A stretch of DNA of 52,378 bases, the filler included, from Squatina squatina (Eukaryota), in the NCBI GenBank assembly GCA_031763465.1. It is 3 parts of 3 records of this genome, joined end to end, with 100 filler letters (N's around TTAATTAATTAA, not from the genome) between each part and the next. Parts side by side here need not be neighbours in the genome. Positions count along the whole stretch, not along the records: positions 1 to 21,297 come from JARFOE010000192.1; 2 more parts are not named here. One strand, given 5' to 3'. The stretch's first letter is position 1. Every line of letters begins with the position of its first letter. Below, piece by piece: positions 1-52,378 of the stretch. Made by a program: the position numbers and the translations under genes. The notes below the pieces were generated by a model. It was not told where the DNA came from and ran no database searches. It worked only from the letters and a program-made list of their open reading frames with translations.

Positions 1-1698
1 ACTGGCATCCGCTGCACTCCGGCAATATGCTGATTAAGAACGAGGACCAATTTCGCATGAACCTTGGGCTGTTTTGCCCATGAGTGAAATCTTGAAATCC
101 ATTCTAAGCATTTCCAGAAAGAGGTAGATGTGTTTATTGAATTATTCCTTGTGTGGATGTTTCTTTTTGTGTGTGCACCATATGCACACACCAGCAAATT
201 TCTGAAAGTACTTGAAACCTCTGACAGAACTGCCAGGCTCCCACTCACAGCTGCTCTCGCTTAAAGCCGCTTTAACTGGTACCAGGATGTGATTGGAATT
301 TACATGAGACTTTAACAACCTGAAGACAGCATCAGCTGTAAATATAGCTCAGTGCAATTTCAGACCTTGCATTTCAGACCTTAAAGACTGAATGAGGGTC
401 AAGCGGAGAGTCTGAATTACACTGACAAATGCAAATTAAAAGTCTGCAACCAAGACTTTTCAAACTCTGTGACATTTGCTTTTACTTGCCAACATGAAAA
501 TAGTGTGTTCCTGCACCATACACTTCTTTGTGAATTAGCTTTTAACTTTATTTCTATGACCATGTCCAGAACATCTGGGAAACGTCAGTTCCAAGTGGTG
601 TTTGTTAGTTTCCTGCAATCCAGTAAATTGCTGTAAACAGATTCATTAATTTGCCACAGAATTGATGTCACTGCTGGGCTGATCTGGGAAGAAATATTCA
701 CAGTGAAATGAATAGATTGTGTTCCGCTGCCAAATAAGTTTTCCAGGTCTGTCTTAAATGGCAGCCTACTTTATTGGTATTATTTTAACAATCAATCTCT
801 TAAGGTGCTTTGAGACTGCTCGAATCACATCTTGCTACATAGAGAATGGATGACAGTGGGAGGTGGGTTGTGGAAAAGAAACCATTACATGGCTTGGGTA
901 GGATAACCCATCAGTCTGTATCTCCTCGGGGCTGCAAGGGGTTCGCAGTCAATCCTGCAACTCATCCTTGGAATTTTCACGTTGAGCACCTTACTTCAGC
1001 TCTGTATCTCCCTCTGACTGCATGGGGCCAAGAATAAGAACTCATCACAAATCACAATTAGGAAACTCCAGCTTGATTTTATTCCTGCCTGGGATTGAGG
1101 TCAGTTAAAGTGTGCTTCAGGTCATTTTATTTTTCATAAATTATTACTAACCCACAACATGTAAGAAGCATAATTGCACAGTATTAAATTATATTGCTTT
1201 CACGTTAATTTTCCTGCAGCATATTGATACCAATACACTAAACATGCCTGAAGGGGGTGGGGTGCATAACATTTATTGGAAGTGTTGGGACACAATACCC
1301 ATATACCACTAAGGAGAAACTGCTATTGTAAACCTGACAGAGACAGGCTATAGGAAAGAAGAGGATTATGGAAGATTTATTTGGAAAGCTTATTCCTTAG
1401 TCATGATAGTGGGTTTTGAATGATGTGGCTTCAGTTTTATTTGGTGTGTGATAAGATTTCAGAATCTCCAACACAGTTTATCTTGAATGTGCGTTCCTAT
1501 TGTGTGGATAGTTTTCTGAGATCAAAAGAACCAAACCAAACTGTGGCAGAATGCCAATAGTATTCTGTCCAAAATTAAATGAGTGCAACCACATTTCTGG
1601 ATACGAATCCAGAAAATTACCTCAGTAATTTGTGTATCTCTTCACGAAATAGATCTGTTTTACTACTTAGTGTATTCCATCTACATTTTTGTTTAAAG

Positions 1699-1848
1699 GA
1701 GATAATTAAAGTGATGCAAGGCGTGGCAGTTGGTCTGCAGACACTTCACAACTCAAACATTGTTCATGGCGCTCTCCATCCGCACAATGTGTTTGCTGTA
1801 AACCGTGAACGTGGAATTGTTGGAGACTTTGATTTTACCAAGACTGCT
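1699..1848 (+). CDS. STK31: STK31 (TDRD8) kinase-like domain, internal exon (150 nt, phase 0/0)
   Basis: Flanked by tttaaag| and |gtaagt. Encodes EIIKVMQGVAVGLQTLHNSNIVHGALHPHNVFAVNRERGIVGDFDFTKTA, matching recalled human STK31 ETLKVMKGVAQGLHTLHKADIIHGSLHQNNVFALNREQGIVGDFDFTKSV. Confidence 0.92.
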
Positions 1849-2819
1849 GTAAGTATTTAGCGTAGTGCAAAATTTCCAATTATGTATTTTATGAGAGAAT
1901 TGCAACCTGCTGTCTTTTTCTCCGCATTTTATCTGTTTTTATGATTTAGTACAAAGCTTATTTTCTTTAATCTTGCAATCTGCGCATATTCACTTGGTTC
2001 CGTTTTAACTTTTTCTAAGGCATAACACTAACCTCTAAATGTTACCGTTATTTACTGGTATTCACAATTTCTGGTGTTGAACATTCCAGGGGGTTAAGTA
2101 TGTTTTTTGCTGAATTGCTTCTGCATAAAACAAAGTCTGAAGAGTTCCCTGAGACTTTTTTTAACTGGGTATCTGTTACTAATCTACAAAAAGCAACATC
2201 AATTTTGGTCATTTGGTCACATACATTATTTATTGCTATTAGCAGGAACAAAAATATTCANNNNNNNNNNTGCCAGTTGACTCACACTGCCCAATGGTTA
2301 CGTGTGTAATAGCTTAACACAGGAGTTTAACAATATTCCCCCCTTGTAATTTGAAGCAAATATTTATATCTCTACACGTGCCCTCATGTGCCTCTCCAAT
2401 TTTGCCAAAGATAGACAGAGTACAAACTTGCTAAGATAAGGCCAGAATTATTAAGGGGTTTTATTTTTGCAAACAGCAATTAGGCTCAGAGAGGGGAAGG
2501 TCAGTGGGGATAGCACAAATGTGACAAAGGGTGAGATTGGAAGAAGGATTGGGGTCAGAGGAAAGTGAAGTTGAAAGAAGGATCAGGGGGTGCATTGATC
2601 TTTCACCCCCAACACTTGCTCTCCTTACCCCGGCACCTTCCCATTCAAGCACAGGGGATGCAACACCTGCCCTTTTACCTCCTCCCTTCCCACCATTGAG
2701 GGCCCAAACACTCCTTCCAGGTGAAACAGTGATTCACTTGTACTTCTTCCAATTTAGTCCACTGTATTCATTGCTCTACACTGGGGAGACAATGCGGATA
2801 GGGTGATCATTTTGGCGAA

Positions 2820-3670
2820 CAACAACAACTTAAAACAATTTATATTTATAGAGCCCCTTTCACGTAATATGGAGCTTCACAGGAGTGTTATCAAAAAAAT
2901 GAAAATCTGACACCGAGCCATATAAGGAGATGTTATGGCAGATAACCAAAAGCTTGGTTGGAGAGGTCAGTTTGAAGAAGAGTCTTAAAGGAACAAAAAG
3001 AAGTAGAGAGGCAGAGAGATTTAGGGAGGGAAGTCCAGAGTGTAGGACCTAGGCAACAGAAGACACGGCCCCAATTTAAAATCAGGGATGTTCAAAAGTC
3101 CAGATTAGGTGGAGTGCAGAGTTCTAGGGGGTTTATAGGCTTGGGGGTGATTACAGAGATAAGGAAAGGTGAGGCCATGGAGGGATTTGAAAACAAGGAT
3201 GACACTTTTAAAATCGAGGCATTGTTTAACTGGGAGCCAATGTAGGTCAACTAGCAAAGGGGAGATTGGTGATTTGGACTTGGTGCAAGTGAGCACATGG
3301 GCGACAGAGTTTTGGATGACCTCAAGTTTATGGAGGGTAGAACTAGGGAGGCCAGCCAGCAGTGCTTTGGCATAGTCAAGTCTAGAGGCGATAAAAGCAT
3401 GGATGAGGGTTTCAGCAGCAGATAAATTGAGGTACGGGCGGAGTCGGGTGATATTATGAAGGTAGAAATGGGAGGTCTTAGTGTTAGACCGGATATGAGG
3501 TAGGAAGCTCAGTTCGTGATCAAATATGACACACCAAGGTTGCGAACAGACCTGGTCAGCCTTATACATTTAACGGGGAAGAGAGATCGAATTAGTGGAA
3601 AGGGAATGAGTTTGCGGCGTGAACCAAAGACAATGGCTTCAGTCTTCTCGATACTTAATTGGAGCAAATT
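2820..3670 (-). mobile_element. L2-clade LINE, 3' fragment
   Basis: ORF 3105..3569 reads IHAFIASRLDYAKALLAGLP...LHWLPVKQ, typical of the L2 ORF2 C-terminus. The 3' tail (ATAAAT...(TTG)n on the minus strand) lies near 2820-2850. Confidence 0.85.
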
Positions 3671-4255
3671 TTATGTTAATCTGAGACCAGGCTCTCCTGA
3701 AAATGGGCCATACTTTATTAACTGCGATAGCTCTCAATTTCAGATGGGTAGATAAATATTAAACTCAGCATCAGAACATTACATTTATCAAATACAGATT
3801 ATTTTTAAATCACCCATTTTAATGCAGCCACTCGCACATATAAACACCTTTGCATACATACATCTTTGACAATATTGCTGGTTTCATCTGCATTGAAGNN
3901 NNNNNNNNNNNNNNNNNNNNNNNNNNNNNNNNNNNNNNNNNNNNNNNNNNNNNNNNNNNNNNNNNNNNNNNNNNNNNNNNNNNNNNNNNNNNNNNNNNTT
4001 TGTTATTTTGGAGCCAATTCAGAGATGGCCAATTTTGGTTCTTTGTAGAGGCAAAAAGTCCAATTTCTGACTAATTTGACTCATATTTGCCACTATAAAC
4101 TGGTTAATAGATGTCTTTAAGGTTCAGCAATAAGGAACTATTGTGTCGCTATAGATTGAAAATTGTATAAACTCCACAGCGCAGCAAAGAAATAAATCTG
4201 TTGTGAAGAATTAAATACCTATTCCATGAGCGTAACCATTTTTTTGTGTGCGTAG

Positions 4256-4381
4256 GATCAGCGTAATATTGTCAGCTGGATGGTAGCTGATAAGCTGGAT
4301 CTTGTAGCCCCAGAAGTCAGAAGTGGCCAATCTGCTGTCCCTGCAACTGATGTTTTTGCTTATGGATGCCTGCTTTTGTGG
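4256..4381 (+). CDS. STK31: STK31 kinase-like domain, internal exon (126 nt, phase 0/0)
   Basis: Flanked by cgtag| and |gtatgt. Encodes DQRNIVSWMVADKLDLVAPEVRSGQSAVPATDVFAYGCLLLW (subdomains VIII-IX; human ...SPELKMGKPASPGSDLYAYGCLLLW). Splices in frame to the 1699-1848 exon. Confidence 0.92.
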
Positions 4382-4468
4382 GTATGTTCTAATTTACATT
4401 GAATATAATGAATTAATGGTATGTCAAAACGCTTAGATTTGAAACTATATTGTCTTATACTTTTGCAG

Positions 4469-4537
4469 CTGAATTTCCCTAAGAAAGACTTCACAGTTAA
4501 TGCTGATGGAACTCCAGATTTTAGTGAGCTAAGTATG
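4469..4537 (+). CDS. STK31: STK31 internal exon (69 nt, phase 0/0), after an 87-nt intron
   Basis: Flanked by ttttgcag| and |gtaagc. Encodes LNFPKKDFTVNADGTPDFSELSM, aligning without gaps to recalled human LSVQNQEFEINKDGIPKVDQFHL. The terminal exon was not found. Confidence 0.85.
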
Positions 4538-7126
4538 GTAAGCAAATTTGTAGCTAATGAGGTTTAGTTTCAATTCATAACTTTTTTTACTTTTACAGAC
4601 TTCAAGAGCTGAAGCTAAAAGCAAGTTTAGTTCTGTGAGTCTTTCTTTGNNNNNNNNNNNNNNNNNNNNNNNNNNNNNNNNNNNNNNNNNNNNNNNNNNN
4701 NNNNNNNNNNNNNNNNNNNNNNNNNNNNNNNNNNNNNNNNNNNNNNNNNCCATCGGTTATGTCAGCTAAGCACAGCAGTTGACAAGACAAACCCTCCTCT
4801 CCCACCAATGATCTGTGATTTGACTGACCGAAGCATTGCTTGTGTCTCCAAAATGAACATCTTTAATGGCTGAGGTGGCCTGACACTTGATAGTAGCTCC
4901 TTAGATCCGTCCCACAATTACACTCCTGAAATAAATTAAGATAACCAGCGCTAAGTAAGTGACCTTTAGCACTGAAATTAGGATGGTTTTAAAGCTGTCT
5001 GCAACTTTTTTTTCAAAGTGTCAAATTGCAGGACTTAAAATGAAATTTCAAAGACCTGAACTTTGCGCTCCCCAATTTGTCCCTTAGTGCCAGAAACTCA
5101 GGACAGTCTAATTGGGTGCCCATAATTTATACCCGATGACTAAGACCCAGTGAGGGGCTTGATGTGGCCTTTTCCCTCTTTGCTGTATCCTGGCTTAACT
5201 TTTGTCTAATCCATGTGGGACACCAGTCCAATTTAGTAGAATACTATTAGAATTAAAATTGTGAAAGCTATATCTTAGCTGAAAAGTTGCAAGGCTATGA
5301 AGTTCAAGAGCATGATTGTGTGCAATAACCATGGGCTGCAGACCAGTCACTGCAGGCAAGGGAAATAGCACATAAGGGTTTCATTACTCATTTCTTGTTG
5401 TGAGTTCTGCAATTGGGTACTGTTAATTTCTATTGGAGGTTTTTACAGTAAGTAATCTTTTTTTTTAACTTTTTAATGTGTTGCTATTCTAATTTCTCTG
5501 TAATAAATCATTCTGAGCAGATATAGATCCAAAACTGGTATCTGCAGTACAACAGCACTAGATAAATTATACATTCTTTTAGAAATAATCCAACTTTAAC
5601 TGCGCACTAAGTCTAACTGCACTTTTTAAAATCTTCAATCCACTTTAGTTACAAAAAATGTCTAGCAAATTGACAATACAGTATATTTTGCTAAGTTCCC
5701 AGTCAAATTCAAATTATGCTCATAACTTGAAGAAATAGGAAATACATCATGTTCTTTGGATTAAAATGTCTTTGATTTACTCTTTGAAACAATGTTGAGA
5801 ATTCAAAAAGTTCTAATGAATCTTTGCTGTAGCTAAGCTTGAACATGATACTTTGTCATTTTCTTAAGCTTAAAGGCAGTAGTGCTCAATCAGCCAGCTC
5901 CTGATATAATTAAACCTGGCGAAGACAAAGAAAATATTACTACAAAAATATTCCATGATTATCATTTTATAATTTTATCAGTTGTGGATGATGCTTCACT
6001 GTAGCCTTACAGCATGTTTCAACCCTTTTCTTTCCTGTGCTGATATGAGTTGCTAAAGAATGCCTTGAATTTATTTGAATAAGACAATCAGCAAATTAGC
6101 ATGCAATCTGACTTATTAATTAAAAAGCTGGTGAATCTGCTGTGTGTCTATTGGACTGATTGGAAAAAAAAACATGTTTAAGTTTTGCCATTCTCTGAAG
6201 AAGATAACAGCCTAAATCCAAGGGGATAACATTTACATAACAGGTTCATTATAGAAAGGAAATAGGAGCTTAAACTGTTGCTGATTCATTCTTATCTCTG
6301 TGCTTGGGCTGGTCTACTCTAGTACTCCCAATTTTTTAACTTCTGCTACGTTTGGAATAAATTTTCTTAAGTACTGAAGCACTAGTCTGCACNNNNNNNN
6401 NNATAGCTGTTACTCATCAGTTAGAATTACGGCATTCAATTACTATTCCTAGAAAGCTTTCCATAAACGCTAAAATACGTCAAGTGCATACGTAAATGTC
6501 TGACTCAGCAGGTAAACATTGGACGTAAAGTGCGTCAGGAAAAATATTGTGTTCTACCGTGTTTCTCCTTTTGCATTTGTTGGGCTGTTAATTGTTCTAC
6601 TTAGGAATGTAATATGACAAACCTCTGTGTTTTACTGTGGGTTGAGGGGTGACATTGTAAATTAATTTTCTGTATTCTATTGGAGAAGCATTTCCAGTGA
6701 TTATCCATTTGGGCTTCCAACAGACATATATTTGCTGTGCAACATGAAGAAAATACAAATGTGTGGCATCTACATGTGGTCTGTTGTTTCTGAAGTTTGG
6801 CAATCAGTATAGGACCAATCATAGTAGACCAGAAATGATCACAGTTTATAACCTTAAGTAGCAGGAACCATGGGGGAAACATTCAGTACATTAGTGCCTC
6901 CTGTTAGCGCCAGCAGATGACGCCAATGGGGCGCTAGAGCATTATCGCCAGGGCAAAGCAAATCCAGCAGCGGATGCCAAATCCTGTTCCCCTCTTCCCC
7001 CCCCCCCCCACCTGTGCTGCTGGTAANNNNNNNNNNNNNNNNNNNNNNNNNNNNNNNNNNNNNNNNNNNNNNNNNNNNNNNNNNNNNNNNNNNNNNNNNN
7101 NNNNNNNNNNNNNNNNNNNNNNNNNN

Positions 7127-7830
7127 CCAGGGAATGGAGTTTGTGGCGGGGACTGAAGAAATGGCTTTGGTCCTCCCAATATTTAGTTGGAGAAAATTAC
7201 TGCTCATCAACAATACTGGATATTGGACAAGCAGTGTGACAAAACAGAGACAGTGGTGGTATTAAGAAAGATCGTGCTGAGGTAGAGCAGAGTGTCATCT
7301 ACATACTTATGGAACCTGACATTGTGTTTTCTGATTATCTCGCCTCGGGTCAGTATGTAGACGAGGAATAGAAGGGGGCCAAGGATAGACCCTTGAGGTA
7401 ATGGTGTGGAAGTAGGAAGAGAAGCCATTGCAGGAAATTCTCTGGCTACGATTGAATAGTTAAGAATGGAACCAGGTGAGGGCAATCCCACCCAGCTGGA
7501 TGATGAAGGAGAGGCATTGGAGGAGGATGGTGTGGTCGAGTGTGTTGAAAGCTGCAGGGAGATTGAAGAGGATGAGAAGAGATATTGTACCACAGTCACA
7601 GAGAATGTCATTTAGGACTTTAGTTAGGGTCATGTTGTTGCAGGAGTGGCATTGCAGGAAAGATGGGCACAAATCTAGGTGGTGATAACAGATTCAACGA
7701 ATTTGGAATGGAAAGGAACAATGGAGTGGACAGTAATTTGGAAAGACAGATGGGTTGAGCGTGTGTTTTTTGAGGAGGGGTGATGACAGTGGTTTTAAAA
7801 GGAATGGAGCACTGCTTGAGAAGAGGGAAC
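7127..7830 (-). mobile_element. L2-clade LINE reverse transcriptase fragment, degenerate
   Basis: Minus-strand frames give [14 protein letters not shown]...YVDDTLLY (RT core, YADD-like) and TKVLNDIL...[13 protein letters not shown], broken by frameshifts. Confidence 0.85.
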
Positions 7831-9384
7831 TATTTACAGTTGACAGATCAGAAGAAGTAGATAATGAAGCCAGTTTCAGCCAGCAAGATTAATGCACCAG
7901 CCACTTATTGACATTTACTTCAGTGCCTAAGCTACCCAGTGCATAACTACTTCTCTCCGCTTGTGCTCACCATTATCATCTAACCTACCTCAAGTATTAT
8001 GTTTCCCATGCTTCCATCTGCATTGTCTTACTCAGCCCCATCAGAAATTAACATTATGAACAAAGTTAAAATAAAGCGCAACCATTTTATTTGCCAGAAG
8101 TAACAAGACAATTTCTAATTTAGAATATAATGGAAGTGGTGGAAGTGACTTGCAGTTGCCGTGTACCCACAATCCCATGTGATAAATATAGATTCTGTGT
8201 GATNNNNNNNNNNNNNNNNNNNNNNNNNNNNNNNNNNNNNNNNNNNNNNNNNNNNNNNNNNNNNNNNNNNNNNNNNNNNNNNNNNNNNNNNNNNNNNNNN
8301 NNNTTTCCCACAATCAATCAGCAAAATTAATTAAGACAGATAACCAATATCAAACAATAAAGGATCTGAAAATCAAGGCATGCCAAGTTCCAGTGATTCA
8401 TTATTTACCAGAATTTTTGTTGTTGTGGTTGAGTGCCACAGGACTTGTTGATTTTATGCTGCTGCAAAGATTAGCAGTTTTATGTCAGACATTCAGTTTG
8501 AACATGTAAATGTGTTTATACTAATAACATGGAAAGAACTCAGCCATGAAAATAGTTTAAGAAGGCAAGTATTCTCAATGCTGAGGTCCATAAGCTAATT
8601 TAATTGTATTAGATAGACCCTTAGGGTAAATAAATGGCATCCTCTGCATTTCTTTCCACTTGTGACTAATTCGACTTTGCTTACTTAACTTGATGTGAGG
8701 CAGCTTCAGCAAAATGTATTATTTCATTTACAGCTGCTATGGCCCTTGTCAGTGATACATTTTAATTTGTTATCTGTGTTGCAATAATATCTTTCATATT
8801 TGTCCCTTGCTATTTGCAGAGCGCTTGTTTAAGTGAAAGCATAAGTTAATATTTACCTTGAACAAGGCATTAAACTCTCATTGAGTATGGTGTTAAAAAA
8901 TGGAGAAGTGAGTGAACTGGTGAGAAATGATGATTAATTTATTCATAATTTCCTTCTAAATTTATAAATAAATTTACTCACAAGTATTCATTCTCACTGC
9001 TGCTGTGTGTTCCTCCAATGGGAAGCGTACTGAATGGCAAATAATGGAACAGAGGTAAAGAAATCTTGTTACGGGTTTGTTATCAGATAATGAAATCAGA
9101 TAAAGAGAAACATGTTAGAGGATAATTAAATTAAAGGTAGATACTTTCTTCCAGTTAAACTCATTGTTAGATTTTGAACAGAAGTTCAAGATGTTCCAGT
9201 GGGGCTGAATCAGATGTGATGCAGGTGATAATTGTTCTCAGACCCAACGCTGCTGTGAGATCCACACTGAACCGTGAGATTTAAGACCCCGGCTCATGCT
9301 GTGACCCAGGACTTGACCTGACTCAATTACCGGTGAATGTAAAGCACACAAGATACTGCATGGTATTTGCAGCCAAAAGACTCA

Positions 9385-9454
9385 AGTGGATAGGGCTTGT
9401 AAGAAGGCATATGGTATCCTAGCGTTCATTAGCAGAGGGATTGAGTTTAAGGGC
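9385..9454 (+). mobile_element. CR1 LINE fragment at a contig end
   Basis: Reads VDRACKKAYGILAFISRGIEFK, a typical CR1 ORF2 segment. Truncated by an N gap. Confidence 0.7.
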
Positions 9455-10484
9455 NNNNNNNNNNNNNNNNNNNNNNNNNNNNNNNNNNNNNNNNNNNNNN
9501 NNNNNNNNNNNNNNNNNNNNNNNNNNNNNNNNNNNNNNNNNNNNNNNNNNNNNNTCGGATCTCCCGTGTGCGATTAACGCCGGGCGCTGTTGGGGCACTA
9601 ATCACTGCTGCAGCTTTTCAAGCGTGGCTGCTGCCAATTTCAGGCCCAAGATTTTTAATATATTATCTAAATGTTCTGCCTCTATTTTCCATGGTATATT
9701 TCTTTGGTGGTGCATCGTGAAGGGGATGACAATGTATACATTAATAAACCAGCAGTGATAATTTGCTTTACTTTGTTTAGCCAAACTTCATTTATAAAGA
9801 ATAATAGAAAATGCGTGGGTTAAAGCAAATGGAAATAATTTGTATTTTAACACAGAACTAATCTAACAGAAATTTAAAGATTTTTTTTGCAGCTACATCT
9901 CTCAAAGGCAGACAGCTCTCATAAACCAGACAGCTCTCATTTACTAAGTTTTGACTCACCTTTCTCAACAACGTGCTGTCTTGATGATTCACTGGGTCAA
10001 TTAATTGCAACCTTCCATTTATAAAACATCAATAAGAAGGCAGTGACTCGATAGAACATCATCATCTATCCGTGAGGAAAATGGTCCATTAAAACTGAAT
10101 AGAAACTTTTGAACCGTGATGCTGCATATTCACTGTATTCTGGCAAGACAATACTCTATCAAGATAGATTAGATTTCATTGAGCATTTTTCTAAGAAGTA
10201 GTATTCTATGTACAATTGCCAGGATTCATTCTACAAGCAATCATGCAATCATAAATGGTGACCATTAATTGCTAAAACGAATTAAATTCTATTGACAATA
10301 ATGCAAAAAAAAATCATGAATTATGCTTACTCAGGCCATAAGATTGAGCATGTGCCAAATACAACACTTCTTCCAGACATGGAGGTTTGCTGTATGGAAT
10401 AGAGTAAGTGATGTTGTCTGAAATTAATTTAAACAAAGTTATTATCCATTCAAAGAAACGGTATGATGTAAAGAAAAGTATGCT

Positions 10485-10673
10485 AGGTTGGCTCAGTTGG
10501 TAGTATTCTTATCGATGTCAGAAGATTGTGGGTTTAAGCTCCACTCCAGGACTTGAGCGCACAATCAAGGCCCTCTTCCTTTGGTCAGGTAGATGTAACA
10601 GATCCCATCCCACTATTTGAAATTAATTCTCCTATTGTGCAGGTCAACATTCCTCGCATCACTAACTAAAGAA
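10485..10673 (+). mobile_element. tRNA-headed Deu-type SINE (SacSINE1-like), internally deleted
   Basis: A-box-like tggctcagttggtag, B-box-like gggtttaagctcc, then gacttgagcgcacaatcaagg and caggtagatgtaacagatccca, all shared with the copies at 11465 and 15075. Confidence 0.7.
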
Positions 10674-10773
10674 NNNNNNNNNNNNNNNNNNNNNNNNNNN
10701 NNNNNNNNNNNNNNNNNNNNNNNNNNNNNNNNNNNNNNNNNNNNNNNNNNNNNNNNNNNNNNNNNNNNNNNNN

Positions 10774-10858
10774 TCCACAGATGCTGCCTGACCTGCTGAG
10801 ATTTTCCAGCATTTTTTGTTTGTCTTCTAGGTTCCAGCATCCGCAGTATTTCGCTTCT
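10774..10858. repeat. Arm of a common shark palindromic repeat (Penelope-associated)
   Basis: tccacagatgctgcctgacctgctgag...ttccagcatccgcagtatt is the reverse complement of the left arm at 13952-14027. Confidence 0.65.
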
Positions 10859-11139
10859 GTCTATGTCATCAGTGTCCTCTCACTGATCATGCTGAAGGCC
10901 CTCATCCAGTGGTGGCTCCATGTGTTGTCTCCGTTGCAGAGAAAGGTTATGCAGCATAAAGCAAATCTCAATCGTATGGAATGTTCTTTGTGGGCTTTAT
11001 TGCAGGAAACCATTGGACATGTCCAGGCATTTGAGGACTCTAATAGTTTGCTCGATGAGAGCTCTAGTTGAACCATGGAACTGACAGCTAAGTATGGCTT
11101 CCTAAGAGGAGTCAGGAACTATGTGTGCAAGGAATAGCC

Positions 11140-11445
11140 CTTATCTCTGAGCAACCAGGCTTTACCTTGGGACAAAACATTGGTGGGGTGGTGGACAATT
11201 GATGCAATATAAAAGCATCATGCCGCTGCCAGAAAAATGGGTACAGACCTGCAAGATGCACTGCTGGTCATCACATGTCGATTGCACATAAATAGAATGG
11301 AAGTCTTTGTGATTCATGCAGGCACTCACATTGTAGGAAGGACTTTGCTGTGTGACATGGATGCAGTCAGTGACACCCTGGACTTGGGGGAATTCTGCAA
11401 CCTGTGCGGACCCTAGAGCTCTATCCCACTGTTTCAAGATATTCA
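11140..11445 (-). mobile_element. PIF/Harbinger transposase fragment, degenerate
   Basis: Reads AEFPQVQGVTDCIHV...NHKDFHSIYVQSTCD...FSGSG, a decayed form of GFP.V.G.IDCTHV...NRKGFHS.NVQ..CD (DDE_Tnp_4 family). Confidence 0.8.
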
Positions 11446-11464
11446 TAAGGGAAGTGATGAATGA

Positions 11465-11700
11465 ATGGGGATAATTCCTCTGCTCTTCTTCGAAATAGTG
11501 CCATAGGATATATTACATTCACCTGAGAGAGCAGACAGGGCCTCAATATATCGTTTCATCCAAAAGACAGCACCTCCGGCAGTGCAGCACTCCCTCAGTA
11601 CTGCACAGGAGTGTCAGTCTAGATTTTTGTGCTCAAGTCCCTGGGGTGGAAACCCACAACCTTCTGACTAGAGGGTGTTACTAACTAAGCCACAGCTGAC
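11465..11700 (-). mobile_element. tRNA-headed Deu-type SINE (SacSINE1-like)
   Basis: The reverse complement gives a tRNA-like head (gtggcttagttagtaac...tcagaaggttgtgggtt) followed by a Deu-like core (gcagtactgagggagtgctgcactg...caggtgaatgtaa...tggcactatttcgaag). Confidence 0.8.
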
Positions 11701-12289
11701 ACATGGAAGCTCTACATTTCTTTCTGTCTCACAAACTAACTTCAAAATCTACATCTATAGATGTCATTCTCATTGTTCCAAATGGGCTAGAATCAGAGTT
11801 CCACAGAATATCCAACATCTGTGCCATACTTACGTCTTTAATCTTCAGCCCCATTTAAAATCAGAGATTTATCAAGCTCTTTTAAAGGACCTAATCAGCA
11901 TTGCTTAGCTGTCTCCCTTTTTAATATCTTGAAGTTTATAGCAGTGGTTTCATTATTTTTTGGGTCAGAAAAAATCCTGGCAGTGGGGATTGTGACAGAT
12001 ACAGGTGAACAGTAGATATATGGCAACAATTAAATTGAAAGAGTAATGATCTCAATATAATCTCTATGTCTACTGAATGATAATAAACAGTTAACTACAG
12101 AAAAATAGCTCACTCAGTCTATATTACATGGCAAAGCTTTCATTATGTTGCTGACATTTGGCAAACATGTTAAGCTGCAGGCTCGCTGCATGACAATTAA
12201 AAACATTTAACTCCTGTTGCTTTGTGAGGCACTCTCAGCCTCTTTATCTCTTGCTGAAAAAGACAAGGTATGTATGTAGCAGACTACAG

Positions 12290-13075
12290 CTTCTTTTACG
12301 CTAAATAGGCAGCAGAAATCATATCAAGGACAAGAAAAAATAAATAGGAAGAACTGAGGTAGGAAAGAGGGAATAACTGGTTGGGGTTTGAAACAAATAA
12401 ATGAGGAGAAATGAACCTGGCTAGCAAAAAAACAATATTGACTAATGGGTTTGTAAGGAAATAAATAAATGGAGAGCAGGCTTGATGAAATAAATGAAAA
12501 TTAAGAGGAAAAGCTGAAGTTGTAAGGAGGGCTGGCACTGTGGAGCGAAGCAAGAAAGGATAAAACTTTACTGGCACTATCAGGAAGAATGAAGAGAGAA
12601 TAGGCACAGTAGGAGGGGCTTCAAGACGTTGTCATTGAATGCGAGAGAAAGAAACTTGGAAGATGGTATTTGTTGAAATATAAAATTTGGGGAAATTGAA
12701 CCAGGCAGGTGCACAAGGAGAGCATGCAGCTGAATTTGAAGTTGCTGCAAAATGATGCATACCTAGTGATGTAGCAGAAGTGGGAGTTGGTAGCGAATGT
12801 TAAGAACACTTTGTGTGGACTGGTCAGCGATGGCAACTGCAGACATAGGAACTACAGTAGGTGAAGCATAAGGCTGGGATGGGAAGCAATAACTACTGAA
12901 GTGGACAGGAGATGAGGTTCAGAATAGTGTGGCTTGGGGGAGGAAGGATGAGAGGAGTGGTAACCAGACTTGTGGTTTAGGTACTTTGATCTGTAGCTTA
13001 TGATTTGTAGCGGTTGGCGGCTGCCAGTGGAATGCATGTGTAAGTTAAAGAAGGTGGTGAGGTTGGATTTGTTTC
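12290..13075 (-). mobile_element. Highly degenerate LINE (L2-like) remnant
   Basis: Purine-rich + strand with the same texture as the other minus-strand L2 copies. No clean protein motif recovered. Confidence 0.35.
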
Positions 13076-13719
13076 TGTTCAGTAACCCTGTAAAATAATA
13101 CTGTCAAAGATTAATTATAAAGTAGTGAAAGCATCAAACATAATTAGGATTCCTGCTTGCTACTGTTCAGTTAAAATTAACCTGCATGTGAGCTAGTTGG
13201 GTGGAATAAATTTGTGTATGAGCCAAATTGCATATGAGCAAGTGGACACAGAAACAGTGTAGTTAGACAAATTTTCTATCATATTAATAGATAATATGGA
13301 TGTAAACCCAAGAGAAGTTGGGATGAGTATTGTAATCCTGTTGCATATAATGGGTTTTATGCAAAATTTCCTATAAATTACTGAAATAAAAACTTAACTG
13401 GGGACAATTATGCCAGCACTAAGCAAGGATCAGCTCAAATAAAATTGATGATTTAGAACTTGGTAAAACGTGGAAGTTTGCTTAGGAAGGTTTTGCATGT
13501 TTTCATGAATTTTAACCGCTTACTAAAATGTATGTGGTCAATTTTTTATTCTTTCATGGTTACTGAAATGCATATAGTTATTGTCTCATCTGTAGAACTA
13601 TTTGTTTTTCATTTAATTTTAATGGTAAATATTTTGAGTCCAGAAACATTCATCAATAAAGTCCCAAATGCACCTATCTCCATATTAGTGCAATTCTAAG
13701 TGGTTTGTTTCTTTCACAG

Positions 13720-13862
13720 AGAAGAAGATGAGTGTTCAGAGTTGCGTTCAGACCTTAGCCACAGCCAACAGGAGGCAAACGAAGATTGTAGAAGTATGGA
13801 TCAGGATCAAACCTCTGTCTCTGTGCCTGAGAACCAATCAATGATGGTCTCTGCAGATATAG
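13720..13862 (+). CDS. MCC: MCC (mutated in colorectal cancer) isolated internal exon (143 nt, phase 2/1)
   Basis: Flanked by ctttcacag| and |gtaagc. Encodes (R)EEDECSELRSDLSHSQQEANEDCRSMDQDQTSVSVPENQSMMVSADI, versus recalled human MCC REEDEYSELRSELSQSQHEVNEDSRSMDQDQTSVSIPENQSTMVTADM. Confidence 0.88.
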
Positions 13863-13949
13863 GTAAGCTGATCCTAGAACACCTGAAAATGTTTTATTCG
13901 ACATCAGCAAAATGTGCTCTAAAAGGCTAGATTCATAAATAAAACCAAA

Positions 13950-14115
13950 GCAAGGTACTGCGGATACTGGAAATCTGAAATAAAATCAGAAACTGCTGCA
14001 AATACTCAGCAGATCAGGCAGCATCTGTTCTGATGAAAGGACATTGACCTGAAAAGTTCTGCTTCTCTCTCCATAGATACTGCCTGACCTGAGTGTTTGC
14101 AGCATTTCCTATTTT
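13950..14115 (+). repeat. Palindromic shark repeat with a hammerhead-like core (Penelope-associated)
   Basis: Inverted arms gctgcaaatactcag...tcaggcagcatctg and catagatactgcctgacctgagtgtttgcagc flank CTGATGA-aagg-acattga-cct-GAAA. Confidence 0.65.
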
Positions 14116-14974
14116 NNNNNNNNNNNNNNNNNNNNNNNNNNNNNNNNNNNNNNNNNNNNNNNNNNNNNNNNNNNNNNNNNNNNNNNNNNNNNNNNNNNNN
14201 NNNNNNNNNNNNNNNGCGCAAAACGGGCGCTAAAATCACTGTTTTTGGTCTCCTTGCATTTTAAACACAGGGCAGACCAACTGAACCTTTTATTTCTAAA
14301 GCAGAAGCTTCAAGGCAAGTGAATTCGAAAGCAGCAGAACAGCACCTCCAGCATTCTCCTGATGCCATGCTGCTCTTTCTGATGACAATGGAAAGTGTAC
14401 ATGACAGATTAGGAAATGGAATTCATATTCACAAATCTTACTTAACTCTACATGTCAAATGTTTTTGTTTGACAACTGTAAGTGGATGAGTCATTATAGT
14501 GTATAAAGGATTTGAATATCTGCAGCAATCTGCCACGTCATCAATCTTTCTGTAGTTTATAGAATTAAGTTAAAGTTATATAAAAATTCAAAGTCAAGTA
14601 AAGGATCAATAAAAAGCTATCAAAGAGACTATGATAGTAACACATCATAATAAGTAGTCTACCTTCATCTTAGGAAAAATGAGTGCAAATTTGTACAGTA
14701 AACATTGAAAACTCAAGAGAACAATCAATTTTAAAATTTACATTGTAAAGAATTGAAGAAAAATGGACTAGTGTTTACTGTGATCATGAATAGGAGTGCC
14801 TCATTGATCGCTGAGCATGCTCTGTTGAAATATTTCACGTGACTCTGTATCCTCCATGGTAACTATTGAATAGGACAGAAACAGAGGTCCAGAAACGTGA
14901 TTGTGCAGTGCCATAATTTTTCCATAGTCATTCCACTAGTGTTCGTGTTTGGCACCTCTGAACTCTGCTCTTAA

Positions 14975-15060
14975 ACTTTAGACAATCATCAGTTAATTAC
15001 CTTAGGCATCTCTAAAGCCATTGATAGAGTCTGGCACTAGGTACTGCTAAACAAGTCACA
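14975..15060 (+). mobile_element. Very short ancient non-LTR RT fragment
   Basis: ttaggcatctctaaagccattgatagagtctggcac reads LGISKAIDRVWH, similar to the LDISKAFDRVWH motif. Confidence 0.55.
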
Positions 15061-15074
15061 ATCAATTGGCTTCT

Positions 15075-15340
15075 CAGCCTTGGCTCAGTGGTAGCAATCT
15101 CACCTCTGAGTCAGAAGGTTTTGGGTTGAAGACCCACTCTAGAGACTTGAGCACTGAGATTTGTGGGATTTTTGCAAATCTCGCACAGCACATCTGTTAA
15201 AGATTTTTAGGCTGACACTTCAGGGACTGCTGCACTGTTGAAGGAGCTGTTTTTTGGATGAGACGTTAAACTGAGGCCCCGTCTACCCTTTCAGGTGGAT
15301 GTAAAAGATCCCATGGCACAGTTCTCCCTAGTGTCCTTAC
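15075..15340 (+). mobile_element. tRNA-headed Deu-type SINE (SacSINE1-like)
   Basis: cagccttggctcagtggtagc...gagtcagaaggtt head followed by ggctgacacttcag...gctgcactgtt...caggtggatgtaaaagatcccatggcac core. Confidence 0.8.
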
Positions 15341-15684
15341 CAAANNNNNNNNNNNNNNNNNNNNNNNNNNNNNNNNNNNNNNNNNNNNNNNNNNNNNNNN
15401 NNNNNNNNNNNNNNNNNNNNNNNNNNNNNNNNNNNNNNNNNNNNTGTACAGTCAGGCTGAATCTGTTTACAATTTCGCTGCGTGTCGCGACCAGTTCCTC
15501 TCTGTACGTCTGATCTACAGTGATCGTTCCAGCAAGTGACAGTGCTTTAGGTGAGGACTTTACATCGCCGGGGAATGCCAATGATCATTTCCCTTTCCAG
15601 CTGAATAAAGACCACGTTTTTTTTATTGTCACGAACTGCAGCGGGTTTGGAAAATGTTTCGCTTACTGTACTTTTCCCTTTCAG

Positions 15685-15872
15685 ATGCAGGGCAACATGA
15701 AGTTTTGGCTGGGAGTGTTCACATTTGCATTTTGCATGCTGATCTGCATAGGGACTTTTGCCGATGCCTACCCTCGCAAGCCTAACTACCCCGGGAAAGG
15801 CGCTTCTGCAGAGGACTTGGCCAAATATTACTCCGCATTGAGGCACTACATTAACCTCATCACACGGCAGAG
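15685..15872 (+). CDS. NPY: Neuropeptide Y precursor, exon 2 (188 nt; signal peptide plus mature peptide residues 1-35)
   Basis: The acceptor ttccctttcag| directly precedes the ATG, and the donor AG|gtgagg splits Arg35, as in other NPY-family genes. A 28-aa signal peptide [28 protein letters not shown] is followed by [35 protein letters not shown]. Ala14 and [16 protein letters not shown] indicate NPY rather than PYY (Pro14). Exons 1, 3 and 4 were not found. Confidence 0.95.
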
Positions 15873-16639
15873 GTGAGGCCACATGCTCCCCGTGTGACAG
15901 ATCAGTACTGTCAACAGGCCCAGTTGGGTTTGGTGCAATGAGACAGGGTATTATTGCTGCACGCTCATTTCTTTGGGGCTTAGCACAAAACCAACATGAG
16001 GGAAAGGGAGAGAAAGAAATATACATCACGACAGTGTAGAGTACAACTTCCCATTAAAAACAAAGTCAAAGCTTTTCAATCTATATATATTTCTGTAAAT
16101 ATTGTATTTAATAAATTAGCTGCAAACAACTCCAGGTTTCGACACTTTTAAAAACATTTCTCGCAACACGTCTCGTAATTATTTGAATGTATTCATGTTT
16201 GCATTAGATCTGGTTAGTGATTGATGCAGGCTCAGTGCTGGGCAGTAGTGCACGCCTGTCCGTGGCCTTCGCTGGGTTTACGAAAGCGACAATCCAAGAT
16301 TGCGTAAAATAACACGCGGCAACACTTTTCCACTTCATCTGGTTTAATGACTAAAATGTCACCTGCAGCGCGGGAAGGGTAGAGACCCATAAAATAGGGG
16401 CGGGGCAGATCACAACACCTTCATCTCTTTTTATCCATACAAAATACTTCAAAATACAGCAAAATCTCGTGCTTGTTTGTTTTTTAAAAAATTATTCAGC
16501 TTACTGATATAAATAAATTGTTTTTGGTAGCGATTGAATCCTGAGAGACACAAATAAGGTGCAATATCAATCAAAACCTTCCTTTTTTGTCATGCCAGTG
16601 TAGCTAAGAATAAAAATCACTACCTGCTCCTGACTCAGA

Positions 16640-16935
16640 GACTCCCCTAAATTACCTTAAGAACCACCCAATTATTCCAGGACAGCATGTCTATCGCATT
16701 GATAGCACAGACATGTCAGGAGCTCCTCAGCTAAGAGTGAGCTTCGAGCATGGAAGCGGCTGCACAAAGTTTCAACTGCAAGAAAGAAAAGGGAAGGATG
16801 CATTCCAGAGTCCTGAATATGCACATAATCAGATTTGAGGTCATCTAGACCACAATGCTTGGTGGGGAGGCCTTGGAACTGGCTTTGAAAATCCAGGCAA
16901 TTATGGCTTGTGCCTTGTGGCTTCAGCACTTGGCT
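16640..16935 (-). mobile_element. Degenerate LINE fragment (L2-like)
   Basis: Resembles decayed L2 ORF2 C-terminal sequence on the minus strand. Support is weak. Confidence 0.35.
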
Positions 16936-17247
16936 GAGTCTTCCCTGAAGTTAAAGTGAATCTAAAGGAATGCAAGCTAGAGTTTTGCCCTTTTATTCAA
17001 TCGTGCCTTATTGTGCAATTAAGCATTTGGGAACATTTATATACATAAGTGAAAAAATATATTCTGGAAACAATAACCACTGTGGCAATACAGACTGTAC
17101 AGTACTTTTTATAAAGTGGCTGAAATTGCGATCCCCCCAGGTGTGTANNNNNNNNNNNNNNNNNNNNNNNNNNNNNNNNNNNNNNNNNNNNNNNNNNNNN
17201 NNNNNNNNNNNNNNNNNNNNNNNNNNNNNNNNNNNNNNNNNNNNNNN

Positions 17248-17640
17248 CCAACAGCACGGCATTCAAGCAGAGTGCCGGGCTGTCCAATCACGGTACGGAT
17301 GCCAACGGAGCACAGAAAAAATCAGAGGATTTTTCTTTACAGCAGCACACCTTCCCTTTAAGCTTTGCCCCGTGAGCACTCAGCACAGCTTCAGGAGGTG
17401 ATACCCAATTTATGGTCCGGGGCACCAATAGGGCACTGTGCACAGTGATGACATCAGCATCATTGGTGCAGGATCTTCGGGTTCTATGGGTTACCACCGC
17501 CGCTAAACNNNNNNNNNNCCATCAAATTTAGCAGAAGTCGTTAGCGGCAGCACGCCCAATCGCAAAGTTGTTTACATCCTGTTAACGCCCCTCCGTCGGG
17601 GCTAATGGGAAGCACAAATGACCAGAATTTCTAGGCCTTA
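17248..17640. mobile_element. CpG-rich non-autonomous DNA transposon (MITE-like) end
   Basis: CpG-rich patch in AT-rich surroundings, ending in gaatttctaggcc, which resembles Harbinger-type termini. The partner end would lie in the N gap. Confidence 0.4.
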
Positions 17641-18238
17641 GAGTCCAAAGATCAGAAAGCACTCGTGTTATTCTCAATTTTATTTGGTGCATCAATGTCC
17701 TTCTAAAGTACTTAAAATTGCATAGATATTCCAAATATAATTCTACAGAACAGAATTATTTTTGAGGGATTGAGGTTTTAATATAGGATGCTGAGTATAA
17801 CCTTTTTAAGACCATAACTAAGATTGATTTCAAAAGCTGCATAAATAAGATACAAGCTATCCAGACTGAAACAACCCAATAGAAAAATGTTTACTTACTG
17901 AGCAGTTCCCTCATTTTATTTTAGTCATTAGAAGAGGAAAAATGAAATACTGTTATAATAATAAATTCTAATGGGTACATTAAGAGGTAATGAATTCCCA
18001 AATGAAAAATTAAACTAATGAAATAAACCAGAATCAGTCACAATTCTGACTGCATCAAGCACCAAAACCATGTGTCTTCTCTATCCAAATTAATGGAGCT
18101 TAAAAATTGAATGTATTTACAATCTCACAAAACAGCAGNNNNNNNNNNNNNNNNNNNNNNNNNNNNNNNNNNNNNNNNNNNNNNNNNNNNNNNNNNNNNN
18201 NNNNNNNNNNNNNNNNNNNNNNNNNNNNNNNNNNNNNN

Positions 18239-18314
18239 GATCGTGTTGAATGGCGGTGCAGGCTCGAAGGGCCTAATGGCCTACTCCTGCACCTATTTTC
18301 TATGTTTCTATGTT
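18239..18314 (+). mobile_element. CR1 LINE 3' terminus
   Basis: gaatggcggtgcaggctcgaagggcctaatggcctactcctgcacctattttctatgtttctatg is a CR1 3' UTR with an 8-mer tail. The same end occurs reversed at 19650-19710. Confidence 0.8.
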
Positions 18315-18830
18315 TAAATCAGGTGGCTTAATTAACAGGAGCTGACTGTATCCCACTGTCTATAATTTTTGACTTTTCTCTGCTCTGGTCAGCTCTGTCC
18401 AGGCTACCTAACCTTCAATTATAGTTTCTCCTCTCCCTGTACTTCCTGTTCTGCACTAGGTTCATCTTTCCAGGCTAGGGTTCTGAACATGTGGCAGCTT
18501 CACATTTGTATTGCCAGATGACCCCTGTGTTTCCAATTGTAGACTGAATATGTGTGAGGCTTTGCACTCGTATTGAACCTCTGAAGCAGTGCAATTAAAA
18601 TAACTTATCAGGAAAAATTGTTTTGTCAATCTCTTCTATTCATGAGTAACTAAAATCAGTTTTGAATTGTTTTAATAGCCTGCCATTCACTAATGAAGCC
18701 TAATGTCTGCATAAAATAAGCTGAATATAAATAACAAGTTTACAATTTTGAGCTGTGATTGTGGTTGCTTATGGCAGCTTCACTAATTGGTGCCGAATTT
18801 TCAGTTTACTTTCATATCTCCTCAGCAGCA

Positions 18831-18947
18831 ATGCAGCAGGTGTTGGACAACCTCACTGAGTTGCCCATCTCTACAGGAGCTAAGGAGATAGACCTCATCT
18901 TCCTCAAAGGAATAATGGAGAGTCCTATTGTCAGATCTCTTGCCAAG
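18831..18947 (+). CDS. MPP6: MAGUK p55 subfamily member, probably MPP6/PALS2 (MPP2 not excluded); first L27-region exon (exon starts at 18826 or 18829)
   Basis: Flanked by ctcag|cag|ca ATG and AAG|gtactg. Encodes MQQVLDNLTELPISTGAKEIDLIFLKGIMESPIVRSLAK (human MPP6 MQQVLENLTELPSSTGAEEIDLIFLKGIMENPIVKSLAK). Placement next to NPY favours MPP6. Confidence 0.75.
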
Positions 18948-19019
18948 GTACTGTACTTGCAGTTCTTTTTAATGTTTTATCCCTCATATAATTGTATTTC
19001 ATAAGGACTTGTTTACTAC

Positions 19020-19648
19020 AGTACTATTCATTTATATAGCCCCATTAAAGTAGGAAATCGTAGCAAGCCGACAACTGACACCGAGCCAAAGGAGGAGATA
19101 TTAGAAAGGTTTGATTAAAAGCTTGGTCAAAGAGATAGGTTTCAGGGCGGGGGTTCTTAACAACAACAGCAACAACTTTTATTTATATAGTGCCTTTACC
19201 GGAGTAAAGCATCCAAAGGTGCTTTATAGGAGTGTAATCAGACAAAAAAATTGACAGAGCCAAAGGACTGGTGACAAAAAACTTGGTTAAGAAGGTAAGA
19301 TTTTAGGAACGCCTTAAAAGAGGAAGTGTGGAGAGGTTTAAGAAAGAAGCGAGGAGCGGTTTAAGGGAATTCCAGAGCTCAGGACTTAGGCAGTGGAAAG
19401 CGCAGCTACCAATGGTGAGTTGAAGAAAGTCAGAAACAGAGTTCACGGTGGGTTGTGGGGCTGGAGAAGGTTTTGGCAAAAGGGAGGGGTTGAGGCCTTG
19501 GAGGGATTTGAAAACCAGGATGAGAATACTAAATCTGAGGCATGGTTGGACCTGGAGCCAATGTAGGTCAGCGAGCACAAGGGTGATGGGTGAACAAAAC
19601 CTGAGAGAGTTGGGAAACAGGCAGCAGTTTTAGATGATCTCAAGTTTA
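19020..19648 (-). mobile_element. L2-clade LINE 3' fragment with duplicated 3' tail
   Basis: Reads LADLHWLQVQPCLRFSILILVFKSLQGL, homologous to 2820-3670. Two successive tail segments lie at about 19025-19150 and 19158-19320. Confidence 0.8.
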
Positions 19649-19649
19649 T

Positions 19650-19710
19650 GGAAACATAGACATAGAAAATAGGAGTAGGCCACTCGGCCCTTCGAGCCTG
19701 CGCCGCCATT
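19650..19710 (-). mobile_element. CR1 LINE 3' terminus interrupting the L2 copy
   Basis: gaaacatagacatagaaaataggagtaggccactcggcccttcgagcctgcgccgccatt is the reverse complement of the 18239-18314 type end. Confidence 0.8.
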
Positions 19711-20517
19711 NNNNNNNNNNNNNNNNNNNNNNNNNNNNNNNNNNNNNNNNNNNNNNNNNNNNNNNNNNNNNNNNNNNNNNNNNNNNNNNNNNNNNNNNNN
19801 NNNNNNNNNNACTTTCTAATGACATTTGTTCATAACTGACTTGATCAAAACTCTGATTAATGTAATCAATAACTGGTAAGAGGTTGGGGATAAAGTCCAT
19901 TGTTGAAACAGTATATAGAGAACTTTACATCTGATACATAACCTGGGAGCGATTTTTTGCTAAAACTAGTTCAAAAGGAGGAAATGTTCTCCTTCCAAGC
20001 ATTACCAAAATTTGGGAGTAGAATACACATTTAACTGGATTTCATTTCTGTTGTCTTCAGACACTTCAAGTTTAACCCATTATCTAAGTAATGGGAAACT
20101 GCCATGTTGGACATTGGTTGATATGAACTTCGTTTCTAGAAGATAGGGCATATATTTTAGCAGATACTTCTCGTGTCTAACTTGCCTGTGTTCACTAGTA
20201 TATAATTGTTTGGATTGAATCTTTCCTGATGTAAATGTTGGCTTTATGTTTAACAAAAATACTTTGATAAAAGCTGTTAGATTTTATGATTAATTCTGTG
20301 ACTAGAGGTTCATGAAATATTTCAAGTTATACCTATTTATCTAAGAATTGTCTCCAGAGCAGTTCTGATGAGCATTGCTCTTGTGATCAAGTGAGATATT
20401 TTGCCTTTCAGGAAGGAGCTGCTTTACTTTGGTATGCTATTAGCCCACAGGAAGTAGGTATAGCAGTAGTAATGTGCTGTGAGAAGTTGTACATGTTACC
20501 ATGTTTATCTGCTACAG

Positions 20518-20670
20518 GCTCATGAGCGACTTGAAGAAACCAAACTGGAAGCTGTGAGAGAGAATAATGTGGACCTTGTGAAGCAAATTCTTGAAGATAT
20601 CAGCTGCATAGTTCATCACAATGAGACTGCAACAGAGCTGGCCAAAATTCTAAAGGAACCACACTTTCAG
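20518..20670 (+). CDS. MPP6: MPP6/PALS2-like (or MPP2) second L27-region exon (153 nt, phase 0/0)
   Basis: Flanked by ctacag| and |gtacag. Encodes AHERLEETKLEAVRENNVDLVKQILEDISCIVHHNETATELAKILKEPHFQ, which directly continues the 18831-18947 exon. Confidence 0.75.
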
Positions 20671-21297
20671 GTACAGTCTGCAGTTATATAGTATTTCCTT
20701 CTGGGTTTCCTATATAAACAACATTTGTACAATAGACCAATAATAAACCTTCTATCAACTGATGCTGCAGGGGACACAGGACATCAGCAACTGACCAGGG
20801 ATGGCCTCACCATGGCCAGATTTGCTTCATTGACGCTGTACACCCTGGCTGCCACATGATGCACCAGGTTGGCAACACTCCACACCAAAACCATAAAGCA
20901 ATCCTGCAATGCCCAAGCCATTCCTTTCATTCTCATTAACAACTGCGAGGGTTACCATTATGTCTCACCTTCACTGCAACTCACAAAGCCATTTCCAAAG
21001 GTGCACACAGATCTGTCCAAGAACACAAAGTGTTGAAAAAAAAATTCAATGTTTGACAGCACATTAACAGAAACTTCACTTGAAAATTACATAAAACACC
21101 TAATCAGAACTTGGCAGATACAATGGCAAGAGTGCAAGAGAGCACCTTGCACCTCCACCCATCCCTCTCTGTCTACATTGCCACTTCCCCACCTCACTAG
21201 CCACCCCTCACACTAACCTTCATTCTAGTCCAATCATACCAACTAATAACACACAAGGGGAACTATAGCTATTACATTTTTAAATATTAGCTTAATT

Positions 21298-21397
21298 NNN
21301 NNNNNNNNNNNNNNNNNNNNNNNNNNNNNNNNNNNNNNNNNTTAATTAATTAANNNNNNNNNNNNNNNNNNNNNNNNNNNNNNNNNNNNNNNNNNNN
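21298..21397. other. Assembly spacer: 44 N + TTAATTAATTAA + 44 N
   Basis: A 12-mer carrying stops in all six frames, centred in a 100-base gap. An identical construct occurs at 34609-34708. Confidence 0.95.
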
Positions 21398-22396
21398 CTC
21401 CAGGCCAAATCCAAGGTCACCTCGACCTCCATCACCGAGCTGCAATATGCAGACGACGTCTGCGTGTGCGCACACTTGAAATCCGAGCTTCAAACTACCG
21501 TCGATATATTCACTGAGGCATATGAGAGAATGGGCCTCACACTGAACATCCGCAACTCAAAAATGCTACACCAGCCCACTCCTGCCACACTCCACCAATC
21601 CCCAAACATCAATATCTATGGCAAGCCCCTGGACAACATGGAACACTTCCCATACCTCGGGAGCCTCCTCTCAGCCAAGGCAGCCTTCGGGTGCTTGAGT
21701 TAGAGTGTTTGAAGACAAGGACCTTAGACCTGGCACCAAGCTCATGGACTACAGGGCAGCAGTGGTACCCGCCCTCCTGTATGCATCGGAGTCATGGACA
21801 CTGTACAGCAGACACATCAAAGCACTAGAGAAATACCACCAATGCTGCATCCACAAAATCCTGCAAATTAATTGGCAGGACAAACACCCCAATGTCAGCT
21901 CCCTCACTCAGGCCAACCTCCCCAGCATCGAGGCACTGGTCACGCTCACCCAACTGCAATGGGCCGGTCACATCATCTGCATGCCTGATTCAAGACTCCC
22001 GAAACAGGCACTATACTCTGAACTCAGACATGGGAAATGTCTCCGAGGAGGGCAGAGGAAATGCTGCAAGGACGCCTTCAAGGTCTCATTGAAAAAATGC
22101 AACATCCCCACCGACACATGGGAATCCGTGGCCCAATACTGCCTGCAATGGAGAAGAAACACCCGTGAAGGCACCAACCGCTTCGAGTCTCTCCAGTGGG
22201 AGCATGTGGAGGCCACATGCAGGCTGTGGAAGGAGCGCACAGCAACACGAGCATCCCATCCGCTCGCCTTATCAAGCACCACCTGCCCCACCTGCGACCA
22301 TGTTTGCGGATCCCACATCGGACTTTTCAGCCACCTCAGAACCACAACCCCGGAGTGGAAGCAAGTCATCCTCGACCCCGAGGGACTACCTAAGAA
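21398..22396 (+). mobile_element. RTE-clade LINE, 3' portion (RT C-terminus to 3' end), disrupted
   Basis: Contains ELQYADD at about 21436-21456, GLTLNI.., FPYLGS, VPALLYASESW, QLQWAGHIICMPDSRLPKQALYSEL and a terminal CPTCDHVCGSHIGLFSHLRT. A stop/frameshift lies near 21700. Confidence 0.9.
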
Positions 22397-25300
22397 GGAC
22401 TTCAAGGTTTAGACTTATATTTTGCTATATCTGTAAAGTTGATGATTTACATCTGATGGAGAACTTTACAATGACAGTTTTACTGGGGAACTTCTCTTTA
22501 AATTTCCAGAGCAACATGTACCTTCCAGGTTCTGTGAAAAGTAATCCCCTGTTTGCTGCCCAGGTCTCTTGTGATGCATTTACCAATTTCTAAACTTCAA
22601 CTTCCATCTGATGATTCAGATTAATAATCTGGATTTGGAAACCACCTCTTGATTATTAAATTTTATACCAAATGTTTCAGGTAAAAAGGGATCAGGACCA
22701 TTATCATTTTTGTTCCTGGTGTTTAACATTCCCCACCCTTCCCCTCTCCTTCACTCCAAGCCAAGCTGTATCAGCCCTTGACTCTACCCTACATCCTTAT
22801 CACTAAGCAGCTGTTGCTGTTTTGTTGCCTGCACTAACTGAGTGGCCTGTCAGACACAGTGGTTTCAGCTCCCCAGCCTCTAATTGTCATCATCTTGATG
22901 AAAACAATCTGGTGCTGACAGGTCTTTCTGACCTCTGACCCAGGCTGGGAGATGAGGGCTGCAATGCATGTGCCATGTCATCAGTCAGGTGCATCTCATT
23001 GCCTCCTGAATGAAATACAGACATTCGAGAGACTTGACTACATATGGCAATGATATCCTTGTTTACTAAGTTAAGCAATTATTCAGTTGTTGGTCTTTGC
23101 TTAATATATGCTTTGCTCACTTTGCATCAACAGAGAGCACCGCACAACATACATCTCTATACCTTGTTTTTTCTTGGCATTTTATTTTGCTGCAGAGCTT
23201 TATGACACAGCTGGTGACACCTGGAGAAGCCCGCTTTATACCATATAAACCTCATGAAACAAAACAAAAAAAAATGTCTGAGCGCTTTCTTTAGTTCTGA
23301 CCTGCTGCGTTCATCAGCAGCTACAATCAGTGCATTTGCAGCAAGGTTGCCCCCTCATCTGCCGCACTGAAGGAATAACATTTCTTCCAAGTGTTATTTA
23401 CTCAGAAGCATCTGTTTTCTTTCACAATTGTCAAAAAATCTCTTTTGACTTGGCTGCTCGTCCTGGGCCAGAAAACTCCGACCTCTGGTTTCTTAGCAAC
23501 CAGGATGCTCAGCAGCCAGTGTGGCTGCAGAGGATGAGCTTGGAAAGGTCAATTGGTTGTGGCTGCCTCGTCCATTTGTGGTATGTTGTTGTTGTTGACG
23601 TACCCATTTCCAGTGTTACACTGATGCACCAGGATTAATTTTTATTTGTGTTTGCGGTTTACTTGACTAAAATAAAAAATACAAGCAAGACTTGAGGGGA
23701 AGTCTGAGTGAAAGGCAGCCATGGAAAAAAAGGAGCTGAAACTATTGAAATCATCTGACTGCTGACTATCCTGCTGTGCTGCCTCGGGCAGTTACATATT
23801 TCCATTGAGTTATTTTATGATCAGGCCAGTATGTTATTGAAATATTATCCCTTTAGACGAGCTCATTGTGGTAGAAGATGACAGACTCTCAGCGCCGTGA
23901 TTTAGTCCACAGACCAAATGCAAGATTGGCCCCAGCTTAGTGTTGAGTGAGTCTGGTCACTGTTACAATCCAGCACTCGAGGGTGAAAGCAACCTAGAGC
24001 GTCGGAGTTAAAAGGGAATCTTACTGTCGTACATGAAAGGGGTCGAAGCACCTGCTTCCATTACAGGCAAACACTCTCTTCACATCTACTAGACGAAGAT
24101 GACTAGTACTTTTTTCACTAACAGCTATTATTTTAAAGAAATTATCAAAATACTGATTGAAAGAATTTGCAGATACAAATCCATAATGGAAAAAGACAGC
24201 TTATTTTAACTCTCATGGGAGTTTAAGTGCACAGTTCACTACAAGTTTAATTCACCAAAAAAAACTTGCGAACATCAGTATATTTATATAACTCTCACTA
24301 CCCAATGCTAAAACTGATACATGGGGGCAAATTACCTCTAAACTACACTCTTTTAAATGGAGGAACCTAGAAAGCAATGTAATCAGGCTTCCGACAGCTA
24401 TTCCTTCACTGATAGTTCTCACGTTAAGTTTCCTTACCATCGCACCATCGGTGCATTGGAGTGGATTAAGAGTTTATAGAATCAATGTTCCTTTGAAGGA
24501 TGCTCGCGTGATCTAGCCTTTACACCACTGCAGTGCAAATATAGCCTTTTAGTAAGGGGTCTGTACAAGTGCAAAATATTTGTGGCTAGTAACACACAGA
24601 GACCAGACGCTTACAGGCTTCCTGTGTATTTTAACCGAATTAGAACAATTACTTTAGGCAATAAACTTTAGCGCCTCCGCGGNNNNNNNNNNNNNNNNNN
24701 NNNNNNNNNNNNNNNNNNNNNNNNNNNNNNNNNNNNNNNNNNNNNNNNNNNNNNNNNNNNNNNNNNNNNNNNNNNNNNNNNNCTATGCTCTCACTTCTGG
24801 GAGCTGGGTTTGTATCCAGCTCAGTCTAATGGGATGAATGTGTTCTCTATCTGTTGGCTTTAAGGCTCCTATATCACCTAACGGCAAGTAAATGTAGGTA
24901 TACGTGACAAAGCTGTCTAATGGTAATGCACTGAAAATCTCAGACAGGCCACAGGATTGGTGCAGTAAGTGCTCAGGCAGAGTAGAGGGAGTTTCATTCT
25001 GCATTAAGCGTGTGTGTTATCTGATCTGTGAGTGCTTGCAGTTGGCCCTGGGAGTCCAAAATGGGCAAATATTACATTTCCCAAGTAACATTCCTCACGT
25101 TGATGGAAGTTGACAGTATATTAATGCAGCAGGTTAGCAAGGTATATATTATTTGATTTTAAAATATAACCTGTTAATATAACACAAATTGCATAACACT
25201 TTGGACCTGTGTTGCAAATTCAAGAATCCCTCAAGTCCAAGGGCATGAATTCAATATGTCTTCAGGACATACATTACACAGCATTTGAAAATGGCAGTGG

Positions 25301-26043
25301 ATATACAAGTGCTCATCATTTAAACTTTATCCTGAGAAATATACCCAGAATGCTTTGTGCGAACTTTGTATGACAGAAATTGTGGATGTATTTTTACAGT
25401 TTTTAAACTGAATTTACCATTCAAGGGGCTAAATGTTTATGTGTATTATTTTCTTGGATCAGGTTTCTGTTCACTTCCGGTTCTGCTGAGTGTGTAAAAT
25501 ATTAGAAAATGTAAAAACCCCCCAGCACTGCCCTGGCCTATCATTGAAACTGGTCAGATTTGTTAACCAGGCTGTCCAAGGAACTACAAGGGTTAAAAAC
25601 TGCCAAAAAGTCACATATTCCTGGCCAGGCAGATCAAAAGCATCTTCTGAGCTTAGTAAGCAGCTCTGAGGTGCCTTTGCTATTCAGCAAAGACAGCTGT
25701 AACCTTTCAGATCCCATACAGGTCAATGGGACTATAGAAAGGCTCACAATCTACTGATGAACACATTACACCACTCAAGCTCACACAGGCCTCTGAACTT
25801 CAAGATTAGTCAAATAAGCAGTGAAGTGGATTTGCAAACATGATCACTGGCTGCCGGTCTGGATTGATGGGTGCCTTTCTTTTTGAAGTGGAAGTTCCAG
25901 GTGTGGAGTGCAGAAGGTTAAAACGTGTCTGCAAAAGTAATAACGCAGGTTGTCCAGGTACCACAGAGTAAGGTCACCAACACAAGTGAGCAAGCAGCAG
26001 AACAGGGGCAGGTCAGCAAATAGGCTGCTGGCTTGAGTTTCAA

Positions 26044-26290
26044 AGAATCATAGAATCTTACAGCACAGAAGGTGGCCAATAGGCCCATCATGCCTGTGCT
26101 GGCTCTGTGAAAGAGCTATCCGATTAGCCCCAATCTTTCACCATAGCCTTGAAATTTTCTTCTCTTCAAATATTTATGCAATTCCCTTTTGAAAGTTACT
26201 ACTGAATTTGCGTCCAACACCCTCTCAGGCAGTGGATTCCAGGTCGTAACAAAATCACTGTGTAAAAAATTCTTCCCATCTCCCCTCTTT
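26044..26290 (-). mobile_element. CR1 LINE 3' end
   Basis: agaatcatagaatc tail followed by cagcacagaaggtggcc...caggcagtggattccaggtcgtaac...tgtaaaaaattcttc, typical of reverse-strand CR1 termini. Confidence 0.75.
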
Positions 26291-29200
26291 TGCCAATTAA
26301 CTTTGTTAAATTTGTTTGCTTTTGTTGCTNNNNNNNNNNNNNNNNNNNNNNNNNNNNNNNNNNNNNNNNNNNNNNNNNNNNNNNNNNNNNNNNNNNNNNN
26401 NNNNNNNNNNNNNNNNNNNNNNNNNNNNNTGGACGTTCCACCCCCGGGAGTTTGTTGGTTGCCTGCGCCCTCACCCCAACTCCGTTAAAACAGAAAATGG
26501 ATGTGCTGGATCAGGCCAGGAGTCCCATTTTTAACAATTAAACGACCCCCGCACTCCAAACCTATGATTCAGCAAATTGCCACCTTGCTGTGTCACGCAC
26601 ATTGCTTAATTCAAGCTACTGAACAATTCACGATTTTTTCTGCAAAAAAAACCAAGTCTATGAATTATGTGAAGACGACTTCAGCTTTTAAAACTGCAGT
26701 ACTTCGACAGTGCGGCAACATTTAAAATTAAGCCCTTAAGGCATCTCAGTTTACTGACCAATCATTCCAGGCTTGAGGTGAGTTCATTTTCTTGAACTCA
26801 GCAATAAATGTTGCCCCAACCCCACTTTGTTTTTCCATTGGCAAGGACCCCCGCATAGGCACAACTATCAAAGCGTGGAAACAAGATGGGACGGCACTCC
26901 TTGCCATCCGCTACTGTGTCGATGGAAAATACAGTCTCAGCAGCTCACAGTTCACACAGGGTTTTATTTCCTTGATATTACAATTTTTTAAACTCTCCTC
27001 TCCACAGGGCACTGTTTTGTTTTAAAAAATCAGACTCACTTCAAGTCCGTTTTTGCTTTGTGAGCTGTTATTATCCTCATTAAAATAAATATGGGAAAAA
27101 CGAATACGCCCCACTGCAATCTGCTGCCAGTCTCTGAGCCAAACATATTTTTTTGGTTTTCCTTTTGGCACCTACCCCTCACTAATAGCCCTCTGTATCC
27201 CTGATCAGGGAACTCCTTAAAACATCACCTACTGTCATTAGCAACATGTACTCTGTGTTTGCTACAGCAGCAGAAATGAATTTTTTTTACAAAAATAGGA
27301 TGGTGAGCCACACAATTCCGATTACTCATCAGTCATGAAGGCTACAATCTACCGAGAATGCAATGCAATGTCAATATTTGCCTGTAAATTGTCTTACAAT
27401 CCTACCCGATATAAAATACGGTGACAAAAAAAAAATCATTTCGGAAGCCTTATAGAGATTTTTAAAGCCCGCTTTCAGTTAGAAAAGGATGATCAGGTTC
27501 ATTATGAGTTTCAGTGCACTGAATACTATGAAGCATCACAAAATATGAAAGCAATTGGCATCTCGGTACCAATGTACAAGGTTAGGAGATTTTGTTGCAA
27601 TATTCAAACTCTATGGAGATTAATGGAAGGGTGCATGATATAAAAGTTTCCCTTTTATTCAACCCTATCAATTACTGGCTTTGTCAGTTGTGATACTCAC
27701 ATAATCATCTGTTCCTTTATTAAATTGAAGTCAATAATGTATCGTTGGGTTGTTTGAATTCTCCATCAAAAACGCAGTCCCAAGAGGAAAGTTTTCCCTG
27801 CATACCAAGCATACACTGACTGAGTTTTGGCTGGGACACTGCTTACATCTGGCCCTCCTCTACATGCAGATATAACCTTACAACGTCTTAACAAACATGC
27901 ACATTCATGGGCCCCAATGTTTACACTAATCCTATTGAGGTATCAAATGAAACCATTACAAGGAAGAAATACTAATTGAATCACTGCAGCCTCTAAGAAG
28001 CTGAACTTAAAGAAATCTGGATAATGAGCAACTTAGGATGGAAGCTTTATCCTAGGTAGATCTGGGTTAAGATTTTTTTTCCAAAATAGCATTGCTTGTG
28101 GATCAAAAAAGGCCTTTGATAGAAACAGATTTTTTTTTCCACAGGAACAGAAACTTTTCCATACTCGACATCAAACTTGTAAAGTATGGTGCTTAACAGA
28201 AAAATCAGGCTGAATTCTTTTAACTTGCAGACTGTAAATTCAATGCAGTTGTTCTCTTTAACCTGTGTGGAATACAATCTCAGACGTTCTCGAGTGCTGG
28301 GCTTTCCCTGGTCACTCTCTTCAGCGCGCAGAGCCTGCATCTTACTGGATCCGTGCACCCAACTGCCCTAAAGATATTTCAGATTATGTGGAAATAATAA
28401 TGGAACAAAAAACTGCTGCATTTTTTTACTGAAGCAGGAATCTTGGATCTGCTGCAGAGTGAACTTGCCCCAGTGACTAAAATGGCAGAATCTGAACAGA
28501 GGTTTTATACAAAGGTTGTTCAAGGAGCCTGGCCGTCCTGGCAAATGCCTCTAAACGGTGACAATGCTGCTATAATGTTCTCTAAATCTGCATGTAGCTC
28601 TTGTAAGGAAGAACAAAGAAAGACTGTACATTTATATAGCACCTACCACGACCTCAGGACATCCCAAAGAGCTTTACANNNNNNNNNNNNNNNNNNNNNN
28701 NNNNNNNNNNNNNNNNNNNNNNNNNNNNNNNNNNNNNNNNNNNNNNNNNNNNNNNNNNNNNNNNNNNNNNNNNNNNNNNNNNNNNNNNNNNNNNNNNNNN
28801 NNNNNNNNNNNNNNNNNNNNNNNNNNNNNNNNNNNNNNNNNNNNNNNNNNNNNNNNNNNNNNNNNNNNNNNNNNNNNNNNNNNNNNNNNNNNNNNNNNNN
28901 NNNNNNNNNNNNNNNNNNNNNNNNNNNNNNNNNNNNNNNNNNNNNNNNNNNNNNNNNNNNNNNNNNNNNNNNNNNNNNNNNNNNNNNNNNNNNNNNNNNN
29001 NNNNNNNNNNNNNNNNNNNNNNNNNNNNNNNNNNNNNNNNNNNNNNNNNNNNNNNNNNNNNNNNNNNNNNNNNNNNNNNNNNNNNNNNNNNNNNNNNNNN
29101 NNNNNNNNNNNNNNNNNNNNNNNNNNNNNNNNNNNNNNNNNNNNNNNNNNNNNNNNNNNNNNNNNNNNNNNNNNNNNNNNNNNNNNNNNNNNNNNNNNNN

Positions 29201-30965
29201 NNNNNNNNNNNNNNNNNNNNNNNNNNNNNNNNNNNNNNNNNNNNNNNNNNNNNNNNNNNNNNNNNNNNNNNNNNNNNNNNNNNNNNNNNNNNNNNNNNNN
29301 NNNNNNNNNNNNNNNNNNNNNNNNNNNNNNNNNNNNNNNNNNNNNNNNNNNNNNNNNNNNNNNNNNNNNNNNNNNNNNNNNNNNNNNNNNNNNNNNNNNN
29401 NNNNNNNNNNNNNNNNNNNNNNNNNNNNNNNNNNNNNNNNNNNNNNNNNNNNNNNNNNNNNNNNNNNNNNNNNNNNNNNNNNNNNNNNNNNNNNNNNNNN
29501 NNNNNNNNNNNNNNNNNNNNNNNNNNNNNNNNNNNNNNNNNNNNNNNNNNNNNNNNATAATGCTCCTGAAGATGTTCACCAGAGGATGTTGGTTGGTGCA
29601 TCAGTGTCAGTAAATACATCAGGTACTCAAAGCTACTTCAGACAAGGCAGTCATGTAATGGTTGTGAGTGTAATCTAGAATAAAAGTATTTTCTTGTCCT
29701 GCATTGTCTGCTCCATATATCAAGTCACTCTCCAATAAATAGATTGGAAATTACTTCCATCTCCCCCCTCCCCCATAGTGAGGATGTTTATTTGGCCCAA
29801 ATTACAAATGATGTAAATCAAAACTGACAGTGCATAAGAACAGCGAAATTTCAGCAAATAAGGAGACCATTCGGGGCATGATACCTGTGCTGCTGCTAGC
29901 TCCGTATCAGAGCTGTCAACTCTAATGCTATTTTCCTTGCATATTACTGTAGAATGCCAATTAGCAGCTAAGTTTTTCTTTTACATTAACCAAATATTAA
30001 TGCAACTGTTTAAAATGGCAGACATAACTTTGCATCAGCCAGAATGATTCAGAAGTGAAGGAGCAATAGCATTTGGGACACTTATACCTCTTCCACATAG
30101 CCAGGCCACTGCATTTTATGTGAGCTGCACTTTGAGTGTCCTGCTTCAAGCTGGAATTAACATAATGGACCAACAAGGGAGAATTAGATGAGGGAAAGTG
30201 AAGCAACAATCTCCATCAGGTCCACCTGGTCTTATCTCCTTTCCCACTGACTACCTGAAGGGTAATAGACAGGTTATGGAGTGAGCAGTGCACACAGAAT
30301 AGTGGCTGCCTTGTCAAATTGTTGGCTGGCTGCTGTCAGCCTCATTGAGCAGGCCATTGTTACATTAAACATCATTACTGGTTTCAAGGAAGCATGACCA
30401 TTTTTTTCCTCTTCTGGAACACAGGGCTTACTGCTGTAGGCAGGGTTGGCTAATGATTATTCCCGCTTTAGCTGCTACCAGTAGCTTATATCTTATGATT
30501 TATGGAAAGGGAAACATTAGACTTCAGTGTAATGGCTGTAAAGTTGAGCAAAGACTAATGCGCCTCTGTAACCAGGCAAAACAAATGAGTGGGCAGGTGC
30601 TTGATATGTTTAAGTGTGTGTCAAAGATGGCAAATGACTTCATTTTGATAATGATGATAAACTTTATTTTTTAACAATGTCACTTGACATAATGATCTTT
30701 TTGCAGCATAAGTGACTGAGGCAGGCTCCGGAATAAATTATATCAGTGTGTCTTAAATGTGAATCTCTCTAGCTAAGAAATATCATCTGAATTGTAAATG
30801 TGTCTCTGTTGCCATTTGTTCCACATTAAATTTCCTGAAGGTGACTGGAATGATAAGCGATTGGCTTTCCGGCACAGTCTGTGATGGGATGCAATCTGCT
30901 TTACCGGTTGATCTTAACGCTGGCAGTAAAAATGCCCCTGTACCTGTTGGGAACAAGACTGGGAA

Positions 30966-31034
30966 ACCCACGTGGGTGAACGTGCAGGGCACGTGTCGCT
31001 GCGCATGACGTCAAATAATGGACTTTGCCATTTT
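30966..31034. promoter_or_regulatory. Candidate transcription-factor motif cluster (2 E-boxes, CRE, NRF1-like, YY1-like)
   Basis: CACGTG at 30969 and 30990, TGCGCATG at 31000, TGACGTCA at 31006 and GCCATTTT at 31027, within a small CpG-rich patch. Function is not shown. Confidence 0.35.
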
Positions 31035-31739
31035 GAAAAGGTACATTTCATTCTAGCTGGACGGGAAAATAAAAGTCAAAAGTGTTACACTTGTCAGCAA
31101 TCAGATGGTGTCTGTTTNNNNNNNNNNGACAATCCAAGAGAATTCTAGTAATAGAGGACATTGGATTTCGAGCAGCTTTGACCAATGCTTTTTAATTATG
31201 TATTTTATATACTTGCCATTAGCCCCACTAATGTTCAGTGGAGCTCAGACATGTTTCATCTTTCAGTTGTATCGTTGTGGCTGTGAATTATCTGGCTACA
31301 TTTATAAAGAAAAGAACTTGCATGTATATAGCGCCTGTCGTGGCCTCGGCGTCCCAAAGCGCTTTANNNNNNNNNNNNNNNNNNNNNNNNNNNNNNNNNN
31401 NNNNNNNNNNNNNNNNNNNNNNNNNNNNNNNNNNNNNNNNNNNNNNNNNNNNNNNNNNNNNNNNNNGTTTTCCTTTTTACAGTAATATCCGAATGCTACA
31501 TTTGCACAAATGGCCTCCTGGCTGTTTTCTAAGATTCAGATGTGGCATTTCATTATCATGATCATTTTACTGTACAGCTACAAATGTACTTTTAATTTAG
31601 CTTATAGCAGATATATTTCACACTTGAGGTAGAAAAAAATCATACAGGCACACAGCAGACGCATACTTAATAGAAAGAAACATTATAAGTTTACTAAAGA
31701 TTTATGTGTGAGTTTTTTTTTTTCTTTTTTTTCCATCAG

Positions 31740-31756
31740 GGCTGTTAAACCAACCA
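31740..31756 (+). other. Candidate 17-nt microexon, gene unassigned
   Basis: Branch-like tactaa, an approximately 22-nt pyrimidine tract, then catcag|GGCTGTTAAACCAACCA|gtaagt. Confidence 0.45.
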
Positions 31757-32147
31757 GTAAGTTGTATTTTTCCTCAGTACATTTATCTGAAGAATAGTTA
31801 TATCAAAATGGATCTATAATTACTGATCAGTGGTCCTACACCAACCAGTCATTCTTTTATACATACAGAACGTACTATAAATGGATTCATGTCTGCACTG
31901 AACACTTAAAATATCCTTTTGCAATGACCCATCGATCTTACAAAAAAAAAATCTTGTTTTCCATATTTGTTTTTCCAGATTGCTCTTGTCTCTCTTTTCT
32001 CCTCTCCCCTCCTGCCATGCTGCTCCANNNNNNNNNNNNNNNNNNNNNNNNNNNNNNNNNNNNNNNNNNNNNNNNNNNNNNNNNNNNNNNNNNNNNNNNN
32101 NNNNNNNNNNNNNNNNNNNNNNNNNNNTTGCTGCACACCAATTGGCT

Positions 32148-32268
32148 GCTGCGATTCTCACGTTTACAACAGTGACCACACTTCAAAAGTGCTTTGCTGG
32201 CTGCAAAGCGCTTTTAGACATCCTGAAGTTGTGAAAGGCGCTATATAAATGCAAGTTCTTTCTTTTTT
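32148..32268 (+). mobile_element. SINE 3' tail (L2-derived)
   Basis: acaacagtgaccacacttcaaaag...aagcgcttttagacatcctgaagttgtgaaaggcgctatataaatgcaagttctttc. Reversed copies of this tail occur at about 28612-28677 and 31308-31366. Confidence 0.75.
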
Positions 32269-33291
32269 TTACTGGAGCCTCTTGTATGCAATGTGTTTAC
32301 CTACAACACATCTCTGTATGTAGGAACAGATCCTACATTGAACTGTTAAAACTGAAATGTGTAACCCAAATACTTCATGGGGTTATTGGGAAACAATAGA
32401 CTACCCTGGAAACTATTGTATTCCTTCCTGTAACTGCTTATAGACAGTTAAATAATCACATTTGTATTTATTTTATACTTAGTTCCATCTTGTAGAGACA
32501 CAAGTGTCCCAGTTTAAGTTGACCATGCTACTGAGACCTAGAGTCAGTTTTTTTAATGCTGTTCAATTCAATGCTTTTAAAAAACCAATATTGCCTAATG
32601 GAGCAGTTTTATGCTGTGAATATATGTTTGTCCAGAAGGATTTAACAACTCATGACCCTTGTTATGACCCTGCAGCACCATTAACTGTGAGCTAAAATTG
32701 GGATGTTATCCCTGGGCTGTGTTTGTTCTCCAGGGTGAAAGTAGCTGCACACTGCCAATAATAACTGTACTTTCTAATCAGTCTTTCCATCAGTTCTTCA
32801 TGGTTTTGGTGGAGAATGTGTACCACAGTTCGAAGGTCAGACAAAGTCAACTGTTTACTGATACTTGGCTCAGCTGTGTGAGTATCATTGGTATTTACAC
32901 ATATTTTAGCTGTCTAGTTCCAGTTAAACTACTTGTGCTCAATGAACATTCACACTGTTTTCCCGATGTAAGTTTCAGTGCCAACCTCAGTGTTGTGATG
33001 TGTTGTCTTATAAACGCCTAATGGTAAGTTGAGGGAACACCATTTGAAAAAGCTGTGAAAGTAAGTGATGCTGGACTGGAGAGTTCTCAAATCCCAAAAG
33101 TGCTGAGTGTCGCAAACTCAATAGTGGTCATGTCAGCATGACTTCAAAACCAATGAACACCTCTCTGCCTATAAATAATTTGTTAGCTAGTNNNNNNNNN
33201 NNNNNNNNNNNNNNNNNNNNNNNNNNNNNNNNNNNNNNNNNNNNNNNNNNNNNNNNNNNNNNNNNNNNNNNNNNNNNNNNNNNNNNNNNNN

Positions 33292-33660
33292 TCATGTGTT
33301 TATCCAGCTTCCCTTAAATGTATCTATGCTATTTGCCTCAACTACTCCCTGTGTTAGCGAGTTTCACATTCTCACCACTCTCTGGGTAAAGAAGTTTCTC
33401 CTGAATTCCCTATTAGATTTATTAGTGATTATCTTATATTTATGGTCTCCCCCACAATTGAAAACATCTTCACTACATCTATTCTATGGTCCTCTCTGGT
33501 CATTTATTGCACTCTATTTGTACCCTTGTGGTACTTATTTTTAACTTGTGTCTCTTGATGTTTGAACCCATGACTGTAGTAAATAATTGCCTGGATCAAC
33601 TTTGCCAATCGCTTCATAATCTAGAAAACCTCTGTTAGATCACCTTGAAGTCTCTTCTGA
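33292..33660 (-). mobile_element. CR1 LINE 3'-region fragment
   Basis: gagtttcacattctcaccactctctgggtaaagaagtttctcc is the reverse complement of the CR1 RNFFTQRVVRMWN segment. Confidence 0.75.
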
Positions 33661-34608
33661 TTTTAAACGCACTGGTCTATATATTCCAGTTACTTCTTCA
33701 TTGAATAATAACCCTACCATTTTCACAGTGAGCCATGAGGCAGGAATGTCTACACACCGTACCAGAGGTTGAAAAGCATATGACTATTGATCACTAGAAA
33801 TTAAGATAAGTTTCTTCTTTTTTAGACTATAGAAAAAAATGGCAATATTTGAAAACCCAGCCAAATCATAGCAGCCACATGAGTTGGTAGTGCATGTCTG
33901 CACAGGAATAAAATTATACACATGATAGTTTATCTCATTCACTTTTGCTATATCATTGGCCCTTCAATCTTTTCTTTCCATTCAATTGTCCAGATGACCT
34001 TTATGTGAACCCATGAATAATAAGTTAAAAGTGACAATAACCGCTGTTCATAACCAATTGATTGTTTAGGACAGTCAGAATGGGAATTTGAGACTAATAA
34101 CAGCAGAGGAATCATACATTTCCATCCAATCTGTCGTGATGGGGCCAGGATGGCAGACAGCAGTGAGTCAGGCAAAACAGATTGTGTTTGTAAACTTTTA
34201 GTCATTTTTTTTTCAAAATAGATTAGCCTTTCATTTCCCCGCACAAAAAGATGATATCTGAGACTATCTTCCTCACCCTGCAGAAAGCTAGAATTAAAAA
34301 AATACCTGACTTTGTAGCGATGTCGAATATATACTTTGGAAGTGAAGGCAACATAGTCTGACTTTGAGTCTCTAGACAAAATGGAAATTAGCATCAGTAA
34401 GCTCCGATACTGACTGTGTCCTGATCCAAACTAGACAGTATCTCCGTGCCGCTTCACATAGGCTGTTTGTCAAAATACCACACGCTGTTTATTAACTTAA
34501 TGAAGAAGGATGACCAGTCCTGCCATACAGGCTGATGCTTTCCTTTGACAGCATATCAGAAATACTTCATAACGTGTTACAGACTTTCCAGAGGTACATG
34601 AAAGCGCG

Positions 34609-34708
34609 NNNNNNNNNNNNNNNNNNNNNNNNNNNNNNNNNNNNNNNNNNNNTTAATTAATTAANNNNNNNNNNNNNNNNNNNNNNNNNNNNNNNNNNNN
34701 NNNNNNNN
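34609..34708. other. Assembly spacer: 44 N + TTAATTAATTAA + 44 N
   Basis: Same construct as 21298-21397. It marks the start of the long ungapped contig. Confidence 0.95.
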
Positions 34709-35285
34709 TTCATCCATGTGATCTTTAAATTTTTGCCATTGCATATCCACCGTCAACCCTTTAAGAATCACTCGCCAGTCTACCCCAGCCAATTCCCTTC
34801 TCATACCCTCAAAGTTACCTTTCTTTAATTTTGAACCCTTGTTTCTGAATTCGCTATGTCACTCTCCATCTTAATGAAGAATTCTGCCATATTATGGTCA
34901 CGCCTACCCAGGGGACCTCGCACAACAAGATTGCTAACTAATCCTTGATCATTACACAATACCCAGTCTAGGATGGCCTGCCCTCTCGTTGGTTCCTCGA
35001 CATATTGGTTCAGAAAACCATCCCGTATATTCTCCAGAAAATCCTCCTCCAAAGTACTGTTACCAATTTGCTTAGCCCAATCTATATGTAGATTAAAGTC
35101 AACCATGATAACTGTTGTACCCTTATTGCACACATCCCTAATTTCCTCTTTGATTCCATCCCCAACCTAACTACTACTGTTTGGTGGCCTGTACACAACT
35201 CCCACTTGCGTTTTCTGTACCTTAGTGTTTCGCAGCTCCACCCATTCAGATTCCACACCATCCAAGCTAATGTCCTTCCTTACTA
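34709..35285 (-). mobile_element. CR1 LINE endonuclease-domain fragment
   Basis: ORF 34825..35133 reads VIMVDFNLHIDW...FLNQYVEEPTRGQAILDWVLCN...GPLGRRDHNM, the APE-like endonuclease C-terminal motifs. Confidence 0.88.
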
Positions 35286-36959
35286 TTGCGTGATCCTGCA
35301 CTTTCGTCTCGCCTGTGAACAGGTCCTTACCATGCCAGCTGAAGACACACTGTATTGCTGTTCATCAATTGCCTTGTTGCAGGGTTGCTCCTGTTGAATG
35401 ACAACATTTGCTGTTGGTGACACTGCCAAAGCTTCTGCATCGTGGGCCCAAAGTGGATGTGCACTGGGACCAGGCATGGCGATTCAACAAGAGTGAAATT
35501 AATGTCAGTAAAGCCTGCTGCCATAACGTGAAGCATTTGGATGAAAGTCTCATTCACGTTATTGAGATTGAAGTTATTTTGTTGAAGTTAATCTTGATGA
35601 TGGGCTTCAATCACCTTACCAATACAGTCAAGACTGGTTACTTTATTCTTATTCATTGTTCATATCTGCTGACTCACACTCACAGATTCAATTTCTCCTG
35701 CCCGAGTTGCTTTGTCATTGTGCTCATGTTGATATCTTGGTGCTTCGCTCGCCTCCTTTACATTGTCAGGTTGGTGTAAATCTGTGTAAACACATTCATA
35801 TGTGCCTTGCACACAGCTAGAAATGCCAGGTAAGCCAAAGGTAATGTGGCAAAACAGAGGGTCAGTATCTTCGCCTTCCACTGCCTGATGCAGCACCAAT
35901 TCCTCCTCCTCTTCCCTCTGCAACCCTTTATTTTGTATTCGTACAGGCGGTTCTGAGGCCCGTTCTGCAATAACGTCTTCAGACACAGTCTGGCAGACCT
36001 GGTTGTCACTTGTGCATGATGATATATGTACATTACTAAAAAGAAACAGGAAACAGTTAACACTTGCAATGGTGAAGCAAGATCTGGCACATCAGAGGCT
36101 AATATTCTGCACACACCTTACAGTTTCAATTATTCAGCTGGACAGAGAAGATCACTTCTTCGATTTCGAATGACTAAGTCGAAGCTTGCACATCTGCACC
36201 AGTATTGAGACACAGCAACATCACGACACTTTCCTCTGGCTCTGACATCTCCCTGAAAGTGGTGACTCCATCGCACGTCATAGCACGCTCTCGAGCATTG
36301 TGTGCCACCTGTTTCTATGTTAAGAAAGTAAAAAGAAATTAAACCTCGGGAATTTTATTATCAGCGAACAACAATCTAATGGCCTTGTAGACATCGCACG
36401 TGGCACTTTGGAGACAGGTTAAAGTGAAGTAATTGAAATGTCACACCTTAAGTCTCTGAACCTGAGCTGATTGTTCAGCTGGCCTCTTAGGTTCACAAAC
36501 AATGCAATGAACATATAAAAAATTACGATGACCTCCTGTGCATTGATTTTAATCCGTTTCTTGAGCCCAAACATGTGATAAAACAAAATATTTCTGACCA
36601 AGCGAGAATGAATTCAGTTCACAGCAGATGTGCAAATAAACATTTTTAAATGTAACATGTAAAATAATTTTAAAGGTTAACATTGAAACTTATAATTAAT
36701 ATATGTACCCTTCCATATCGTACTAAAACATTCAATGCTCTCCGAAACTGCTCTCCCGTCCGTTGAATGGTGGAGTTCGCACTAATGGCAAAAGCGACTC
36801 CCGTCCATGGGCTCATTTGGCCTTTATGAGGGGCTTTTGACTTTGCGGTCCAATTAGCGGCAGGCACTTTGCCTCAAACTCATTGAGGATTGTGGTTCCG
36901 TCATCATCTGTGAAATTCTGCGCTCTCTTGTGCGTGAGTGCAATTGTTGGTCCTTCCAT
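35283..36959 (-). pseudogene. Harbinger Myb/SANT-like gene, copy 1 (multi-exon, frameshifted)
   Basis: Exon 1 (36959-36709) reads MEGPTIALTHKRAQNFTDDDGTTILNEFEAK...W..VAFAISANSTIQRTGEQFRR. Exon 2 near 36310 reads VAHNARERAMT. The last exon has an EEEEE tract and MPGPSAHPLWAHDA. It is colinear with 41694-44777, and upstream homology extends to about 37240. Confidence 0.8.
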
Positions 36960-37639
36960 TTCGCTTTGCTCTTCAATTAAAATTATTCAAAATTATTTCA
37001 AAGTTTTAAAAACAATCTGACATTGCTTAAAATCTTATTAAATTATTTAAAACTCTGTAAGTATCTGTGAAAGCCTTTAGAATGTTATAAAAATTACAAA
37101 GTTTCAAAGCTGCATGCAATTAAAGAAAGACTTTCAATCACCTGTACATTCAATGCTGAAATCAATGGGCAGTTATTTAAAAATGGGGCGTGGTCTCTGC
37201 TGAGATGTTGACAGTTCTTGTGGGTGGGACCAGATGGCTAAAGGAAATACAATATAATAAAATAGGAGAAGCTCTAGAGAGATAAGGCTAGTTATTGGAA
37301 GAATGGTAATGAAAAAAAAAGAGAAACAGAATGAGAGATGAGCAGGATGGTAGAGAGAGACTGAGATGAAGAGAGAAACAGAAAGAAGGAGGAAGGAGGA
37401 AGGGATACACATCGAGACTCGGCAATAGTCAGAGGGAGACAGAATGAGAGAGAAAGAGTTGTAGACATTGTGGAAAGTTTAAAAATATAGAGATCGACAC
37501 AGAGGAGAGAACGAGCCAATGTGAGCGTGGGAGAAATAAATGGAAACTGGAGACAAAGAAGGCGGAGTCAGACAGGTGATAATTAAGGAAATTGGCAAAA
37601 TATACAATTGAGACGAATAAAGCTTTATTAGTCTTCAGT

Positions 37640-37830
37640 GAGTCTTCTGAACTGGAATGCACTGCCTGAAAGAATGGTGCAGGCTGACGCAGTGGTAATA
37701 TTCACAAGGAAATTGCCTAAATACTTGAAGGAGTGCACATTGCAGGTAATGGGGAAAGAGCAGAGTAGTGGAACGAATTCGATTGCTCTGTCAAGGAGCC
37801 AACACAGGCATGACGGGTGTAATCGTCACA
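37640..37830 (+). mobile_element. CR1 LINE 3' end fragment
   Basis: Reads WNALPERMVQADAVVIFTRKLPKYLK, followed by 3' UTR-like caaggagccaacacaggcatgacggg. Confidence 0.75.
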
Positions 37831-38636
37831 CTCTATTCAATAACAGTGTCTGAGGACATGCACCACACAGAGATACAGAGTAAGACAACGTGAGAGAGAG
37901 AGAACGCAAAGTGGGGCATAAAAACAGAAATAAAACGAGTGACAGATGGAAATAAAAAGAGACTTGAAGCAAAAAGACAGAAAATAGACTGAAATCGATA
38001 GATCTACAGAGAGACAGATTCAATGAAAGGCAGGCACATGCAAATACAATCAGGGAGATGGGGGAAGGAATGTGATTCTCACGTACACAGCTTTGGATAA
38101 TACTTTTCAATCTCCCATTGTCATCAGCCTGGAGACCGGCAGGGCAAACCAGCAGAACAGCAGTAGATGAAGCAGGCGGCCCAGTTCATGTCTGTTATGG
38201 GAGACCGCACCTTTGGGTTTAATTTTGACAGTTCTACTGGCGGTGCCTGTTGGCTGAACAAGGAAGGTAATCAGTCTGTGTAGCAGGCCCTCGCATCACC
38301 TACTGCAGCTGTTTTCCTTGCTGCTCTGTACAATGTAAAACTTTCCTTGTGAACTGGTGTTGCCTGCAATGAATCATTACTTACTCCTTTCCTTCTGCTG
38401 TGTTACTAAACTGGACAGCTTCCAGCGGTCCAATACGCACAACTAAAACAGTGCTATTCTGAAATGAAAAGGAGAAAAAGGTGGAAAAAGACAACAGGTT
38501 ATAAAGAATAAAATGTATTACTTTGCATGTGGACAGTCATCTTCATAACTGTGACATGGAGGCATGGACAGATCTTTTAATCCATAAAATAAATTTATAT
38601 CCATAAAATAAATATATTATATATATATTGTGAAGA

Positions 38637-38950
38637 TGTGTGTTTGGCTGTGTGTGTGTGTGTGTGTGTGTGTGAGATAGAAGGCTGTATGTGTGCGTCT
38701 GTCTATAATTGGGTGTATATGTGTCTGTATGTGAGACTTTGCGCTCCTGTGTGTGTATCTCTCTGTATCTATCTGCGTGCCTGTGCCTGAATGTTTATTT
38801 GTATGTGCATGTGTGTGCGTGACTTTCTTTGATTCACTGCGTGAGAATTGGTGCTTGTGTACCTGTCTGTTTTTTTGAGTGCCTGTCTCTGTGTACGTGT
38901 GTGTGAGTGTGTGTATGAGAGATAGATTGTGTGAATGTGTTTATGTGTGC
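38637..38950 (+). repeat. (TG)n microsatellite (perfect core about 38649-38674) in a degenerate TG-rich tract
   Basis: Direct inspection. Confidence 0.9.
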
Positions 38951-39079
38951 ATGCACTGATAGATGTTAAAATTACAAACCAAGGGAGGATCCAAGGGTAG
39001 AGATTGTAACAGATAATCTCAGTCAATGACTTCCAACAGGAAAATATTTTCAAAATATATCCAAAGATCATGATAACAC

Positions 39080-39948
39080 AAGATCATAAAATTAGGAGCA
39101 GGCGTAGGATTTATGACCCTTAGAACCTGCTCCGTCACGCAATAATTTCAGGGCTGATGTTCAACAAATACTCCACGTTCTGACTGATGGTCCACGAATC
39201 CGATAGAGTCAAAAAACTGGCGGAAGATTCAGGAGCTCTCTGGATATAAGGATTAACATGTAAAACACAAGTGAGCTTATGATAACTGACTAGCTCAAAA
39301 TTCAGTCTAGAACCAAGCTGAATAGCAGAAGTAGCAGAAACGAACCGAAAAACGAAATTCTAGGGCCATACAGCTCGTACGAGAATAGATTAGCTGGTAT
39401 CATATTGTTTTATACAGATATGAAGGGTAAACTTGCAGTGAAATCAATTATGTGTCTATTAGAGTCCAAAAGGGAGGAGTTGCATCTGTTTTCACTGAAG
39501 AAGAGGACGCTGCCAACTTCACAGTGAAGGAGCAGGTAGTCGGGAATGTGGCTTGGATAACATAGATAAAGTGGATGTATTACAAGTGTGACAGCGCTCA
39601 AAGTGATACGTCGACCGGATGGGATGCAGTCCATTTGTTGAGGGAAGTAAAGGTGGAAAATGTCGAGGATCTGGCAACATTCATCCAATCCACCTTGGAT
39701 ATGTGAGTGGTGTCAGACGGGTGAAGAATTGCAATTGTTAAATACACGCTCAAAAACGCGGAATAATAAGTGCGGCAATTACAGGCCAGTCATCCTAACA
39801 TCAGTTGTGTGGAAAGTTTGAGAGACGTTAATTCAGAAAAAAATTAATTGGTGCAGGGAGAAAAAAGGTGTTTATAAATGTCAGACAGAACGGATTTGTT
39901 GAAAGCAAATTGTGTTTCTCTAACTTAATTAAGTTCTTCGATGAAGAC
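39080..39948. mobile_element. Degenerate CR1 fragments (minus-strand 3' end at about 39080-39250; plus-strand RT fragment to about 39948)
   Basis: aattacaggccagtcatcctaacatcagttgtg reads NYRPVILTSVV. cagaacggatttgttgaaagcaaattgtg...aagttcttcgatgaa resembles QHGF..KSCLTNL.EFFDE. Confidence 0.7.
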
Positions 39949-40109
39949 ATGGAATACTCGTTCTGCATCTATTTAAAGAGGAAGTCTGTGAGGGGCAAAG
40001 ACGCCACATTGTGAATATAACCCTCTCTTCTGTTTGATTCTGATACATGGAATGGACTGTACCAGGGAAAAACAGAAAATGTTGAGTCACCATCAAAGCG
40101 CCTGATCAG

Positions 40110-41114
40110 AAAGCAACCCACGTCAGAGAGTGTACAGGCAGAGGGTTGATTTTGAATCAACAGAGGAGTTGTGAGTCAGGAGGATGCAGTTTAATAAAGC
40201 TGCAATTCGCAAACTATTTGACATGTTAAACGATGACCTTCAAACACGTTCAAAGACTGTTACTGCCTTGTCAATCGTCACCAAGGTAACGACAACACTG
40301 AACTTCTTTCTCTTGGGTTCATTTCAGACAATCACTGGTGACATTTCAAGGATCTCCCAGAGTGCTGCGAGGTTCTGCATTCACCAGGTCACGGATCCCA
40401 TAATGTGTAGAGTCTCTGAGTTCGTATATTTCGAATTGTCCATTCAAAATCAAAATGAGAAGGCCACAGATTTTTATAGAATTGTTGGCTTCCCAATAGT
40501 GATTGGGGTGGTAGATGGCACCCATGTTGCATAGATAACACCACTTTGTACACCTATGACAGAATACAACAGGAAGGGATGTCATTCAGTAAAGGTAATG
40601 ATTGTCTGTGAGCACAAATGAGGATCCAAGCTATGAATTCAGGTCAGCGGGGAAGTGCTCAGGACTCCTTCATCCTCCATAATTCGAACATGCATGACGA
40701 TCTCAGCACATTTCCTCCAAGAACTGCATTGGTATCGGGAGACAAGGGCTATTCACTAAACCATACCGCAAGACTGATAATCAAGCACAGGAGAGATATA
40801 ACCATACACATGTGGCAAGTGGTCGAGAGGACAATCGGGCTTCTTAAATCCCACTTCCGTCGACAGGACAGTTTATGGGGATTTTGAAATACTCCCCTGT
40901 GAAAGTGGGAAGGATTGTGGTGGCATGTTGTGCATTGCATAACTTTGCCTTGAGGGAACGTTTGAAGATTAACCCTGGAGATGAGCTGCCTTTTGAAATG
41001 GAGGAAATGTATGATGACAATGTACTTGTGGCACAAAGTAATGGAAAAGAGGCAACTCCAACTCAAAGCAGAGCTGTGAGGGAACACCTCGTGCTCGATA
41101 CCTTTATCACATAA
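40110..41114 (+). pseudogene. PIF/Harbinger transposase (HARBI1-like, DDE_Tnp_4), disrupted
   Basis: Successive frames read PRQRVYRQR, GSFQTITGDISRISQSAA, GFPIVIGVVDGTHVA, YNRKGCHS, GSAQDSFIL, GDKGY, VERTIGLLKSHFR and IVVACCALHNFAL. There is an in-frame stop at 40532 and several frameshifts. The 5' boundary is approximate. Confidence 0.92.
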
Positions 41115-41256
41115 TTATTCCTCTTCCATCCGCCACCCAGCAAACATAGAAAAACACACACAATACTTTAAGCTGAAGCATTGAAATTTTATTGCAGTAT
41201 GAAAGGCATTTGGCATACTGTATCGATTTTTCATTGCAAATAAAAATAATTTTGTT

Positions 41257-41490
41257 GCTATTTGCTACATTGTAAACAAAAAATAAATAAACATCGTAAA
41301 GTGAGTTTCTCAGTTTGTCACTGCAGTATTGCAATAATCACGTTAACCAGCTATTTGCTACTTTTTAAACAAAAAATACATGCTGAAGTGACTTTTGCAG
41401 TTTGTCATTGCAGTATTGCAATCACCAAGATAACTAGCTATTTGCTATTTTGTTAACAGAATCTATAAGCAATCAGAAGTGAATTTTTGG
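41257..41490 (+). repeat. About 2.5 diverged tandem copies of an approximately 90-bp unit
   Basis: gctatttgcta...aaca...aagtga...cagtttgtca.tgcagtattgcaat recurs at about 41257, 41350 and 41438. Confidence 0.7.
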
Positions 41491-41693
41491 ATTCTAAATG
41501 CGTTAGGCTTCTGTAAACTAGCTATTCTCTAGCTTTACAACACTTGTAACGTTACATTGGTTGCAAATAAAAATAGTAAATGAATTTCATGTTTCTACAG
41601 ACTATATTTGTGAAATTAACAAAGAATTCACAGGCATACCGCCTCACATTTGTGCCTGTTGAATGAAGGAGGTGGATTGTGGAATTTGGTAAC

Positions 41694-44600
41694 CTACTGT
41701 CTCCTGTGCTTTCCCCACCCCTGTGACCAGGTCCTTGTCATGCTAGCGGAAGGAACCCTGTCTTGCTGCTTATCAGTTGCCTTGTCACAGGGTTGCTCCT
41801 GCTGAAAGGCAACATTTGATGACGGTGTCACTGCCAAAGGTGCTGCATCGTGGGCCCAGAGCGGGTGTGCACTGGGACCAGGCATGGCACGTTCAACGGC
41901 AGTCAAAGTACCGGTAGTAAAACCTGCTGCCATGAAGTGAAACGTTTGAATTAAAGTCTCATTCATGTTATTCAGTTTGAAGTTAATTTGTTTAAGCTCT
42001 TTATGATTGGCTTTAATCGCCTTGTTAATCCAGTCAAGACTGGGTACAGTATTCTGATTAATTTTTCCTACCTCTTTACACAAAAACACAAATATCTGTG
42101 CCTGAGCTGCAATATAATTGTGCTCAGTTTGAAAACTTGGTGCTTCAGTTATCAGCATTACATTGTCAGATCGGTGTAGGTCTGTGGAACCACACACCTA
42201 TGTGCCTTGCACAGAGCTAGAGGGGCCTGGCAAAGGAAAGGGAGTGTGTCAACACACAGTTTGAGTACCACCGTCTTCCACTGCCTGATGTAGCACCAGT
42301 ACCTCCTCCTCCTTCATCTCCTCCCCTTCATTCACTACTCGGACAGCTGCTTTTGACACCTATTCTGCAATAACCTCTTCCGTCACAGGCTGGCCGAACT
42401 GTTTGTCACTTGTTCTGATGTACAACTGTGAGCATGAGAAAGGAAACAGTTAACATTTACAAATGTGTGGCAGGATCTGGCACATTACAAAAGCTAACAC
42501 TCTGCGCGCACCTTAAAGTTTTAATCATACAGCTGGACAGAGACAATCACCTCTCCAATTTCAAAGGCCTAATTCAAAAACAGGTAATTCGCCACCAGTA
42601 ATGAGGCCCAGCAACATTGCGACCCTTTCCACTTATTCTGACATCTCCCTGAATGTGGCGACTCCATCGCCTGTGATAGCACGCTCTCCAGCATTTTGTG
42701 CCATTTTACTCTACATATCATTGAGGAATTTAAAATAAATCAAAGCTCGGGTATTTTAAAATCGGTGAAAACAACAATCCACGGGCCTTGTTGATGGAGC
42801 GTGTGACTGTTTAGAGACAGGGTATTGTTAATTAATGAAATTCCACACCGTAATTCTGTGAGCCTATGATGAATGTTTACCAGGCCTTTCCGGATCACAA
42901 GCAACTGCAATAAACTCGTGATATTTCACGAATACGTTCTGTGAATTCACAATAAAGCCCATTCTGAGACCATAAGAAAATAAGACGTAGGAGGAGGAGT
43001 CGGCCATTCGGTCCGTTGAGCTTGCTCCGCCATTCAATTGGATCATGGTTGATCAGACATTTCTCAAGTCCAACTTCCTGCTTTCTCCCCAGAACCCTGA
43101 TTAGAAATCTATCTCTCTCGGACATAAATATGCACAATATCTAAGCCTCTACAGCCCTCTGGCCCAAGGAGTTCCTAAGACTCACAACACTCTGGGAGAA
43201 GAAATTCCTCCTTGTTTCTGTCTTAAATAGGCGCCACCTTGTTCTGAGACTGTCTCCTCTGGTTCTCAGCTCACCCATCAGAGGACACATCCTCTCCGCA
43301 CTTACCCTGTCCAGCCCCCTGAGAACCTGATATGTTTCTGTCAGATCTACTCTCATTCTTCTAAATTCCAATGAGTAGAGTACCAACCTGTTCAACCTTT
43401 GCTCACCGGATAATCCCTCCATACCCGGAAACATCCCAGTAAACCTTCTCTGAACTTACTCCAAAGAATTTATATCCTTCCTTAAATACGGGGACCAAAA
43501 CTGCTCACAGTACTCCAGATGTGTTCACACCAGTGCCTTGTATAGTTGCGGAAAGTCTTCCTCACGTTGACACTCCAATAACCTTGAGATAAAAGCCAAC
43601 ATTCAATTTGACTTCCTTATTACCTGCTGCACTTGTTTGTTAGATTTCTGTGTTTCATACATAAGGACCCAGAAATCCCTTTGTGAAGCAGCTTTCTGCA
43701 GTTATTTTTCATTTAAATAATACTGTCCTTTTTTTTCCTTTCCAAAATGAACTACTTCATATTTTCCCACATTATACTCCATTTGCAAAATGTTTGCCCA
43801 ATAAGATAACCTATCAATGTCTCGCTGTAAAATATTTGTAGCCTGCTCACAACTTGCCTTCCCACATATTTTATGACATCTGCAAATTTAGCTACAGCGC
43901 ATTTGCTTCATTCCTCCAAGTCATTAATATATAGTACAAAGAGTTGTGGCCCCAGCACTGATCCCTGTGGCATCCTGCTGGTTACTGGTTGCCAATCAGA
44001 ATATGACCCCCTTATCCCAGCTCTCTATTTCCTGCAAGATAGCCAATCATCTATCCAAGCCAATAAATTACATCCAATACCATCGGCTTTTATCTTGCAA
44101 CTTAAACTTTTGTGAGGTAACTTGTCGATTGCCTTCTGGAAATCCAAACACAATACATCTACTGGGTAATCTCTATCCAATCTGGATGAGACTTCGTTAA
44201 AAAACACTAAATCATTTGTGAGGCACGATTTCCTCATCATGAAGCCATGCTGAGTCTGCGTGGTTTGACTGTGATTTTTCAAATACGCTGCTATTACTTC
44301 CTTGATAATTGATTCGAGCGTTTTTCCAACAATCGATGTTAAGTACTTGGCCGATAGTTATCGCAATAAATGGTAGACAACTACATTGCATTAAATTATA
44401 TGTGGCGACCTCATGAGCAAGCAAGAAGGAAGTCAGTTCACAGCAACTGTGAGCATAAACATGATTGAATGTAACATTTCATCTCACTGTAAGGGGTAAC
44501 ATTGGAATTTATAATTAATATAGTTACCTTTTCAGATCGCATTAAATCGCACATTTTTTGTGACACTGCTCCCCTGTCTATCGAATGGTGGATTAACACT

Positions 44601-44777
44601 AACGGCTAAAGCGACTTCCATCCATGAGCTCATTTGTCCTTTGCGTGGCACTTTTGACTTCACAGCCCCAATGAGCCACAGACGCTTTGCCTCAACCTCA
44701 TTGAGGAGTGAGGTTAAGTCATCATCTGAGAAACTCTGCGCTCTCTTGTGCATTCCTACAATTTTTGGTCCTTCCAT
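41694..44777 (-). pseudogene. Harbinger Myb/SANT-like gene, copy 2 (multi-exon, disrupted; convergent with the transposase)
   Basis: Exon 1 (44777-44528) reads MEGPKIVGMHKRAQSFSDDDLTSLLNEVEAKR...WMEVALAVS and ends AAG|gtaac. Exon 2 from 42710 follows tatgtag| and reads SKMAQNAGERAITGDG. The last exon includes ORF 41694..42197. Confidence 0.82.
42971..44360 (-). mobile_element. 5'-truncated CR1 LINE nested in intron 1 of Myb copy 2
   Basis: Reads QHGFMMRKSCLTNDLVFF...LDFQKAIDKLPH and GMEGLS...YSLEFRRMRVDL...RRNFFSQSVVSLRNSL, with a 3' tail tcttattttcttatg. It is absent from the homologous intron of copy 1. Confidence 0.9.
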
Positions 44778-44937
44778 TTCAGTTTGCTCGTTAATTGAAA
44801 TTATAAAAATGTTTTTCAAAGTTTTTAAAGCATTTTAATTTTGTTTCAAATCTTATTACCTTGTTTAGAACTGTTTAAATATCTGTGAAAGCCTTCAAAA
44901 TGTTATAAGCATTACATCGTTTAAAAAAGGCAAGAAA

Positions 44938-45072
44938 CTGTGAAGAGAGACCCCCTACTTTTCACACTCCTGTGCTTTCAATCTGTGAAGAGAGACCCCT
45001 TACCTTTCACTCTCCTGTGCTTTCAAACTGTGAAGAGAGACCCCTTCCCTTTCACTCTCCTGTGCTTTCAAT
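44938..45072 (+). repeat. Three tandem copies of a 45-bp unit
   Basis: ctgtgaagagagacccc...tttcac.ctcctgtgctttcaa starts at 44938, 44983 and 45028 with few mismatches. Confidence 0.95.
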
Positions 45073-46112
45073 GCTGAAGTCTCTGAGGAGTACAAAATTG
45101 GGGAGCGTGGTGTAAGCTGATTCGAGATATTGACATGTTTTGTGGGCGGGACCAAATGGCTCCTCACTTCACGCACGCTGTGCCCCTGGCCAGCATGACA
45201 TCAGAAACTGGACAGGTTTATTTTTACATCGACATTGCAAATCTTCGTGGGCAGAAGAGCTTAAGATAACTTCGTAACTTTTTTTTCAACAATAAGCGGC
45301 CTATCTACTCAAAAGGCCTCCGATCGCATTTTATGGCCCATCATTTCCGCATTTCGAAAGTTCCTGTCTGGGCATTTGTTTAATTTTGCTCAACAACCAA
45401 GTGACCAGGACGTTAACTCCTCGGTGATTTCCTGTACATACGCTCGGTGTATGTGGAGGTTTGGCCCAGCAGCGTGATAGCTTGCATCCCAGGAATGCAT
45501 AATCACCCTCTGAACTCTGGAAATGGGGAGCGGTGAATAATTAATGGTTTTGTTACGCTGTATGTATTGCGGCTGAGGTCTGTTGATATTAATCAAGACA
45601 GGGACTGCGAGTCATTGCAGTTTGTTCATGTTTAATCACAGGAATATCTGCAGTCAGGAGCTGAAAAGGACGAAGAGCTGAACAACACAAGAAATAAGAC
45701 AAGAAATATGAGAAATTGTGATGAACTCTGTTGTTTTTCTGGTCCTTTACTGGTCAGGCTCTCTCCGAATTAAACGAGGTTCGGAAATTAACTTTCCAAA
45801 TCAAAATTTTAAAAAATTATCATGTACCAGCAATTGATCTCTGCGAGGGTCTAAGATTAATCACCATTCATTAAACAATAGCCTTGTTTAGTCGAATATG
45901 TGATATGCTAAAATGGTTATTCGCGATAGTTAGAAACTTCGCCAATTGAACTATACTGTTCAGCAAAACTTTAATTATTGCTGAAATTTTATCCCCTAGC
46001 TCATTTATCAGGCTGTATCTGACGAGGTTGATACACAATATGCAATGCACAGGAGGCAAGAAACCTGGATTTTCTTTTTAAGAATACAAGGCAAATATAT
46101 TCTCCAAAGTAA

Positions 46113-46185
46113 TTTTTCCACCGGGGCTCCACCCAAGGATCTTTCGTGCGTGAGGCAAATGTGCTACCAGTTACAGCCCGGAAAC
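46113..46185 (-). pseudogene. tRNA-Val(CAC) pseudogene
   Basis: The reverse complement GTTTCCGGGCTGTAACTGGTAGCACATTTGCCTCACGCACGAAAGATCCTTGGGTGGAGCCCCGGTGGAAAAA is 73 nt and colinear with vertebrate tRNA-Val. The B box (GTTCGA) is destroyed. Confidence 0.7.
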
Positions 46186-46744
46186 CGCTGCTTAGTGCAG
46201 CACCCGGAGGAAATCTTCAGCCACAAGCTGAAATTCTGCATCAGTGTTTACACAATAAACCGCAACAACACAGTTCAAATAGATTCCTTCCAATGTCATT
46301 GTACTCCCGAATTGACAGCCCCTGAATTTTCTGAGTCAGATGCCTATAGTTTTGCGAACACAATCATTGTCCCTTTGCATTGTTCTATTTTCAACCTACG
46401 TACTGATTTATAAATACAGAGAAAAACTGAGGCCCCAGTTCAGATCTCTGAGGAACAGTACTCGTCAAATCCTGTCAATTAGAGAACATTCCCATTATCC
46501 TTACTCTCAATTCCAGAGCAATGTTCACACTTTGCATTAAATTTGAACTTAACGGGTTAAAAGAACATGAAACGTGAAAACACTGTGTAAGTGCTGTGCT
46601 ACGAACCGAAAGCATTGCCAGATATTTAACCTGCGCAGCAGGAATGTACTTCAGGACCCTGTTGTTTTCAGAGTTTCGTGGAAAGCAGGTTGAGGATTTC
46701 AGCATCTCACTCAACATTTAAACAAGGTATGGAGCTAAACAGAG

Positions 46745-46817
46745 GATTTTGTGGTGTAGTGGCTATCACCTTCACCGTACACGTGCAAGCTGTCAGCGTC
46801 CAAGTCACAGAAAGATA
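46745..46817 (+). pseudogene. tRNA-Val-like pseudogene
   Basis: gtggtgtagtggctatcaccttcaccgtacacgtgcaag resembles GTAGTGTAGTGGTTATCACGTTCGCCTAACACGCGAAAG. The 3' half is decayed. Confidence 0.6.
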
Positions 46818-47158
46818 ATGTAAAATATGTTATGTTCTTTGAAATAAAATAAACCAATTTATCCCCAGTTTCTTTGTCTCAAGAGCAGTGAACAGACTAT
46901 AACAGTGTCATAAAATCCAAATAGTTTAACACCAGGCAGGTTATGAAAACATAGCAATCATTAAAGTTTTGCAAATTGTAAAAGTTCATTTATTGAAGTT
47001 TCTGACTGTCTCTCAGTAAACATGTTTACTCATTCATCAAAACAACGCCTATAGTTAATGAATGGTGATTAATTACAACCTCCCCATTCCCACGCCTCTG
47101 CAGATTGAGGAGCTAAATGTTATCATCTAAAAGAATTTTAAATTGAATAATTATTTTC

Positions 47159-47206
47159 TGAATCTGGGTTACATCGGTGAGTGGCTGACCACGAAACAAC
47201 AAGGGA
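47159..47206 (-). pseudogene. tRNA-Glu(CTC)-like remnant (homologues at about 49380-49426 and 50950-50988)
   Basis: gaatctgggttacatcggtgag...ctgaccacgaaacaacaaggga resembles the reverse complement of tRNA-Glu, GAACCCGGG...CGGTGAG...CTAACCACTAGACCACCAGGGA. Confidence 0.5.
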
Positions 47207-47630
47207 ACACTTTGAACAGTTCATCATAATTGCTCACACGTCTTATCTTTTCATCTTTTACGTTTCCAGCTCTTCGCTCTATTCAACTCTTGACAGTGGA
47301 AATTCCTGCGATTAAATATGTAAAAACGCAGCGACTCACAGTCCCTGCCTCCGATAATACATGCAGATCTAAGCAGCATTTCAGACCCCGTCCCAACCAC
47401 GTTAGCTATTCGCTTTTCCTCCGTTCCAGACACCAGAGGCTTATTATCCATTCCTGGGATTCAAGCTAACAGGGACACGGGCCCAACCTCCCCATCCACC
47501 GAGCACAGGCACAGGAAAACACCGGGGAGAAGATATCCCATCGACTGGGTGTACCCACAACATTGAACAAGCTTCCGGACTGGAATGTTCAAAAAGTGGG
47601 AGTGCTGAGTTGCAATTGAAACATTTACCA

Positions 47631-47697
47631 GTCAGCAAGACTGAGCGGCGAAGGCACTGCCTTCAGACCGATGTGGCTTCGAATTGCACTGCTGGCA
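47631..47697 (+). pseudogene. tRNA-Leu(CAG) pseudogene, variable arm deleted
   Basis: gtcagcaagactgagcggcgaaggcactgccttcagaccg..gtggcttcgaattgcactgctggca resembles GTCAGGATGGCCGAGCGGTCTAAGGCGCTGCGTTCAGGTCG...GTGGGTTCGAATCCCACTCCTGACA. Confidence 0.65.
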
Positions 47698-49827
47698 GTT
47701 GTTATTTTTCATTAAGAACTCATTTCCAACCCATAGTGAAGGGCTTTGGGACATCTATGTAAATTAATAAAATTACTTCACTTTAATTAAACCGGCTGAT
47801 ATCAAAATTACTTCCCTAACTGGGAATTGAACTCTGGACGATAACGTGATTTAATTTGATTTATGAGCCATTTAAAAGTGCCCTCTGAAAATCTTTCACT
47901 GCTGGTTTGAAAACAATGTTGTAATTTATTTCGAGACAAATGGAGGGGATTGAAAATGATATTAAAAACACCAGGGAGTACCCATGCTGAGACACAGTTG
48001 AAATTCTAATGAAGTTGTTGCGATGTAATTCTTGAGCTAAAACTGCTGCCAATCGACGTTCGAGCTTCCCTCGAGGATCACCTCACAGATATCAGGGGCA
48101 GCACAGTTTTCTCAACTGCAAACACCCTGCTTTCTTATTCAACACAAGAAGAAGAGACATGGACGGGAGACAGACGCCACACCGTTTCGTTAAAAGCACA
48201 TATTTCAGGAACAATTACAGTGTGGAACCTGAAAATGAGCATGGTGGGGTTTTTTCCGCGTGGAAGATTCTATTTACTTTGTATTAATTCCTGTAACATT
48301 TGACAGATCGTGCCCCAAATTGCTGGTGTCATCCATGGTGAATCTTTCGAAGCGGACACCAAAATACAGTGTGTAAGTTGCAAAATGGTTCACCAGTTAA
48401 CATGCAAAGCACAGAAGAAATAACTGGTAAACCCACTCCAAGGCAGCGAGCTTTCATTGTGCAGAAGCACTTTATCGGCTAATTAAATATGCCTTCCCGT
48501 GAAAGCCACAAAAAAAAGTTTAACGAAAATTATTCACTTCAATATAGTCTCGAAGCTACTGCCTTGGAATTAACAGTCTCAAACCATCCTGGACTGAGCG
48601 GCCCGGTCTTTTTAAAGCTCTTATCGCTGTCGCCGCTTGCAGCCTGGAAGCTGTCGAGTCCACCCCACGTGTTTCACTTCTTCTGCAAACGACGGACCAG
48701 TTTCTCCTGAATTGCAAGTTTTGGAGGAACATCAGCCAACAAAAGCCCATTCATTAAAAACTGCGGTTCAGGCAATTTCCTAATCGCAAATCACTTTTAG
48801 TCCTTGTCAATATCTCTTGCCTATTTCCTGGTGTTCCCCGATTGTGTTTGCCTCCCTGGCTCTGTTTAATCTGTGTGTGGCCACGTGCAGTTTCATTTGG
48901 AACGAGTACCTGTGTCTGGGAATCGTAGCATCGCAGACATCTAAAAGCAAGAAGCAGCCCATTCGGCCCACAGTGGTTGTGACGTATAGGGCACTAGTAA
49001 AATGCCCCAGGTTCCATCCTGGGCATTAATATTATTTTGGAGATTTGTTTTTAATTGAAATTATGCTCACAAAAGTATAAACAGATTCCTTGCCTTAAAT
49101 AATGAACATTGAACACCAGTCTCCTAAAATGCAGATGAGGGAAAATCATATAGGGGATAAAACTTAATTTATGATTAGAGTTTTGAAAAGTATTAAATTC
49201 CAATTATTGAATTTTCTGACTGTCTCTCATTAACCCTGTTAGCCTTTCTCTCATTCTGCTAAACAAGGGTATCAGTTACTCAATGGTTATTATTCCAACC
49301 CCACACCCCCTCAGCCTCAGCACAGTTTTATTCGTTACACTTGATAATTTGAAACAATGAATTAAGGAAGTTACTTTCCGAACCTGGGTTGCATCGATGA
49401 GCAGCTGACCACCTAACGACCAGGAAACACACTGAACAGATAATCACAATCGCTCAGATCGCTTATCTTTTTTTTATCTCTCTACCCTTTTCTACTCCTG
49501 ACTGCAGATGTTTCTGCGATTGAACACAAATAAAATGCAACCCTTCACAGGTCCTGTCTCGTGTAATACCAGCTGATCTATGCCACATTTCAGGCACCAT
49601 ACCGACACTGTAATTATTCCCTTTTCCCCATTTCCAGAGCTCAGAGAGTTGATATCCGTCCCTGAGGTACAATCTACCACGGAACCAGGCCCAACCTCCC
49701 CATACACCGAGCACAGATTCCGGAAAACCCCGAGGAGATGATATCTAGTTCAATGGGTGTCCCAGCAACAATCGCCCGGACTGGAGCGTTCTAAATATGG
49801 AAGCGATTATTAGCAAGTGTGTCATGT

Positions 49828-49915
49828 ATCAGGCTGGCTGGTGGAGTGGTCTAAGTTTCTGTGTTTGGAATATAATTTCTTCTGGAGCCTTGGGTTTGCA
49901 AACTCACTGCTGACT
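49828..49915 (+). pseudogene. tRNA-Leu pseudogene (second array unit)
   Basis: atcaggctgg...gagtggtctaag...tctggagccttgggtttgcaaactcactgctgac, at the position homologous to 47631. Confidence 0.6.
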
Positions 49916-51396
49916 AGGCTTTTTTTAATTAACAGCTCATGTTGACACCACTGTGAAGTGCTTGTGGACATCTGTGTGATTTAATAAAATTACTTCACTT
50001 TAATTAAGAACGTTGCTATCAACATTACTTCCCAAACTAGGAATTGAACTCTGAACGCTGACATGGTTGTAATGGATTTTCAAATCATTTAAAATTGCCT
50101 TCAAATAAAAATTCAATGCTCCTTTCAAAACATGCTGGCAATTTATTTCGTCTCAATAGAAGGGGTTTGCCAATGATATTTAAATCTCTAGGCCGCGCCC
50201 AGAGTGAGAGAGAGTTGAACTTCTGGTGGAGTTGGTGCTACGAAGTAACTGATTAGTTAAAGCTGGCAGCGATCAAATGGCGAGAAACCTCAATATAAAG
50301 GATCAGCTCACACATATAAGGGGCTGTGCAGTCTGCTCAACGTCAAACCCGCTCATTTCTTGTTCAACACAGGTAGAAGACACCAGAACGGCAGTGAGAC
50401 CCCACAAATTTTAATTAAATGCACAATTACAAGTCAAACTTACATCCAAATAGAGTCACAGTAAAATTGTTTCAATTTATTACAAAGCTTACTGCGTTGA
50501 CTCAGAATATGAGCACCATGGGATTTCATCTTCACGAATGATTCATTTTTTAGTGCATGGTAGAAATAACCGGTCCTGTAAAATTTGACAGATAGTGTCC
50601 CAAATTCCTGTTGCTATCAGCAGTGAACATTGTGAACCAGACTCCAAATATACACTGTATAAAATGGAAATGGTTTAACAGTTAACATGCAAAGCACCCA
50701 CCAAATTATTGAAATATCGACTCTAACTCAGCTCACTTTCATTGTGCAGGACAAGACTGTTGCCCAATTAATGATGTTTTCCCGTGAAAGGGTATGTCCC
50801 TCAGCAACTATGTCAGCATTTATTCTGTCCTGATAATCAACGCTATCTTTTAATGAATGGTGATGTGTCTTCCCCCCCGCACCCCCCTGCAGAGCTTAGT
50901 TAGTTGCATGCAAATATTCTTAAAGATTTTTAATTAAACAGTTACGTCACAAACCTGGGAGAGCCCCTGACCACTAAACAATCAGGAAACACATTTGCTC
51001 ACAGTTCATATATTTTATCTGGTGTTCTCCAGCGCTTCCTCGTGTTCCGCTCCTGACTGCAGATATTCCATGTGATTAAACGTGAATAAAATGCCATGTC
51101 TCCCAGTCCTTGCCTCGGTTAATACCAGCAGATCTCAGCAGTACTTCAGACGAGGAAATAAAGCCACGAATTATTTGCCCTTCCCCAGTTCCAGAGCTCA
51201 GAGCTTTATTGTCCATCCCTGGGATGCAACCTAAAAGGAAGCTGGGCCCAACCTCCCCATATACCTAGCACAGGCACAGGAAAACCCCAGGGGAGATGGT
51301 GTCCCGCTCACTCAATCTTCAATCACCATGAAATAATCGCCAAAAACGGGACATTCCAAAGGCAGAAGAGATGAGCTAAAATCGGGACAATTAATA

Positions 51397-51461
51397 TTCA
51401 GGATGGAGAGGTTCATGTCGCAGTCTCCTGGGGGGCTTAGTTTCAAATCCCACTTTTGACA
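51397..51461 (+). pseudogene. tRNA-Leu pseudogene, D-arm deleted (third array unit)
   Basis: tcaggatgg..gttcatgtcgcagtctcctgg...ttcaaatcccacttttgaca matches the anticodon arm, variable arm and 3' end of tRNA-Leu(CAG). Confidence 0.65.
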
Positions 51462-52082
51462 TTCAATACTCTTAATTTCGAACTGATATTGGCACAAAGT
51501 GTGAAGTGGTTTGGACATGTTATCTACCATAATAACTTTGAGTTAATTAAAGTGGTTATGTGAGACTTCCTTCCATAACCGGGAATGGAAGCCAGATGGA
51601 TACATTGACCAGAGTGTTGTTGAGAATCGTTCAAATTCACCCTGAAAAAAATCTCGCTCTACTGATTTGAAAACACGTTTGCAATTTGTTTCAGTTTAAA
51701 AGAACGGGATTGAAAATTTTAATAAAAGCGCCAGGAAGCGCCTATGGTGAGTTGGAGTTGAACTTCTGATAAAGTGGGTGCTGTGATGTCAACGCTGAGC
51801 AAAAACTGGCGCCGCTTGAAGTCGGGAAAACTCAATGTAATTGATCAGCTCACAAATATCAGGGGCAGTGCCGTGTCATCAAAGTCAAGGAGAAGTAGAT
51901 TTAAAACAAATTTATAGCAAATTAAATCTATTTTTGGCATTTTCATATAACAGTGCTTTCACTGCCAACTCCTTTCACTTTGAAAGAAATGTCGCTCAAA
52001 TATCAGCTCCTTAAGTCAACACATGTTATTTTCTACTGCATTTGCTGATGGTATTTGCATGCAACATTTTCAGATTTCTGCA

Positions 52083-52378
52083 TCATTGAAGTAATTTAAC
52101 AATTGGGTTCAGAAGGAACTTCACCCCGTTCTTCAGCTCCTCTCTGAAGTTAGCCTGTGTCAGCACATAAATTAACGTGTTTGTACAGCAACTTAGATCC
52201 ATAAGCATGAATCCGAACAACTCGAAGTAATTGCCGTCATTATACTGAGAGACTGTTATACGTAGAGAGATAAAATATGCAACGATCGTCGCCCATAACA
52301 TTATAAAACTGCCAGATATACTGAAGAGTAAAATGATAGATTTCCTTCGGTTCTCCATCTCCGGATCCTTGTGAGTCT
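52083..52378 (-). CDS. Class A GPCR, GPR139/GPR142-like, 3' part (TM6-TM7-helix 8); runs off the window end
   Basis: Open frame THKDPEMENRRKSIILLFSISGSFIMLWAT...GFMLMDLSCCTNTLIYVLTQANFREELK: hydrophobic TM6 and TM7, an NTLIY variant of NPxxY, and an FREEL helix 8. Confidence 0.85.
   Translation of the reverse strand, partial: THKDPEMENRRKSIILLFSISGSFIMLWATIVAYFISLRITVSQYNDGNYFELFGFMLMDLSCCTNTLIYVLTQANFREELKNGVKFLLNPIVKLLQ

Follow-up and report, generated by a model that had tools for sequence, protein, structure and literature searches.

A basic N-terminal arm encoded by the neuropeptide Y exon of Squatina squatina

Exon 2 of the neuropeptide Y (NPY) gene in the Squatina squatina assembly GCA_031763465.1 encodes a mature peptide with a strongly basic N-terminal arm, set apart from the canonical cartilaginous-fish peptide by five clustered residue changes in an otherwise conserved exon. 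NPY is an appetite and stress hormone and a textbook example of extreme conservation. The charge-shifted feature is present in the assembly and its pattern is non-random; the comparison of family sequences given below singles out this NPY by the extent of its charge shift and by the residues Tyr7 and Lys10. The reading that we favour, with slightly better than even confidence, is that the exon belongs to a functional NPY whose N-terminal arm has evolved in a locally accelerated and probably selected manner, the peptide likely remaining a Y-receptor agonist with a predicted shift in subtype preference. If so, this natural allele, which combines a reversed arm charge with an aromatic residue at a selectivity position, would offer a ready probe of the arm's role.

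The NPY exon and its surroundings

The exon lies in the part of the window that derives from record JARFOE010000192.1, the window being the whole stretch of DNA analysed (52,378 nucleotides, filler included). Its translation matches the Pfam family Hormone_3 (PF00159) at 46.8 bits against a curated cut-off of 28.7, and its five top protein matches, among the best 120 listed of 182, are cartilaginous-fish NPY precursors; pig NPY is the closest relative of the peptide among solved structures. A phylogenetic tree places the exon within elasmobranch NPY with support of 95/93 and separates NPY from PYY at 100/100, values that come from 63 columns and a rough bootstrap and are not fully settled. The exon architecture is typical of vertebrate NPY, with the signal peptide and residues 1-35 carried in one exon that ends inside codon 35 (Table 1). 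The initial annotation had described the signal peptide, the splice sites, the PP-fold prolines and the distal residues as intact, and so they proved to be: both splice sites and the signal peptide are retained, Tyr1, Pro2, Pro5, Pro8 and residues 14-35 are unchanged, and the residues of the PP fold (Pro2, Pro5, Pro8, Tyr20, Leu24, Tyr27 and the Thr32-Arg35 tail) are all present and, at the level of sequence, invariant in alignment A1. Exons 1, 3 and 4 gave no match in the window by motif search or by tblastn; this is expected because the scaffold is compressed, and their absence is not taken as gene loss. The second Atlas match of 15685-15873 is a cluster of the same family that was automatically named after a monitor-lizard venom peptide. 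That venom peptide is a precedent for the recruitment of NPY-family peptides to new roles, of which there is no sign here.

Table 1. Features of the NPY exon and of its scaffold in the window
Feature	Position	Strand	Remarks
NPY exon 2	15685-15872	+	
AG splice acceptor of NPY exon 2	15683-15684	+	preceded by a pyrimidine tract; spliced contig of relative A (run X5) joins another exon here
NPY signal peptide, 28 residues, intact	15685-15768	+	in frame from the ATG at 15685; one difference from Torpedo P0138
Mature NPY, residues 1-34 and two bases of codon 35	15769-15872	+	translated over 34 residues
GT splice donor of exon 2	15873-15874	+	in organism A, X5 splices here to the Tyr-Gly-Lys-Arg exon
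Variant tract (S3R, D6N, N7Y, E10K, P13S)	15775-15805	+	7 lineage-specific bases
Single contig carrying the NPY exon, N gaps on both sides	15445-17147		tract 330 and 1342 bases from the contig ends
PALS2/MPP6 first coding exon	18831-18947	+	downstream of NPY
PALS2/MPP6 next coding exon	20518-20670	+	51/51 residues identical to catshark record
MCC exon, foreign to the NPY locus	13718-13861	+	contig 10774-14115
Protein-kinase exon	1699-1848	+	upstream of NPY

Upstream of NPY, the protein-kinase exon is accompanied by further kinase-like exons at about 4257-4381 and 4470-4537 (+), and we take these kinase exons to be the 3' end of STK31, a gene that usually lies just upstream of NPY. Downstream, the PALS2 exons differ at 1-4 of 90 residues from each of ten shark records; at PALS2 residue 9 (18855-18857) the window encodes Thr, against Asn in 10 and His in two of the 12 records compared, which is either a lineage-specific change or an error. 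In two catsharks, NPY and PALS2 are consecutive accessions on one record. The position of NPY next to PALS2/MPP6 is weak support for an orthologue locus, given that this scaffold also contains the probably misplaced MCC exon. In a catshark, MCC and the NPY-PALS2 pair are on separate chromosome-sized records, so the MCC contig of the window has probably been misplaced by scaffolding; an assignment of the exon at 13718 to STK31 was rejected, as its match is to MCC. At three sites this MCC exon sides with the squalomorphs Heptranchias and Pristiophorus and with two rays (4/4) against 7/7 galeomorph records.

The spacers at 21298-21397 and 34609-34708 are identical, each made of 44 N, a 12-letter all-frame stop linker and a further 44 N, and are probably joins between records, with the NPY scaffold ending at 21297; the PALS2 exons stop after the first spacer. 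Two other observations in the window are the remains of a reverse-transcriptase retroelement at 21398-22400 (RVT_1, below cut-off) and a DDE_Tnp_4 transposase fragment at 40612-40884, the Pfam scan of the window having covered 54 of 432 open frames.

Five clustered changes and their distribution

When compared with the peptides of Torpedo (P0138) and catshark (P0137), the mature peptide differs exactly by S3R, D6N, N7Y, E10K and P13S, the five differences in the first 13 residues that had been noted at the outset. The reference is the commonest mature NPY of cartilaginous fishes, identical in 10 of 24 records, Torpedo included. Six bases within 31 nucleotides change residues (15775, 15776, 15784, 15787, 15796 and 15805) and a seventh is silent (15801). 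The initial annotation held that each residue change was a single base away, which is wrong for codon 3: at 15775 as well as at 15776 the four relatives described below all carry a base other than that of the window, and this codon therefore took two steps. Net charge over residues 1-35, counted as K+R-D-E, stands at +5 in the window against +1 in the canonical peptide, bearing out the annotated gain of about +4, and the charge of the N-terminal arm (residues 1-13) moves from -1 to +3, with three of the five changes raising it. This value is at the top of the comparison set, in which the maximum is +4 among 69 distinct family peptides drawn from 146 stored records. Tyr7 and Lys10 each occur in none of these 69 other peptides, Arg3 in two, Asn6 in four and Ser13 in nine; as a counterpoint to the favoured reading, the two residues absent from the set could be harmful. 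The peptide had also been called unusually divergent, a description that holds for its unmatched charge but not for how far it has diverged: of 24 other cartilaginous-fish records, six (four skates and two hemiscylliid second copies) depart from the consensus at 5-7 of the 35 positions.

Contigs of all four relatives (organisms A-D, from three studies) carry the canonical base at each of the seven changed positions, and in a spliced contig of organism A from a further study a canonical exon 2 sits joined between an upstream exon and the Tyr-Gly-Lys-Arg exon. These contigs were aligned at 80% likeness, the relatives being about 9-11% different from the window, and the differences between them and the window were taken from the best-supported 40 of 134 rows, or from 8 of 11, 8 of 13 and 11 of 14 in the spliced-contig set. 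In run X14 of a relative, the match is to a PYY-like piece only. None of the 15 sequencing runs listed holds half of the query words, and the variant bases are known from the assembly alone. A search of the open-access literature found no published description of this NPY variant.

None of the P values that follow is corrected for the genome-wide search by which the case itself surfaced. Seven of the eight exon changes fall within 31 nucleotides (scan P 0.0004 in the exon and 0.0015-0.004 over the exon and its flanks), and codon position 1 holds five of the seven changed bases (P 0.045). The changed positions all fall among the 12 of 35 that vary in the family (5/5, P 0.0024), and also all among the 14 of 35 altered in other cartilaginous fishes (P 0.006); because they are confined to variable positions, random error or uniform decay is disfavoured. 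The 29.3 nonsynonymous sites of codons 1-13, a segment picked after the data had been seen, contain six changes (against the flank rate, Poisson P 1e-4 to 3e-4), compared with none in the 49.3 nonsynonymous sites of residues 14-34 (Fisher P 0.002) and one in the 67.3 of the signal peptide. The intron flanks contribute 14 sites at which all four relatives agree against the window, or 17 at which three of four do, in 568 bases, a rate that may be too low, as it is drawn from the 40 best-supported of the 134 difference rows; synonymous changes in the exon (1 in 40 sites) resemble the flanks, at about 2.5-3%.

When a neutral rate is assumed instead, the N-terminal excess gives P <=0.01 at rates up to 6% and P 0.08 at 10%, and the unchanged helix gives P <0.02 at 8% or more (P 0.007 at 10%). 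Uniform neutral decay fails, because low rates leave the N-terminal excess unexplained and high rates leave the unchanged helix unexplained. The annotated proposal of selection rather than decay is thus upheld as far as uniform decay and random error are concerned, given the variable positions and the lack of change at 14-34. Positive selection, its other half, is not established, because dN/dS over the whole exon lacks significance (7:1 nonsynonymous to synonymous, P 0.46) and the segment 1-13 was chosen post hoc. For the whole exon, the nonsynonymous count against the flank rate gives P 0.07-0.15. Three mutational routes were considered and rejected: GC-biased conversion, as only two of the seven tract changes go from A/T towards G/C and three go away; a PYY chimera, as 14/14 shark PYY records differ in other ways; and template switching or a local donor, as no 11-mer of the tract recurs elsewhere in the window.

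Readings of the altered arm

In the functional peptide that we favour, the five substitutions would have turned an acidic arm basic. The precursor would be cut after Ala28, the Tyr36-amide would be supplied by exon 3, which has no match in the window, and the peptide would adopt the hairpin typical of the PP fold. Contacts with the receptor core would be made by the unaltered helix and tail, in the manner seen in the structures of human Y1R and Y2R, and the changed residues would point to solvent or to the outer loops of the receptor. In cryo-EM structures the NPY helix packs on ECL2 (PMC9067930 and PMC8844075), and the first of these sources describes Y1R as anchored by NPY Tyr1 and Pro2 and residues 1-20 as barely contacting Y2R (PMC9067930). 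The key residues in alanine scanning, according to a review, are Pro2, Pro5 and positions 19-20 and 27-36 (PMC3563083); none of those within residues 1-35 is changed in the window peptide, and the same is true of the critical residues of a second paper. The review also presents position 7 as a Y1-selectivity site, with Tyr in human PP and Phe in the engineered, Y1-selective pig analogue [Phe7,Pro34]pNPY (PMC3563083), a pharmacology obtained on mammalian receptors and with an analogue that also carries Pro34. The elephant shark, a cartilaginous fish, retains all seven ancestral Y receptors (PMC3591787). By analogy, Tyr7 would mimic the aromatic residue of pancreatic polypeptide and may favour Y1-type receptors; with Gln34 retained, Y2 binding should persist, so the most likely effect is predicted to be a modest shift of preference in favour of the Y1 subfamily, and any gain in membrane or antimicrobial activity would be a by-product.

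The initial annotation also raised the prospect of altered processing at the new Arg3-Lys4 pair. Convertase cleavage there is unlikely, because Pro5 follows and 16 of 17 syngnathid PYY-like records keep the pair. Convertases generally avoid cutting before Pro; a literature search for convertase cleavage before Pro returned no paper.

A more ambitious version of the favoured reading is possible, though we hold it doubtful: that NPY of this shark lineage has been adaptively rebuilt as a strongly basic, Tyr7-bearing ligand, and that the same arm positions, independently remodelled in bamboo sharks and in seahorse PYY-like peptides, form a repeatedly used tuning surface shaped by Y-receptor co-evolution or by host defence.

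It is unlikely that the exon represents a diverged second, tandem copy of NPY that scaffolding has put at the NPY address, with the canonical copy elsewhere or lost from the assembly and the arm freed to drift or to specialise. Such an arrangement has a parallel in hemiscylliid sharks, since in both species sampled a single chromosome-sized record bears a pair of NPY-like records; all four copies are changed at positions 3 and 13, and three of the four at 6 and 7 as well. However, the window contains a single NPY-like exon, each of the four relatives yields one NPY-exon contig and one PYY-like piece (contigs, it must be said, drop rare variants), and in skates, whose NPY diverges at 5-7 positions, the records listed show no sign of a second gene.

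We attach little probability to an artefact, whether a miscalled or misassembled tract or a chimera, arising from the fragmented assembly of short reads. The tract sits in the middle of its contig, keeps the frame, touches variable positions only (P 0.0024), is unlike PYY, shares no 11-mer with the rest of the window and mixes change types in a way unlike deamination, and the adjacent PALS2 exons are nearly identical to those of other sharks. Set against these points are the 25 N runs of the window (16 of them of 100 N), an NPY scaffold of 15 contigs (median 1151) that includes the misplaced MCC exon, the lack of a match among the 15 runs listed, and the absence of the exact 63-residue window sequence among 15 billion proteins.

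Improbable, too, is the reading in which the main target of selection was an additional function in host defence, the peptide acting on membranes through its positive charge. The direction of change suits such a role, with three of the five changes adding to a total shift of +4, and two sources describe human NPY as antimicrobial at micromolar concentrations (PMC11604648) and list NPY13-36, a fragment without the acidic arm, as beating full NPY on Moraxella and Haemophilus (PMC3601409, Table 1). These literature values are nevertheless in-vitro, micromolar ones, and the substitutions leave untouched the amphipathic helix responsible for the activity. By analogy, a higher antimicrobial activity of the window peptide is plausible in vitro only. 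Finally, it is very improbable that the gene is dead or dying, for instance through loss of exons 3-4, and that the changes are neutral decay: the unmatched exons and the fit of the whole-exon nonsynonymous count to the flank rate are outweighed by the contrast between 0 of 49 and 6 of 29 nonsynonymous sites, by the intact splice sites and frame, by a scaffold so compressed that only 2959 bases separate NPY exon 2 from the start of PALS2, and by the coelacanth PP gene, for which the corresponding small 3' exons are missing from the assembly (PMC3591787).

Comparison with known NPY-family peptides

Among the closest known counterparts of the functional, arm-altered NPY proposed here is the canonical cartilaginous-fish peptide (Torpedo marmorata P28674, equivalent to P0138, and catshark P0137), which has the same signal peptide, exon boundaries and PALS2 neighbour and 30 of the 35 residues, but has a charge of +1 and is without the five window changes. 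Mammalian-type ligands share a single feature of the altered arm, the aromatic residue at position 7 of human PP and of [Phe7,Pro34]pNPY (PMC3563083); the Y2-excluding Pro34 is absent from the window peptide, which has Gln34.

Syngnathid PYY-like peptides (P0113, P0118 and the cluster P0313-P0327) carry Arg3-Lys4-Pro5 in 16 of 17 records, reach a charge of +4 and have the same residues 18-35, yet they belong to the teleost PYY lineage rather than to NPY and differ from the window at residues 6-16. More broadly, 20 percomorph PYY-like records range from +2 to +4, and shark PYY records are neutral in 14/14.

The altered positions recur among sharks. The NPY-like pairs of Hemiscyllium and Chiloscyllium (P0005, P0140, P0127, P0130) are changed at the same positions 3, 6, 7 and 13, and the Hemiscyllium peptide, the nearest mature peptide at three differences, has D6N and P13S in common with the window. 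Hemiscylliid copies differ in keeping a charge of +1, in coming from paired genes and, for the second copy, in being changed in the helix as well. Because the MCC exon of the window groups with non-galeomorphs, the likeness is probably convergent; the literature search found no paper on the hemiscylliid pair. Lamniform NPY has lost acidic residues, by E15A in Cetorhinus and Carcharodon and additionally by E10V in Carcharodon, which reaches +3 (P0002, P0131). Skate (Rajidae) NPY shows 5-7 differences from the consensus, including position 10 and, in 3 of 4 records, position 13, but these are conservative substitutions distributed along the helix, and neither skate nor lamniform NPY attains +5. 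As judged from these records, comparable divergence is already present in other sharks and skates, and the Squatina squatina exon, alongside the changes in hemiscylliids, skates and lamniforms, shows that shark NPY is less static than has been assumed.
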